From an uncultured delta proteobacterium (GTDB lineage: Bacteria; Myxococcota_A; Polyangia; Polyangiales; Polyangiaceae), in the NCBI GenBank assembly GCA_963850305.1, contig CAWKKR010000011.1:32001-96000 (forward strand): a stretch of DNA of 64,000 bases. Reading direction: 5' to 3'. Under the pieces are notes generated by a model. The model was given only the letters and a program-made list of their open reading frames with translations. It was not told the DNA's origin and did not search any database. The position numbers and the translations under genes are program-made. Positions within the stretch are counted from its first letter, which is position 1, and every line of letters starts with the position of its first letter. Of the stretch, positions 1-64,000 are shown piece after piece.

Positions 1-366
1 CGCGACGCCTACGTCGAGGCCGAATCAGAGCGGCAAGCTGCTCGAATAAAGGCCTTCCCCACGACGTGGGACGTCCTCCTCGCGCCGCGTGAAGCGATCC
101 TGGCGCGCGATGGGCTCGTCATCACGGCGTGGGGTCCGCTTCCCACGCCTGAGCAGTCGTCACCACCGGAACACGACGTATGTCGCATGTCCCGCCTGCA
201 ACGCGATTGCGACCAGTCCTTAAGCGGCGCGATGCCCATTTCGACCACGGTCGCGTCGATCCCTGACGGCAGAGACGTCACGCGAGAGACGGACCAACCA
301 CCGTTCACGTTGGGCCGACCCACCGCACCCGCCCCTCCTCCAGCCTCGCAGGCTCTGCGTGCGGAA

Positions 367-3300
367 CTACTGGCACACGGAGCCGGTGCAGACGCCGCTC
401 GCGCAGTCCGTGCCGGTACTGCACGACGCCGCCGACTTCCGGCGGCATACGCCCGCGCCGTCGCACGCACCCGCGATCTGGGAGACGATGACGTTGTCGT
501 AGTACGCGGTCGCGGTCTGGCTGTTCGTGTCGCTCTCATCGACGAGATCGACGTACGCGATCGTCTTGCCCACGTAGCTGGTCGCTCCCTGCGGCACCGC
601 CAGGCGGCGGTGATACCAAGTGTTGAGCGCCCGCGAGGTGATGTCGGTCGCCGGGTGCCCGCCGAGCCCGTTCTGGTCCTGCCACGTGCCGCACGTGGTC
701 GAGTTGCAGTCACGCCAGTACGTGTTGTCGGTGTCGTGAATATCGATGCCGCCCATGCCTCCGACGCTGCTGGTCAGAATGACGTCGTATTCGACGGAAT
801 CCGCGGCAGCCATCGCACGCGGAGCGCTGCCCGTCGTACCGTTGCCCCCGAGGGTCTTCCAGTAGGCGTAGGCGGCGCCGCTCGAGTTCGACGTGGCCGT
901 GAACTTCAGCGCGTTGCCGTCCCAGGTGAACGGAATGCCGCTCGTTGCGTTCGTGGCGGACACGTTCGCCGCGGTGTATCCCGATAGGTTCGGGCCATTG
1001 GTTCCGTTGTCCCCCGTGTTGAACCCGGGCGCGGCGCTCTGGTAGATGATGAAGCCGCCATAGCCTGTACCGGTGTAACCGCAGTCGGCACCCTCCGCCG
1101 CAAAGGTGTTCGGGCAGATGGTGGAAGTACCGTTACACACGTCCTGAGCGTCGCAGATGCCTGTTTGCCCGCTGCAAACGGTTCCCGCATTGCCCGCCAC
1201 GTTCGAACACGCGCCGCTCACGCAAGAGTCGACGCTGCAGGGGTTCGCGTCATCGCAGTTGACGACGTTGGCGCAGGTCGTCCCGCAGCTCGCCGTCGTG
1301 TTGATCACGCAGTTCGCGACGGTGTTCAGCACCGCAGGCCCGCGAGCACCACCCCCTCCACCCGAGTTGCTCGAACCGTTGCCCGGGTTCCCGGTCGTGG
1401 CACCGGCGCCCCCACCGGAGCCAGAGCCGTTCCCGTTGCCACCAGCGCCACCGTTGGCGGCGACGGTCCCGCTGCCCTGCACCGCGTGCGCTTCCACCAG
1501 GACCGCGCCGCCCGATCCGCCACCGCCTCCTCCGCCGCCGGTGGCAAGGAGGCCCGAGCCCGCCGTGCCCGCCGAGCCTGCTGACCCGTTGGCGACGAGC
1601 GAACCCGTCAGATTGAGCGTCCCTGCAACGGACAGCTGGAACGCGCCTCCACCGACGCCGCCTCCGCCGCCGGTTCCGTGCTGGCCGAGGATCCCGTCGC
1701 TCCCGTTGCCCCCGCTACCACCAGGGCAACCCCCGACCAACGGAATGGCCGTCGCGTTGCCGTGCACCTTGCCACCGCTAGTTCCGCTGTCACCGGTCCC
1801 GCCCGCCGTCACAGCTCCGCCTCCTCCTCCGCCCGCATCACTCCCGCCATTCGAGCCAGTGCCCGCCGAGGACGAGCAGCCGACGTCCCCGCCCGCTCCG
1901 GGCGTCGTCCCGCTCGCGCTCGCGTTGATGGTGCCTGCAATCGCCGCATCACCGAAGACCGCGATCACCACGGGCGTGCCGCCCGTCAACACGAGAGACG
2001 AACCCGACGCGATCGAAAGCCCGCGCAGGGGGAGAATGACGATACCCGACTGCGTCGTGATGGGCGTCGGGGTCGTGGCGCCGCACCAGTTGCCGAACGC
2101 CAGGGTCGTCGAGTTGAAGGTCGAGGTGCCGCAGTCGAGAGTGGTCGTCAGATCGGTATTCGTGGGGTCGAGCCCGGTGAGGCTGAAGTTGCTGGGCGTG
2201 TACGGGAACGCCGTGTAGGTCGGAGCTCCACAGACGCCGCTCGCGCAGTTGTTGCTCTGACAATCCGTGTTGCCGTTGCAGTCCTTGTTCTGCGGGCACT
2301 TGGCGCAGCTCCCGCCACAATCCACGTCCGACTCGTTGCCGTCCTTTTTCCCGTCGCTGCACCCGGCCGCCGCACACGCGTTATTGACGCAGTTGCCCGT
2401 CTGGCAGTCCGTGTTGGCGCTGCACCCCTGCCCATTCGGGCATTTGCCGCACGTCGGACCACCACAATCCACGCCCGTCTCGTTGCCGTTCAAGACGGTG
2501 TCGCTGCACGTTGCGGCCTGGCACACGCTGGACTTGCAGACCTTGTCGACACAGTCGTTGCCGGTGTTGCATGCGCTTCCGTCCGCGCACGGCGAACACG
2601 AGCCCCCGCAGTCGACCGCGGACTCGGAGCCATTCTTGATGTGGTCCGCGCACGTCGCCGCCTGGCAAACGTTACCGACGCAATTCGAACTCGCGCAGTC
2701 GCCGGCGACGCTGCAGGCGGTACCGGCGTTGCAGCCCGGACACGTCCCGCCACCACAATCCACCCCGGTTTCCTTGCCGTTCTGCACCGAGTCCGAACAC
2801 GTCGCCGCCTGACATGCGTTCCCCGTACAAACGCGACTCGAACAGTCCGTCGCAGACAGACAAGCCTGGCCGGTGCCGCAAACCGGGCACGTGCCGCCAC
2901 CGCAGTCCACCCCGGTCTCGGAGCCGTTGGAAATGCCGTCCGTGCACGAGGGCCCCTGGCAGATGTTCGCCGAACAGCTCTTGCTGGCGCAGTCCGTGCC
3001 CACCGCGCACTTCTCGCCAACCGGACACCCACTGCACTTCGTGCCACCGCAATCCACGTCGGTCTCGGTGCCGTTCTTCACGCCGTCGTTGCAGCCCGGC
3101 GCGGTGCAGACGCTCGCGGAGCAATAGCCGGAAGCGCAATCGCCGCCGGTCAGGCACCCACCGCCGTTCTGGCATGTCGAGCACGTGCCGCCGCCGCAGT
3201 CCACGCCGGTCTCCGCGCCGTTCTTCGCCCCGTCGGAACAGGTCGGCGCCTGACATGTCACGTTGCAGACGCTCGTCGAGCAGTCCGTCCCGGCGCTGCA

Positions 3301-6297
3301 CTTCTTACCTTGCGCGCAGACGCCACAGGACGCTCCGCCGCAATCCACGTCCGTCTCGGTGCCGTTCTGCACGCCATCCGTGCAGTTCGCAGCGGCACAG
3401 GCGCCGGACTTGCACACCTTGGACACGCAATCCGTCCCGACCCCGCACGCCAGACCCGCCGTGCACGGCGAGCACGAGCCGCCGCAATCCACATCCGTCT
3501 CCGCGCCGTTCTTCACACCGTCGGAGCACGTGGGCGCCTTGCACTTGTTGCTGGCACAGACTCCGCTCACACAATCCGTCCCCGAATTACATGCGCTCGA
3601 CGTGCTGCACTTCGGACAGGTGCCGCCGCAGTCCACATCGGACTCCGCGCCGTCCTTGACGCCGTCCGTACAGCTCGCGGCGGTGCACTGGCCCGACGAG
3701 CATGCCGCGCCTCCTGCACAGTCCGATTGCACGAGACACTTCAATCCGAGGGCGCAGGTAGCGCAGGTGCCGCCGCCGCAGTCCACGTCCGTCTCCGCGC
3801 CATTCTTCACCTTGTCGGAACAACTGCCGGCGACGCACTTGCCACTCGTACACACGTCCGAGGCGCAATCGCTGGCAAGCGCGCAAACCTTGGTCGCCGC
3901 GCACGCGGGGCACGTCCCGCCGCCGCAATCCACGTCCGTCTCCGCGCCGTTCTTCACGGCGTCGGAACACGAGGGCGCCTGGCATTTGCTACTCGCGCAG
4001 ACCTTGCTCGAGCAGTCCGTCGTCGCGGTGCAGTTCTTTCCCGTGCCGCAGGCGGGGCAGGTGCCGCCGCAGTCGATGTCCACTTCGGTCTGATTCTTCA
4101 CGCCGTCCGAGCAAGTCGGAGCCTGGCAGGTGCCGCCGGCGCAGACCCCACTCACGCAGTCGCTCCCGACCGAGCACACGCCGTTCGTCGGACACGGGGC
4201 GCATTGCGAACCGCCGCAGTCCACGTCGGACTCGGTCCCGTTCTTCACCTTGTCCGTGCACGACGCCGCCTGACAGACACTGTTCGAGCAAACCTTGCTC
4301 TTGCAGTCGCCGGGGATGCGGCACGCGAGGCCGTTGCCGCAGGGCGAGCACGTCACACCTCCGCAATCGATGTCGCTCTCGTTCGCATTCTTCACGAAGT
4401 CCGAACAGGTCGGCGCCTGACACACGCCCGCGCAGACCAAGCTCGTGCAGTCGCTCGGGCCATCGCACACTCCGCCCGTCGCGCAGGGGTTACAGCTTCC
4501 ACCGCCGCAGTCGACGCCGGTCTCCGTGCCGTTGGAGATGCCGTCCGTGCACGTCGCCGCCTGGCACACGCCGTTCTGACAGTTCTTGTTCTTGCAATCG
4601 GAGTTCACCTTGCACGTGTCCGCGTCCGCACAAGGTGCGCAGCTCCCGCCGCCACAATCGACGTCGGTCTCCGTCCCGTTCAGATGGCCGTCGGCACAAC
4701 CCGGCGAGGTGCACACGTTCTGGTAACAGAAGTTGCTCGCGCAGTCGGCGTTGCCATTGCACGCCCCGCCCGTCGAGCAGCCCGAGCAGGTTCCGCCACC
4801 GCAGTCGACGTCCGTTTCGTTGCCGTTCTTCTCCTTGTCGGTGCAGGTGGCGCCCTGGCACACGCCGCTCGAGCAAACCTTGGTCGTGCAGTCCGTCAAC
4901 AGGACGCACTTCTGCGTCGCGGCGCACGGTCCGCACGAAGTGCCACCGCAGTCGACGTCCGTTTCGTTGCCGTTCGCCGCCCCGTCACTGCAGGTAGGCG
5001 CCTGGCACACGCCACCCTGGCAAACGTCCGACTCGCAATCAGCCGCGACCTTGCACCCCATACCGGACACGCACGGGGAGCACGTGCCGCCGCAATCGAC
5101 GTCCGTCTCCGTCCCGTTCTCGACTTCATCGGCACAGCTCGCCGCACGACACAGGGAGTCGTTCCCGCAGATGAGACTCTGGCAATCCGTGTTGACGCTG
5201 CAGCCGATGCCGGCGACGCAGCCGGGGCAGAGACCGCCGCAGTCCACGCCGGTCTCGTTGCCATTCATGACTTTGTCGCTGCAGGAAGCGCCAGCGCAGA
5301 CTCCGCTCGTGCAGAGCCCCGTCGTGCAATCGGCGGAGGTTCCGCACTTGCTACCGACGCCGCACGGCACGCACGGCCCGCCGCAATCCACACCGGTCTC
5401 GCCGCCGTTGGCCACTCCGTCCGAACAGGTCGGGGCCGCACAGGAGCCGGTCGTGCACACGCCATCGGTACAGTCTCCGCCGAACCGACACGACGCGCCG
5501 TCGGCGCACGCCGGACATGAACCGCCACAATCCACGTCCGTCTCCGTGCCGTTCTTGACTCAATCGGTGCAGAGCGGCGCCTGGCATGCCGAGCTTTCAC
5601 AGATCGAACTCGTGCAATCGCTGGGGGCTCCGCAGCCGGCGCCCGGCGCGCACGCAGCACAGGAGCTGCCGCCGCAATCGACGTCCGTCTCCGTGCCGTC
5701 CTTCACCTTGTCATTGCACGTGGGAGCCTGGCAAAGCCCGTTCATGCAGAAGCCCGACGCGCAATCGCCCGGGACGCTGCATCCTTGTTGAAGGGCACAC
5801 GGGGGACACGTTCCGCCGCCGCAATCCTGTCCCGTCTCCGCGCCGTTCTTCACGCCGTCGGTGCACGTCGGAGCCTGGCATTGGCCGCCCGTGCACACCG
5901 CGCTCGTACAATCTGCTCCGACGTCGCAGTGCCTTCCGGTGTCGCAGGGCGCGCATCCTGTGCCGCCACAGTCGACGTCCGTTTCGCTGCCGTTTTGAGT
6001 ACCGTCTCCGCACTGGGCCGAGCGGCACTGATCGCCGAGACACGTACCGCTCGCGCAGTCCGTCGCGACGCTGCAGCTCGCGCCGAGCGCACAAGGGGTG
6101 CAGCTGCCGCCGCAGTCGACGTCCGTCTCGTCGCCGTCGCGGACACCATTCTTGCATCCCGGCGCTAGACCGCCGTCAGCGCCGCCGGTGCCGCCTTTGT
6201 TGCCGCCGCCGGAGGACAGGCTGTCGAGCCCCCCCGTCGTGCAGCCCGCCACACAAAAGAAGACGAGGAGGAAGCGAACGAAGTTACGAACCGTCAC
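367..6297 (-). CDS. Giant Cys-rich surface lipoprotein (~1976 aa; ~27 'E[TS]DVDCGG' repeats, Gly-rich domain, CTDC/disintegrin-like Cys modules, C-terminal non-repeat domain); interrupted by one in-frame TGA at 5560-5562
   Basis: ORFs 5560..6297 and 367..5535 are in the same frame and read ...APLCTD*VKNGTETDVDCGG... across the stop. N-terminal lipobox FFCVAG-C. I counted 27 DCGG repeat cores. Confidence 0.85.
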
Positions 6298-6421
6298 TTT
6301 CTTCAGGATACATCACTGCCGCCGCCCGAGGGAGCCAGGCACGCCCGTCCCCCCCCTCACCAAGGGTGCGGCGTGCACACACATTGCCGCGGATTTCAGG
6401 CCCTCGCCGCCACTGGCAGAG

Positions 6422-8098
6422 TCAGGCGGCGACGCCTGACGAGCTTTGCGACAGCCGGTTGACCGCACTCAGAATCGCATCGAAGGAGGCTCGGACGATG
6501 CTCCGGTTCACACCGACGCCGAACGCGGGGCGCCCGCCCGCGTGCCCGTGAACATAGGCCACCGCCTTCGCGTCCGCGCCCTCACCGAGCGAATGCTCCG
6601 AGTAGTCCGTGATGTGGAAATCGATTCCCTTGACGGCATTGAGCGCCGCCACGAACGCCGCGACGGGCCCGTTCCCGACCGCCGAAAGCGCAATGCTTCC
6701 GCCCAGCTCGGCGACACGACCTTTCAAGCGGCAACTTCCCTGCCCGTCCGGAATTGCCGAGATAGCGGATTCCAACAAAGCTAAGGGACGCTTGACGAGA
6801 TACTCGCGCTCGAACGAACCAAGGATCTGCTCCGGTGACAGCTCGGCACCCGTCTCGTCGGCCATCCTCTGGATCACCTGACTGAACTCGACGGAGAGCT
6901 TCCGGGGCAGGCGGAATCCATGATGCTCCTCCATGATGTACGCGACGCCTCCTTTGCCCGACTGGCTGTTGATCCGGATGATGGCCTCGTAGGTGCGCCC
7001 CACGTCCGCTGGATCGATAGGCAGATAAGGAACCTGCCACACGCCGGAAGATGAGGCGCGCTGCGCGGCGAGCCCCTTCTTGATCGCGTCCTGATGCGAG
7101 CCGGAGAACGCGGTGAACACGAGCTCGCCGACGTAGGGATGCCGTGGGTGAATCGGCAGACGGTTACACTCCTTCACGATGTCGGCGATCGCGTCGATAT
7201 CGTCGAACTGGAGGTGGGGGTCGACGCCCTGGGTGAGCAGGTTGAGGGCGAGCGTCACGACGTCCACGTTCCCGGTACGCTCGCCGTTGCCGAAGAGCGT
7301 GCCTTCCACCCGCTCGGCGCCCGCCATGACGGCGAGTTCCGCGGCGGCAATGGCCGTGCCGCGATCGTTGTGCGGATGCACCGAGAGCACGATTGCCTCT
7401 CGGTCGGCGATGTTCCGATCGAACCATTCGATCTGATCGGCGTACACGTTCGGAGTCGCCATCTCGACTGTCGCCGGGAGATTCAGGATGATCTTGCGCT
7501 CGGAGGTCGCGCCCCACTCGCGCATCACGGCCTCGCAGATCTCCTTCGCAAAATCGAGCTCGGTACCCGTGAAGCTCTCGGGCGAGTATTCCAGCAGCAC
7601 CTCCGTTTCCGTCATCGCCAGCGCGAACTCGGCGACGAGCGTCGTCGCGCGCGCGGCGATGTCGACGATGCCCGCGCGGTCGAGCCCGAACACGACGCGT
7701 CGCTGCAACGTGGACGTCGAATTGTAAAGATGCACGATCGCGCGTCGAGCGCCGCGGATCGACTCGAAGGTCCGGCGAATGAGATCCTCACGCGCTTGCG
7801 TCAAGACCTGGATCGTCACGTACTCGGGCACGCGGCCCTCCTCGATCAGCCGTCGCACGAAGTCGAACTCGGTCTCCGATGCAGCAGGAAAGCCGACCTC
7901 GATTTCCCGAAATCCAAGCCGCACGAGGAGCTCGAACATCGCCACCTTGCGCTCGAAACCCATTGGTTCGATGAGTGCCTGATTGCCGTCGCGCAAATCC
8001 ACGCTGCACCAGAGTGGTGCGCGCGTGATCGTGCGTGACGGCCACCTGCGATCGGGCAGCTCGATGGGAGCGAAGGGTCGATATTTGAAAAACTCCAT
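6422..8098 (-). CDS. leuA: 2-isopropylmalate synthase (mycobacterial/yeast-type LeuA)
   Basis: Motifs DLRDGNQAL, HPHNDRG, GNGERTGN, FSGSHQDAI, RINSQSGKGG and the C-terminal allosteric domain GNGPVAAF. Confidence 0.97.
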   Translation of the reverse strand: MEFFKYRPFAPIELPDRRWPSRTITRAPLWCSVDLRDGNQALIEPMGFERKVAMFELLVRLGFREIEVGFPAASETEFDFVRRLIEEGRVPEYVTIQVLTQAREDLIRRTFESIRGARRAIVHLYNSTSTLQRRVVFGLDRAGIVDIAARATTLVAEFALAMTETEVLLEYSPESFTGTELDFAKEICEAVMREWGATSERKIILNLPATVEMATPNVYADQIEWFDRNIADREAIVLSVHPHNDRGTAIAAAELAVMAGAERVEGTLFGNGERTGNVDVVTLALNLLTQGVDPHLQFDDIDAIADIVKECNRLPIHPRHPYVGELVFTAFSGSHQDAIKKGLAAQRASSSGVWQVPYLPIDPADVGRTYEAIIRINSQSGKGGVAYIMEEHHGFRLPRKLSVEFSQVIQRMADETGAELSPEQILGSFEREYLVKRPLALLESAISAIPDGQGSCRLKGRVAELGGSIALSAVGNGPVAAFVAALNAVKGIDFHITDYSEHSLGEGADAKAVAYVHGHAGGRPAFGVGVNRSIVRASFDAILSAVNRLSQSSSGVAA

Positions 8099-8130
8099 GG
8101 TCTCGGGCCTCGTTTCGATGTTCGGAAGAC

Positions 8131-8169
8131 AAAATGCAAAAACCCTCCAGCCAGGACGGCGGGAGGGTT
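8131..8169 (-). terminator. Intrinsic terminator of the leuA attenuator
   Basis: Minus strand AACCCTCC-cgccgtcctggct-GGAGGGTT followed by TTTGCATTTT, between the leader ORF and leuA. Confidence 0.85.
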
Positions 8170-8194
8170 CGCGCGAGGCTTCGTTCAGTCCGCG

Positions 8195-8260
8195 CTACAC
8201 CGCTCCCGCCTCCTTAAGGAGGAGCGAGAGAAGCAGGCTGAGCGGGAGCGAACGGTTCAT
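8195..8260 (-). CDS. Leucine attenuator leader peptide MNRSLPLSLLLSLLLKEAGAV (21 aa, 8 Leu)
   Basis: Translated by hand (absent from the ORF track). Leu codon cluster upstream of leuA, with mutually exclusive 1:2, 2:3 and 3:4 pairings. Confidence 0.85.
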   Translation of the reverse strand: MNRSLPLSLLLSLLLKEAGAV

Positions 8261-8354
8261 CACGGGACGACTCAGTATCGACCCTGCCCACGCTTCTTCG
8301 CAAGGGGTTTCTTGCCAGCATGCTCGAACGCACGCAGGGCGCGCTCGCGGTCTT

Positions 8355-9701
8355 TCAGACGGATGGCGTCCCGGCGAATAGCTTCTCGTAGTGCGCTTGA
8401 ATCGCAGGGCTCCGAAGCCGACCCCAAAACGTGCTGATGCCGAGCCAGATCGCGAGCCCGTTCATGTCGCGGAACATCGGCGGGACGTAGCGCGGCGCCT
8501 GCACGACGCCTTCCTGCGCACGCGACACGAGTACCGGCAGGTCCTCGAAATCGGTCTTCCCCACGAAGAGCCACGCGATGAGATCCGGTCGTCCAGCGGC
8601 GATGGCGCTCCGCAGAAAATTGTAGCTCGACACGAGCCCCTTCGTATAAACGATGTCCTTCGTGAACGGAGCGCCCCCCGAGATCACGCCTCCGCGAAAG
8701 ACACGCTGCGTGCTCCAGAAACACGTCTCTTCGTCGTAGCCTTCCGTCCGAAACCACTCGAACACGTCGAGGAAGGTGGCGCCGTCTTCCGCCTTGTCCA
8801 CGGCGAGAACGCGGTCGTTCAACCTACGTGCGCGGCTCGGATGACTGCACAGCGTGAGCACCTCGAGCAAGGCCGCGAGTCCTTCCTGGCTCGACGCGAC
8901 GCGCGGCGAGCCGATGGCGAGCCATTTGGCGACCGGCTGCCGCTGGCCGTTGATGCTCGTCGCGACGTGCACCCAACCCTCGTGCACCTCGAGCAGCTTC
9001 AGATCGCGTTCGCTGAACATCGCTCCGCGGCGCACCTTGATGTAGTCGCTCCCCGCCGCCGCGTCCGCCACGATGCCGTCGTCCAGAATCACGCGGATCG
9101 AATCTTCTTCGAAGTACACGCGGAGCCGCTCGTTCAAGATCTCGACGGCGCGCGACGCCGGAATGTCGCGCGCTGGCTGCGGGCCGAGCACCTTCTCGTC
9201 GAGGTGCGTGAGGATGTCGTAAAGGTCGAGCGCGACGTCGCGGATGCGAGTGACGTCATCCGCGAACGTCTCCTTGGGAGAGCCGTACAGGCGGGCGGAG
9301 AGCTCGTGGAAGCGCTTCGTGCCCCGGGCGCGCAGCATCTCCACTGCGCCCACGAACTGGATGGCGGTATCCGACACGATCCTGCCGATCGAATCGTCGC
9401 CGAGCTCTAGCCGCACCTGAGCCTCGATAGCGCGCATCTCCGCGATGACCGCGTCGGGATCGAAGCCGAGCGGAATCGCTCGAGCGTAATAGTCGGGGCC
9501 GATTGGCGGCAGCTTCTTCCACTTCGAGTCGCGGAACCGTTCGAAGACGGTCGGGTCCCACTTGATCGCGTTCAGAATCCGGATCGGGCGCTGTGCATCC
9601 ACCAGCCGTTGAGCGAGACGCGCGAGGCGTTCCTTGTAGGACCGCCAGGGCGCGCCGGGGCTCGATTTCCCGTCGTCGCGCGGCGGAAGGTCGGACTGCA
9701 T
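8355..9701 (-). CDS. DUF1704 / QEGLA-motif metallopeptidase-like protein (MATCAP-related family)
   Basis: HEGWVH and SSQEGLA motifs; FTKDIVYTKG motif typical of the family. Confidence 0.88.
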   Translation of the reverse strand: MQSDLPPRDDGKSSPGAPWRSYKERLARLAQRLVDAQRPIRILNAIKWDPTVFERFRDSKWKKLPPIGPDYYARAIPLGFDPDAVIAEMRAIEAQVRLELGDDSIGRIVSDTAIQFVGAVEMLRARGTKRFHELSARLYGSPKETFADDVTRIRDVALDLYDILTHLDEKVLGPQPARDIPASRAVEILNERLRVYFEEDSIRVILDDGIVADAAAGSDYIKVRRGAMFSERDLKLLEVHEGWVHVATSINGQRQPVAKWLAIGSPRVASSQEGLAALLEVLTLCSHPSRARRLNDRVLAVDKAEDGATFLDVFEWFRTEGYDEETCFWSTQRVFRGGVISGGAPFTKDIVYTKGLVSSYNFLRSAIAAGRPDLIAWLFVGKTDFEDLPVLVSRAQEGVVQAPRYVPPMFRDMNGLAIWLGISTFWGRLRSPAIQAHYEKLFAGTPSV

Positions 9702-9782
9702 CCCGTCAATATACGGGAAAAGGCCCCCCGGCGACGGATACCGCGCTTCGAGACGACTCGGCGGTGACGCCGCGGCATTCGC

Positions 9783-10635
9783 TCAGCGAGATTCCCCGCC
9801 GCTGGCGATGCGGCGCGCGACGGCGGTGGTCAACCGTTGGTGAGCGGTCGGAAGCGCTCGCACGACGAGATCGAAGAACACCGCGTCGGGCCCGACGAGC
9901 ACTCTTCGCTGATTCCTTTTCACCGCTCGGAGGATCGTCTTCGCCGCGTCGGCAGCGGACGTGATGAACCACTTGTCCGCGCCGCTCCGGATCTTCTCGG
10001 GGTCCCTGGAAAGGAACTGCTTCGCATCGCCGGAAAACCGACTTGCGCGGGCGATGTTGGTCTTGATGCCACCCGGGTGGACGCTGGTCGCACTGACGTT
10101 CGCACCCGCGAGCTCCAGCTCCTGCCGGAGTGCCTCGGTGAAGCCGCGAACGGCGAACTTCGTGGCGTTATAAGCGGCCTGACCCGGCGCGGAGAGAATG
10201 CCGAAGAGGCTCGAAATGTTGGTGACGTGCCCATCCCCCGACGCGTGGAGGTGCGGGAGAAACGCCTTGGTGCCGTGCACGACACCCCAGAAGTTGATCC
10301 CCATGATCCACTCGAAGTCTTCATAAGTGATGCCCTCGACCGTTGCCGCAACGGCGACGCCGGCATTGTTGAAGACCAGGTTCACGCGGCCGTGTTCGGC
10401 GGCTACCGAGTCTGCCCATTCGTGAACGGCTGCGCGCTTCGCGACGTCCAGCACAGCGGTCGTCGCGCGAACCCCGTGCGCGCGAACGAGACGCGCAGTT
10501 TCCTCGAGCGACTCGGCATTGATGTCGGAGAGCGCGAGGTGCGCGCCGTCACGCGCTAACTCAACGGAAAGGGCGCGACCGATGCCCGAGCCCGCGCCGG
10601 TCACGGCGGCGACCTTGTTTCTGAAGGATTTCACG
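9783..10635 (-). CDS. SDR family oxidoreductase
   Basis: TGAGSGIG, NNAG and YNATK motifs. Probable GTG start at 10635 (ORF extends to 10670). Confidence 0.93.
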
Positions 10636-10748
10636 CCAGATCCGATACGGTCGGCGAGGACCGGCGTCAATCACGGCCAGTCGAGCGGACGCCGCCTCCC
10701 ACAACGGAGAGGCGGCGCCCGCAACCGTTCCAGATCACGCCATGGCCA

Positions 10749-12372
10749 TCAAGGGTGCGCCGCGATCCAGTCGAGAACGCCCTGGTACTTGGGCGAAATG
10801 GAGTCGGCGTCACCGGTCTTCTCCTTCAGACCCCAGCAAGAGCCGACGTGCGTGTACTGCATGAAGGGTCCCTTCTGTCCGGCCGTGGATAGACCGTTCA
10901 AGTAAGAGACGTACAGGTCGTGCATTCCGGGGTCATGCTGAAGCGAAACGCAGCCGTCGTTGCCGGCCGCGAACGAATCGGAGCCGCCCTCGTACGAGAT
11001 GAGCGGCACGCCGGCTCCGGACGCACAGGCGAGCGTAGACGTGGTCCATTGCTGTGTGTCGCCGATCGCGCTCTGTAGATCGCCGATCGAAGTGCCGCTG
11101 AAGTACGGCGCGCCGGCCATGGCCGTCGGCATGGTCCCGTTGGGATTGATCTTCGAATCGTGGAGCGCGGCGACCTGATCGTCGCAGACGCCGCGATTCG
11201 CGACCTGGTTCGATATCACCTTCACGAGTCGGGGACTGTCCTTGCCAAAGACGTTCTCGAACGCCTCGAATACACGCACCGATTCGTAGACCTGGTAGGA
11301 GAACGCAGGGTCGGAGCCGGCCAATCCGAAGTGCCTGGCCCTGCTGTGTCGAATAGGCGCGCTGAGGGAACCCACCGTTCCAGACCTCGTTCGACCACTC
11401 CACGTACACGCGAAGCGACGGATCGAGCTGGTCTTTGATGAGTTGCGCGAGCTTCGGCCAGTAGTCTGGCGTCGCCTCGTGCGGAATGTTCACCCAGTAG
11501 TCCTTCTTCGTACGATTGCAGAGATCGATCTGCCACTCGAACGCGACCGGCTCGCCCTGCGCCTGCGTCTTCTGTTTGCGCGTGTCCCAATTCGCCTGGG
11601 GATTGCCGCTGAAATTGGTCATGTTCCAGTCCATGAACCGGAGCACATGATAGGGCGCGAGGTCCGTGAGCAACGAGGGTTGCCACGGGTCCGTCGTCGT
11701 CGCGAAGTCCACGTTATTGACGAAGAAATCGCTCTGGCCTTCCCAATCGATGTTCCAGAAGTTTGCCCCGATGAAAAGGCCGCTGCCCGGCGCCGGGTTC
11801 ACGAGGGTCGTCGTGCCGGAACTCCCGCCACCGGCGCTCGTCGTTCCACCGGCGCTCGTCGTTCCACCGGCGCTCGTCGTTCCACCGGCGCTCGTCGTTC
11901 CACCGGCGCTCGTCGTTCCACCGGCGCTCGTCGTTCCACCGGCGCTCGTCGTTCCACCGGCGCTCGTCGTTCCACCGGCGCTCGTCGTTCCGCCGGCGTT
12001 CGTCGTTCCACCGGCGCTCGTCGTTCCACCGGCGCTCGTCGTTCCACCGGCGCTCGTCGTTCCACCGGCGCTCGTCGTTCCACCGCCAGTGCCAACCACG
12101 GACGTGCCGCCGTTGCCGTTCGCACCACCCACGGACGGGTAGCCGCCATCCGCCGCGCCACCCACGCCGTCACGGTTTTCGCCTCCGCCCGAGCCCACAC
12201 CGCCCGAGGAAGACTCCGAGCCATCCGTGTCCATTCGAGAGCCGCCGTCGGTCTCGCTCACGTCCGCTTCGGTTCGATGCGCCGAGGCGCTGGCGCAGCC
12301 CGAAATTGACACGGCCAGGCCGCAAAGCCCGCCGAAAAACAGAGCGGGCTGGCGTCGAGCGATGTTCTTCAT
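10749..12372 (-). CDS. Lipoprotein with (GGTTSA)14 linker and putative clan GH-A-like glycoside hydrolase domain; one-base frameshift near 11329
   Basis: Lipobox SISG-C; motifs LRFMDW, WVNIPH, YVEWSNEVWN in ORF 10933..12372 and YEGG in ORF 10749..11375. Removing one base from GCACTTCGGATTG restores ...GQALGLAGSDP... Confidence 0.75.
11828..12084. repeat. 18-bp tandem repeat (ccaccggcgctcgtcgtt) x14, coding GGTTSA
   Basis: Directly visible; 13 identical copies and one variant copy (GGTTNA). Confidence 0.97.
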
Positions 12373-13049
12373 GTTCGTTCACTTTCCTTTGGGGGTGGCG
12401 CAAAGGCGGCCGGCCCTCGCCGTGCTCGGCAAGAGACATTGTCGCCTTTGAGTGCCCTTGCGGGCGCTTACTTCGAAGTCTTCGAAGTTTTGGAAGGAGA
12501 CGGCGAGAGAGCCCCTCGACGCCTCGGCAGGAGCCCCAAGAGAGCATGGCGGTCGATGAAGTCAAATCCACAATCCACTTTCCGCAGCACGATTTTCGTC
12601 TCTGCATCGAGACGGGAACGAAGCGATCTCGTCGTCGCGTCGCGAGCCGGACGAACGACCGCATTCACGGCACGCGCGTCGGAGTGCAACGGACTACAGC
12701 GGTGCTCACTTGAGTTGACTGTGCGCCCGTTTGCTCAAGATCTGTTCGACCGCTGCGACTGTCTCGATCATCGCAAGTGGAACTTGCGGTAAGCGAGGTG
12801 CAGATGCGTCGGCGACGGCGCTCGGCCCCTGTCGTGAAGGACCGCTCTTGGCGCGAGGTGCAGCGCGGCGAGCAAATTCCAAATGCGAGAGCTTTCGCGA
12901 GATTCCAGCTGATCCCGAGCGACTGCAACCATGCTGTTCGAATGTCCCTGGACGTATGTCAGCGGCATGAAGAGGAAGCGGAGCCGAAATGCTTGCGGGG
13001 ATCGAGGCCGCGGGTTACGACGCCTGCGAGTCGCGAGAGGACGTGCTTC

Positions 13050-14480
13050 ATGGCTGCAGTTGCTCTTGATCTGACCCCGGTGGTGGACGCATTGATGGAG
13101 CGTCCGTTCGATCGGCCCGCGCTCGACCGCGCGTATACGGCGGTCAGCGGCAATCCTCAGGCGTACGCGACGGCGCTGCGATGCGCCGCCAAGCGGACGG
13201 GAGATTCGCTCGCTGCGGCGTACTGGTTTGCCGAAGCAGCGCGCATCCACGAGACGGTTGACGATCTGGGGGGCGCCATCGCACTCCTTGCGCGAGCGTG
13301 GGAATGTGATCCGAAGAGCGACCAGACGCGGGAGCTCCTCGCCGCCTGCATGGCACGCCTCGCGATGCGTGCCAAAATCGGTTTCTCGTTCTCGACGAGG
13401 GATGAGAAGGTCGAAGAACGTGCGGCTGCGCGATCGCCCGAGACGAGCATGCCTCCGCCACCCATCGAAACGGGGCTTCGCCCGCCGTCGCGGGAGCGTC
13501 ATCGGGACACACTGCCGGATCTCTTCGGTATGGATGGGCCCTCCTCCATACCCTCGGTGCGGCTCGGGGAGCGCCGCTTGGTACTCGCAGACTCGCACCC
13601 GGGCGTCGCGAACATCGACGATGACGAGGAGGAGCTCGAAGAGCTCCGGGATTCGGACGTCTCGAGTGTGTTTCGTTCCGAAGCCGGAGCCCGGGTGGAA
13701 CCGATGCTACCGCCGCGCGACGCGACCGAACGGCTCGGAACCATGGTGCGCGCTGCACCGGTGCTGGACGAGCCGGTGCTGAGAGCCGTCGCCGAGATCG
13801 CGATGCCCACGCAGCGTACCCGGGAACGGTCCTCGGCGAACGAAACGGGGCCCGCATCCGCTGCGGCGGTGATTCGAGCATCGAAAGACGACGTTTACGG
13901 CGAAGTTCGCGAGCCGCGCACGGACCGACCTGCGGGCGATCGGCTGGTCGGCTCTCTCTTCGAAGCTCTTCACACCCTCCACTTCCTCGAGGACGTGCGG
14001 GAAGCGGCGAGCTTCCTGTGCGGGGTGCTCGAGGAGAAGATGCGCCCTGCCACGATCCTGGTTCACGTGTACGACATCAACTCCGGGCATTTTCTCCTCG
14101 TCGGTGCGCACGGCAACCGCGCATCGGCGCTCCTCGACTACGCGACGCCGGAGGCAGATCCCTTCGTTGCGGAGATCATGCGAGAAGACGAAGCCACCTT
14201 GGTCCTCGAGCCCGCAACGGACCCTCGATTGGCTCGTGGTCGCTGGCTCTTGGTCGAACCGCAACGATCGGTCGTCTGCGCCCCCGTCTCGGTCGAAGGT
14301 CGTTACCTCGGCTTGATCGAAATTGCAGATCCGGTCGACGGTCCGGAGTTCACCGAGGACGATCGGAACGCGTTGACCTACGCCGCCAGCGCCTTCGCCC
14401 GCTTTCTCGACAAGCGCGGCGTGGTCCTCAGCGAAGAACCGACTCCCGAAACGGAAAGAGCCGATCTGCCGAGCCACTGA
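13050..14480 (+). CDS. GAF-domain protein with N-terminal TPR-like helices and acidic linker
   Basis: ATG 13050 preceded by GAGAGG. C-terminal RSVVCAPVSVEGRYLGLIEIAD...FTEDDRNALTYAA is GAF-like. Confidence 0.8.
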   Translation: MAAVALDLTPVVDALMERPFDRPALDRAYTAVSGNPQAYATALRCAAKRTGDSLAAAYWFAEAARIHETVDDLGGAIALLARAWECDPKSDQTRELLAACMARLAMRAKIGFSFSTRDEKVEERAAARSPETSMPPPPIETGLRPPSRERHRDTLPDLFGMDGPSSIPSVRLGERRLVLADSHPGVANIDDDEEELEELRDSDVSSVFRSEAGARVEPMLPPRDATERLGTMVRAAPVLDEPVLRAVAEIAMPTQRTRERSSANETGPASAAAVIRASKDDVYGEVREPRTDRPAGDRLVGSLFEALHTLHFLEDVREAASFLCGVLEEKMRPATILVHVYDINSGHFLLVGAHGNRASALLDYATPEADPFVAEIMREDEATLVLEPATDPRLARGRWLLVEPQRSVVCAPVSVEGRYLGLIEIADPVDGPEFTEDDRNALTYAASAFARFLDKRGVVLSEEPTPETERADLPSH

Positions 14481-14507
14481 TCCACGGCTCCAAAGGCGCG
14501 CAGCGGG

Positions 14508-14774
14508 TCAGTGGGAGTGAGCACGATGTCTCGCGCGCGATGCGGCGGTGACAATCGCAAGGATCGCCACCGCGCCGACGACGCTGCCGAAAAATCCGGC
14601 CGTGGTCGCAATGCCCGTCGCGTGGCCAGCATTGCCAATGAACCCACCCACGAGTGAGCCGGCGCAGCCGAGCAACGCGGTCCACCCAAGCCCCATGTCT
14701 TGTCGCCCCGGGAAGATTGCCCGCGCGATGAAACCTATGACGAGCCCGAACAGCAGGAACCAAATGACGGTCAT
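14508..14774 (-). CDS. GlsB/YeaQ/YmgE (transglycosylase-associated) small membrane protein
   Basis: IWFLLFGLVIGFIARAIFPG...LGCAGSLVGGFI...SVVGAVAIL; AGGAGAG RBS. Confidence 0.88.
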   Translation of the reverse strand: MTVIWFLLFGLVIGFIARAIFPGRQDMGLGWTALLGCAGSLVGGFIGNAGHATGIATTAGFFGSVVGAVAILAIVTAASRARHRAHSH

Positions 14775-14975
14775 GGTTTTCTCTCCTGCGAGGTCGGGGT
14801 GCAACGCGGGTGCCAATCGGAGCTATCCCCCGGCCGGCGACCCGTAGGAGCCAATCAGCTCTGCGAATCGCGCCTGCGGCAGGAGGCGGCCTTGAATCGT
14901 GCCCGGCGAGCCGCGGGAAAGTGTGACCTCAGGGCACGCGAGCATGGGTGGCTGCGGCTATCGCGCCCGGCAGAT

Positions 14976-15569
14976 TCACGAGATGCGCGCGAGCAACTCC
15001 GCGACGGTGGGTGCACCCGAGATCTGGACACGAACGCCGAACAGTCCGCGGTCCTCGCCTACGAGTTTCATCGAGAAAGCTGCGGCGGGCCCGTAGACTC
15101 TCGCGACCATCCTGCGAAGAAGGGGTTCGACCGCAGCGAATGTCTCTTTCGTGTTCGGCGCCAGAAGCCGGTCGTTGATCCGGAACAGCAGCTCGTCCGT
15201 CCGGAAACGGATCGGAGTGATGAGCGACGGCTCCGTCTCGATGCTCCGGGCTGCGAAGAGCACGCGCCGGAGCGCGTCGAGCAAGCATTCCTCGACGTCC
15301 ACGGCGGCGTCGCGCTTTCGACTGTAGAGGAGCCCTGCTCGCCCTTCGCCGAAATCGACAACGTAGTCCGCGGCGTGTCCCACCAACAGCAACGCGGGTC
15401 CGTGGTGAACGTGACCATATTCGGTGACGTCTATCAGGAGTTCGTCGAGAGCATTCTTCTTGATCCAGTCGTGGAACACCGGAACCAGCGGCTCGACGTC
15501 CACCTCCGCGGGCGACCGGATGAACAGCTTGAATTGAACCTTGCGCGCGTCCATCTTTCCCGAGCTCAC
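14976..15569 (-). CDS. Hypothetical protein, translationally coupled to the sulfite/nitrite reductase
   Basis: 197-aa ORF with protein-like composition; start overlaps the upstream stop (GTGA). Confidence 0.8.
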   Translation of the reverse strand: MSSGKMDARKVQFKLFIRSPAEVDVEPLVPVFHDWIKKNALDELLIDVTEYGHVHHGPALLLVGHAADYVVDFGEGRAGLLYSRKRDAAVDVEECLLDALRRVLFAARSIETEPSLITPIRFRTDELLFRINDRLLAPNTKETFAAVEPLLRRMVARVYGPAAAFSMKLVGEDRGLFGVRVQISGAPTVAELLARIS

Positions 15570-17833
15570 TCTGCTGCCGCCGTGCGCTGCGCCGTCATGC
15601 GCTGATAACAGGCGTATGCTGCTTCCACGAAGAGTTGCGCTTCCTCGATGAGAAAGTGAGCGGACTCCTTGGTGACGGAGTCCTTGCCCTTCCCCTCGTG
15701 GGCGCGAAAGAGCATGTGCGCGAACTTCGGCCCGACGAATGGATCGTGGAAGATCTTCGTGTCGAAGAGGCGCGCGCGGAACTCCGAAACGACCTCTTCT
15801 TCTTCCGTGCCGAGGTTCGGGTTGAGCTCGTGAGTGAGCGCCTGCGCAGCCGTGAGCATAGACTTGTACGCGCGCTCGCTCGCGGGCTCGGGCTTGCCTT
15901 CGTCGAAGAGAACCTGAGCCTCGAACACTTCGCGTTCACTCGCGGCGAGCCCCATGATGGCAAACGAGACTACTTCCCCGGCGCATTCACCTTCGCCGAT
16001 ATCGCCGATATTGTATTCGCGTGGATCGCCCCAGTCCGTATAGAGCTCGCGGGACGTCTCGTACGCTGGAACGGCCATGAGATCCTCGAGCATCGCGCGG
16101 ATCTGTTTCTTGCCGGTGCGCGCGATGAAATCTTTGAACGGTTCGTTCTCTTTCTTCTCCTGAACGTACCGATCGCGAAGACGCGCGACGACGTCCGGAA
16201 TGCGCTTTGAAGGTACGGCTCCGATCGCGAGACCGTAAGTTCCACCGTTGTGTTCCCATTCGCCGCCGAGCACGACCTGAAAATGCGGCACCTTCCGAGA
16301 GCCCACCTGCCGGCTCACGCCGAGAAACCCCAGATCCGCTACGTGATGCTGCCCACACGAGTTGAAGCACCCACTGCACTTCACATGGAGGGACTCGGCA
16401 GCGGCGGGCATCTGATCCTTCACGAGCCGGAGCTGCTTTCTGAGCTCGCCGGCCAGCCCGCGCGATGACGAAATGCCCAGCTTGCACGTATCGGTGCCGG
16501 GGCACGACGTGACGTCGGTGATCTTCCCTGCTCCGTCTTCGCCGAGACCTGCTTCGGCGATGGTCGCGTAGAATTCGACCAGATCCGCCTCACTCACCCA
16601 GCGAAAGCACAGGTTCTGGTCGACGGTGGTTCGCATGGTGTCACCGGTGAACCGGCGGGCGAGATCCGCGAGCGACCTGGCCTGCACCGACGTCATGTCA
16701 CCGAGCGGCAGCGTCACCGTCGCGACCACGTAGCCCGGCTGTTTCTGCGGGTAAACGTTCGAGCGGCGCCACGAGTCGAACCCGGCGGGGAACGGGCCTC
16801 GCGGCAACTCGCCCGCGGCCCTCAACGGCTTTTCGTCGAGCTTGTGCAGATCCTCGAGGAATGCAGTCCAGCGCGGATCCGGGCGCAGTTTCTGGCGCTC
16901 TTCATGGACGAGCCGCTTGAATTCCCCGTCCCCGAGCTTCTTCACCAGAAACTTGATGCGTGCCCGCGACCGGTTCTCTTTCTCCCCGAGGCGCGCAAAG
17001 ACCCGTGAAACGGCCTGCGCCATCGGCAGGAGTTCCGACTCCGGCAAGAACTCCTCGATGAGCCTCGCGGGGTATGGCACCGGGCCGAGCCCACCGCCGA
17101 CGTAAAATTCGAAGCCCCGAACGGGCTTGCCCTCGATGACGCGGATGCGCGCGATGCAACCGAGATCGTGGAAGTTCGTGAGGCCACACGCGTGATCCTT
17201 GCACCCTGAAAACGCGATCTTGAACTTCCGTCCGAAGTCCTGGACGTCGGGGTGCCCGAGCAGGAAGAACGTTATGGCATCCGCGTACGGCGTGACGTCG
17301 AAGGCCTCGTCGCTGCAGACGCCGACGTACGGGCAAGCAGTCACGTTGCGCACGGAGTTGCCGCACGCTTCGCGCGTGGTGATGCCCGTCGCAGCGAGGC
17401 GCCGCATCAAGTCCGGCGTGTCCTCGATATGGACGAAGTGAAGCTGCACGTCCTGCCGGGTCGTGACGTGCAAGATCTCGTCCGAATACTCCTCGGCAAG
17501 GTCTGCCATGACGTCGAGCTGCGCCGCGGAGAGCTTTCCGTACGGGATCTTGATGCGCATCATGCCTGGCGCGTCCCAGTAGGTCATTGGACCCTTAGTG
17601 AGATCGCCGGAGGGGAACGCGAGTGTGCGGCTCTCCACACCATCGTGTCGCTGACCGTTGTCGTAGCGTTGGCCGTAAACGCCGCGCCGCAGCCGGGTCT
17701 CCGCGAAGAGCCGCTCCTCCACCTTTCCTTGCTTCCGCAGGTGGATCTGGGTTTCGAAGACATCGATCTCTTCCGCCCAGGCAGGCAGAATTCGATCGCT
17801 CAGCTGGTCTTTCCACGTAGCTTTCATCGGCAT
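15566..17833 (-). CDS. Siroheme/[4Fe-4S] sulfite (or nitrite) reductase with C-terminal HEPN-like extension
   Basis: TTRQDVQLH, RKFKIAFSGC, CPGTDTC and SGCFNSCG cofactor motifs; C-terminal helical domain ASERAYKSMLTAAQAL. Confidence 0.92.
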   Translation of the reverse strand: MPMKATWKDQLSDRILPAWAEEIDVFETQIHLRKQGKVEERLFAETRLRRGVYGQRYDNGQRHDGVESRTLAFPSGDLTKGPMTYWDAPGMMRIKIPYGKLSAAQLDVMADLAEEYSDEILHVTTRQDVQLHFVHIEDTPDLMRRLAATGITTREACGNSVRNVTACPYVGVCSDEAFDVTPYADAITFFLLGHPDVQDFGRKFKIAFSGCKDHACGLTNFHDLGCIARIRVIEGKPVRGFEFYVGGGLGPVPYPARLIEEFLPESELLPMAQAVSRVFARLGEKENRSRARIKFLVKKLGDGEFKRLVHEERQKLRPDPRWTAFLEDLHKLDEKPLRAAGELPRGPFPAGFDSWRRSNVYPQKQPGYVVATVTLPLGDMTSVQARSLADLARRFTGDTMRTTVDQNLCFRWVSEADLVEFYATIAEAGLGEDGAGKITDVTSCPGTDTCKLGISSSRGLAGELRKQLRLVKDQMPAAAESLHVKCSGCFNSCGQHHVADLGFLGVSRQVGSRKVPHFQVVLGGEWEHNGGTYGLAIGAVPSKRIPDVVARLRDRYVQEKKENEPFKDFIARTGKKQIRAMLEDLMAVPAYETSRELYTDWGDPREYNIGDIGEGECAGEVVSFAIMGLAASEREVFEAQVLFDEGKPEPASERAYKSMLTAAQALTHELNPNLGTEEEEVVSEFRARLFDTKIFHDPFVGPKFAHMLFRAHEGKGKDSVTKESAHFLIEEAQLFVEAAYACYQRMTAQRTAAAE

Positions 17834-17995
17834 TTCCTCGAGGGCTCTGGCCGAACGGATTTATACTTAACTTTTCCGATGCGGCAAGTCGGGAAAGTGC
17901 CCGTAAGCTCTGCTCCGGGGCGCGGCGGTTTCGTGATACGCCCTCGCTCCCCGAGAAACGGCCGTCTCCTCCTCGATAATCGGGGTTCCGACTCC

Positions 17996-19717
17996 ATGCG
18001 CTACAGCCGAGCCCTCATCCCGACGCTGAAAGAAGCGCCGGCCGATGCCACGACGGCGAGCCACATTCTCCTCACGCGCGCCGGTTACATCCGCCGCGTC
18101 GGCGCCGGGATCTATAGTTTCTTGCCGCTCGGACTCCGGGTGCTCGGCCGCATCGAGAGCGTCGTTCGCCAGGAGATGGACGCCGCGGGCGCGCTGGAGG
18201 TCCTGCTGCCCGCGCTGCTACCAGCGGAATACTTTCGCGAATCGGGCCGCTGGGACCTGTTCGGCGACACCCTGTTTCGCCTGAAGGACCGGAAGGGCGG
18301 TGACTACCATCTCGGCCCGACCCACGAGGAGATCATCACCGATCTCGCGCGCCACGAGCTCAAGAGTTATCGCGATCTGCCGAAGAATCTCTACCAGATC
18401 AAATCGAAATTCCGCGACGAACCGCGGCCGCGGGGAGGCCTCCTCCGTTGCCGCGAGTTCTCGATGAAGGACGCATACTCCTTCGACACGAGCGAATCTT
18501 GCGCGCTCGAGAGCTACGAGTCCATGCGACGGGCGTACACGAACATCTTCGATCGCCTGAGTCTCGACTACCGAATGGTCTCCGCCGATTCGGGTTCGAT
18601 GGGCGGCTCGACGAGCGCGGAGTTTCAGGTGCTCGTGCAGAGCGGCGAAGACATCATCGCCGCGTGCAGCAAGTGCGATTACGCCGCAAACCTGGAGGTT
18701 GCGACGGCAGCCGCCGTGAAAGGTCGAGCGAAGGAGCTGGACGCCCCGGTGCTCGCCAAGGTCGCGACGCCGGGAAAGGGGTCGATCAAGGACGTAGCGG
18801 AATTCCTGCAGGCGTCTCAGGATCGATTCCTGAAGAGCCTCGTGTACGTCGCGGGCGAGCGCGTCGTGCTCGCGGTGGTCCGCGGTGACCATGAGCTCAA
18901 CGAGATGAAGTTCGCGCGCGCGCTGGGAGGAGTAGATGAAGTCCGTCTGGCAGATGCCGATACAGTGAAGCGCGCGACCGGCGCGAGCGTTGGCTTTGCC
19001 GGACCCGCCGGCTACAAGGGAGAGATCTTCATCGATCGCGCGGCGTCCGAGGTCGCGCTCGCGATCACGGGCGCGAACGAAACGGACCAGCATTTCACGA
19101 ACGTCGTGTTCGGACGGGATTTCGAGGCAAAAGTCGCGGACCTCCGCAGCGTCGTCGAGGGCGACGAGTGTCCCAGGTGCGGCGGCGCGCTCAAGCTCTT
19201 CCGTGGCATCGAAGCGGGACACATCTTCGTCCTGGGCACGCACTACAGCGCGAAGATGGGCGCGACTTTCCTGGACAAGGACGGCGAGCACAAGCCGATG
19301 GTCATGGGCTGTTACGGCATCGGCGTCTCGCGGCTCGTGGCTACGGCCGTCGAGCAGCACCACGACGAGAATGGAATCCTCTGGCCCGCAAGCATCGCGC
19401 CGTTCCCGGTGCACATCGTCCAGGTCGGAGCCGATCCCGCGGTGCAAGCCGCCGTCGACCGCCTGGACAAGGAGCTCCGCAGACTCGGCATCGAGTCGCT
19501 GATCGACGATCGGGACGAACGGCCCGGCGTGAAGTTCAAGGACGCGGATCTCATCGGCATTCCGCTGCGCGTCACGATCGGAGAGAAGGCGCTCAAATCG
19601 GGGGCGCTCGAGCTCAAGCCTCGCACCGAAAGGAATCCCAAGAACGTAGAGCTTTTGCCTGTCGATACCGCCGCGAGCATGATAGCGACCCGCCTTTCGA
19701 GCACCCTTTCGCCGTGA
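17996..19717 (+). CDS. proS: Proline--tRNA ligase (with INS editing domain)
   Basis: GPTHEE, KFRDEPRPRGGLLRCREF, GIEAGHIF, MGCYGIGVSR and DADLIGIP motifs. Confidence 0.97.
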   Translation: MRYSRALIPTLKEAPADATTASHILLTRAGYIRRVGAGIYSFLPLGLRVLGRIESVVRQEMDAAGALEVLLPALLPAEYFRESGRWDLFGDTLFRLKDRKGGDYHLGPTHEEIITDLARHELKSYRDLPKNLYQIKSKFRDEPRPRGGLLRCREFSMKDAYSFDTSESCALESYESMRRAYTNIFDRLSLDYRMVSADSGSMGGSTSAEFQVLVQSGEDIIAACSKCDYAANLEVATAAAVKGRAKELDAPVLAKVATPGKGSIKDVAEFLQASQDRFLKSLVYVAGERVVLAVVRGDHELNEMKFARALGGVDEVRLADADTVKRATGASVGFAGPAGYKGEIFIDRAASEVALAITGANETDQHFTNVVFGRDFEAKVADLRSVVEGDECPRCGGALKLFRGIEAGHIFVLGTHYSAKMGATFLDKDGEHKPMVMGCYGIGVSRLVATAVEQHHDENGILWPASIAPFPVHIVQVGADPAVQAAVDRLDKELRRLGIESLIDDRDERPGVKFKDADLIGIPLRVTIGEKALKSGALELKPRTERNPKNVELLPVDTAASMIATRLSSTLSP

Positions 19718-20916
19718 CCGACCCGAAACCGAAACGCCCCGCGAGTTCGACCGAGACCGTCCACGCCGGAGAGCCCCGGCAGAGGCCGTTCAACATGCTC
19801 GGGCCGGGCGTCGCTCAAACGGCAACGTACACGTTCGCCGATACCGCGGATCTCGAGCAGTACATGCGCGGCGAGGATCCGGACCCGGATCGCGAAGAGT
19901 ACGGAAGGTATGGAAACCCGACGGCACGAGAGGTCGAGTTGCGCATCGCGGCGCTGGAGACAGCCGAAGACGCGGTGGCGTTCTCGAGCGGAATGGCCGC
20001 CGTCACGACGACCATCTTGTCGCTCACGAGAGCGGGCGACCACGTCGTCCTCTTCAATGACTGTTATCGCCGCACGCGGCAGCTCGTCTCCAAGATCCTC
20101 GCCCGGTTCAACGTCGAACATACGCTCGTCCCGCCTGGCGACCTGGACGCGCTTTCTGGGGCACTCCGTCCGACCACACGATTGGTTGTCGGAGAATCGC
20201 CGACGAATCCCTATCTACATTGCGTGGACCTGGGCAAGCTCGCGGAGATCGTCAAGAACCACGGGCGTGTCCGCACGCTGGTGGATTCGACGTTCGCAAC
20301 TCCGGTCAACTCGCGCCCGCACGCGTACGGCATCGATCTCGTCGCCCACAGCGCCACGAAATACCTCTCCGGACACAACGACGTCCTGGGCGGCGTCGTC
20401 ACGGGACCTTCGCACCTGATTTCTCTGCTGAGGGACTCGCGTGGCGTGATGGGCTCGGTGCTGGATGCTCACGCGGCGTTTCTCATCGCCCGCGGGTTGA
20501 AGACGCTCGCCCTGCGAGTGGAGCGTCAGAATGCGACCGCGCTCGCCGTCGCCCGGGCGCTCGAGAAGCACCCGAAAGTGGCCCGCGTCTATTATCCGGG
20601 CCTCGAAGCTCATTCGTCGCACCGGGTGGCGGCGGCGCACATGCGCGGATTCGGCGGGGTGGTGAGCTTCGAAGTCAACGGAGGGCGCGAACAAGCGTCC
20701 AGCGTCGTGGACGCTTGCAGGCTCGCAACGATCGCCCCATCGCTCGGCGGGGTGGAAACGCTGATCGAACAGCCCGCTATCATGAGCTACTTCGAGCTCC
20801 CCCCCGATGAACTCGAGGCGGTTGGCATCAGTCCCGCGCTCATCCGGCTCAGCGTCGGCATCGAGGACACGGACGACGTCGTTCGGGACATCGTGACCGC
20901 GCTCGAGAAGGACTGA
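19714..20916 (+). CDS. Cys/Met metabolism PLP-dependent enzyme (cystathionine gamma-synthase/lyase-like)
   Basis: YGRYGNPT, FSSGMAA, HSATKYLSGHND (PLP Lys) and SLGGVETL motifs; GTG start overlaps the proS stop. Confidence 0.93.
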   Translation: MTDPKPKRPASSTETVHAGEPRQRPFNMLGPGVAQTATYTFADTADLEQYMRGEDPDPDREEYGRYGNPTAREVELRIAALETAEDAVAFSSGMAAVTTTILSLTRAGDHVVLFNDCYRRTRQLVSKILARFNVEHTLVPPGDLDALSGALRPTTRLVVGESPTNPYLHCVDLGKLAEIVKNHGRVRTLVDSTFATPVNSRPHAYGIDLVAHSATKYLSGHNDVLGGVVTGPSHLISLLRDSRGVMGSVLDAHAAFLIARGLKTLALRVERQNATALAVARALEKHPKVARVYYPGLEAHSSHRVAAAHMRGFGGVVSFEVNGGREQASSVVDACRLATIAPSLGGVETLIEQPAIMSYFELPPDELEAVGISPALIRLSVGIEDTDDVVRDIVTALEKD

Positions 20917-20952
20917 GCGCGCGAGTGACCCGCCCGGCTCTGCTGGCAGTCC

Positions 20953-22035
20953 CTAGGTTCCGGAGCGCGTCGTGCCCGCCGCGCGCGCGGTGATCGGCCG
21001 CGAATCCGCCTCGGTGATGGCATCGGTCTGCGGCACGATGGCCGAAGATGGACCGTCCGACGCAGCACCGGGTTGCGGTAGTTCCGAGTCCGCCGTGCGA
21101 TCGAGGTTGAACGACTCGCCGACGAGGTAGAGCGGGCGGCGCTTCACCTCGTCGTAAATCCGGCCGATATACTCTCCGAGAATTCCGGTCATGACGAGCT
21201 GTGCGCTCGCCGCGAAACACACGGCCACCATGATGGTCGTCCACCCGGGGACGGTGAAACCTCCTGACAGCTTCTCGAAGAGGGCCCAGCTCGCGGTACC
21301 GAACCCGATGAAGCCCGCAAGCGCTCCCAGGTAGGTCGCAAGCTTCAGAGGAACCGCGGAAAACGACGTGATGCCATCCGTCGCGAAATGAAGCATCTTT
21401 CGGAACGGGTAGTGAGTTTCACCGGCGAACCGCGCAGGTCGATCGTAGTAGACGGCCGTCTGACGGAACCCGACCCACGCGACCATGCCGCGCACGAACC
21501 GGTGAGTCTCGCGGAGCGACCGAAGCGCGATCACGACGCGGCGACTCATCAGCCGAAAATCGCCAGCGTCCACCGGAATCTGCACGCCCACCATCGAGCG
21601 CAGGAGTCGATAGAAGAGCGCCGCAGTACTCGTCTTGAACCAGCTCTCCTTTTCGCGACGAAGACGCACCCCGTACACGACGTCGAAGCCTTCCCGGTGC
21701 CGTGCGAGCATCTCGCCGACCACCTCGGGAGGATCCTGGAGGTCGGCGTCCATGATCACGACCGCAGCGCCCTCGGCGTGGTCGACGCCGGCGGTGATCG
21801 CGAGCTGATGGCCGAAGTTGCGGGACAGCGCCACGAGCTTGAACCGCGATTCCTTCTGACACATCGCCCAGAGAAGATTCCGGGATCGGTCCGCTGAACC
21901 GTCGTCGATGAAGACGACCTCCCACGTCGCATCGACCCCAGCCAGAAATACCCTCAAACGCTCCGCGAGTTCCGGGATTACGGCCTCCTCGTTGAACACG
22001 GGGATGACCAACGAGAGGTCGGGGCGATTCGTCAC
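20953..22035 (-). CDS. Glycosyltransferase family 2, GtrB/ArnC-like (two C-terminal TM helices)
   Basis: LVIPVFNEE, DDGSAD, SRNFGHQ, MDADLQDPP, GDFRLMSR, GEYIGRIY motifs. Confidence 0.94.
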   Translation of the reverse strand: MTNRPDLSLVIPVFNEEAVIPELAERLRVFLAGVDATWEVVFIDDGSADRSRNLLWAMCQKESRFKLVALSRNFGHQLAITAGVDHAEGAAVVIMDADLQDPPEVVGEMLARHREGFDVVYGVRLRREKESWFKTSTAALFYRLLRSMVGVQIPVDAGDFRLMSRRVVIALRSLRETHRFVRGMVAWVGFRQTAVYYDRPARFAGETHYPFRKMLHFATDGITSFSAVPLKLATYLGALAGFIGFGTASWALFEKLSGGFTVPGWTTIMVAVCFAASAQLVMTGILGEYIGRIYDEVKRRPLYLVGESFNLDRTADSELPQPGAASDGPSSAIVPQTDAITEADSRPITARAAGTTRSGT

Positions 22036-22100
22036 GGCGCAATTCGAGCCTAGCTTGCGGGGGAGTCGTCGCGCAAGTGACGGCGCGGTCCACGGGCCGC

Positions 22101-23495
22101 CTAGCCCATGTCGTCTCCGCATTGGCGCGGAGCGCGCGCGTCGAGCAAGACGAGAGCGGCGTCTGCCCGGTTGGCCAGCAGAGCGCGAGCTTCCGCGATC
22201 GAGGAGGCGGCACCGATGCGCTCGAGCATCCCGAACGCGCGCGTTCTTCGCGCAACGAGCTCCGTGAGACGATGGAGGGGGTTCGGCTCCGACACAATCC
22301 ACACATCCGCGGCGCGACGAAACACCGTTTCGTAGGACGACGAAGAGAAGCGGAGAGCGATGTGATCGAGCACGAGATGAGGAATTCCGGCGCCCCGCGC
22401 GCGGCGGAGAACGTGATTCACGAAACTCATGGCGAGACACTGGTTCGCAAATCGGAACGGATGCAGCCGGACGAATGCCCAGTGGAGCCTGGCCACCGAG
22501 CGAACCGCATTCGATGCATCTCCGCTCGAGGCGGCCCTGGACGCATCGACGAACTGCCGGCGGATGAATTCCACGTGGCGCCACTCGAGCGGCCGCGGCG
22601 GGCAGAACCACTCTGCCGACATGGCATCCGTGTCGGCCCGTGCCGTCACGACCCGACCCCACTCCACGTCTTCCGCGGGAGTCCTGGACGCGCCGGCGGC
22701 CGCGTGATCGCCGAGCGACTCCGCGAGCAGCACCTGATAGCGCTCGCCGCCGATGGCAGTTGCGTTCACGCGTGGCCCGGACACGAAGCGGACGTGCGTG
22801 GAGAGCTCTTCGGTGACGGCCGGCTCTATGAGGAGTCCGCCCGGGGCCGCGTCGCCCTTCAGCGCGATGGGACTCGCGGGCCGATAAAACGATGCATGGT
22901 TTTCGCCGCACAACGCCAGGACGTGCAGGTCCCGCAGCAAGCGCAAGAAGCCGCGCGCATCTTCGGGTTCCTTTGACGTCTCCAGGCGCGCGCGCAGCGC
23001 GCTCATATTTTCCCAGTACGGCCGCACGATTTCGTAAGGCGAACCTGGAAATCGTACCAGCTCTGTTCCCGAGACCTCGCGCTCTAGCGCCGCGACGGCC
23101 AGCGGCGCGAAGATGACCGTGCCGAAGCAATGTCTTACGAGCGACCTCCACGCGGCGGTCGAGACGCGGGATGCGACGCGCACGTCGCGGGCACTGCGCA
23201 CTCCGTCGATCGCCGCGAACACGGCACTCGCCTTGCGCGCATCGACCCCACACACTTCGAGCCGCGCGTTCGCCCGAACCGACGCGATATGCGTGCCGCA
23301 ACCGGCGGCGTCCACGACGGCGTCCGGGGGTGCGGCGAGCGTATCCGTCTCGCGGAGCTCGAACCGGACCACGGACTCCGAGTAATACGCGTCGAACGGC
23401 TCGGCGCGTTCCGAGTCGGCTCGAAGAAACGCTCGGTACGCCCGGATGGTCTCCGCGTTCGCGACGGGTGGGAGCTCCTCGATGACTCCACTCAC
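22101..23495 (-). CDS. Hypothetical protein with degenerate Fic-like motif
   Basis: GTG start overlaps the upstream TGA. LHWAFVRLHPFRFANQCLAMSFVNHVL resembles the Fic core HPFxDGNGR helix. Confidence 0.7.
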   Translation of the reverse strand: MSGVIEELPPVANAETIRAYRAFLRADSERAEPFDAYYSESVVRFELRETDTLAAPPDAVVDAAGCGTHIASVRANARLEVCGVDARKASAVFAAIDGVRSARDVRVASRVSTAAWRSLVRHCFGTVIFAPLAVAALEREVSGTELVRFPGSPYEIVRPYWENMSALRARLETSKEPEDARGFLRLLRDLHVLALCGENHASFYRPASPIALKGDAAPGGLLIEPAVTEELSTHVRFVSGPRVNATAIGGERYQVLLAESLGDHAAAGASRTPAEDVEWGRVVTARADTDAMSAEWFCPPRPLEWRHVEFIRRQFVDASRAASSGDASNAVRSVARLHWAFVRLHPFRFANQCLAMSFVNHVLRRARGAGIPHLVLDHIALRFSSSSYETVFRRAADVWIVSEPNPLHRLTELVARRTRAFGMLERIGAASSIAEARALLANRADAALVLLDARAPRQCGDDMG

Positions 23496-24580
23496 GAGAA
23501 GATCTCCGCGAGCCCCGCTTCGCGGTTCTCGACCAGAGGGTAACGGCTGCCCCACTCTTCGAAACCGGGGGCGTCGACCTCGCCGAACCGCTCGACAATC
23601 GCTTCGATGTTCTTCGAGAGCAGCACGGACGACGGATCGAGACGACGGACGACGACGAGCCCCGACGGCGGAGTCGGCACGACGTGGATTCTGAGATCCT
23701 TCCTGTACTCGAGCAATATCTCGAGCACCTTCCACACGTCCCCGACCCAGAACGTCGACGCCCGCTCGCGGCGCGCCGCCAGGGCCGTTACCGCAAGACA
23801 GTCGTGGAGCAGGATCGTCCCGTCGCGGCTGGCCCAGCGTTCCGCGTTCACGAAGTCGCGCAGCGCGAACTCGAACCGATGTAACCCGTCGATGAACGTG
23901 AGATCCACGGTGCGACCGCCGAAGACGCCGGCGAGGGTCTCCGTGGCGAAGAAGGTGTCGCTCTCGGTCCGGTAGAGTCGCGCCTGCGGCGGCAGCGAGA
24001 TGGGGCGGCTCATGGGGTCGACCCCGATCGCCAACTTCGCCTCCGACGCCAGCGCCAGAGTGGCTCCACTATCGACGCCGATCTCCAGGTAAGTCTCCGG
24101 GCGCACGATCCGATGGACCGCCGCGAGAACCTCGCGGTAAGGCGGACCCGGGAGCAACACGTGCGACAGGAGCGCTTGGGCACCGGGAAAATCCGGGCAG
24201 CGCTCGATGACACTCAGCAAGCAACGCTTGCCGTCTTCGGTGCGCCCGAGCAAGACCAGCATGCGCGCCTTGAGCGCGAGTGCGAGCAGGTGCCCCGGCG
24301 AAGACGCGAGCACCGCGTCGACGAGTTCGAGGGCGCGACTTCGGTCGCCGATCGTGTATCGGGCAGTCGCTTCGGCCAGCTCGATCGCGGCATCGCGGTA
24401 CCCCAGCCGGCGCGCCAGCTCACACACGACGATGGCGGCCCTCGGGTTTCCGGCGCGCAGCCATTCTTCCGACGCCAGGACCAGATCCGACGCGCCAGCA
24501 CCCCACAGACTGCGGGCGAGTTCCTCGGGTGACGGGACGAAAACGTCGGATTCGGTCAAACGCGAGGAAGACGGTATCAT
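23492..24580 (-). CDS. TPR-repeat + class I SAM-dependent methyltransferase (Methyltransf_24-like)
   Basis: YLEIGVDSG, FIDGLHRFE, LLHDC and WVGDVWK motifs; N-terminal TPR-like helices. Confidence 0.88.
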   Translation of the reverse strand: MIPSSSRLTESDVFVPSPEELARSLWGAGASDLVLASEEWLRAGNPRAAIVVCELARRLGYRDAAIELAEATARYTIGDRSRALELVDAVLASSPGHLLALALKARMLVLLGRTEDGKRCLLSVIERCPDFPGAQALLSHVLLPGPPYREVLAAVHRIVRPETYLEIGVDSGATLALASEAKLAIGVDPMSRPISLPPQARLYRTESDTFFATETLAGVFGGRTVDLTFIDGLHRFEFALRDFVNAERWASRDGTILLHDCLAVTALAARRERASTFWVGDVWKVLEILLEYRKDLRIHVVPTPPSGLVVVRRLDPSSVLLSKNIEAIVERFGEVDAPGFEEWGSRYPLVENREAGLAEIFS

Positions 24581-24595
24581 GCGGCGTGCAGCGCT

Positions 24596-25975
24596 TCACT
24601 CGAGGGGCGCGAGAAGGCGTGCGAGGGCCTCCGCGAACCGGCGCCAGCGCCCGGGCGCTCCAAGAGACGAACACCCCGCCAGTGTGGACTCGAACCAACG
24701 AGCCAGAGCCGTGACCTCTTCGGACGAAGAGTAGAAGAGGGCAAGCTCGTAGTCCAGAAACAGACTTCGCATATCCATGTTGGCGCTCCCGAGCACACCG
24801 AGCCCTCCATCGACGATGAAGACCTTGGCGTGCATCATCGTCGGATAGAGGTAGATGCGAGCTCCGGAATCGGCGAGTTCGCGCAGGCGGCTGCCTCCGG
24901 CCAGGTCCGCGGTGAGGTGGTTGGAGCGCGCCGGAACGAGCACCCGAACGTCGACACCCCGCCGAGCCGCCAGCACGACGGCGTGCGCGAGCCCGTCGTC
25001 GGGGACGAAATAGGGCGTCGCAATCCAGAGTCGCTCGCGCGCCGCGAACACTCCGCACAAGAACGCGTCGTAGATGAGATCGCTCTCGACATCGGGTCCG
25101 CTAGCCACCACCTGCACACGCGCCGCACCCGCGGGAGGGGCCGGCTCCGGCCGCGGCTCGGGCAAGGACTCGCCGGAAGCGAAGCGATAATCCGCCCGGA
25201 ACACGGTGGAGACGTCGCGCACCGCCGGACCGACGATGCGCGTGGAGAGATCTCGCCATCGACCCGCGATCGGCGTGGGGCCCATGTACTCGCGCGCGAG
25301 GTTCATCCCGCCGACAATCGCGACGGTGTCGTCTACCAGGATGGCCTTGCGATGTAACCTCAGGTTGGCGCGTCCGCGAAACGGGGGCCACACGGGCATG
25401 AACCACGAGACTCGCGCCCCGGCCTGCCGGAGAGCGGATATCTGTCCGCGCCCGGAGCGAAACTCGAACAGCGCATCGATGAGCACACGCACCTCGATTC
25501 CCTCGCGAGCTCGCGCGACGAGCGCGTCGGTGACGGCGCGGCCCACATCGTCGTTCGAAAGAATGAGCGTCGAGACGTGAATCGACCGCCGCGCCGCCCG
25601 AATTGCCGAGACGACGGCGAAAAACGCCGCCTCGCCGTCGAGCAATAACTCGGAGCTATTCTCGATTGTCGGCGCCGGGGCACCGAGCGCGCGCAGCACG
25701 CGGGTCACCGGGTCGCCCGTGGAGATCGCCGTCCAGGACGGCGAATAAAGGTTCCGCTTGGCACGCGCACGCGCCGAGAGCTTTCGGCGACCGAACACGA
25801 GATAGAGCGGGATGCCGACGTAGGGGATGAGGACGATCGCGAGAAGCCAGGCGAACGTGCTCCCCGTCGGACGTCGCTCCATCAGTACGCGAAGCACGAG
25901 CACGACGCCCATCAGCACCCCGACGATCACGAAGACGTGGGGGAGCAGAAAGCCAGGCATGGCCACGGAGGGCAT
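24596..25975 (-). CDS. cls: Cardiolipin synthase (PLD family)
   Basis: Two HKD motifs (HRKAILVD, HAKVFIVD), N-terminal TM pair, GSANMDMRS. Confidence 0.92.
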   Translation of the reverse strand: MPSVAMPGFLLPHVFVIVGVLMGVVLVLRVLMERRPTGSTFAWLLAIVLIPYVGIPLYLVFGRRKLSARARAKRNLYSPSWTAISTGDPVTRVLRALGAPAPTIENSSELLLDGEAAFFAVVSAIRAARRSIHVSTLILSNDDVGRAVTDALVARAREGIEVRVLIDALFEFRSGRGQISALRQAGARVSWFMPVWPPFRGRANLRLHRKAILVDDTVAIVGGMNLAREYMGPTPIAGRWRDLSTRIVGPAVRDVSTVFRADYRFASGESLPEPRPEPAPPAGAARVQVVASGPDVESDLIYDAFLCGVFAARERLWIATPYFVPDDGLAHAVVLAARRGVDVRVLVPARSNHLTADLAGGSRLRELADSGARIYLYPTMMHAKVFIVDGGLGVLGSANMDMRSLFLDYELALFYSSSEEVTALARWFESTLAGCSSLGAPGRWRRFAEALARLLAPLE

Positions 25976-26043
25976 CGCGCTGGACCATAGCGCGCATGGA
26001 CCGCCGTCCGGTTCGGAGAAGGCAGCGTCTCATCGCCGACGGC

Positions 26044-26277
26044 TCAGCCGGTCGATGTCCAGCTCTCGAAAACGAGGAGCGGTAACAGCACGATGGCGAG
26101 GAGCGCGAGCGTCGGCAGCGTCCCGAACGTCTCGTGCCGCCAGAATCCCGCGATGACTCGCGCTAGGCTCGCGAACCACAGGAGCGCGTACACCGGCAGC
26201 AGGTCGCTCCGCTCGAAGGCACGATGCACGACAAGCGGAGACGCCTTCCCGCGGGTGATGTCGGATGGCCTTTCCAC
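26044..26277 (-). CDS. Small hypothetical membrane protein
   Basis: 77-aa ORF with two hydrophobic segments, co-oriented with its neighbours. Confidence 0.5.
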   Translation of the reverse strand: MERPSDITRGKASPLVVHRAFERSDLLPVYALLWFASLARVIAGFWRHETFGTLPTLALLAIVLLPLLVFESWTSTG

Positions 26278-26333
26278 GCTGCGAACGTAAGAGCCACCGC
26301 ATCAGGGCGAGATAAAGACGTCGAGTTCCCCGA

Positions 26334-27059
26334 TCAGGATTTCATCAAGACCGACCCCCGCTCGGAGTCCGTCTTCAGCCGGTACCCGACGCCGGGCTCC
26401 GTGATGAGATATCTCGGTCGGGCCGGCTCCGTCTCCAGCTTGTGCCGGAGCTGCGCCATGTAGACGCGCAGGTACTGCGTCTGATCGAGCGACGTCGGGC
26501 CCCAAACCATCTGGAGCAGGTGGCGATGCGTCAGCACCCGGCCCGCGTGCTTCATGAGGACCGAAAACAGCTTGTACTCGATGGGCGTGAGGCGCACTTG
26601 TTCCCCTCTGACGAGCACCTGACGTCGAGACAGATCGATGAGGAGATCTCCAACCTCGACGACCGCCTCCGGTTCCTTGCCCACGCGCTCCGCATGGCGC
26701 AGGGCCACGCGAAGGCGCGCCAGGAGCTCGCCAGCGCCGAAAGGTTTCGTCAGGTAGTCGTCGGCGCCGCCGTCGAGTGCGTCGATCTTGTCGTGTTCCT
26801 GACCCCGCGCGGAAATGACGACGATGGGGACCATCGTCCATTCGCGAAGCGCCCGCGTGACCGACAGCCCATCCATGTCCGGCAAGCCGAGATCGAGCAG
26901 GACGAGGTCGGGGTTGTACGCGGTCGCCTGCGCGAGCGCCTCGCGCCCCGAGCTCGTCTCCACGAGCCGGTATCCGTTTGCCATGAGCGACGCGCGGAGA
27001 AACCGTCTCATCTGTGCCTCGTCCTCCACGAGGAGCACACGGGGACCCGCAGCCGTCAT
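26334..27059 (-). CDS. kdpE: KdpE-like OmpR-family response regulator
   Basis: LLVEDE, LLDLGLPDMDG, GADDYLTKPF, QYLRVYMAQLRHKLE and TEPGVGYRL motifs; ATG overlaps the kinase stop. Confidence 0.9.
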   Translation of the reverse strand: MTAAGPRVLLVEDEAQMRRFLRASLMANGYRLVETSSGREALAQATAYNPDLVLLDLGLPDMDGLSVTRALREWTMVPIVVISARGQEHDKIDALDGGADDYLTKPFGAGELLARLRVALRHAERVGKEPEAVVEVGDLLIDLSRRQVLVRGEQVRLTPIEYKLFSVLMKHAGRVLTHRHLLQMVWGPTSLDQTQYLRVYMAQLRHKLETEPARPRYLITEPGVGYRLKTDSERGSVLMKS

Positions 27060-28159
27060 GACTTGACCTCCTCGGTGGACAGAGCGGACAGGCCGGACGC
27101 CGCTTCCGTCAATTTCGGCGTCTGGCTCTCGAGTGGCAACGTGAAGTGAAAGCTCGCCCCGGGTCCATTCCGCGGCAAAAGCCAGATCCGTCCGCCGTGC
27201 GCCGCCACCAGCCCGCGGCAAATCGTGAGGCCGAGCCCTGCACCGCCTCTGTCCGTCTCCGCGCGGTAGAACTTGTCGAACACGCGTTCTTCGCTTCCCG
27301 AAGGGACTCCTGGTCCGTCGTCTGCGACTTCGATCTCCACGTCGCGGCCCCTCATCCTTGCGACCACGGTGACCCGCGCCGTCCCGGGCGTGTACTTCGC
27401 CACATTCTCGAGCAAGTTCACGAGAACCTGCTCGATGAGCACCGAATCCAGCGGAACGAGCGGCAGCTCGTCCGGCACTCGGACGACGACGTCGCGCCCA
27501 CCGAGCGTGCTCTCCATGCGGTTAAGCGCGGCGCCGATCACCTCTTCGAGGGGCTCCCACTCTTTTTTTGCGGACACCGCACCGGAATCAAGGCGGCTCA
27601 TGTCGAGCAGGTTCTGGAGCAACCGGTTGAGCCGCTCGGCTTCCTGAAGGATTGTATCCGTGAGCTCACGCCGCACGGATGGCTCGAGCCGCTCGTCGAG
27701 CAAGGTGCTCGCGGCGCCCGTGACGACGGCGAGTGGCGTCTTGAAATCGTGCGAGACGGAGCTGAGCACCGCGTTCCGTAGTTGCTCCGCCTCGATGCGG
27801 AGCCGCGCACGGTGGGCCTCGTCGGCTTGCTCGCGGACGCGCTTGGTCAATCCACTGATCACGACCGCGACGAAGAACATGACGCCGAACGTCGCGATGT
27901 GCCTCAGATCCGAGACGCGGAAGGTGAAGTACGGGGGAACGAAGAAGAAGTCGAACGTCATGACGCTCAGGACGGCTGCGAGTAACGACGGCGCGTAGCC
28001 GAACCGCATCGAGACGATGACGACGCCGAGCAGATACACCATCACGACGTCGGCGAGCTCCTTGTGACCGAGCACGGTCCACGCGATGGCCGTCGCGAGC
28101 GCGACCACGCCACCCCCGGATACGAGGCCGACGAACAGGGCTCGGTTGAGCGTCTTCAC
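27056..28159 (-). CDS. Short KdpD-like sensor histidine kinase (DUF4118 TM + HisKA + HATPase)
   Basis: FDFFFVPPYFTF, SVSHDFKTPL, NLLENVAKY and GLGLTIC motifs; no KdpD N-terminal, Usp or GAF domains. Confidence 0.9.
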   Translation of the reverse strand: MKTLNRALFVGLVSGGGVVALATAIAWTVLGHKELADVVMVYLLGVVIVSMRFGYAPSLLAAVLSVMTFDFFFVPPYFTFRVSDLRHIATFGVMFFVAVVISGLTKRVREQADEAHRARLRIEAEQLRNAVLSSVSHDFKTPLAVVTGAASTLLDERLEPSVRRELTDTILQEAERLNRLLQNLLDMSRLDSGAVSAKKEWEPLEEVIGAALNRMESTLGGRDVVVRVPDELPLVPLDSVLIEQVLVNLLENVAKYTPGTARVTVVARMRGRDVEIEVADDGPGVPSGSEERVFDKFYRAETDRGGAGLGLTICRGLVAAHGGRIWLLPRNGPGASFHFTLPLESQTPKLTEAASGLSALSTEEVKS

Positions 28160-28311
28160 GCACCGTGAAACGTACCCCCAACCCTACTCCGCGGGAAATC
28201 GTGCTCCGGCCGGCGTGAAAGTCGAATGCCCCGTTGCGAGCCCCCAGACTCCGCGCGATAGTCCGTCGGGTGCGGCTCGTGCATTCCCCAGAACACGCGG
28301 TGGGTTGAGGC

Positions 28312-28701
28312 ATGCGCCTCCTCCACACGATGATCCGGGTGGGAAATCTCGAGGCGGCGCTCGCGTTTTATACCGGCGTGCTCGGGATGAAGCTGCTCCG
28401 GAAGAAGGACTACCCAGCGGGCGAATTCACGCTGGCCTTCGTGGGGTACGGGGACGAAGAGTCAGCAGCCGTGATCGAGCTCACCCACAACTGGGGCCGC
28501 TCGAGCTACGACAAGGGGGACGGCTTCGGACACATCGCGATCGGCGCGGCTGACATCCGCGCGGTCTGCGAGCGTGTGCGGAACGCCGGCTACAAGGTGA
28601 CGCGAGAACCCGGCCCGATGAAGCACGGCGGCAGCGTCATCGCGTTCATAGAAGATCCGGATGGGTACAAGGTGGAGCTCATCGAGAAATCCGAGGGCTG
28701 A
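28312..28701 (+). CDS. gloA: Lactoylglutathione lyase (glyoxalase I)
   Basis: MRLLHTMIRVG, ELTHNW, GFGHIAIG and DPDGYKVELIE motifs. Confidence 0.96.
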   Translation: MRLLHTMIRVGNLEAALAFYTGVLGMKLLRKKDYPAGEFTLAFVGYGDEESAAVIELTHNWGRSSYDKGDGFGHIAIGAADIRAVCERVRNAGYKVTREPGPMKHGGSVIAFIEDPDGYKVELIEKSEG

Positions 28702-28704
28702 GCG

Positions 28705-29397
28705 ATGCGTCGAACGGGCGGCGCGGGCGCATCGATATTCCTCCTCGCGGCGAGCTGCACGCCGACTCCGAGCACGACGCCGCTCGGCTGGGGACCCATC
28801 GCGGCGAACATGCGAGCTGATCCGCCGCAGGTGCATCGCGTGGAGGCTCGGCGCGCGAGGCCCAGACCGACCGCACCGGCACCCAGCGAGAGTACGGCTG
28901 CTGCGCCGCCAACCCCGGCAACGGCAGACTCGGCCGCGGCCGCCCCCGGCGCGTCGGGAGCGCCCTCGAACACTACAGGGGGCACACCGGCGGTCGCGGC
29001 GTCGGCATTCGACGGCGCGTTCGCGGGCAACGACGTGACGACGTACCGCCTGACCGGGTTGCCCGATCGCGAAGAGCCCGATCCCAACGCGAAAATCAAC
29101 GCGAAGAGCACGAGCGATCACAGCGTGGATTTCGTGCTGGTCGATAGCTCGAATGGCCAGGACATCTGCACGCTGACGGGCGAAACGCACGGCAACGTCG
29201 CCACGATCGCGGCCGGGCAAAAGTGCTTCGAGCAGAGCGGCGAGGACTCTTCCGCGTCGGCGACGGTGACAAGCGGTTCGGCTACCATCGACGGCTCGAA
29301 GCTCACCTTCGATCTCGAGATGGATTTCGGGATGACCCTCGATGACAAGGCCATGTCGGGAACCCTCGGCTATCATTTCGAGGGCACGCGGCAGTAG
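28705..29397 (+). CDS. Hypothetical lipoprotein
   Basis: Lipobox-like LLAAS-C, Ala/Pro linker and beta-rich C-terminal domain. Confidence 0.75.
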   Translation: MRRTGGAGASIFLLAASCTPTPSTTPLGWGPIAANMRADPPQVHRVEARRARPRPTAPAPSESTAAAPPTPATADSAAAAPGASGAPSNTTGGTPAVAASAFDGAFAGNDVTTYRLTGLPDREEPDPNAKINAKSTSDHSVDFVLVDSSNGQDICTLTGETHGNVATIAAGQKCFEQSGEDSSASATVTSGSATIDGSKLTFDLEMDFGMTLDDKAMSGTLGYHFEGTRQ

Positions 29398-30060
29398 ATG
29401 CGCGGCGAGAATCATCCCAGCAAGATCGGGCTGCGCGACGGACGGGAGCGCACGATCGAGCGTCTCACGGCGGCGTTCGTCGCGGACGAGCTCACGCTCG
29501 AACAGTACGAGCAGCGCGTCGACGCCGCGTACGGCTGCAGCGAGCTCGCGGCGCTGCAAGCGCTCATTTCCGATCTAGGGCTGGCGACGACGCTCGCGAG
29601 GCAACAGGCGGAACCCGCGCTCCTCGTACCGGCGGCGCCGAGCGGCGCAGGACTCGCGCGCGTCGAGCGCGGTGCGGCCCGGGCCCAGACGCGAACCGTC
29701 GCGATCCTCGGCAACGTCGAACGTCGAGGTCTGTCCGGCCGGGCTCACGAGGTTCTCTCCGTGCTCGGCAACGTGGAGCTCGATCTGCGGACGCTCGAGC
29801 TGCCACCCGGTGTCACGACGCTCCACGTGCGTGCCGTGTTCGGCAACGTCGAGATCACGGTGCCGCCGGACATGTTCATCGAGAGCGACGGCGCCGGGAT
29901 CCTCGGTTCGTTCGGGCACGTGAGTCGTGTGCCGAGCGACGGCGAGGGAGCCGACTCGGTGCTGCGCATCACCGGCAAAGCCGTGTTCGGCAACGTCGAG
30001 ATCCGGACACGGCCTCGGGATTTGGCAGAGCGCCCTCCACGACTGTTACCGTCGGGCTAG
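29398..30060 (+). CDS. DUF1707 + LiaF/DUF2154-like domain protein
   Basis: RERTIERLTAAF...LTLEQYEQRVDAAY...EL..L.SDL N-terminus; repeated GNVE beta motifs. Confidence 0.85.
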   Translation: MRGENHPSKIGLRDGRERTIERLTAAFVADELTLEQYEQRVDAAYGCSELAALQALISDLGLATTLARQQAEPALLVPAAPSGAGLARVERGAARAQTRTVAILGNVERRGLSGRAHEVLSVLGNVELDLRTLELPPGVTTLHVRAVFGNVEITVPPDMFIESDGAGILGSFGHVSRVPSDGEGADSVLRITGKAVFGNVEIRTRPRDLAERPPRLLPSG

Positions 30061-30189
30061 AAGTCCGCGGTCGAGTGACCGGGCGTCGATCGTGCCTGCC
30101 GCCGCGCGGCGGCCGCTAGCTGCCGCCCTGCGGAACGGCCTTGCCGCCACGCGGGACGTGCATGCCGCCACGCGGAACGGCCAAGGCGT

Positions 30190-31260
30190 CTACTTGCCGA
30201 CCTTGACGAACTTCAACGTCATGCGATCGCTCTCGCCGATCGCGGCGTACTTGTCGTGGTCCTTGTCCTTCATGCGGAACGAGGGTGGGAGCGTCCACAC
30301 GCCTTCGGGATAGTCTTTCGTGTCCTTCGGGTTGGCGTTGATCTCGCTCTTGCCGGCGAGCTTGAACCCCGCTTTCTCGATCTGCGAAACGAGCCAGTCC
30401 TGCGGCAGGTAGCCGTTCTTCGCGCTTTCGTCGGGGTTCGCACCGGACGCCGCGCGGTGTTGCACGACGCCGAGGATGCCGTTCGTCTTGAGCGCATGAT
30501 GGAACGCATCCAGCCACGCGGTGAGCTCGCCGGAACGTTGCAACCCGTGCGACTCGCGAATCAGGAGGACCATGTCCAGGGTACCGTCCTCAGCCAGGGC
30601 TGGTTTCTTGGGATCAATCACGACGCGCTCGACCTTGCCGAAGCATTCCGGCGCTTTCTCGAGCATCAGCTGTTCGCGATGACCTCCGAGAGCTCCGCGG
30701 TCCGTTTTCGGTCCGTTCGGGTCGGTCGTGGTGACGAGGAGCTTGCCCTTCTTGGCAAGCAGAGGGGCGAGGAGCTCCGTGTACCAGCCCTCACCTGGGC
30801 TGTATTCGAGCACCTTCATCTTCGGAGTCAGACCGAAGAACTCGAGAGTCTCCACAGGGTGGCGATACTGATCTCGCTCGGGGTTCCCTGGTTTACGAGT
30901 CGGGCTCTTGAGCACCGCGGTCAGTCCGGCCTTGAGCGACGGATAGCTCTTCTCCGACAGCGCCTTGCACTCCGCGTGAAGCGCGGGCGTGAAACGAGCA
31001 GTTTCGGTTGCGGCCGTCGCGTCTGCTTTCGCCCAGTCTTCCGGTGTAGGGGGCGCGTCCTCGGCATTGACGGTCGGGACGGCGCTCGGCGCCGGTGCTT
31101 CCGCAGGCGTTGCAGAGACAGCCGCGGAAGCTGCGGGCGCCGCGGGGGCAGCAGGAGCCACACTCGCAACGGGGGCGGGCGGTGACGCCGGAGCCTGGGT
31201 CGATCCGCCGCATGCGGCGGGAAACACGCACAAGGCAACCAAAGTGAGACGAAGTTTCAT
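30190..31260 (-). CDS. Lipoprotein class I SAM-dependent methyltransferase (COG4798-like)
   Basis: Lipobox PAA-C; RDQYRHPVETLEFFG, EYSPGEGWYT, EINANPKD and IGESDRMTLKF motifs. Confidence 0.9.
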   Translation of the reverse strand: MKLRLTLVALCVFPAACGGSTQAPASPPAPVASVAPAAPAAPAASAAVSATPAEAPAPSAVPTVNAEDAPPTPEDWAKADATAATETARFTPALHAECKALSEKSYPSLKAGLTAVLKSPTRKPGNPERDQYRHPVETLEFFGLTPKMKVLEYSPGEGWYTELLAPLLAKKGKLLVTTTDPNGPKTDRGALGGHREQLMLEKAPECFGKVERVVIDPKKPALAEDGTLDMVLLIRESHGLQRSGELTAWLDAFHHALKTNGILGVVQHRAASGANPDESAKNGYLPQDWLVSQIEKAGFKLAGKSEINANPKDTKDYPEGVWTLPPSFRMKDKDHDKYAAIGESDRMTLKFVKVGK

Positions 31261-31356
31261 CGACGAGCCCTTTCTTTCGATAGCGTCTTATCGTCCCGTC
31301 GCCCGCGATTGGCAACCCGGCAATCGAGAAGGCTGTGCCTATACTCGCGTCGCTCC

Positions 31357-32529
31357 GTGGCCATTCTTTTCATCGCTCTTTTCAACAGCATCCTCGGTCT
31401 CTCGGTTCTGTTTCCGATCCTGGCGCCTCTCGGGCGCGTTCTCGGTCTCACGGAGCTGCAGGTCGGGAGTCTCTCGACGGCCTATGCGCTGATGCAGCTC
31501 GTCGCGAGCCCGCTCTGGGGCAAGCGGAGCGAGCGCGTCGGTCGAAAGCCGGTGCTCCTTACGGGAGTGCTCGGCTTCGCTGGCGGGTTCCTGGCGTTTG
31601 GCGTCGTGTGCGCGCTCGGGGTGAGCCACGAGCTGTCGCCGACTCCGCTCTACCTTCTTCTCGTACTCTCGCGCGCCGGGGGCGGGATGTTCTCGTCAGC
31701 GACGATCCCGACGGCGCAGGCTTACGTCGCCGACATCACGGGCCGCGAGGATCGGACTTCGGGGATGGCCGTCATCGGCGCCGCGTTCGGGCTCGGGATC
31801 ATCTTCGGCCCGGCTATCGGCGCCGGGCTCGCCACGGTGAGCCTGCTCGCCCCCATCTACTTCTCGGCCGGGCTGGCCCTGGTGAACGCGTTCTTCATCG
31901 CCTTCCGTCTGAAAGAGCCGGAGCGCCATGTGCGGTCGACCCCCCCTGCGCTCGGTCCCGTCGCGATGAAGGTGTGGCCCCTGCTCTGCGTGGGCGTCGC
32001 CGTCAGCCTGGCGTCCGTCGCGATGGAGCAGACCATCGGATTCTATTTCCAGGATCGACTGCACTTGTCACCGCGCGGCACGGCGGAAGCCGTGGGCATT
32101 GCCCTGGTCTCGTACGGCGTCGTCGCTGTCCTCGCTCAGGGGTTCATCGTCCGGAGATTCAAATGGTCCCCGCTGCGTTTGCTGGGGCGCGGGTTACCGT
32201 GCGCGCTCGCCGGCTTCGTAGGACTCATCGTGGCCCACACCATGTTGGGACTGACGCTTGCCCTGACGATTCAAGGGTTTGGTCAGGGACTGGCCGCGCC
32301 CGGAGTTACGGCGGCGATCTCGCTCGGTGCGACCGAAGATGAGCAAGGCGCAGTGGCGGGACTGAACGGCTCCGCGCAAGCACTGGGACGCCTGCTCGGC
32401 CCCGTGGTGGGGACCGGCCTTTACCAGATTCGACCGGAGTACCCGTATGGTTTCAGCGCCGGACTGCTGGTCCTCGTGCTGCTCGTCCTCGGATTCAGCC
32501 CGCGGTTGCGCGGCGCCGTGGGCTCGTAA
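31357..32529 (+). CDS. MFS transporter (TetA/DHA1-like)
   Basis: GKRSERVGRKPV motif A, AQAYVADIT, GAAFGLGIIFGP; ~12 TM segments. Confidence 0.92.
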   Translation: MAILFIALFNSILGLSVLFPILAPLGRVLGLTELQVGSLSTAYALMQLVASPLWGKRSERVGRKPVLLTGVLGFAGGFLAFGVVCALGVSHELSPTPLYLLLVLSRAGGGMFSSATIPTAQAYVADITGREDRTSGMAVIGAAFGLGIIFGPAIGAGLATVSLLAPIYFSAGLALVNAFFIAFRLKEPERHVRSTPPALGPVAMKVWPLLCVGVAVSLASVAMEQTIGFYFQDRLHLSPRGTAEAVGIALVSYGVVAVLAQGFIVRRFKWSPLRLLGRGLPCALAGFVGLIVAHTMLGLTLALTIQGFGQGLAAPGVTAAISLGATEDEQGAVAGLNGSAQALGRLLGPVVGTGLYQIRPEYPYGFSAGLLVLVLLVLGFSPRLRGAVGS

Positions 32530-32638
32530 CCAGGCGCCGTTCATCGACAAAGGCGGGACGAAGCAAAGCCATCATGCGGGAGGCCGCACCGGGATGAGTG
32601 AAACCGCTAAGTCCAGCCAATTCACGGCCCGCGCGCGG

Positions 32639-32713
32639 AGCGAGCCCGCCGAAGGCGGTGGGGGGGAGCGGTCGCGAAAGCGAGCCGGGGGGCAAGGCCG
32701 CAAGGCCCCCCTG
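32639..32713. repeat. REP-like multi-hairpin interspersed repeat, single copy
   Basis: agcgagcccgccgaaggcggtgggggggagcggtcgcgaaagcgagccggggggc...gccccccc matches the units at 41827-42070 and 57204-57496. Confidence 0.85.
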
Positions 32714-32929
32714 AAACCCAATTCCACGCCGCGCACCGTCGTTTCTGGATAGCGAGAAGCCTGTGACGCTTGCGGTGTAGGGAAGTGTCGGGGCCCACGA
32801 AGGGACAATCGCACGTTGACCCCGTGGTGCATCGCGAGCGTCGCGCGACGCTCGCGCAAAAAGAACATGACCGTCACCGGAGGCCGCCTTCCAGGAGGCG
32901 GATCGTGCGACTATCGTCGGAGGGAATCC

Positions 32930-37183
<4,254 letters not shown>

Positions 37184-37187
<4 letters not shown>

Positions 37188-40100
37188 ACACCACCTTGGT
37201 GGGCAGACTCCTCGGCTTGGCCTTGATCGTATCCTCCGCGTTCGGTGCGGCGGGCTGCACCACGAGCTCGTTCTGTTTCGCCAACTGCGATGGCCAGGGT
37301 GCGGGTGGCGCGGGCGGCGGGAACAACCAGGGCGGCCAAGCCGGCGTGGTGATCAGCGTGGGGACCGGAGGAGAGGTCATCAAGCTGACGGAGGGCGGGA
37401 CCAGCACGAGCTGCGGCACGGTCGAGATCCCGTGCAACGGGATCGACGACAACTGCAACGGGCAGGTCGACGAAGGCACGGACTACACCGATCCGAGTCA
37501 ATGCGGCACGTGCGCGAACAACTGCCGCGCCTTGCTATCGAACGTGGTTCAGACCTCCATCACGTGCACGCCGCCGCCCGCCGCAGAGCTCGGGACCGTC
37601 GCGGGCATTTGCAATTTCACGCAATGCGCGCAGGACTTCTACAACATCGACGGGAATGCGACGAACGGGTGCGAGTACTACTGTCCGTACGACCCGGACG
37701 GCGGCGTCACGATCGACATCAACAACCACGGGCACTGCGGGATCGACGACAACTGCAACGGCAAGATCGACGAGAATCTCGACACCTGCACGGACCCCAA
37801 CAACTGCGGCGCCTGCGGGAACTCGTGCGTGGTTCCGAACGGCACGGCCAAATGCGTGTCGACCGCGGCTCCGGGCGCAGCCTGCACGAAGGACAACACG
37901 TCATGCCAGGTCGACAAGTGCGACCCCGGCTGGTGGGCGCTCCCGGGCGGTGAGGGGTGCTGGTACCAGTGCACGCCGACGAATAACGGCGTCGAGATCT
38001 GCGATGGCCTCGACAACGACTGCGACAACAAGATCGACGACGCCGACCCCGATCTCCAGACGGGCGACCCGGCCATCGGGCAGAGCTGTCAGGGCGGGGC
38101 CGACGGCATCTGTGCCAATCCGGCCAACGCGGGCGTCAACAAGTGCATCCTGGGGGCGATCGCCTGCTGCGATGTCGACTCGAACAACACTCCGGCGCAG
38201 GACCCGAACCTGCCGGCCACAGGCCTCCTGAACGGCGAGTGTCACGGCACCGTCGGACCATTCGTGATTCATCCCGGCAGTGACCAGGAGACATGCAACG
38301 GCCTCGACGACGACTGCGACGGCACGGTCGACGACAACGTCGTCGACGTCGGCCAAGCCTGCGGTAGCTCCGTCGGCATCTGCAACAAGGGCGTCAATAT
38401 TTGCGTCAATGGTGCGCCCGTCTGCAACGGCGCCACGATGCCGTCGGCGACCGACCCGTGCAACGGCGTGGATGACAACTGCGACGGGGTCATCGACGGC
38501 ATCGTTCCCGCCAGCGGTGCCGTCGCTTGCACGTCCAACGCGAACTGCACGGGCGGCACCATCTGCATGGTCCGCTCGAGCGCCTCGGACAAGGTCTGTG
38601 CAACGCCGGACCCGGAAGTGGGTCAGGCATGCGATCCGCCGCCGACCGCACCCTGCGTGAACGCGTCGGGACAGCAGGTAGATTGTGGAACGGCCGGAGC
38701 GACTCCCGTTCCGCAGCCGTGCAAGGCCGGCACCTGGACGTGCGCCGGAGAGCTCGTGTGCACGGGCGCCGTAGGCAAGACCAGCTCGACCGATGCGTGC
38801 GGCGTGGACTCGAACTGCGACGGGCGCCTCGACGCACAACCCGATCTCCAGAACGACGTCGCAAACTGCGGCGCCTGCGGGCACAACTGCAACGTCGCGG
38901 GGGCACACGAGAACTTCACCTGCGTGAAGGGTGTCTGCACGGTCGGGGCACAAAAGTGCGTCGCCGGATACATCGACTGCGACAGCAACCCGAACGACTG
39001 CGAGCGCGCTTGCACGCCGAACGGCGCCGAGCTGTGCAACGGCGTGGACGACGACTGCAACTGCAAGATCGACGACGGCATCGTCCCACCGGCACCCTCA
39101 CAGGTGTGCGGCGTCTCGCCGAGCGCGTCCGATCCGAACTGCGGTGCCGGCGCAGTTCACGTCGCCTGCACCGGCGGCGCGTGGGGTTGCACTTTCCCGT
39201 CGGGTTATTGCAACCAGGGGACGCCCCCGAGCTGCTCGACGACGGCCGACGTTTGCGACGGCAAGGACAACAACTGCAACGGCGCGACGGACGAAAACCA
39301 GAAGTTGCCGGTTCTGACCACGGGCTACCTCGGAGAGGCGTGCGCGAGCGACGACGGTAAAGCCGCGCCTGGAGACGGCGCGTGCCGCGGCACGGGCGTT
39401 TACGTCTGCAACGGCACGAGCGCGACCAAGTGCAACGCCGTGCGAAACACCAGCGCCGCGAGCCAGGAAGTCTGCGACGGCGTGGACAACGATTGTGACG
39501 GGCTGGTCGACGAGACCTTCAACAACCCCGGGACGAACGCATTCTTCGTCAAACCGGCGGTCGTGAAGGTGAACTCGACGACGTGGATGTACCAATACGA
39601 AGCTAGCCGGCCGAATGCGACCGGATCGGCGCCGGGCACCGGCGACGGTTACTGGTGCACGGGGAGTGGTTGCGCGTCGGGCATCCCGGCCGCGCCCTCG
39701 GGCGTGACACTCGACAAGACTCCCGCTTGCTCGGCCGCCTCGAAGATCCCGTGGTTCAACGTGACGCCCGCCGAGGTCGAGGAAACGTGCAACGCGATGG
39801 GCGGTACCGCGTGCCCCACGAGCGTGTTCACGACGGCGTGCCAGTCGAGCACCGGATCGTGTTCCTGGGGGTACTCGACGGCTTGCACGACGAGCCCCGC
39901 TACGCTCACCGCGGGCGATGGCACCGTCTACTACGACACCAGCAAGACGCCATTCTGCAACCTCGGTCCGTACGACTTCGACGGTACGCCCGGGGCGCCG
40001 AACTCCGACGGCCTTCTGCCGACGGGCGGCGGCGGGATCCTCAAGGGCTGTTATGCGCCGTTCGGCGGCGGTGCCTCGACGAGCCTCTTCGACATTACCG

Positions 40101-40288
40101 GCAACCTGCGCGAGATCACGAAGACCGGCAGCGGCGGGAGCGCAACTTACCCGGTGATGGGTGGCGCGTTCGATACACAGGTGGACACCGGTGCGGCGTG
40201 TACATTCACCTTCTACACGGTGGCGTCGACGTTCAGCCTCTACGACACCGGGTTCCGGTGCTGCTTCACGAGCGATCCGACTCAGTAG
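37184..40288 (+). CDS. Cys-rich lipoprotein with ~9 CDGxDNDCDG repeats, NCGACG repeats and C-terminal FGE-sulfatase/C-type-lectin-like domain
   Basis: Lipobox AAG-C; ATG overlaps the upstream TGA; C-terminal YEASRP...PWFNVT...LFDITGNLRE...GG.F...GFRCC. Confidence 0.88.
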
Positions 40289-40369
40289 ATGCCCATCGGC
40301 GAGAGCGCCTTCCCCGAAGCATGAAGCTCGGGTCGTCGCGTGGACGGTGGAGTCGAGTGTATCCTGCCG

Positions 40370-40530
40370 CGGCGTCGGGAACGAGGTCGGCCGTGACTTG
40401 GTGCCAAGAACCCGTTCAGTAGATGGACCCGGAGCCCTGCGAGCACCCCGAATTGTGACCGCGGGTCGAAAGATCCGGGAGCACGCCTAGTAGACTTCGA
40501 TGACGAGGGCTCCTCTCGACGCGCCGAAAG
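40370..40530 (+). ncRNA. Putative bridge RNA of the IS110 element (boundaries approximate)
   Basis: Non-coding left end contains TCAGTAG (40416-40422, matches left target + core) and then CCTAGTAG (40486-40493, matches left donor + core), the latter inside a ggagc/gctcc stem. Confidence 0.6.
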
Positions 40531-40542
40531 GAGGAGATGGTC

Positions 40543-41769
40543 ATGGAAGTCATGTATCCCCGTTGCGCGGGCCTCGACGTCCACAAGGATAGCGTCGTTG
40601 CCTGCGTGCGCTGCGTCAGCGAACCAACGCGGCGCGAGGTCCGAACGTTCGGCACGACCACACGTAGCCTCTTCGAGCTGGCGGAATGGCTCGAGGAGCA
40701 CGGCGTGACCCACGTGGCGATGGAGGCCACCGGCGTGTACTGGAAGCCGGTCTGGCACATGCTCGAAGGGAGCTTCGAACTCGTGCTCGCGAACGCCCAG
40801 CACATTCGCAACGTGCCAGGGCGCAAGACCGACGTGAACGACGCGACGTGGATCGCCGATCTGCTCGCGCACGGGCTGATCCGCAGCAGTTTCGTGCCTC
40901 CTGCGCGAATCCAGGAGCTGCGCGATCTCACTCGAACGCGCAAGCAGCTCGTGCGAGAAATCGCCCAGCACACGCTGCGCATACAGAAAACGCTCGAGGA
41001 CTCGAACATCAAGGTCGCGAGCGTCCTGTCCAGCGTGCTCGGGACCAGCGGCCGGGCGATGCTCGCCGCTCTCATCGCCGGAGAAGATGACCCCGAGCGC
41101 CTTGCCGATCTCGAGGTCGGTACCGCGCGCAAGAAGAGGGCCGACTTGATCGAAGCGCTGCGCGGGCGGGTTACCCCTCATCACCGAGCCATGCTGAAGC
41201 TGCATCTCGGCGTCATCGGCTCGCTCGAAGGGGCCCTGGCCGAGATCGATGCAGCTGCGGGAAAAGCGCTGGAGCCGATCCGGGCGCACGCCGAGATCCT
41301 GACGACGATGCCGGGAGTGAGTGACATCGTCGCGAACGTGATCGTGGCGGAGATCGGCGTCGACATGTCGCGCTTCCCGTCTGCGGGACACCTCGTGTCC
41401 TGGGCCGGCCTCTGCCCCCGCAACGACGAGAGCGCCGGCAAGCGTCGCTCGACGCGCGTCCGCAAGAGCGCCAACTGGCTCAAGACGACGCTCGTCACAT
41501 CCGCCTGGGCCGCGGTGCGCACGAAGGAAAGCTACCTTCGAGCCCAGTTTCTCCGGCTCAAGTCCCGCCGTGGAGCAAAGAAGGCGATCTTGGCCGTCGC
41601 CGCATCGATGCTCACCGCCGCCTTCTACATGCTCCGCGACGGCACTCCCTACCGCGACCTCGGACCCCATCACTTCGACCGCCGCGACCAGAGCAAGACC
41701 ATCAAACGCCTCGTCCGCCGCTTGACCGACCTCGGCTGCGAAGTCGAGATCAAACCTCATGCGGCGTAG
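40543..41769 (+). CDS. IS110 family transposase/recombinase
   Basis: DEDD RuvC-like motifs GLDVHK, MEATG, KTDVNDA; Tnp-domain serine motif PRNDESAGK; AAGGAGG RBS. Confidence 0.96.
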   Translation: MEVMYPRCAGLDVHKDSVVACVRCVSEPTRREVRTFGTTTRSLFELAEWLEEHGVTHVAMEATGVYWKPVWHMLEGSFELVLANAQHIRNVPGRKTDVNDATWIADLLAHGLIRSSFVPPARIQELRDLTRTRKQLVREIAQHTLRIQKTLEDSNIKVASVLSSVLGTSGRAMLAALIAGEDDPERLADLEVGTARKKRADLIEALRGRVTPHHRAMLKLHLGVIGSLEGALAEIDAAAGKALEPIRAHAEILTTMPGVSDIVANVIVAEIGVDMSRFPSAGHLVSWAGLCPRNDESAGKRRSTRVRKSANWLKTTLVTSAWAAVRTKESYLRAQFLRLKSRRGAKKAILAVAASMLTAAFYMLRDGTPYRDLGPHHFDRRDQSKTIKRLVRRLTDLGCEVEIKPHAA

Positions 41770-41826
41770 AGCTTCCTAGTAGTTCCGCACCGACGAGCAC
41801 CGTCGTCCCCGAGGGATCAAAGAGCT

Positions 41827-42070
41827 GCGGAACTACGCGAGCGCAGCGAGCGCGCCGAAGGCGGCGGGGGAGCGGTCGCGGAGCGAGCCGCGGGGGCAAG
41901 GCTCCCTTTGTCAATAGTAGCGCAGCGAGTACCGGGGGGAGGGGTTGCGTAGCAAGCCCCGGGGGGCGGGCAACGCCTGGAAGGCCCCCCTTGAGCAAAG
42001 CGAGCCCGCCGAAGGCGGCGGGGGGAGCGGTTGCGAAGCAAGTCGCGGGGGCCAAAGGTCCCCTTTTGTC
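41827..42070. repeat. Cluster of three REP-like multi-hairpin repeats
   Basis: Three diverged units (~41827-41910, 41920-41992, 41995-42070); the first starts gcggaactacgcgagcgcagcgagc, identical to 57204. Confidence 0.85.
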
Positions 42071-43067
42071 AGTGACGCTCAGGAGCGCCCGAGGCTTTCG
42101 ACCCGACACGGCGGCGGAACGCCTTCGTCGCCGGAGCGGTGTTCCGGGTGCGAGCACCAGCGCACTCACGGCGCGCCTCCGCGAGCCGCGCCGTGAGGTG
42201 CTCGACGAGAAAGTCCCGGAGCAGCGCCACACGCGAAGGGACGTGGACCGACGTCGGCAGGACGACGTGCACACCCCCACCCTCGAACGTGTATCCGCCC
42301 AGCACCAGCTCGAGTTCGTCGCGGCGAACGAACTCGCGCGCCAGCGCCACCGGAAGCAGGGCGATGCCCGCGCCGGCCGCCGCCAACCGGCCGACGAATT
42401 CCATCTCGTCAGCCGAGACCCTGCTCGAAACCTCAATCGACTCATCGCCGTTCGGTCCGCTCATGGTCCACGTCGCCCGTCCGCCGCGGCCGCGAAACAG
42501 GACGCACCCGTGGTGACGAAGGTCCGCGAGTTTCTCGGGGCGACCGCGCCGTCCGAGGTACGACGGTGCTCCGAACAGCGCCATGCTCGCCGCTCCAATC
42601 CGGCGTGCGACCAGCGAAGAGTCCACCAGTTTACCGGCACGAATCGCGAGGTCGACCCCCTCCGAAATGAGGTCCACGTTCCGCGCGGTGAGGATGAGCT
42701 CCACCTGAATCTTCGGGTACCGCGTAAGGAATTGGGCCACGATCTCGGGCAAGCCGAGCGACTGCGAGTCGGGGGGGCCGGTGAGGCGGACGGTGCCCCT
42801 CGGCTCGGAGCCATCCTCCTTCGCTGCATTCGCGGCGTCATCGACGTCCGCTACGGCCCGGCGCACGCGCTCGAAGAACGCCTGCCCGGCGTCGGTCGTC
42901 GCGAGCCGTCGGGTCGATCTGTGAAGGAGCCGGACGCCGAGAGATTCCTCGAGCCGCGCCACGCCACGACTCACCGACGACTTCTGGACGCCGAGCTTTT
43001 CTGCGACAGCGGTGAAGCTTCCCAGTTGCACGACTTGAACGAACAGGGAGACGTCGTTGTAGTCCAC
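42069..43067 (-). CDS. LysR family transcriptional regulator
   Basis: GSFTAVAEKLGVQKSSVSRGVARLEESLGVRLLHRSTR HTH; EGVDLAIRAG. Confidence 0.95.
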   Translation of the reverse strand: MDYNDVSLFVQVVQLGSFTAVAEKLGVQKSSVSRGVARLEESLGVRLLHRSTRRLATTDAGQAFFERVRRAVADVDDAANAAKEDGSEPRGTVRLTGPPDSQSLGLPEIVAQFLTRYPKIQVELILTARNVDLISEGVDLAIRAGKLVDSSLVARRIGAASMALFGAPSYLGRRGRPEKLADLRHHGCVLFRGRGGRATWTMSGPNGDESIEVSSRVSADEMEFVGRLAAAGAGIALLPVALAREFVRRDELELVLGGYTFEGGGVHVVLPTSVHVPSRVALLRDFLVEHLTARLAEARRECAGARTRNTAPATKAFRRRVGSKASGAPERH

Positions 43068-43157
43068 TGTTGCGAAAATAACATCAATGTGTTTCTTTTC
43101 AACCAGCTTGTTCGACATTTTGCAACGACCCATGTTCCCGCCGAAGGGAAGGTCACC

Positions 43158-43604
43158 ATGACTCGAAACAAGCTCACCTCTGGCGTTCGCATACTGCTCG
43201 GAACCGCTTTCTTCGTCTTCGGACTCAACGGATTCCTCCACTTCATCCCGATGCCTCCACCGCCGCCCCGGGCGGGAGCGTTCTTCGGTGCCCTGCTGGC
43301 CACCGGGTACATGTTTCCCCTCATCAAGGGAACGGAAGTGGCCATGAGCACCCTGCTCCTTGCGAACCGGTTCGTGCCGCTCGCACTGACGATTCTCGCG
43401 CCTGTACTGGTGAACATCCTGGCGTTCCACCTGTTCCTGGCGCCCGCGGCATTGCCGCTTCCGCTGTTGCTGCTCGCTGCGGAGCTGTTCCTGGCTTACC
43501 GCTATCGCAGTGCCTTCGCGCCAATGCTCGCGGCGCGTGTGGACGCGACCTCCGAGCACCCGGCGGCGCGGAGTGTCCGCGGGGAGCTGCATCCGGCTTC
43601 GTGA
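43158..43604 (+). CDS. DoxX family membrane protein
   Basis: RILLG..FFVFGLNGF, TGYMFPLIK, PVLVNILAFH motifs; divergent from the LysR gene. Confidence 0.88.
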   Translation: MTRNKLTSGVRILLGTAFFVFGLNGFLHFIPMPPPPPRAGAFFGALLATGYMFPLIKGTEVAMSTLLLANRFVPLALTILAPVLVNILAFHLFLAPAALPLPLLLLAAELFLAYRYRSAFAPMLAARVDATSEHPAARSVRGELHPAS

Positions 43605-43620
43605 GCGTTACCCCGTGCGT

Positions 43621-43655
43621 GAGCCGCGGTGCCCGTGACGGGACACCGCGGCTTC
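43621..43655. terminator. Hairpin between convergent genes (possible terminator)
   Basis: gagccgcggtg-cccgtgacggga-caccgcggcttc; no clear U tract. Confidence 0.45.
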
Positions 43656-43692
43656 CACGTTCTCACGTGAACCGGGCGTTCTCCGGCAAAAA

Positions 43693-45432
43693 TCAGAATT
43701 CGGCAGGATCCGTGTAGGTCCCGAACACGTCTCGGAGGACGTCACAGATCTCCTGCTGCGTCGCGTACGCTTTCGCAGCCACGATTATCGACGGTACGAG
43801 GTTCCGCTGCTCCGTCGCTTCGCGGCGCACGCTCTCGAGAGCAGCCATGACGGCCGGACCCGATCTCCCGGCCTTGACGCGACGGAGGTTCTCCACCTGC
43901 TCTTTCTGAACGGCCTCGTCGATCTTCAGCGTCGGGATGTGTCCGCCGGCTTCTCGCTCGTGTCGGAAACGATTCACGCCCACGACGACTCGCTCGCCGG
44001 CGTTGATGAGGCGCTCGAGCTCGTAGGCGCTTCGAGCGATTTCACGCTGCGGATAGCCGCTCTCGATGGCGCGGAGCATGCCGCCCATGCCGTCGATCCG
44101 GCGGATGTACTCGTCCGCCCGTCGCTCCAGCTCGTCCGTGAGCGACTCGAGGTAGTAGCTGCCGCCCAGCGGATCGACGGTGTTCGCGACGCCGGTCTCG
44201 TGCGCGACGATCTGCTGCGTGCGGAGCGCGATAGTCACGGCCTCCTCGGTCGGCAGCGCATACGTCTCGTCGAGCGAGTTCGTGTGGAGAGACTGCGCAC
44301 CGCCAAGCACCGCGGCGAGAGCCTGGATCGCGACGCGTGCGACGTTGTTGTAGGGCTGCTCCGCGGTCAGAGAGACGCCAGCCGTCTGCGCGTGCGTCCT
44401 GAGCTTCAGACTGTTCGCGCTCTTCGCGCCGAACCTCTCTTTCATGAATCTCGCCCACATCCGACGCGCGGCGCGAAACTTCGCGATCTCTTCGAAGAAG
44501 TCGTTGTGCACATCGAAGAAGAAGCTCAGCCGCGGCGCGAACGCATCGACATCGAGCCCCCTCGCGACGCCCGCTTCCACGTAGGCGAGGCCGTCGGCGA
44601 GCGTGAACGCGAGCTCCTGCACGGCCGTCGCCCCCGCTTCGCGAATGTGATAGCCGCTGATGGAGACCGGGTTCCAGCGGGGCGTCTCGTGCGTCGAGAA
44701 CTCGATCGTATCGGTCACGAGGCGCATCGCCGGCGCGGGTGGCACGAGCCACGCGTGCTGCGCGATGAATTCCTTCAAGCAATCGTTCTGCGTCGTACCG
44801 CCGAGGGCGCTCCGCGGGACTCCGCGGAGGTCGGCGAGCGCCACGTAGAACGCGAAGAGCACGATCGCCGGGCCGTTGATGGTCATCGACGTCGTGATCT
44901 CGTCGAGCGGGATCCCCGAGAAAAGCACGTCCATGTCGCGCAGCGTGTCGATTGCGACGCCGCACATCCCCACCTCGCCGAGCGAGCGCGGAGAATCCGA
45001 GTCGTAGCCCATGAGCGTCGGAAAATCGAAGGCCGTGGAGAGCCCGGTCTGGCCTTCGCCGACGAGGAAGCGAAAACGCGCATTCGTCTGCTCCGGGGTT
45101 CCGAACCCGGCGAACATGCGCATCGTCCAGAGCCTTCCCCGGTACATGTTCGGCTGGACGCCTCGCGTGAAGGGGTACTGCCCCGGGAGGCCGAGCTTCT
45201 CGCGGTACCGGAGCTCGTGCTCCGCCGGTGTCACGACGTCCGGCACGGGAACCCCGCTCCACGTCTCGAACGACGAGGAGCGGGGCTTCATCCGTTCGTT
45301 CGCCTGCGCCAGCAATCCCCGCCGCCATTCCTCCACGTCGCGACGGATCGCATCGATCTCGGAGCCCGCGAGCGCCGGCATCTCGCCATTCGAAGTGAAC
45401 TCCGGTTCTTCGGCGATCGAGCTCCGCGGCAT
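43693..45432 (-). CDS. Cobalamin-dependent acyl-CoA mutase large subunit, isobutyryl-CoA mutase (IcmA)-type residues
   Basis: [43 protein letters not shown] and SLHTNSLDE motifs; no B12-binding domain. Confidence 0.92.
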
Positions 45433-45440
45433 GGGCTAGT

Positions 45441-46574
45441 TTACCCCGAGAAGCCCAGGAAGAGCTCGCGGGCACTTTTTCTCGGAAACTCGACGAACCG
45501 GTACGTGAGAGCGGACACGAGGAAGATCAGAACGAGCCGGACGACGGTGTAGCGGAGGCTCATCGTCGGATCTTCGAACGGATGCATCCCGAGGAGATGC
45601 CACAGGTAGAGCGAGTAACACATCGCGCCTGCGAGCTGCACGGGCGCAAGCGTGAACACGAACCGTATTGCGCGCGGAACGCCTCCGAGAAGTCCGAGCA
45701 ACAGAAGCGCGAAGCCGACCAGCAGGACGTCATTTAGCTCCGCGGAGACGACGAACGGCAATCGCGCGGCGAGAACATTGTCCCATGCGAGCGAGGCGAA
45801 CGTCAGGAGCGCCGCACCCGCGACGAATGCGCACGTCGACGTCGCGCGCGAAGCTAGAGGGCGCCGCACGTAGACCCCACAAATGGCCATACCAACGACG
45901 AAGTCATCGAGCCGACCGAAAGGTCCGTTTGCGGCGGGCAGGAGAAACGTAGGTTCCCCGTTCCAGAGGGTCGCCGGGTGGTATCGGACCACGAAAGCGA
46001 CCGCCCCGACGGCGAGCGTCACCGGCAGCGCGCCAATCCGCCGAAACGCGATGAGCAGCAGCGGGAAGGCGACGGAAAACCAGAACTCGACGCCCAGCGA
46101 CCAGAGCACCGCGTTGCAATGGACGAAGAAGTGACGACCGCTGAACACGAATGTGAACGTCGCCACCGACAGGGCCTCCTCGAGGTACCTGCGAAGGTCG
46201 ACATCGAACCGCGTCTCGAAGAGCAACGCGACGGCGAGGCACAGGTAGTAGAGCGGCAATAGTCGCCGCGCGCGCCGGACGTAGAAGGACAGTACGTCGC
46301 GCGCCGACCGAACGTCGCGCTGCCCGAGCGTGTAAGGCAGCGCCAGCACGAAGCCGGAGAGCACGAAGAACAGATTGACCCCGAGCCAGCCGTTTTCGAA
46401 AAACGTGTAAGGCGAGGCGAGGTACGCGCCGACGGGCAGTCCGGCGTCCTCCAGCCCCGGCGTCAGGTGCTGGGTCAGGAGATGGAAATAGAGGACCCCG
46501 AGGATCGCAAAGCCGCGAAGGCCGTTGATCACGGCGAGCCGAGGCGCGGAATGGGAGTCGACGGCGGCGGCCAT
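45441..46574 (-). CDS. Acyltransferase family 3 (OafA-like)
   Basis: NGLRGFAI, GVNLFFVLSGF, RRARRLLPLY, WSLGVEFWF and YSLYLWH motifs. Confidence 0.93.
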   Translation of the reverse strand: MAAAVDSHSAPRLAVINGLRGFAILGVLYFHLLTQHLTPGLEDAGLPVGAYLASPYTFFENGWLGVNLFFVLSGFVLALPYTLGQRDVRSARDVLSFYVRRARRLLPLYYLCLAVALLFETRFDVDLRRYLEEALSVATFTFVFSGRHFFVHCNAVLWSLGVEFWFSVAFPLLLIAFRRIGALPVTLAVGAVAFVVRYHPATLWNGEPTFLLPAANGPFGRLDDFVVGMAICGVYVRRPLASRATSTCAFVAGAALLTFASLAWDNVLAARLPFVVSAELNDVLLVGFALLLLGLLGGVPRAIRFVFTLAPVQLAGAMCYSLYLWHLLGMHPFEDPTMSLRYTVVRLVLIFLVSALTYRFVEFPRKSARELFLGFSG

Positions 46575-46711
46575 TCGCGCCCGAATCTATCAGCGGTCCA
46601 CGATTCCTCGGCGCATTCGATTGGCCCGGGAGGCCCGGACGCCCTTCCGCGAGCGCTCTTTCCGTTTTCGGGTAAACAATCCTCTCGGCCTTTTGCTAGG
46701 TTCCGCGCGCC

Positions 46712-48328
46712 ATGCTGACCGCCAACGACATCTCGATGCACTTCGGGGGCAAGGTCCTCTTCGACCACGTGACGGTGACGTTCAACCCTGGCGAGCGCTA
46801 CGGCCTCACCGGTCCGAACGGATGCGGCAAGTCGACGTTCATGAAGATCCTCTCGGGCGAGCTCGAACCTCAGAGCGGCTCCGTGACCGTCCGGGGGCGT
46901 CTCGGAGTCTTGAAGCAAGACCATTCGATCTACGCGAGCCGCCGGATCCTGGACGTCGTTCGCATGGGAAACCCGGTACTGTGGGCCGCACTCGAAGAGA
47001 AGGAACAACTCCTCGAACGCGAGGCGTACCTGACGGAAGAGGAGGGCATGCGCCTCGGCGAACTCGAGATGACGATCGCGGAGGAGGACGGCTACACTGC
47101 AGAGTCGGAGGCCGCCGGACTCCTCCAGGGTCTCGGCATCCCGGAGCAATTCCACGAAGAAAAGCTCGAGGTGTTGCAGGGCGGCGACCGCGTGCGCGTT
47201 CTCATCGCGCAGGCGCTCTTCGGCAACCCCGCGACGTTACTCCTCGACGAGCCGACGAACAGCCTCGATATCGCGAGCATCCGCTGGCTCGAGTCGTTCT
47301 TGCTCGCGTATCAGGGCGCGCTCGTCGTCATCAGCCACGATCGTCACTTCCTGAACGAAGTGTGCACGTGCATCGCGGACGTGGATTACGAGACGATCAT
47401 CGTCTACCCCGGAAACTACGACGACATGGTTTCCGCGAAGGCCGAGGCGCGCGGGGCACTCGAGCTCCAGAACGCGGCCAAGCAGAAGAAGGTCTCGGAG
47501 CTGCAGGAGTTCGTGCAGCGCTTCCGGGCCGGCTCCCGCGCAAGCCAGGTAAAGTCACGGGAAAAACAGGTCGAGCGCGAGAAAAAGGCGATGGCGGATC
47601 TGAAGCGGTCCAACATCGAACGCCCGTTCATCCGCTTCGAGACGGCCCGGCAGAGTGGCAAAAATGTCCTCTCCGTAGTGAGCCTCGGCAAATCCTTCGA
47701 CGAGAAGATCATCTGCAAGAACTTCAACCTGAGCCTCATGCGCGGCGACAAGATCGCACTCGTCGGCCGAAACGGTATCGGGAAAACGACGCTGCTCCGT
47801 CTGCTGAACGACGAGATCGAGCCTGACGCCGGCAAGGTCGAGTGGGGCTATGAAGCGCGCATCGGATACATGCCGCAGGAACACGCCGAGCTCATCGGGC
47901 GCTCAGAACAAACCGCGCGCGACTGGCTCCGCCAGTTCAACGACAAGGTCGACGAAGAGAATCTTCGCGCTCTCTTCGGACGGTTGCTCTTCAAGAAGGA
48001 CGAGCCTCTCAAGCCGACGAAGGTGCTCTCCGGAGGCGAGACGGTGCGCCTCTTGCTCGCGAAGCTGATGCTCTCGCAGCCGAACGTGCTCCTCCTCGAC
48101 GAACCGACGAACCACCTCGACCTGGAAGCGATCCGCTCACTCACGGAGGCGCTTGCCGTCTACGACGGCACCGCGATCTTCGTGACGCACGATCGCAACA
48201 TGGTCGATCGCGTCGCCACGCGGATCCTCGAGATGTCCGACGACGGCCTCCGCGAGCTCTCGCCCCACGAATTCCAGGAGGGCCGCTTCCTCATGAAGCA
48301 CGCCACGTACGAGAAACCCGCGGCTTGA
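46712..48328 (+). CDS. ABC-F family ATPase (YbiT-like)
   Basis: Two ABC cassettes (GPNGCGKST, GRNGIGKTT, LLLDEPTN x2), no TM segments. Confidence 0.95.
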   Translation: MLTANDISMHFGGKVLFDHVTVTFNPGERYGLTGPNGCGKSTFMKILSGELEPQSGSVTVRGRLGVLKQDHSIYASRRILDVVRMGNPVLWAALEEKEQLLEREAYLTEEEGMRLGELEMTIAEEDGYTAESEAAGLLQGLGIPEQFHEEKLEVLQGGDRVRVLIAQALFGNPATLLLDEPTNSLDIASIRWLESFLLAYQGALVVISHDRHFLNEVCTCIADVDYETIIVYPGNYDDMVSAKAEARGALELQNAAKQKKVSELQEFVQRFRAGSRASQVKSREKQVEREKKAMADLKRSNIERPFIRFETARQSGKNVLSVVSLGKSFDEKIICKNFNLSLMRGDKIALVGRNGIGKTTLLRLLNDEIEPDAGKVEWGYEARIGYMPQEHAELIGRSEQTARDWLRQFNDKVDEENLRALFGRLLFKKDEPLKPTKVLSGGETVRLLLAKLMLSQPNVLLLDEPTNHLDLEAIRSLTEALAVYDGTAIFVTHDRNMVDRVATRILEMSDDGLRELSPHEFQEGRFLMKHATYEKPAA

Positions 48329-48461
48329 GCGCCGGCGCACCCGGCCACGTCGCAGGTTTCGTCTGGTTTTTGGGGCTCTGCGCGACGAAAACCGGACCAA
48401 GGCCGTGGCCGCTCGCCCGGAGTTGACGAATCGCGCGGTCTACTTCAGATAACGGAGCGTC

Positions 48462-49646
48462 ATGATTCCGACGTTCGGACAGCTGAGCGCCCTCGGTTTG
48501 CTGCTGGTCGTCGTCGTCGCGGCCTACGCGCGGGGCCGCTTCTACGCGACGTTCGCGGGCGTCGTACTCGGCATTCACACCCTAGTCTCGGTGGCGCTCG
48601 CGCCGTACTTCGCTTGGACGCATCCCCTCTATGGGTGTCTCCAGGCGGCCGTGTACCTGCACTTCCTCTCGCTGGTGCGCCCGCGGCTCCGGCCGTTCGC
48701 GTATCGGGCGGTCGTGAGCATCCCGGCGTCGTGGTTCGCCGCGGGCACGCTGCTCGCATTCCCCTGGGCCATCGCTGCCGGCCTCGGCTTCCATCCCTTC
48801 GCGCCCTGGTTACCCTACGCGATTGCACTGGCCGGGATGATCGACACGCTGTCCGCACGTGAAGAGGACGTGGACGTCGTGCTGGACGGAGCTTCGATCC
48901 CGGAACTGCAGCGAACTCCCCGCGGCAACGCACGCTCGGTGCGACCGCTCCGGATCGTCCAGATCACGGACCCGCATCTCGGTCCGTTCATGTCCGTCCG
49001 CAGGCTTCGCAAGATCTGCGAGCGCGCGGTCGCGAAGAACCCCGATCTGGTGCTCCTGACGGGAGACTTTCTCACCATGGAATCGCAGGGCGATCCGCGT
49101 TACCTCGCGGACGCGCTCGAGCCGCTTCGAGCCATGGCCGGGCGCGTCCTCGCGTGCCGGGGTAACCACGATCTGGAGGTGCCGGACGTCGTGGCGCGCG
49201 CGTGTGAGTCCGCGTCGGTGCGCTTGCTGATCGACGAGTCCGTGCGAGTCGAGACGGGAGCCGGAACAGTCGAGGTGCTCGGTGTCGATTTTCGGTTTCG
49301 AGACCGCGAAGCTCACCTTGCCGAGGTGTTCGCGATGCACCCGCGGCGCGAAGGAGAGCTCCGGATCGCGATGCTCCATGACCCGGGCGCGTTCAAGTAC
49401 GTCCCCGACGGCGGCGCCAATCTCGTTCTCAGCGGACATACGCACGGCGGACAACTCGGGCTGCTCTGGCTCGGGCTGGAGGCGACCATCGTGTCCGCGC
49501 TGACATCCCTTCCGGATCACGGTTTCTGGGCGCTCGGCTCGAACCGGCTCTATGTGCATCGCGGCACGGGGCACTACGGATTCCCGCTTCGGGTCGGTGT
49601 CCCGTCGGAGCACAGCGTGCTGTCGGTGCATCACGTGCTCGACTGA
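48462..49646 (+). CDS. Membrane-anchored metallophosphoesterase (YkuE/YaeI-like)
   Basis: TDPHLG, TGDF, GNHD and SGHTHGGQ motifs; N-terminal TM helices. Confidence 0.92.
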   Translation: MIPTFGQLSALGLLLVVVVAAYARGRFYATFAGVVLGIHTLVSVALAPYFAWTHPLYGCLQAAVYLHFLSLVRPRLRPFAYRAVVSIPASWFAAGTLLAFPWAIAAGLGFHPFAPWLPYAIALAGMIDTLSAREEDVDVVLDGASIPELQRTPRGNARSVRPLRIVQITDPHLGPFMSVRRLRKICERAVAKNPDLVLLTGDFLTMESQGDPRYLADALEPLRAMAGRVLACRGNHDLEVPDVVARACESASVRLLIDESVRVETGAGTVEVLGVDFRFRDREAHLAEVFAMHPRREGELRIAMLHDPGAFKYVPDGGANLVLSGHTHGGQLGLLWLGLEATIVSALTSLPDHGFWALGSNRLYVHRGTGHYGFPLRVGVPSEHSVLSVHHVLD

Positions 49647-49728
49647 AGGCGCTGTCCGGACGCCTTGACGGATCGGACACGCGGGAGCAAAAGCTCAGAC
49701 CGATTTGGCCTGGCTCCACGTACCCTCG

Positions 49729-51327
49729 ATGGTTCGACTCGGTTCGAGCCTCGCCGTCGGAGCGCTCGTAGCCGGGTGCGCTGCGGCGCCGAAGCCGAGG
49801 CCCGCTTCTCCGCGCGCCGCTCGAGCGCCGTCACCCTCCCCGCCGCCGCCCGTGCCGGGAAAGACGCCGATCGCACCGGTTCCGTCGTCCGCGCCCGCCG
49901 CACCCGCCTCGCCGGCGACGCCGGTCGAGGCGAGCGGGCCGCCCCTCGGCGCCGCCTGGGGAACCGCAAATCCGGCCATTCTGGTGGCCGCTTCTCCGGA
50001 GCGGCGCTGGCTCGCCGTGTGTCAGGCGCGGCGTGACACGAACGGCGACGGCGTGGTCCGGGTCGACGTCGGACCACAGGGCGAGCTCCGGGGGGACCAG
50101 CTCGACGGCTTCTTCCTGGAAGGACCGGGCGACGGGTTCCGCATCGACGCGTTCGGCGGGAGCGACCCGACGGGGCGCTTCGTCGCGCTGGTTCGCGATG
50201 GGCAACTCGTCCTTTACGATTCGACGACGCACTCCGAGGTCACGCTTGGACCGGACGCCGACACCCGCGACGACCTTGGCTCCTTCGTTCACCCGCGCGC
50301 GGTCGCGTTCGACCCGACGGGTCGCCGCTTGCTCTATCTACGCAGATCCGGCCCGTTCGATCGCATCGTCGTTCGATATCTCACCCTTCCTAACGAAGTA
50401 TCGGTCGACCCTGGAGACGGTGAGTTGTGGCGAGCAGACTTCGATCCATCGGGCGACTGGGTCATTGCTCGCGTCATCACCACGGACACGAATCACGATG
50501 GGCGGCTCGACTGGACGGTGAAGGAAGCGCCGGCACCATGGATGCGTTGCCAGGGGCCCTTGCCCCGGTACGCCGTCTGGGAACGTCCCGGCGACGAGTC
50601 CGAAGCGCGCGTGGCGAAAGCGACGGGGGGCGACGCGATCGTCGCGCCCGGGCTCGTGATGCCGTTCGGCGACACGCTCCTCGAACGCGATCCGGACGGA
50701 ACGCTCGCGCGAGTCGAGCCCGACGGCAAACGCAGCGTGCTCGCCGTCAAGACCTGCGAGGCACGCCTTCTCCACGTGGACGGAGGGCGGGGCACCGCGT
50801 TAATCACGTGCCTGGATAAGAAGAAGCGCCACGGAGTGTCCTTCGTGGACCGCACGGGCGTGCGACCTTTGCCGATCACGCTGACGGTCGCGGTCGGCGA
50901 TCACTTCGTCGAGGGATCGCCTCGTCTGATCGCGCTTCAGCCCGGCTCCAGCGCGGTGCTCGTCGACATGGACCATGGAACCATCGACGGGCTCGACGAT
51001 GGGGATCGCATCCTCGCCACGCGGGGAGCGCGGGCGCTCGTGCTCCGCGGGCGCCACCTCGTCCTGCACGAGTCCGGGGGGCTCGAGCGAGCGATTACAG
51101 GAGACCTTGTGCCGCTCGGTCACACGCTTTGGAGCAACGACACGTTCTTCGTGCCGCCGCTCGTCGTGAATCTCGATGAAGGTGTGCTTCTGGGTACGTC
51201 GCAGGCTCGCGCGATCGCCGTATCCAGGGACGGAGCGTTGCTGGTACCCGAGAAGGCCGCAGACGCCCGTCGCCTCGCATCGGGACCATTCCGGTGGGTA
51301 GCGTCGGAGGCCGTGCCTCCCAGGTGA
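49729..51327 (+). CDS. Hypothetical lipoprotein, probable beta-propeller with DTNxDG motifs
   Basis: Lipobox VAG-C; Pro-rich linker; repeated (F)DP[TS]Gxx[LV] blades; DTNGDG and DTNHDG. Confidence 0.75.
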   Translation: MVRLGSSLAVGALVAGCAAAPKPRPASPRAARAPSPSPPPPVPGKTPIAPVPSSAPAAPASPATPVEASGPPLGAAWGTANPAILVAASPERRWLAVCQARRDTNGDGVVRVDVGPQGELRGDQLDGFFLEGPGDGFRIDAFGGSDPTGRFVALVRDGQLVLYDSTTHSEVTLGPDADTRDDLGSFVHPRAVAFDPTGRRLLYLRRSGPFDRIVVRYLTLPNEVSVDPGDGELWRADFDPSGDWVIARVITTDTNHDGRLDWTVKEAPAPWMRCQGPLPRYAVWERPGDESEARVAKATGGDAIVAPGLVMPFGDTLLERDPDGTLARVEPDGKRSVLAVKTCEARLLHVDGGRGTALITCLDKKKRHGVSFVDRTGVRPLPITLTVAVGDHFVEGSPRLIALQPGSSAVLVDMDHGTIDGLDDGDRILATRGARALVLRGRHLVLHESGGLERAITGDLVPLGHTLWSNDTFFVPPLVVNLDEGVLLGTSQARAIAVSRDGALLVPEKAADARRLASGPFRWVASEAVPPR

Positions 51328-51427
51328 AACCAAGATGCAGCCATCGAAGTCGACGTCGCAGCGCGCCTCTGGAGCCTTCCTTTCGTGATCGCGCCTCGCA
51401 CGGTTTCGCGGATGTTTCCGAGCTGCG

Positions 51428-51449
51428 TTGAATTACTCTATAATTTCAA
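51428..51449. promoter_or_regulatory. AT-rich imperfect palindrome, candidate operator
   Basis: TTGAATTA-ctcta-TAATTTCAA in an AT-rich island ~50 bp upstream of the HemD fusion start. Confidence 0.5.
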
Positions 51450-51497
51450 GTATTTATATGCTTGCGTGGACAGGTAAATCCTTAGGTATTGGAGGCG

Positions 51498-53522
51498 ATG
51501 GACGTCTCGCCTGCCGCCCCCGCACCCCCCGACTCGACGCGAGGCCCGCTGGGTGGGAAGCGAATTGCGTTGTCGTCTTCACCTGGCGCGGACGCCCTGT
51601 CGACGTTGCTCGAGAACGCGGGAGCGCGGGTTCTCAGGTTCGAGCTGGCGCGGCCGCCCGACGAGCGCGAGCTGGAGCGCTGGCTCGGCGCGCTGACGCG
51701 GGGCGAGTTCGACGACATCGTCTTCTTCACGGCGCAGGGCGTTCGTTTGCTGTACGAGATGGCCCGGCAACTCGGGCGCGAAGGGGCGGCCCTCGAGGCG
51801 CTGCGAGCGACCCGACTGATCGCGGATGGCAGCCGCACGGCGCGGGCACTCGCGGAGCTCGGGTTGCGCGCGACGGCACGGGCCACCGGAACGATCACGC
51901 TGCAGGAAACCGTGATGTCCCTTGGCGTCTCGGGGCGCGTGGTGGCCCTCCAACCCCGAAGCTCCCCGGAGGACCTGGAGCTCGCGCGCGAACTCCAGCG
52001 AGCGGGTGCGACGGTTCACATCACGACCCGCGCGGACATGCCGGACACGGCCGCCGACGACATCGTGCACCGGATGCTCGACGCTAGCGTGGACTCGGTC
52101 GTGCTATTCGATGCAGAGCAGGTCGCGTGGGTATGGGACGCGGCCCTTTCCACCGGTCGAACCGGCGCGCTTCGCGATGCGTTGGGAAAGATGTGCATCG
52201 TCGCCAGCGAGTCTGCGACCGACGCGCTCCGCGATCTCGGCGTGCGTGCGCAGGCCGTGCCCTCCCGAATGCTGCACGGCCAGGCCAGCATCGAAGACGC
52301 CGTGGCGCTCTTCACGCCACCGAAGCGACGAAGCGCGTCGCGCACCGACGCCGGCCGCATCGTCGTGGTTGGCCGTTCGGCGGCCGCGGACGCTTTCTGT
52401 GAACGGCTCGGAGAACTCGACGAGGCAGGTGCGTTTCAGCTGACGACGCTGGCAGAAGATCGGGTGACGGGGCTCGACTGCGAGCGGCAGGTCGTACACG
52501 AGGCTTCTGGAGGGTCGGTCTCGTACGATCTGCTCGTGCTGGCACCGGGCACGACCAGCGTCGCACCCACCTTGCCCGGCACCGATCGGGAGGGAGTCGC
52601 AATTCACGAGTCACGACCGGATCTCTCAGCACTGGGCGAGCGCGCACGGACGGCCCGCGCCGTGGTCATCGTCGGGACCGGCGCGGCGGCCCTGGAGGTC
52701 GCGGAAGCAGTTCACTCGGACGGGAACGTGACTCAGCTCGTCGAGAGCGGGCCTCATCTGCTTCCCGGAACGCTCGATCCCGGAGGCGCCGCGCTTCTCG
52801 AGCGGATGCTCGAGAAGCGCGGACTGACCGTCCATCTCGGAAAGACGGCCGTTCGAATCACCGGAGACCAGCGAGTCACTGGACTCCGTTTGAACGACGG
52901 CACGAAGCTCGACGCCGATTTCGTCGTTCTCATCGCGGCGGCGCGGCCGAACCACGAGCTCGCCGAAGACGCCGGGCTGGACGTCGCGGACGGTGGAAGC
53001 CTCGTCGTGGACGACGAGTTTCGAACCAGCGACGCCCATGTTTATGCGCTTGGACCGGGTGTCACCTGCCGTGTCGACGGGTTGGTGACGCCTCGTACCG
53101 ATGAGGAGGCCGCAGCGCGTGCCCTCGCAGAGCGCATCGCAACCGACTCCGGCGCTCATGCCTTTCGTGCGGCAGCCTCGTCCAGGCGAAGAATCTTTGG
53201 CATCGATGTGGCAGCCCTGGGAGACCCGATCGCGGAGCGCCGGACCGGACGTTCCCTCGTCCTTTTTGACGCGACGCGCGGAACGTACAAGAAGCTCGCC
53301 CTCTCGGAGGACGGGGCGCGCCTGGTCGGCGCGGTGCTCGTCGGCGAGGTCGACGACCACGCGGAGCTGCTGTCCGTGTATCGGGATGGCCAGCTTGCGG
53401 AGTCAGTACAGCACGGGACGAATGGCCATGCCGCAGGGGCGCGGTCGAGCGGATTGATCGGCGCGATCCTCGTCGCGGACGATCGGGTCCGAATTCTGCC
53501 CAGCGGACACGTCATTCCGTGA
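51498..53522 (+). CDS. Uroporphyrinogen-III synthase (HemD)-like domain fused to a degenerate NirB/rubredoxin-reductase-like FAD/NAD domain
   Basis: N-terminal LSTLLENAGA...FDDIVFFTAQGV; C-terminal SYDLLVLAPG, VVDDEFRTSDAHVYALG, YKKLALSEDG.RLVGAVLVG; GGAGG RBS. Confidence 0.82.
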   Translation: MDVSPAAPAPPDSTRGPLGGKRIALSSSPGADALSTLLENAGARVLRFELARPPDERELERWLGALTRGEFDDIVFFTAQGVRLLYEMARQLGREGAALEALRATRLIADGSRTARALAELGLRATARATGTITLQETVMSLGVSGRVVALQPRSSPEDLELARELQRAGATVHITTRADMPDTAADDIVHRMLDASVDSVVLFDAEQVAWVWDAALSTGRTGALRDALGKMCIVASESATDALRDLGVRAQAVPSRMLHGQASIEDAVALFTPPKRRSASRTDAGRIVVVGRSAAADAFCERLGELDEAGAFQLTTLAEDRVTGLDCERQVVHEASGGSVSYDLLVLAPGTTSVAPTLPGTDREGVAIHESRPDLSALGERARTARAVVIVGTGAAALEVAEAVHSDGNVTQLVESGPHLLPGTLDPGGAALLERMLEKRGLTVHLGKTAVRITGDQRVTGLRLNDGTKLDADFVVLIAAARPNHELAEDAGLDVADGGSLVVDDEFRTSDAHVYALGPGVTCRVDGLVTPRTDEEAAARALAERIATDSGAHAFRAAASSRRRIFGIDVAALGDPIAERRTGRSLVLFDATRGTYKKLALSEDGARLVGAVLVGEVDDHAELLSVYRDGQLAESVQHGTNGHAAGARSSGLIGAILVADDRVRILPSGHVIP

Positions 53523-53645
53523 CGCGTCGCGCTCGACGCGGGCGCGTCTCGTGCCAGGGACGACCGTGTTCTGACGCGGACCGTCGCGAAGAGCCCTCGT
53601 CCGCGATTTGTGCGCCTCGCGATCGGGCGGTAAGATTCCGAAACA

Positions 53646-53891
53646 ATGCCGACACGAAGCCCACTCAAGCCCGCAGAAGCCGAAAGCATCGTCACCGAGT
53701 TACGGGAAGAGCATGGGCTCGGACAAAAGTATCGGCTGAAGGTCGAAGCTGCGCAGCGAGGGTGGCACGTGCAGGATCAGCAGGGTCGAGTCGAGTCGGT
53801 GCCGCCGATGCCCGCCGGCGAGTGGCGCGAATATCTGGAAGAGCGCTTCATCGAAGCCATCACCCAGCACGACGAGACATCGGAAGCATAG
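53646..53891 (+). CDS. Small hypothetical protein (81 aa)
   Basis: ORF with protein-like composition in an otherwise unassigned gap. Confidence 0.6.
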   Translation: MPTRSPLKPAEAESIVTELREEHGLGQKYRLKVEAAQRGWHVQDQQGRVESVPPMPAGEWREYLEERFIEAITQHDETSEA

Positions 53892-54017
53892 CCGCCTCGA
53901 TGGTCACGGGTCCGCGTTCGAGGTGCAGCGTGGGTCGAGAGATGCCGAAGGCCAATGACCCCAGCATCGGGCAAGTGCCGCGACCATGCCTGCCGCGCAG
54001 GCGCCGTTACCAATGTT

Positions 54018-54875
54018 TCAGGGCAGCTCGAACCGAAAGCGGATTCGTTCGGCGAGATCGCAGGCGATCCCGCCCGGGCGTCCGTTGCCGACCGCGCGCT
54101 CGTCGAGCGAGACCACCGGCATCACCAGCTGCGACGTGGAACAGATGAAGACCTCGTCGGCAGCGGCGACGCGGTCGAGCGAAATCAGCTCGCCCCGAAC
54201 GTCGATACCTGCCTCCCGGGCGCACTCGACTACGAAAGGACGCATCGTACCGGGCAACAGGTCGCTCGATTGCGCGGGCGTCTTGAGCTCACCGCGCTCC
54301 ACGATGAAGACGTTGCTCGACGCGCCTTCGTGGACGACTCCGGACGCGCCGACCAGGAGCGCTTCGTCGGCGTTCCTCCGCTTGGCCTCCCGCTTGGCAA
54401 GGATCGCGGGCAGGAGCATCGTGGTCTTCAAGTCGCGACGCGACCAGCGAATGTCGGGTGTGGAGATGGCTCGAATGCCCCGAGCGACGTCGGCAGCCGT
54501 CGGGAACGTGAAGGGAGTCACGTAAGTGAAGAACGTCGGATGGGGCGCGACCTCGGGGAGATGCGTCCGCGGAGTGGCACCCCCGGTGACCTGCGCGTAG
54601 AGCAGGGCCTGTTCGACGCCTTCGTCCGCGATCAGAGCCGCGACGATCCGCTGCCAGTCCATGAGCTCGGGAACGCCGGATTCCAGCCCGAGCTCTTTCG
54701 CCGCATTGCGCATACGGGTCACGTGCGCTTCGAGAAGGCGCGGCACGCCGCGCGTGATCGACGTTACCTCGTACAGGCTTTCCCCGAACTCTAGCCCGCG
54801 ATCGTCGAGAGGGATCCTGGCTTCCTCGAACGGAACGAACCGATCGTCCAACCACGCGCGCTTCGGAACGGCCAT
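54018..54875 (-). CDS. Class IV aminotransferase (D-amino acid transaminase-like)
   Basis: DRGLEFGESLYE, RDLKTTMLL (PLP Lys), EGASSNVF, LLPGTMR and DEVFICST motifs. Confidence 0.92.
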   Translation of the reverse strand: MAVPKRAWLDDRFVPFEEARIPLDDRGLEFGESLYEVTSITRGVPRLLEAHVTRMRNAAKELGLESGVPELMDWQRIVAALIADEGVEQALLYAQVTGGATPRTHLPEVAPHPTFFTYVTPFTFPTAADVARGIRAISTPDIRWSRRDLKTTMLLPAILAKREAKRRNADEALLVGASGVVHEGASSNVFIVERGELKTPAQSSDLLPGTMRPFVVECAREAGIDVRGELISLDRVAAADEVFICSTSQLVMPVVSLDERAVGNGRPGGIACDLAERIRFRFELP

Positions 54876-54885
54876 TCTTCGAGAG

Positions 54886-56991
54886 CTATTGTACCGGCGG
54901 TGGCAAAACGCCCTTTTTGACGGCGGCCGGGCAGCCGCGATCGACCCCGGTGGGGCCGTCCTCGGTCTTCACGACCTTGAACTCGACTCGGCGATTCTTG
55001 TCCCACGCGGCCATGTTGTGGCCCGGGTCGACCGGGCAATATTCACCATAGCCCTGAGAGACGAGACGCTGGCGTTCGACGCCCCGCTGGACCATGGCCT
55101 CCACGACCGAACGTGCCCGATCCTGGGTGAGCTTCAGGTTGAACTCATCGTTCGAACGCTCGTCCGCGTGTCCGGCGACTTCGACGACCAGAAACTCTGG
55201 ATGGTGCTTGAGGGTCGTGGAGACTGCATCGATGATCGGGAAGGACTCGGGGAGGATTTCTGCGCTCCCGGTCTGGAACAGCACCTTGTCCATGATGAGA
55301 ATGTCGCTGCCCTCGATGATGACTTTGCCCTTGTCGGGACACCCGTCCTCATCTTCGAAGCCGTTGTAGGTCTCCGGATCGTTCGGACACTTGTCCGAGA
55401 CATCGGGGATCTGGTCGTGATCGTTGTCGGGGTCGGGGCAACCGTCCGTATCCTCGAAGCCGTCCTTGTCCTCGGGGTCGTTCGGACACTGGTCGACCTT
55501 GTCCGGAATGCCGTCCTTGTCGTTGTCGGGATCCGGGCAGCCGTCCGTGTCCTCGAAGCCGTCGCGATCTTCGGGGTTGTCGGGACACTTGTCGTGAGAG
55601 TCGAGGATGCCGTCGCCGTCGCGATCGCCGTCGGACGTCTCGGGGCAACCATCCTGGTCCTCGTCGCCGTCGAAATCTTCGGGAATGTTCGGGCAGCGAT
55701 CCCTGACGTCGGGGATGCCGTCGTTGTCGTTGTCCGGATCGGGGCAGCCGTCCTCGTCCTTGAAACCGTCGAAATCCTCCGGCTCGTCAGGGCACTTGTC
55801 TTCGTCGTCCTTGTAACCGTCCCCGTCACGATCGCCGATCGAGGGCTCGAAAACGAACCCGAGCAAGAGCCGCACGTCCGCTGCCTCGAAGCCTGTACTG
55901 AAGGCGCGCGAGCCCGCACCCATCATGAGGTAGCTGTTGTTCTCCACGAAGAGCTTGATGCCGCCGACGATCTCTTCCGAAAGCTTCTGCGCGGAGTCGG
56001 AATTGGCGTCGAGCAGATACGTCCCATAGGTCTCGCCGACCAAATCCAGATCGTCGAGAGCGCGCCAGGCGAAGCCAGCCTGGAACGTCCCGAGATTGCC
56101 GTTTTCGAATGCGCCCTCCTTCAGCTCGTTCCGCCCGAACTGGTCCATGCCAAACTGCGCGTTCGAGCCCGTGTGCCCCCGAAAACCCACGTTCAGGCCG
56201 AGCTTGAATCGCCCCGTTGCGCCGAATCGCTTTTCGCCGATGAGCTGAGGCCAGAACCACGCGCCCGGATCCGCCCCGAGGTTGTTCTTCGCGCTCCCGA
56301 TGGGAACGCCTACCTGGATCAGGGCGGCGAGCCCGATCCCCTTCTCGACGCGCGTGAGGCGCACCTTGCCGTGGAGCGCGATGGTGCTGAACCCCTGCGT
56401 GTCGAGCTGTGCCGTGTTGTACTGCCCGCCCGTCGGCCCGACGTCGAAGGCCGGATCGCCCGACATGAGCACGACGGGCACCGTCAGGCCCACCACCGCG
56501 AGGTTCGCGATGCCGTAGTTGAAGCCGAACGTGCCTTGAAACGAGTCTTTCACGAGCGCATTGACGCCCGTGCCGCCCTTCTTCCCGTCGATGAACTTGC
56601 AGTTTTGATAACTGCAATTCACCTGCTCCATGATGGGCGTCCCATCGGCGGCGGTTTCGACCTTCCCAGTGGTCGGGTCGATCGTGGGCTGCGTCGTCTG
56701 GGGAACGGCGCTGTTGCTCGTGCGAAGGATGTTCCGGCCGTAATCGAGGATGAGTCCGAAGCTCGTGTCCCCCGCGCCGAGAATGTCGGACCCGTTGACG
56801 GAGAAGAACCCCTTCGAATCCACGGCGGGGCGAAACAGATGCGTGTCGGCACCCTGATTCACTCCGGACGGCGTTCGATCGGTATAACCCGTCAGCTGCT
56901 GCTGTGCGCCGGCGGTGGCTGACGCTGCGGCGATCGAAAGGGCGCACCCTGCCCCGTGAATCTTCGACCAGCGCCGCGACATCTTCGCCAT
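54886..56991 (-). CDS. Outer-membrane beta-barrel + 5 thrombospondin type-3-like repeats + OmpA domain (TraB-like architecture)
   Basis: Signal peptide; five DxDxDGxxDxxDxCP..PED.DG..D.DGCP units; OmpA motifs VEVAGHADER, NLKLTQDRA, NRRVEF. Confidence 0.9.
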   Translation of the reverse strand: MAKMSRRWSKIHGAGCALSIAAASATAGAQQQLTGYTDRTPSGVNQGADTHLFRPAVDSKGFFSVNGSDILGAGDTSFGLILDYGRNILRTSNSAVPQTTQPTIDPTTGKVETAADGTPIMEQVNCSYQNCKFIDGKKGGTGVNALVKDSFQGTFGFNYGIANLAVVGLTVPVVLMSGDPAFDVGPTGGQYNTAQLDTQGFSTIALHGKVRLTRVEKGIGLAALIQVGVPIGSAKNNLGADPGAWFWPQLIGEKRFGATGRFKLGLNVGFRGHTGSNAQFGMDQFGRNELKEGAFENGNLGTFQAGFAWRALDDLDLVGETYGTYLLDANSDSAQKLSEEIVGGIKLFVENNSYLMMGAGSRAFSTGFEAADVRLLLGFVFEPSIGDRDGDGYKDDEDKCPDEPEDFDGFKDEDGCPDPDNDNDGIPDVRDRCPNIPEDFDGDEDQDGCPETSDGDRDGDGILDSHDKCPDNPEDRDGFEDTDGCPDPDNDKDGIPDKVDQCPNDPEDKDGFEDTDGCPDPDNDHDQIPDVSDKCPNDPETYNGFEDEDGCPDKGKVIIEGSDILIMDKVLFQTGSAEILPESFPIIDAVSTTLKHHPEFLVVEVAGHADERSNDEFNLKLTQDRARSVVEAMVQRGVERQRLVSQGYGEYCPVDPGHNMAAWDKNRRVEFKVVKTEDGPTGVDRGCPAAVKKGVLPPPVQ

Positions 56992-57203
56992 CGGTGAAGC
57001 TCCCGTCTCGGAAATCCGCGAAAAGTACGGCCTTGTATAAGGTTTCACGGTATCACCCCCTAAAATCCCCTGTCAACGCGAGTTCCTTCTTCCTGAAGTG
57101 TCTCATGGAGGCGATCTCTTCCGAGACGGCCCAGCCACGCTTCTCGCTCCGCATCGACGACAGCATCTCGACGACGCCGTCGTCTCCGAAGAATCAACGA
57201 GGC

Positions 57204-57496
57204 GCGGAACTACGCGAGCGCAGCGAGCCCGCCGAAGGCGGCGGGGGAGCGGTCGCGAAGCGAGCCGCGGGGGTCAAGACCCCCTTGCGAGCGCGAGCCC
57301 GCCGAAGGCGGCGGGGGAGCGGTCGCGAAGCGAGCCGCGGGGGTCAAGACCCCCTTGCGAGCGCGAGCCCGCCGAAGGCGGCGGGGGAGCGGTCGCGAAG
57401 CGAGCCGCGGGGGTCAAGACCCCCTTGCGAGCGCGAGCCCGCCGAAGGCGGCGGGGGAGCGGTCGCGAAGCGAGCCGCGGGGGTCAAGACCCCCTT
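57204..57496. repeat. Tandem array of four 70-bp REP-like multi-hairpin units
   Basis: Unit gcgagcccgccgaaggcggcgggggagcggtcgcgaagcgagccgcgggggtcaagacccccttgcgagc repeated exactly from 57223 (last copy ends at cccctt), preceded by gcggaactacgcgagcgca. Confidence 0.95.
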
Positions 57497-57581
57497 TCCT
57501 AGTAGACTTCCTGGGCCGCTCGTGGGTTCTTCGGTGGGAGGTTCCGTGCCCGGAGGAGAAGTCCGTCTCCATTGCTCGACT

Positions 57582-58914
57582 GTGGGTCGCGCGCTGAGCC
57601 AGCGCGCGGTTCGATGGTGGGCAGGCTCGGCACTTTTGTGCCTGACGATGTTCCTGGCGGGGCCGGCGCGGGCGGATCCGGTCCCGACGCTCGAGGGACG
57701 ATGGTCGGCAACCCCACTCACCGTGCGCTGGATCATCGGAGAGTGGGGCCCTCCTTGCGGACCTCGACCGAGCGGAGGGGGCGAGGCCGGCGCGAGCGTC
57801 GTCGTCAGCCGCGCTGGAGCGGAGCTCCTCATCTCCGGCGGAGGACGCACGTACTCGACCGCACAATGCTGGGAGCAGTACCCGGGCATCGGGCGCGTGA
57901 GCCACTCGGCTTCGACCCGCGCTTGGAAGACGACGTGTCGGACGTCGACGGACGACCCACGGCAAGCGACGATCACCACGACGCTCACGGGAACGGACGA
58001 TTCGTTGTCCTTCTACGAGGCGGGGCAATACCAGTTCGTCATTCAAGGCCAGAACTGCACGGCCAGCGTCGGGCGCTACCGCACCTACTCGCTCGTCGAG
58101 CGCGCGGGAACACCTGAACCACCTCCGCCGCTCGCGGCGTCGACGCCGCCGGTCCAGCCGAAGGCTCCGCCCGTCGAAAAAGGCGCTGACTCGAGCCGGT
58201 GCGCGAGCCCCGGCCCCCCGGCGCGCCTCGAAGTGCGACCTGCGCGGAAGCTCATGCGAGCGGGTGACGATTTTCAGCTTCCGGGCGATCGTCTACGACG
58301 CCTCGGGGTGTCTCCTGTACGTGAAACCCGCGTGGGCAATCGACTCGGGCGCGGACCAGGTCGATCTGAATCCGAACGGCGACGCGCGAGTTCATCCCGA
58401 CGCGCCCGAAGGAGAAGTACGATTGACGGCCTCCGTCGGCGGGCGGTCCGCGCTCGTGACGATCGAGATCGCATCTTCTGCGCGCTACGACGCCCTGCTG
58501 AAGAGTGGTGCCTTCAACGCGGACGGCGAGGTGGACGAGGCGGCGTCGGTGGCAATTGCATCGCAGTCGATCGGTGCCGGCGACGCGGTCGCTGAAGACA
58601 CGGCGACCCGACGCAAGCACCTGTTCGTGGGGCTCGTCGTGATAATCGCGGCATTACTGGCCGCAGGCGCGGCACTGCTCTTCAGACAGGCGCGCGGCAA
58701 CGCCAGGACGAAGGCGGCCGAAGACGCGGCGCGGCGCGCAAGATTCTCTCCGCCCGAGCCACCGGCCGCGGTCCCTTTGGATCCCCCGGTCGAACCCGAG
58801 CCCGCCGCCCCACGGCCGAACCCGAAGACCATCTGCCCGATCTGCGGCAAACAATACGCGGCGGAAGCGCGTTTCTGCGGCTCCGATGGCGCGACCCTTC
58901 TGCCCTTGAATTGA
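57582..58914 (+). CDS. Secreted/membrane protein with Ig-like region, TM helix and C-terminal zinc ribbon; one-base frameshift at 58271-58274
   Basis: Signal peptide ...LAGPARA; removing one T from GATTTTCAGC joins AGDD to FSFRAIVYD; C-terminal CPICGKQY...FCGSDGATL. Confidence 0.75.
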
Positions 58915-59007
58915 CGGCCCTGGCGGTGATGACCTCGATCGACTTACGTAGCCAGGGTTTTTAGAGTTGGGACCAGCTTTTCGCGCTACCCTCGGGCGCA
59001 CGCTGAC

Positions 59008-60918
59008 ATGATTGTCGACTGCCACTCCTGCGGCGCCACTTACAACATCTCCGACGATAAGGTCCGCGGCCGTCGTGTCCGGGTCCGCTGCAAGAGCTGC
59101 GGGGAGGGCATCATCGTCGATGGCGCGCAGCTGGCGGCCGAAGACGCGACGCGCGTCTACTCGCCGAACTTCGAGCCCGCGGCATATGGCGGGACCAGGG
59201 AAAACGACGAATCGACGCGGGTGATGTCCGCGCCGAGCGATCTGCACCGGCTGGCCCCAGACGCGGGCGACGAGTGGACGGTGAACCTGAGCGAAACGGA
59301 GCAGCGCACCATGAGCACCGAAGAGCTCGTGCGCGGATATCACGGCGGATCCATCGGGGACGACGCGTTCGTGTGGCGCGACGGCATGTCCGACTGGCTG
59401 CCGGTCCTGGACGTTCCCGAGTTGCGCTCGGCGGTGGAGGCGTCGGAAGCGACACGAGTCGTGAGTCCGGCGGCTGCGGTGCGCGCGCCGCTCGGCAGGG
59501 GCGGAACCGGCTCGCTCCCGGCACCGCCAATTCCACCGCCACCGGTCAAGGTGACGCCGCCCCCGCCCGCGCCGCAGGCCGTTGCCTACTCGGCACCCGC
59601 AGCGCCACCGCGCGCGGCCCAGTGGTCGCCGGCTGCCGAGGCTACCGTCGAATACGTCGCTGCTCGTCCGCCGCCCGCGCCTTCGGCATTCGCCCCCCAG
59701 GCGAGACCCGCCCCGGCCGCGCGCGCAGCACCGCCGGCTCGGGTTCGAGAGGGGCGTCAGCGCGGGCCGGATCTCTTCGGCGGCGGCAGGGACGCGGCCG
59801 GGGAGGACGCTCTGCTGAACAGCTCGTCGATGCCGCTCGCGCAGTACGAAGAAAAACCCATCGGAGCGAGAAACGAGAACTCGGTCCTGTTCTCGCTCGA
59901 CACCCTGAAGGCGGGAGCCAGACGCGGACCGTCGACCGTTCCACCTCGCTTTCCACAGGCTTCGGCCCCCACCGCAGCCGACATTTTGGGACTCAGTGCC
60001 GGGGGAGCGTTACCGGGCATGGACACCGGCGCCGCCCTCTTGAGCGCCCCCGCCGTCGAAGCGCCCGTGCCCGTTTTTGCACCCGAACCGCAGTCGAGAA
60101 GCCGTATGGACACGACGCCTCCGACGTCGCGCGGAAAGATTCCGCTGGTCGTCGTCGGGCTGGTTGTCCTCGGTGCGTGCGCGGTCGCAGGCGGTGCGTT
60201 CATGATGTTCGAGGCGCGGCAGCAGTCAGCTTCGCCGGCCGCGAGCGTGTCTCGAACGACCGCAACCACGGAACCGAATGCACTTCCGAGTGCCGCGGTT
60301 CCGCCCGCCCCCGTGGCGACTCAAGCGGCACCGGCGAGCCCCGTGGCGACGGTCCAGGCCGCGCCCGAACCCGCACGCGTCGCGCCCGAACCAGTGGAAG
60401 CACGCCCCGCACCCGTGGAGCCGGCGCCGGGCCGTCCGACGGCCCCGAGCGGCGCGAGAGACGAACGCTCGGCGGAGCAAGCGAAGATCGAGGCCATGAA
60501 AGAGGCCCTTCGAGCCAACGCTGGACCGAAGCCCGACAAGGCAGACACCACCGCGCCGCAAAAACTCGTCCTGGCGGAAGACAACTCGAGCCCGGGCACT
60601 GGCGGGAGCGACACACCGGCCGCGCCCCCGGACGAACCCCCGAAGCCCCCCTTCGACACGAGCGCCGCGAGAGCCGCCCTCGACGCCGCGGCGTCGAACG
60701 CCGCCTCTTGCAAGAAGGACGATGGCCCGACCGGTCGCGGCAAGGTGCAAATCACTTTCTCGCCGAGCGGTCGAGCGACGAGCGCGACCGTCGTGGAGGG
60801 GCCCTTTGGTGGAACGGCGACGGGAGGCTGTGTCGCCCGGACCTTCCGAGCCGCGCACGTCCCCGCGTTCAGCGGCGACGCGGTGACCGTTTCGAAGAGC
60901 TTCACGATCCCGGAGTGA
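59008..60918 (+). CDS. AgmX/GltJ-like protein: zinc ribbon + GYF_2 + Pro-rich linker + TM + TonB_C-like domain
   Basis: CHSC..Y.I.D.K..GR.VRVRCKSC; FVWRDGMSDW; GARNENSVLFSL; C-terminal GKVQITFSPSG...GCV. Confidence 0.85.
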   Translation: MIVDCHSCGATYNISDDKVRGRRVRVRCKSCGEGIIVDGAQLAAEDATRVYSPNFEPAAYGGTRENDESTRVMSAPSDLHRLAPDAGDEWTVNLSETEQRTMSTEELVRGYHGGSIGDDAFVWRDGMSDWLPVLDVPELRSAVEASEATRVVSPAAAVRAPLGRGGTGSLPAPPIPPPPVKVTPPPPAPQAVAYSAPAAPPRAAQWSPAAEATVEYVAARPPPAPSAFAPQARPAPAARAAPPARVREGRQRGPDLFGGGRDAAGEDALLNSSSMPLAQYEEKPIGARNENSVLFSLDTLKAGARRGPSTVPPRFPQASAPTAADILGLSAGGALPGMDTGAALLSAPAVEAPVPVFAPEPQSRSRMDTTPPTSRGKIPLVVVGLVVLGACAVAGGAFMMFEARQQSASPAASVSRTTATTEPNALPSAAVPPAPVATQAAPASPVATVQAAPEPARVAPEPVEARPAPVEPAPGRPTAPSGARDERSAEQAKIEAMKEALRANAGPKPDKADTTAPQKLVLAEDNSSPGTGGSDTPAAPPDEPPKPPFDTSAARAALDAAASNAASCKKDDGPTGRGKVQITFSPSGRATSATVVEGPFGGTATGGCVARTFRAAHVPAFSGDAVTVSKSFTIPE

Positions 60919-60996
60919 CCACAGCGGGCGCGTGTTCCGGCGATACCCGCGCGCTTACGGCCTCGTGCCGCAAAGATTGCCGCTCGGCACCGAAGC

Positions 60997-62085
60997 GTGG
61001 CGTCCCCGCGACGCAAGCACAGCGGGCCAGCAGCGGCTCTCGTCGCTGCACGGCCGCCGCACGCAATGGCCCGCGTCGTGCTTGGCCGATCGCCCATGCA
61101 AGCAACATCGGTAGCAGAAACCAGGTCCACGGCGTCTCCCCTCGAGCGTGGACCCGCGTTCAGACCTTACGCGGAGGCGCTCCGCCATCTGAGCGTCGCG
61201 TCCGTGAAGAAGAACTTCGACGCTTACGCGGACATCGCCTGGGAGACGCCGAGCTTTTCCATCGACTCCACGGACGAGCGCTGGGCCTATCACAACGTCA
61301 CCGACGATCCGCTCGTGGAGACGGATTGGTACGCGACCCTCGACTCGGAAACGAGGTCCGCTCTCGGACTTCACGTGATGGCAAACTTCGCCAAGATCGG
61401 AATCGGGTTCGAATCGATTCTCCAGCGCGGGCTCATCGCGTACGCAGCCGAGCTCCCGAACGGCGCTCCTGAATTTCGGTACGCCTATCACGAGATCGTC
61501 GAGGAGGGTCAGCATAGCTTGATGTTCCAGGAGTTCGTCAATCGGTCACGGGTGGACGCCGCCGGCCTGCCGGGATGGTTCCGGCACGGGGCGCGGGCGG
61601 TCATCGAGCTTGCGACGCGATTTCCGGAGCTGTTCTTCATGTACGTTCTCGGCGGCGAAGAACCGATTGACTACGTGCAGCGACGCAGCCTTCGCGAAAA
61701 GGAACGATTGCCACCGTTGCTCCGGCGCATCTCGGAGATCCACGTCACGGAAGAGGCGCGGCACATTTCGTTCGCGCGGACGTACCTGCGGGAGCGCGTA
61801 CCGTCGCTCCCGGCCCATCGAAAACTGGCGCTGGCACTGACGACTCCCGCGTTGCTCGGCCAGATGACACCACTGATGATCCGTCCGTCCGAGGCCACGG
61901 TCCGAAGGTTCGCGATCCCCGAAGAAGCGTGGAGCGACGCCTACGACGACAACCCCGACTATTCGGCTAGACTGACGGCTGCGACGGACAAAATCCGCGT
62001 TCTCTGCGCGGAACTCGACCTCGTCCCGCGAGCCGCGCGCATTCTCTGGAAGCGCTTCGGCATGTGGCCGGCCGCGGATTGCTGA
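60997..62085 (+). CDS. AurF-family diiron oxygenase (start uncertain)
   Basis: HEIVEEGQHSLMF, GEEPID and IHVTEEARH diiron motifs. Confidence 0.9.
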   Translation: MASPRRKHSGPAAALVAARPPHAMARVVLGRSPMQATSVAETRSTASPLERGPAFRPYAEALRHLSVASVKKNFDAYADIAWETPSFSIDSTDERWAYHNVTDDPLVETDWYATLDSETRSALGLHVMANFAKIGIGFESILQRGLIAYAAELPNGAPEFRYAYHEIVEEGQHSLMFQEFVNRSRVDAAGLPGWFRHGARAVIELATRFPELFFMYVLGGEEPIDYVQRRSLREKERLPPLLRRISEIHVTEEARHISFARTYLRERVPSLPAHRKLALALTTPALLGQMTPLMIRPSEATVRRFAIPEEAWSDAYDDNPDYSARLTAATDKIRVLCAELDLVPRAARILWKRFGMWPAADC

Positions 62086-62099
62086 CGCGGTCCGAGCGG

Positions 62100-62615
62100 T
62101 CAGAAAGTCAGATCGGCGTTGATGCCCGGGGCGATGAACTTCAGCGCGCCGCCATCCCCTACACTGACGTGGTCGTAGGCGACGTGAGCGCCGATATTCA
62201 ACATCGGAAGGGCCGTGAAGTCGAGGGACAGGCCCGCGTCGTAGCTGAACCCCCAGTGATGACCGACGATCGGAAACACCGTATCGCCTTCGCCGACGTG
62301 CACGAACACGCCAGGGCGCAGCACTTCGCCGATTGAAAGACGACCACCGGCTTTGAGGTTGTAGAGCTTCACGCTATCGCCGAGGCCGTAATACGAGAAG
62401 CCGACCTCGGGGGTCAGGACGACGAGGGGCAAATGGAGCTCCTTTCCCACACGAATGCCGAAGCCCCATCCGCTCGACGGAGCGCCGGAGCCGACCGGGA
62501 ATGCGAGGTCCAGATCCCCGCCGATGTTTGCGCTCGCCAGCCTGGGCATCAAGAACACGCCCGCCGCGATGACGGATGCCGTGACGAGTGAACCGACCCT
62601 TTGATTCAAGTTCAT
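62100..62615 (-). CDS. Small outer-membrane beta-barrel protein
   Basis: Signal peptide, amphipathic beta strands, C-terminal Phe. Confidence 0.78.
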   Translation of the reverse strand: MNLNQRVGSLVTASVIAAGVFLMPRLASANIGGDLDLAFPVGSGAPSSGWGFGIRVGKELHLPLVVLTPEVGFSYYGLGDSVKLYNLKAGGRLSIGEVLRPGVFVHVGEGDTVFPIVGHHWGFSYDAGLSLDFTALPMLNIGAHVAYDHVSVGDGGALKFIAPGINADLTF

Positions 62616-62639
62616 TGGTTTCTTCTCTTTCGGCGGGGC

Positions 62640-62810
62640 TCATGCCGCGCCCCCTCGGCCGAGGCCGAGCAGCAGCACTATAGCCGCAACAATCAGGAAA
62701 CCAACGAATAGCATTTTCGTGAAACTCGCCGCCGCACCCGCATGCCCCCCGTATCCCAAAAATCCCGCGACTATTGCGATGGCGAAGAAAATCAACGACC
62801 AACGGAGCAT
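62640..62810 (-). CDS. DUF1328 (UPF0391) small membrane protein, 56 aa
   Basis: Hand-translated MLRWSLIFFAIAIVAGFLGYGGHAGAAASFTKMLFVGFLIVAAIVLLLGLGRGGAA; AAGGAGG RBS; too short for the ORF track. Confidence 0.88.
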   Translation of the reverse strand: MLRWSLIFFAIAIVAGFLGYGGHAGAAASFTKMLFVGFLIVAAIVLLLGLGRGGAA

Positions 62811-62901
62811 GCGGGCACCTCCTTTTGCGAAAACTGCGCGACGGCGCGTCGAGCTAGGACGAGCAAGGTCCGTGCCTCCTCGGCCACTTTCGAACCGAGA
62901 T

Positions 62902-64000
62902 TCAGGCGTTCCGCAGGCGTTCGGCGAGACGGGTTAGCCGGTCTTCGCGACGCGTCTCGGCCAGCGCGACCTTGATGGCTCGCGGGTCAGCGACCAGAAC
63001 ACAAAGCTTCTTCGCGCGCGTCACGGCAGTGTAAACCAGGTTCCGCGACAGCATGACGAAGTGGGCCGTGAGGATCGGCACGACGACCGCCGAATACTCG
63101 CTCCCCTGACTCTTGTGGATGCTGGTCGCGTACGCGAGGATCAAGAGATCCAGCTGGACGTCCTCGTATGGGACCTCGCGACCCTCGAAACGCACGATGA
63201 GCCGTTCTTCCTTCGGCTCGACCGCGGTTATGACGCCGAGATCGCCGTTGTACACCTCGCGCTCGTAGTCGTTTCTGGTCTGCATCACCTTGTCGCCGAC
63301 CCTGTAGGTGACGCCGCGGCGCACGAGGGACGGGCCCTCTGGATTCAACGCGACCTGCAGCGCGGCGTTCAGCGCTTGCGTGCCCGCCGGACCGCGGTGC
63401 ATCGGCGTGAGAACCTGCACGTCGTCCCGCGGATGCAGACCGAACCGGCGTGGGATTCGCTGACTGACGAGTTCGACCACGGTGCGAGCCGCTTCGTCCG
63501 CCTCCGTGCGCTGTACGATGAAAAAGTCGGCGTTCGGGTCGTCCGCGGCGGCGCTCTCCGGGGCGCGCCCGTGCAGCATGGCGTGAGCGTTCGATACGAT
63601 CCGGCTCGCGCTCGCTTGCCGGAAGATGCGCTCGAGCCGCACCGTCGGGACGGCGCCGCTGTCGATCACGTCGCGCAGCACCGCGCCCGGACCCACTGAC
63701 GGAAGCTGATCGACGTCGCCGACGATGACCAGACGCGCCGCTGACGAGAGCGCCACGAGGAGGGCGCGGGCGAGCTCGACGTCGACCATCGACGCTTCGT
63801 CGACGATCAGCGCGTCGGCGCCGAGGGGATGCTCGGCATCGCGCGTGAACTTCCGGAGGCGCGGATCGTAGTCGAGCAGCCGGTGAAGCGTGGACGCGGG
63901 CTTGCCCGTCGCTTCCGACATTCGCTTCGCGGCGCGTCCCGTGGGCGCCGCCAGGCGTACGTCGAGCCGCGCGCGTTCGAAGACGCTCAGGATCGCCCGC
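62902..64000 (-). CDS. recD2: ATP-dependent RecD2-like helicase (5' part outside window)
   Basis: DEASMVD, GDVDQLPSVGPG, GDKVMQTRNDY, YATSIHKSQGSEY and YTAVTRAK motifs. Confidence 0.93.
   Translation of the reverse strand, partial: RAILSVFERARLDVRLAAPTGRAAKRMSEATGKPASTLHRLLDYDPRLRKFTRDAEHPLGADALIVDEASMVDVELARALLVALSSAARLVIVGDVDQLPSVGPGAVLRDVIDSGAVPTVRLERIFRQASASRIVSNAHAMLHGRAPESAAADDPNADFFIVQRTEADEAARTVVELVSQRIPRRFGLHPRDDVQVLTPMHRGPAGTQALNAALQVALNPEGPSLVRRGVTYRVGDKVMQTRNDYEREVYNGDLGVITAVEPKEERLIVRFEGREVPYEDVQLDLLILAYATSIHKSQGSEYSAVVVPILTAHFVMLSRNLVYTAVTRAKKLCVLVADPRAIKVALAETRREDRLTRLAERLRNA

Follow-up and report, generated by a model that had tools for sequence, protein, structure and literature searches.

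Positions 40289–41782 of the window (the whole 64,000-nucleotide stretch of DNA that was analysed) very probably constitute an active-looking insertion sequence of the IS110 group, the 248-nt left end of which would encode a bridge RNA of the IS621 type. We infer the production of this RNA, its strand polarity and the chemistry of strand exchange from the arrangement described below.

Boundaries and genomic copies of the element

The left end of the element starts at 40289 and its right end stops at 41780, with an AG core on both sides; the window reads gactcAGTAGatgccc across the left junction (40279–40294) and cttcctAGTAGttccgc across the right one (41772–41788). The main parts of the element and its surroundings are as follows.

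40282..40288, + strand: left target half-site and core (TCAGT-AG) in host DNA; TC precedes AGTAG in 7 of 8 copies, with flanks that are unique farther out
40289..40536, + strand: non-coding left end of 248 nt, presumed to be the bridge-RNA gene; 33 homologous elements can be aligned over this conserved region, and their consensus structure shows compensatory changes
40537..41769, + strand: gene for an IS110-family DEDD/serine recombinase of 410 aa, assigned by Pfam domains and IS621 alignment; open frame in all 8 genomic copies
41770..41782, + strand: right end (11 nt, ending in CTTCCTAGT) and right core AG (41781–41782); all 8 copies agree here, even the one whose right flank differs
41783..41921, + strand: R repeat abutting the element, a hairpin module (GTAGTTCCGCA to TGCGGAACTAC) with GC-rich unit(s); the insertion sequence targets its left junction

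Eight near-identical copies of the element are found in the genome and make up all of its IS110-family genes, since the 8 matches to PF01548 are these 8 copies. The six copies that are uninterrupted differ from one another at 0–5 of 1499 positions (15 pairwise comparisons). Similarity among the eight copies begins at AGTAG-ATGCCC, which fixes the boundaries; the left flanks are unique, and (TC)AGTAG on the left together with AGTAG on the right is all that the flanks have in common. The boundaries are thus shared by all genomic copies, as an earlier note on this DNA had led one to expect, although the extent given there (40284–41789) runs 7 nt too far into the right flank, the element with its right core stopping at 41782. 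The long left end contrasts with the right end of 11 nt, the same short core stands at both junctions, and there is no longer target duplication; inspection of the ends by eye shows no evident long terminal inverted repeats. The TAG at 40286–40288 doubles as the stop codon of an upstream ORF (37184–40288). Relatives of the clade occur in metagenome-assembled genomes of Myxococcota, Acidobacteriota, Chloroflexota and Alphaproteobacteria; at an identity of at least 99%, the element was found in this genome alone in a search of six genomes of the genus.

The recombinase

The predicted protein, for which relatives begin at the ATG at 40543, contains an N-terminal DEDD (RuvC-like) domain (PF01548, E 5.3e-28, residues 11–155) and a C-terminal Transposase_20 domain with its serine (PF02371, E 1.4e-22). 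Alignment with the IS621 transposase 8wt6 (E 1.1e-12) places D14, E63, D99, D102 and S299 opposite D, E, D, D and S of that chain, which we take from the motifs to be the catalytic residues of IS621; S299 aligns with the serine of the IS621 ES motif. In the portion of the IS621 description considered here, S241 is given as the catalytic serine (PMC11208158). Both Pfam domains and the alignment support the view, put forward in the earlier note, of an intact IS110-family insertion sequence with DEDD and serine motifs, and the enzyme that it would encode appears to be intact as well.

Predicted structure of the left end

Homologous left ends share a consensus structure in which an outer helix (P1) encloses two stem-closed internal loops. 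Compensatory changes are present in 17 of its 26 pairs, and the paired cells amount to 91%, compared with 31–49% when the partners are slid, values that 0 of 500 shuffles reach; these figures describe the DNA-encoded sequence, from which the RNA itself is predicted. The helices are listed below.

40298..40309, + strand: 5' stem-loop (GGCG..CGCC), helix 1; 3 of 3 pairs changed on both sides; the same module forms the left end of the R repeats
40372..40378, + strand: 5' strand of P1, helix 2; pairs with 40516–40522 and encloses both guide loops; compensatory changes in 4 of 6 pairs, 90% of cells paired
40385..40388, + strand: 5' strand of P2 (GGTC), helix 3; pairs with 40426–40429 (GACC) and closes the target-binding loop; 94% of cells paired
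40399..40414, + strand: helix 4 (TGGTGC..CCCG), the distal stem-loop of the target loop; for the most part invariant, with 97% of cells paired
40431..40438, + strand: 5' strand of P3 (GGAGCCCT), helix 5; pairs with 40506–40513 and closes the donor-binding loop; compensatory changes in 7 of 8 pairs

Variants of P2 can be picked out of the alignment by eye, namely GGCC/GGCC in L048 and L066 and CGCC/GGCG in L059. An Rfam scan of 39800–42300 (E<=10) returned no family match for the left end and a chance miRNA match alone. Folding of the single sequence 40284–40545 gave a structure no more stable than those of shuffled sequences (z 0.30), a comparison that is uninformative in DNA of 66% GC.

Guides of the target and donor loops

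Two segments of the left end repeat the junctions of the element. TCAGTAGATG is read at 40416–40425 and again at 40282–40291; it occurs twice in the 64-kb window, where 0.03 occurrences are expected and 0 of 100 shuffles reach two. CCTAGTAG is read at 40486–40493 and at 41775–41782 and occurs three times (expected 0.06; 0 of 100 shuffles reach three), the third match, at 57498, being the right end of another R repeat. The guide segments, identical in all genomic copies, fall into the two loops as follows.

40390..40398, + strand: short 5' guide of the target loop (ending GTGA-CT); CT complements the core; the preceding nucleotides face the right flank
40415..40424, + strand: long 3' guide of the target loop, TTCAGT followed by AG (core) and AT (two handshake-type nucleotides); covaries with the element's own left flank
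40450..40454, + strand: GAATT on the 5' side of the donor loop, which may be a short donor guide; pairing with AG-TT would take one U.G pair
40485..40493, + strand: long 3' guide of the donor loop, GCCTAGT-AG, equal to right end and core; covaries with the element's own right end and also equals the right end of the R repeat

In the 33 aligned homologous left ends, the segment corresponding to 40414–40424 reproduces each element's own left flank, its core and the first 2 nt of the element. An exact match of at least 8 nt to the element's own upstream flank and left end is found in 28 of 33 elements (for example, AGCCTAGTT in L033, TAGCTAGTT in L035, GTTCGGAATA in L036 and AATTAAGTC in L056), whereas non-cognate pairs show one in 2 of 678 cases. 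The two handshake positions that follow the core equal nt 1 and nt 2 of the left end in 21 of 22 and 20 of 22 elements, respectively, and track the variants AT (the window), TC, TG and AC. Similarly, the donor guide matches the element's own right-end zone exactly over at least 7 nt in 20 of 29 elements, compared with 20 of 550 non-cognate pairs. Covariation therefore bears out the earlier reading of 40416–40425 as the target guide and of 40486–40493 as the donor guide, together with the loop order proposed there, target first and donor second.

The short 5' guide (40393–40398) covaries only partly with the right flanks. Complementarity over the first 2 nt is seen at 17 of 34 positions compared with 8.6 in permutations (p 0.0016), and over the first 4 nt at 30 of 68 compared with 18.5, in a set where L036 and L055 are out of register by one position and which includes four nearly identical L040-type rows; the latter count as misses at +1 and so work against the result. 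In the window itself, this guide would form a Watson–Crick pair at T (+1) alone, then a G.T pair at +2 and then a mismatch, and in 4 of 16 relatives it has no match to the right flank. An unbiased column-by-column search for the complement of the right flank singled out the nucleotide before CT alone (10 of 16). GGAAC at 40378, previously suggested as a right-hand guide, has to be discarded as a right target guide: it sits in the P1/P2 junction and does not track the right flanks, L032 having the same letters and a different right flank. The second such suggestion, CGAATT at 40449, does lie in the donor loop but is conserved instead of covarying, and would be at best a short donor guide of core plus one nucleotide; the 5' strand of this loop retains A(C/T)T without covariation and is unchanged in two elements whose left end starts with A (the window and L071). 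A column search against the first 9 nt of the element yielded no covarying complementary column, with same-sense matches at 40423/40424, and the 2 nt that follow the core of the donor guide show no pattern of matches to the right flanks.

Internal copies of the junctions could in principle be sites that act at the level of DNA, either subterminal repeats to which the transposase binds or scars left by earlier nested insertions, instead of RNA guides. In keeping with this, a search of sequencing runs listed no RNA run with the element sequence, the single-sequence fold is not significant, and one real nested insertion lies at this very spot (see below). Nevertheless, we find the idea barely credible, because what the target segment matches is host DNA beyond the element, DNA that is different in each lineage, and a protein-binding repeat inside the element cannot predict a host flank that varies in this way. 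The segments also lie at fixed positions in the internal loops of a covarying structure with many compensatory pairs, and the enzyme family is described as having been shown experimentally to use such an RNA (excerpts of PMC11208160 and PMC11208158).

Core, orientation and proposed mechanism

A core of 5 bp, AGTAG, as originally proposed, is not upheld by the comparison: across the clade the second AG alone is common to target and donor guides, and the preceding AGT belongs to the variable guides. The dinucleotide is AT in L036 and L055 and AG across the rest of the clade. That the core is AG rather than CT holds when it is read along the transposase gene, but most simply it is the canonical CT on the opposite strand. 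In both loops the putative 5' guide ends in CU and the 3' guide in AG, and the target-loop 3' guide continues beyond AG with 2 nt that covary with the donor. The excerpted IS621 layout consists of LTG 50–58, a stem-loop, RTG 77–80 ending at the core and HSG 81–82 (PMC11208158). As the predicted RNA has the IS621 plan, the AG core would most simply be a canonical CT read along the strand antisense to the transposase gene, IS621 being compared here by its description; with the gene opposite to the CT-bearing strand, the long guides would be of the RTG/RDG type.

In the mechanism that we propose, the bridge RNA would fold into P1 and its two internal loops, and the 3' strand of the target loop (TTCAGT-AG-AT, 40415–40424) would pair with the complement of the left flank and core and would continue, as a handshake-type extension, over 2 nt identical to those with which the element begins. 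The 5' strand of this loop (ending GA-CT, 40395–40398) may pair with the core and the first 1–2 nt of the right flank, and the 3' strand of the donor loop (GCCTAGT-AG, 40485–40493) would recognise the right end of the element and the core. Strand exchange by the DEDD/serine recombinase would follow at the AG/CT dinucleotide, with a circular RE-LE junction and the target (T)TCAGT-AG-TT as partners.

The R repeat as target and as putative mobile element

In 7 of 8 copies of the insertion sequence, R follows the transposase gene directly; the eighth is without R and has the right flank CCCCGT. The repeat has a length of 130–630 bp with tandem 70-bp units, contains no transposase gene and is present in 6 of 6 genomes of the genus searched; Tandem Repeats Finder returned no rows for 41700–42500. 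Free TCAGTAGTT sites, which represent a 9-bp match to the target, number 11 in the genome, and all 11 are R left junctions, 9 of them outside copies of the insertion sequence. For the full 16-nt predicted target, the genome has 0 matches at <=1 mismatch and 2 at <=2. That no other sites in the genome than R left junctions match the 9-bp target in full explains why 7 of 8 copies stand directly upstream of R.

The same juxtaposition might suggest that the insertion sequence and the adjacent R travel as one modular unit, as ISPpu9 and MITEPpu9 do, with R as a passenger and not a target. R has the same right end as the insertion sequence (TTCCTAGT followed by AG), and for ISPpu9 the part of PMC12288879 considered here describes joint circles and a MITE-like module that follows tnp in 5 of 7 copies. 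Such joint travel is very unlikely in the present case, however: the R copies beside the six uninterrupted insertion sequences differ at 5–15 of ~126 positions and are unequal in length (356, 563 and 630 bp), compared with 0–5 differences in 1499 for the bodies that they adjoin, one copy has no R, and R is genus-wide whereas the insertion sequence at the identity given above is confined to this genome. The divergence of the adjacent copies implies that R was there before the insertion sequence.

R left ends with AGTAG and unique upstream DNA number 41 in the genome, and at least 16 R copies end in cccctttcCTAGTAG and then give way to unique DNA. A 125-bp R (R') is found inside two copies of the insertion sequence exactly at TTCAGT-AG-AT, with AGTAG on both sides, the six uninterrupted copies providing a filled-versus-empty comparison. 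A variant of R in a sister genome is 86% identical to nt 1–42 of the insertion sequence, including the stem-loop. Tandem R–R junctions resemble re-insertion at the left junction. The idea that T is always absent after the right end of R did not survive a more complete list of R copies. Stop codons are not enriched at R left junctions, 10 of 40 ending an open frame of at least 100 codons, compared with 7 and 16 of 40 in the other frames.

One possibility is that R is a REP-like palindromic repeat of the host that the insertion sequence targets without any IS110 ancestry of its own, the likeness of the ends being due to target mimicry or chance. REP hairpins are known targets of IS110-family elements (ISPpu9 and ISPpu10), R starts with a hairpin and has tandem 70-bp units that are untypical of MITEs, R is old whereas the insertion sequence is recent, and no clear target sequence is shared by the DNA to the right of R copies. 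Although it deserves real weight, we consider this account rather unlikely in view of the R' insertion at a site that six copies retain uninterrupted, the sister-genome variant, the shared cccctttcCTAGTAG terminus adjoining unique DNA, and the tandem junctions. We favour R as a probable genus-wide MITE-like element with IS110-type ends, and we infer that it would be mobilised in trans by the recombinase and bridge RNA of the insertion sequence, whose gene is the sole IS110-family gene in the genome and whose donor guide matches the R right end.

A broader reading, which we offer tentatively and hold to be possible rather than probable, is that the clade represents a lineage of bridge recombinases in which the body of the element is inverted relative to the recombination half-sites: CT would lie opposite the gene, the long programmable 3' guides would be of the RTG/RDG type, and the end proximal to the bridge RNA would act as the 'left donor' of IS621. 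The element may also have co-evolved with the IS110-derived miniature repeat through a coordinated T-to-A change of its first nucleotide and the handshake position, such that the left junction of the repeat (ending AG-TT) would be the only full target and the element's own left junction would no longer be matched. The repeat would for its part use the same donor guide, and it has itself landed in the DNA that codes for the guides.

Searches for expression, circles and activity

No sigma-70 consensus promoter was found in 40150–42000, nor in the computed circle junction, where the best pair scored 7/12 and lay wholly in the coding right part; the consensus is that of E. coli and the host is myxobacterial. 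Contigs of four soil-metagenome runs searched with 39900–42200 cover parts of the insertion sequence at low depth, one of 211 nt spanning the left junction (40231–40441) with no differences, and contain no circle junction and no empty site or joint across the element.

These metagenome results, the lack of a full-length predicted target in the genome and the 11 free 9-bp matches, 9 of them outside copies of the insertion sequence, that are still unoccupied would fit a recent family that is now silent, in which the copies owe their intactness to youth only and the guides have ceased to direct insertion here. We judge this unlikely, as the eight copies have open frames, few differences (0–5) and identical guide segments, and the R-interrupted copy is present at two different loci with identical R', which indicates that it moved after the interruption.

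Comparison with known systems

The element is of a kind known since 2024, the bridge-RNA insertion sequences, and leaves the known mechanism unchanged. Comparisons in this section are with excerpts of the published descriptions. As in IS621 (Durrant et al. 2024, PMC11208160; Hiraizumi et al. 2024, PMC11208158), the recombinase is of the DEDD and Tnp(Ser) type, and the non-coding left end is long where the right end is short; the predicted RNA carries first a target loop and then a donor loop, both made up of a putative 5' guide ending in CU, a stem-loop and a 3' guide ending in AG; two handshake nucleotides come after the target-loop 3' guide and covary with the donor; and the guides include a dinucleotide core, with an effective target of ~9–11 bp. 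The element differs from IS621 in its low protein similarity (E 1e-12, two stretches), in a core that is AG and not CT along the transposase gene, in its long guides (6–7+2 nt), which are the 3' ones (RTG/RDG-type), the 5' guides being short, and in that the end proximal to the bridge RNA takes the role of the IS621 right end. Moreover, the donor guide is contiguous here, and whereas transcription of an IS621-type bridge RNA typically starts from a promoter reassembled where RE and LE meet in the circle, this junction has no recognisable promoter.

ISPpu10 and ISPpu9 of Pseudomonas putida (bioRxiv 10.64898/2026.03.19.712850; PMC12288879) likewise belong to the IS110 group and insert into a hairpin-forming extragenic repeat, always at the same point, and the MITE-like module MITEPpu9, with IS-like ends, is often directly downstream of tnp; action in trans is reported for these elements in the same excerpts. 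In contrast to the present case, theirs is a CT core in the orientation of the transposase and their targets are REP stems, whereas the repeat here is 130–630 bp with tandem 70-bp units, predates the insertion sequence in the genus, is not co-mobilised (its copies being divergent) and has inserted into guide-coding DNA of the insertion sequence.

Both the copy flanked by CCCCGT and the R' insertion into TTCAGT-AG-AT match the left half of the target only, which is the pattern of IS621 off-target insertions in the excerpted account of half-match recombination (bioRxiv 10.64898/2026.08.31.748434). Unlike those, the events here are natural and were read from sequence rather than measured.

Implications

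Natural variation alone confirms that bridge-RNA guides can be spotted by eye in a first-pass reading, and the 33 elements form a clean covariation set for a bridge-RNA clade without an Rfam match. To those who engineer bridge recombinases, the clade makes available a design in which the 3' guides of both loops are long and contiguous and the handshake signal of 2 nt is clear; its gene may also point the opposite way. In terms of mobile-element biology, this is an IS110 element that owes its usable targets in the host to an older miniature repeat bearing IS110-type ends, and it provides a natural case of insertion into guide-coding DNA that mimics the target.

Junctions, recombinase and genomic copies

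The junctions and internal motifs described in an earlier note lie in the window as stated. The element is bounded by gactcAGTAGatgccc on the left and cttcctAGTAGttccgc on the right; TCAGTAGATG at 40416-40425 repeats the letters that span the left junction (40282-40291), and CCTAGTAG at 40486-40493 recurs where the element ends on the right (41775-41782). Over the 64 kb of the window TCAGTAGATG occurs twice (0.03 expected) and CCTAGTAG three times (0.06 expected), with none of 100 shuffles as high in either case. The DEDD and serine motifs, which the same note had called intact, are likewise present: the ORF at 40537-41769 contains both PF01548 and PF02371, and its product aligns with the IS621 transposase (8wt6, E 1.1e-12) such that D14, E63, D99, D102 and S299 face D, E, D, D and S of the IS621 chain, which, from the motifs, we take to be its catalytic residues. 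Among the IS621 catalytic residues, the consulted text of Hiraizumi et al. (PMC11208158) confirms S241 alone.

Collecting the copies in the assembly (6.26 Mb, 11 contigs, 66% GC) and aligning their flanks, as had been proposed, yielded eight copies with common boundaries. Similarity starts at AGTAG/ATGCCC in all eight, every transposase frame is open, and PF01548 is found in the genome in these copies only. The left flanks are unique, with TC preceding AGTAG in seven of the eight. The right flank of seven copies is R, a MITE-like repeat; that of the eighth is unrelated DNA, yet the element end still reads ..cttcctAGTAG. Six uninterrupted copies show 0–5 differences over 1499 positions, none of which touches the guide segments.

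Guide segments covary with the element's own junctions

Transposase relatives at 47–85% identity were fetched as 41 loci, from MAGs labelled Polyangiaceae, Anaeromyxobacteraceae, Acidobacteriota, Dehalococcoidia, Alphaproteobacteria and others. Before alignment we dropped four additional copies on a single Dehalococcoidia chromosome, one locus lacking upstream DNA and four loci in which the protein match begins inside the gene, leaving 32 loci and the window (33 elements). Their left ends align well, with two short variable patches between invariant blocks.

The first, target patch (window 40411-40429) has the form CCCG-[6 nt]-AG-[2 nt]-GGACC and corresponds to the element's own left flank, the core and the element's first two nucleotides, as in AGCCTAGTT (locus L033), TAGCTAGTT (L035), GTTCGGAATA (L036), AGCTAAGTT (L044), AATTAAGTC (L056) and TAACAAGTG (L064); L048 and L051 have GGTCGAGTT and GGTCAAGTT, respectively. 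The second, donor patch (40480-40493), of the form GCACG-[6-7 nt]-AG, corresponds to the right end and core (for example CTTACTAG, GTAGCAAT, GAGGGAG, TGGATAG, CGGGTAG and CTTTGTAG). That both segments are guides, as the earlier note held, is borne out by their specificity: the target guide has an exact match of at least 8 nt in the element's own 190-nt upstream zone in 28/33 elements against 2/678 non-cognate pairs, and the donor guide a match of at least 7 nt in 20/29 against 20/550 controls, the donor misses being mostly truncated or decayed genes with the right end outside the searched zone. A sister-genome relative, 70% identical, has the guide CCAGGA/AG/TC, which matches its own junction ACAGGAAGTC. 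On this sequence evidence the identification as an IS110 bridge-RNA element, with a predicted RNA, is correct and well supported.

Nearly all elements also have a conserved (C/T)TTC before the 5–6 variable right-end nucleotides (e.g. agCTTCctagtag, gtTTTCgagggag). It is not part of the stretch matched by the guide and could be a subterminal element recognised by the protein.

Predicted structure of the bridge RNA

RNAalifold was applied to 24 rows picked from the 33, near-duplicates and poorly aligned rows having been dropped, and gave the following consensus.

Consensus features of the left end (RNAalifold)
Left end: 5' stem-loop
40372-40378 with 40516-40522: outer helix P1
40385-40388 with 40426-40429: helix P2, closing the target loop
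40399-40414: distal hairpin
40431-40438 with 40506-40513: helix P3, 8 bp, closing the donor loop

Comparison of homologous ends, a check named in the earlier note, thus returned a consensus structure in which 17 of the 26 pairs are changed on both sides. Cells are paired at 91%, compared with 31–49% when partners are slid by 1–3 columns; 88 cells carry changes on both sides, compared with 10–23 in the slid controls, and none of 500 shuffles reaches any observed structure measure. The single-sequence fold of the window's left end is uninformative (z 0.30), and no Rfam family matches it.

A relic elsewhere in the source genome (L086, G000:C1:765275-765368, minus strand) aligns to the left-end model over the model's 5' half only (nhmmer, E 3.5e-7). 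The relic has the P1 and P2 strands, a short guide GGTTGAA/CT and the distal hairpin, then breaks off into sequence resembling the left end of another element; possibly it is what remains of a second bridge-RNA gene that has no transposase.

Core, orientation and short guides

The earlier note's core of TAG/AG rather than CT is less well supported. Across the clade the target and donor patches share AG alone (AT in L036 and L055), the preceding AGT belongs to the variable patches, and by the IS621 plan AG is most simply CT on the opposite strand. In both loops CT is the last dinucleotide of the strand 5' of the distal hairpin (window target loop, 40397-40398), and AG that of the strand 3' of it; where the core is AT (L036, L055), AT takes the place of CT in the target loop. 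The two nucleotides after the target-loop AG equal element nucleotides 1 and 2 in 21/22 and 20/22 elements, including the variants AT (window), TC, TG and AC. The consulted text of Hiraizumi et al. (PMC11208158) gives the IS621 loop order as stem, LTG (50-58), stem-loop and RTG (77-80), with G80 pairing with the first core base and handshake guides 81-82 pairing with the donor following strand exchange. Because the layouts match, the RNA plan appears the same as that of IS621: a CT-ending 5' strand, a hairpin, an AG-ending 3' guide and a handshake. Unlike IS621 as described there, the 3' guide would pair with the antisense strand of the transposase gene. Set against text descriptions of IS621, we lean towards reading the core as canonical CT carried by the opposite strand, the left guides of the earlier note as RTG/RDG-type plus handshake, and the bRNA-proximal end as having the IS621 left-donor role. 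On the CT strand the hairpin of the target repeat precedes the core on its 5' side, likewise the case for the ISPpu10 REP target in the consulted part of bioRxiv 10.64898/2026.03.19.712850, which is consistent with the opposite orientation.

Five copies of a relative at 51% identity on one Dehalococcoidia chromosome (L036-L039, L060) have AT as the core in both guides and both junctions, and correspondingly AT at the end of the 5' target strand, an example of natural core variation in this clade.

The short 5' guides give a weaker signal. In the 5' strand of the target loop, the nucleotide next to CT on its 5' side complements the first right-flank nucleotide in 10/16 elements; complementarity is longer in L050 (6/6), L051 (5/6) and L043 (5/6), and L033, L034, L044 and L057 have no match to the right flank. 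By permutation over 17 elements, 17/34 Watson-Crick pairs are found at the first two positions (8.6 expected, p 0.0016) and 30/68 at the first four (18.5 expected). The window guide GA/CT fits AG/TT only by using one G.T pair, and the full 16-nt predicted target has no occurrence in the genome. As for the right-hand guides proposed earlier, GGAAC (40378) is discarded: it sits where P1 meets P2 and does not vary with the flanks. CGAATT (40449) does lie in the 5' strand of the donor loop, where A(C/T)T could pair with AG/T, but it is the same in both elements beginning with A.

The probable target is the left junction of a repeat

R starts TTCCGCATCGACG.. immediately after AGTAG, with a hairpin GTAGTTCCGCA/TGCGGAACTAC, a GC-rich body made up of one or several ~70-bp units and the end cccctttcCTAGTAG, followed by unique DNA. 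Among 41 left ends the five preceding positions are A 34, G 39, T 36, A 40 and G 39, and DNA further upstream is unique; a right end is recognisable within 1.5 kb for 25 of 40 (lengths 95–630 bp). For a genome census TCAGTAGTT was used (5 nt of left target, core and 2 nt). All 11 free sites are R left junctions, which explains the position of the IS beside R. The R copies beside the six uninterrupted IS copies have 5–15 differences over ~126 positions and unequal lengths; these R copies are therefore older than the insertions and did not travel with the IS. In the six genus genomes searched, R is present in all (1–39 matches each) and the IS, at 99% identity or more, in this genome only.

A second R in the window (57148-57505) contains four to five GC-rich units of ~70 bp in tandem. 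Its left end is degenerate (ctccgcatcgacg, not preceded by AGTAG), and its right end is the canonical ccccctttcCTAGTAG, which is the third CCTAGTAG (57498), with unique DNA beyond. The ORF at 37184-40288 encodes a Cys-rich product of 1034 aa with five MopE-type putative metal-binding repeats (PF11617). Since its TAG stop belongs to the AGTAG of the insertion site, it is truncated by neither R nor the IS; such overlap is not enriched over 40 R junctions (10, versus 7 and 16 in control frames).

R resembles an IS110-derived miniature element

The right ends of R and the IS share TTCCTAGT/AG, the exact letters read by the donor guide, and a sister-genome R variant has 86% identity to IS nucleotides 1–42, including the 5' stem-loop. 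R thus looks like an IS110-derived miniature element. Two IS copies (C5:149076-150705 and C8:718132-719760) contain an identical 125-bp R (R') placed precisely in the guide-coding DNA, reading ccgttcAGTAG/ttccgc...cctttcct/AGTAG/atggacc, a 125-nt interruption of the target loop. The site is uninterrupted in the other six copies and is a filled-versus-empty site at a sequence mimicking the left half of the target. Because the interrupted copy is present at two loci with different flanks, it moved after interruption, presumably using RNA from other copies, i.e. in trans. Both the R' insertion and the IS copy whose right flank is not R fit the target in its left half only, the pattern described for IS621 as half-match recombination in the consulted part of bioRxiv 10.64898/2026.08.31.748434.

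At G000:C7:290978-291390 three R units stand in direct tandem with junctions ..ctttNttAGTAG/ttccgc, as would be expected if R re-inserts at an existing R left junction. An IS110 element with a MITE-like partner has a precedent in ISPpu9 and MITEPpu9 (PMC12288879, consulted in part); a literature search on the interplay of IS110, MITEs and bridge RNA found nothing closer.

Handshake and significance

No RNA run was among the sequencing runs matching the element. Four soil-metagenome contig sets contain IS parts and the same left junction, with no circle junction or empty site, and neither the left end nor the computed circle junction shows an E. coli-type promoter.

TT follows the core in R and the relatives and occupies the relatives' handshake position (variants TC, TG and AC apart); the window IS has AT at both. 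In the consulted text on IS621, exchange is blocked when the handshake pairs with the cognate target (Hiraizumi et al., PMC11208158). By analogy, and speculatively, a coordinated TT-to-AT difference would make ..AG/TT (R) permissive and ..AG/AT (the element's own junction) non-permissive. Modest added interest lies in the opposite gene orientation, on our reading, in the strength of the handshake signal and in how the element interacts with an IS110-type miniature repeat.
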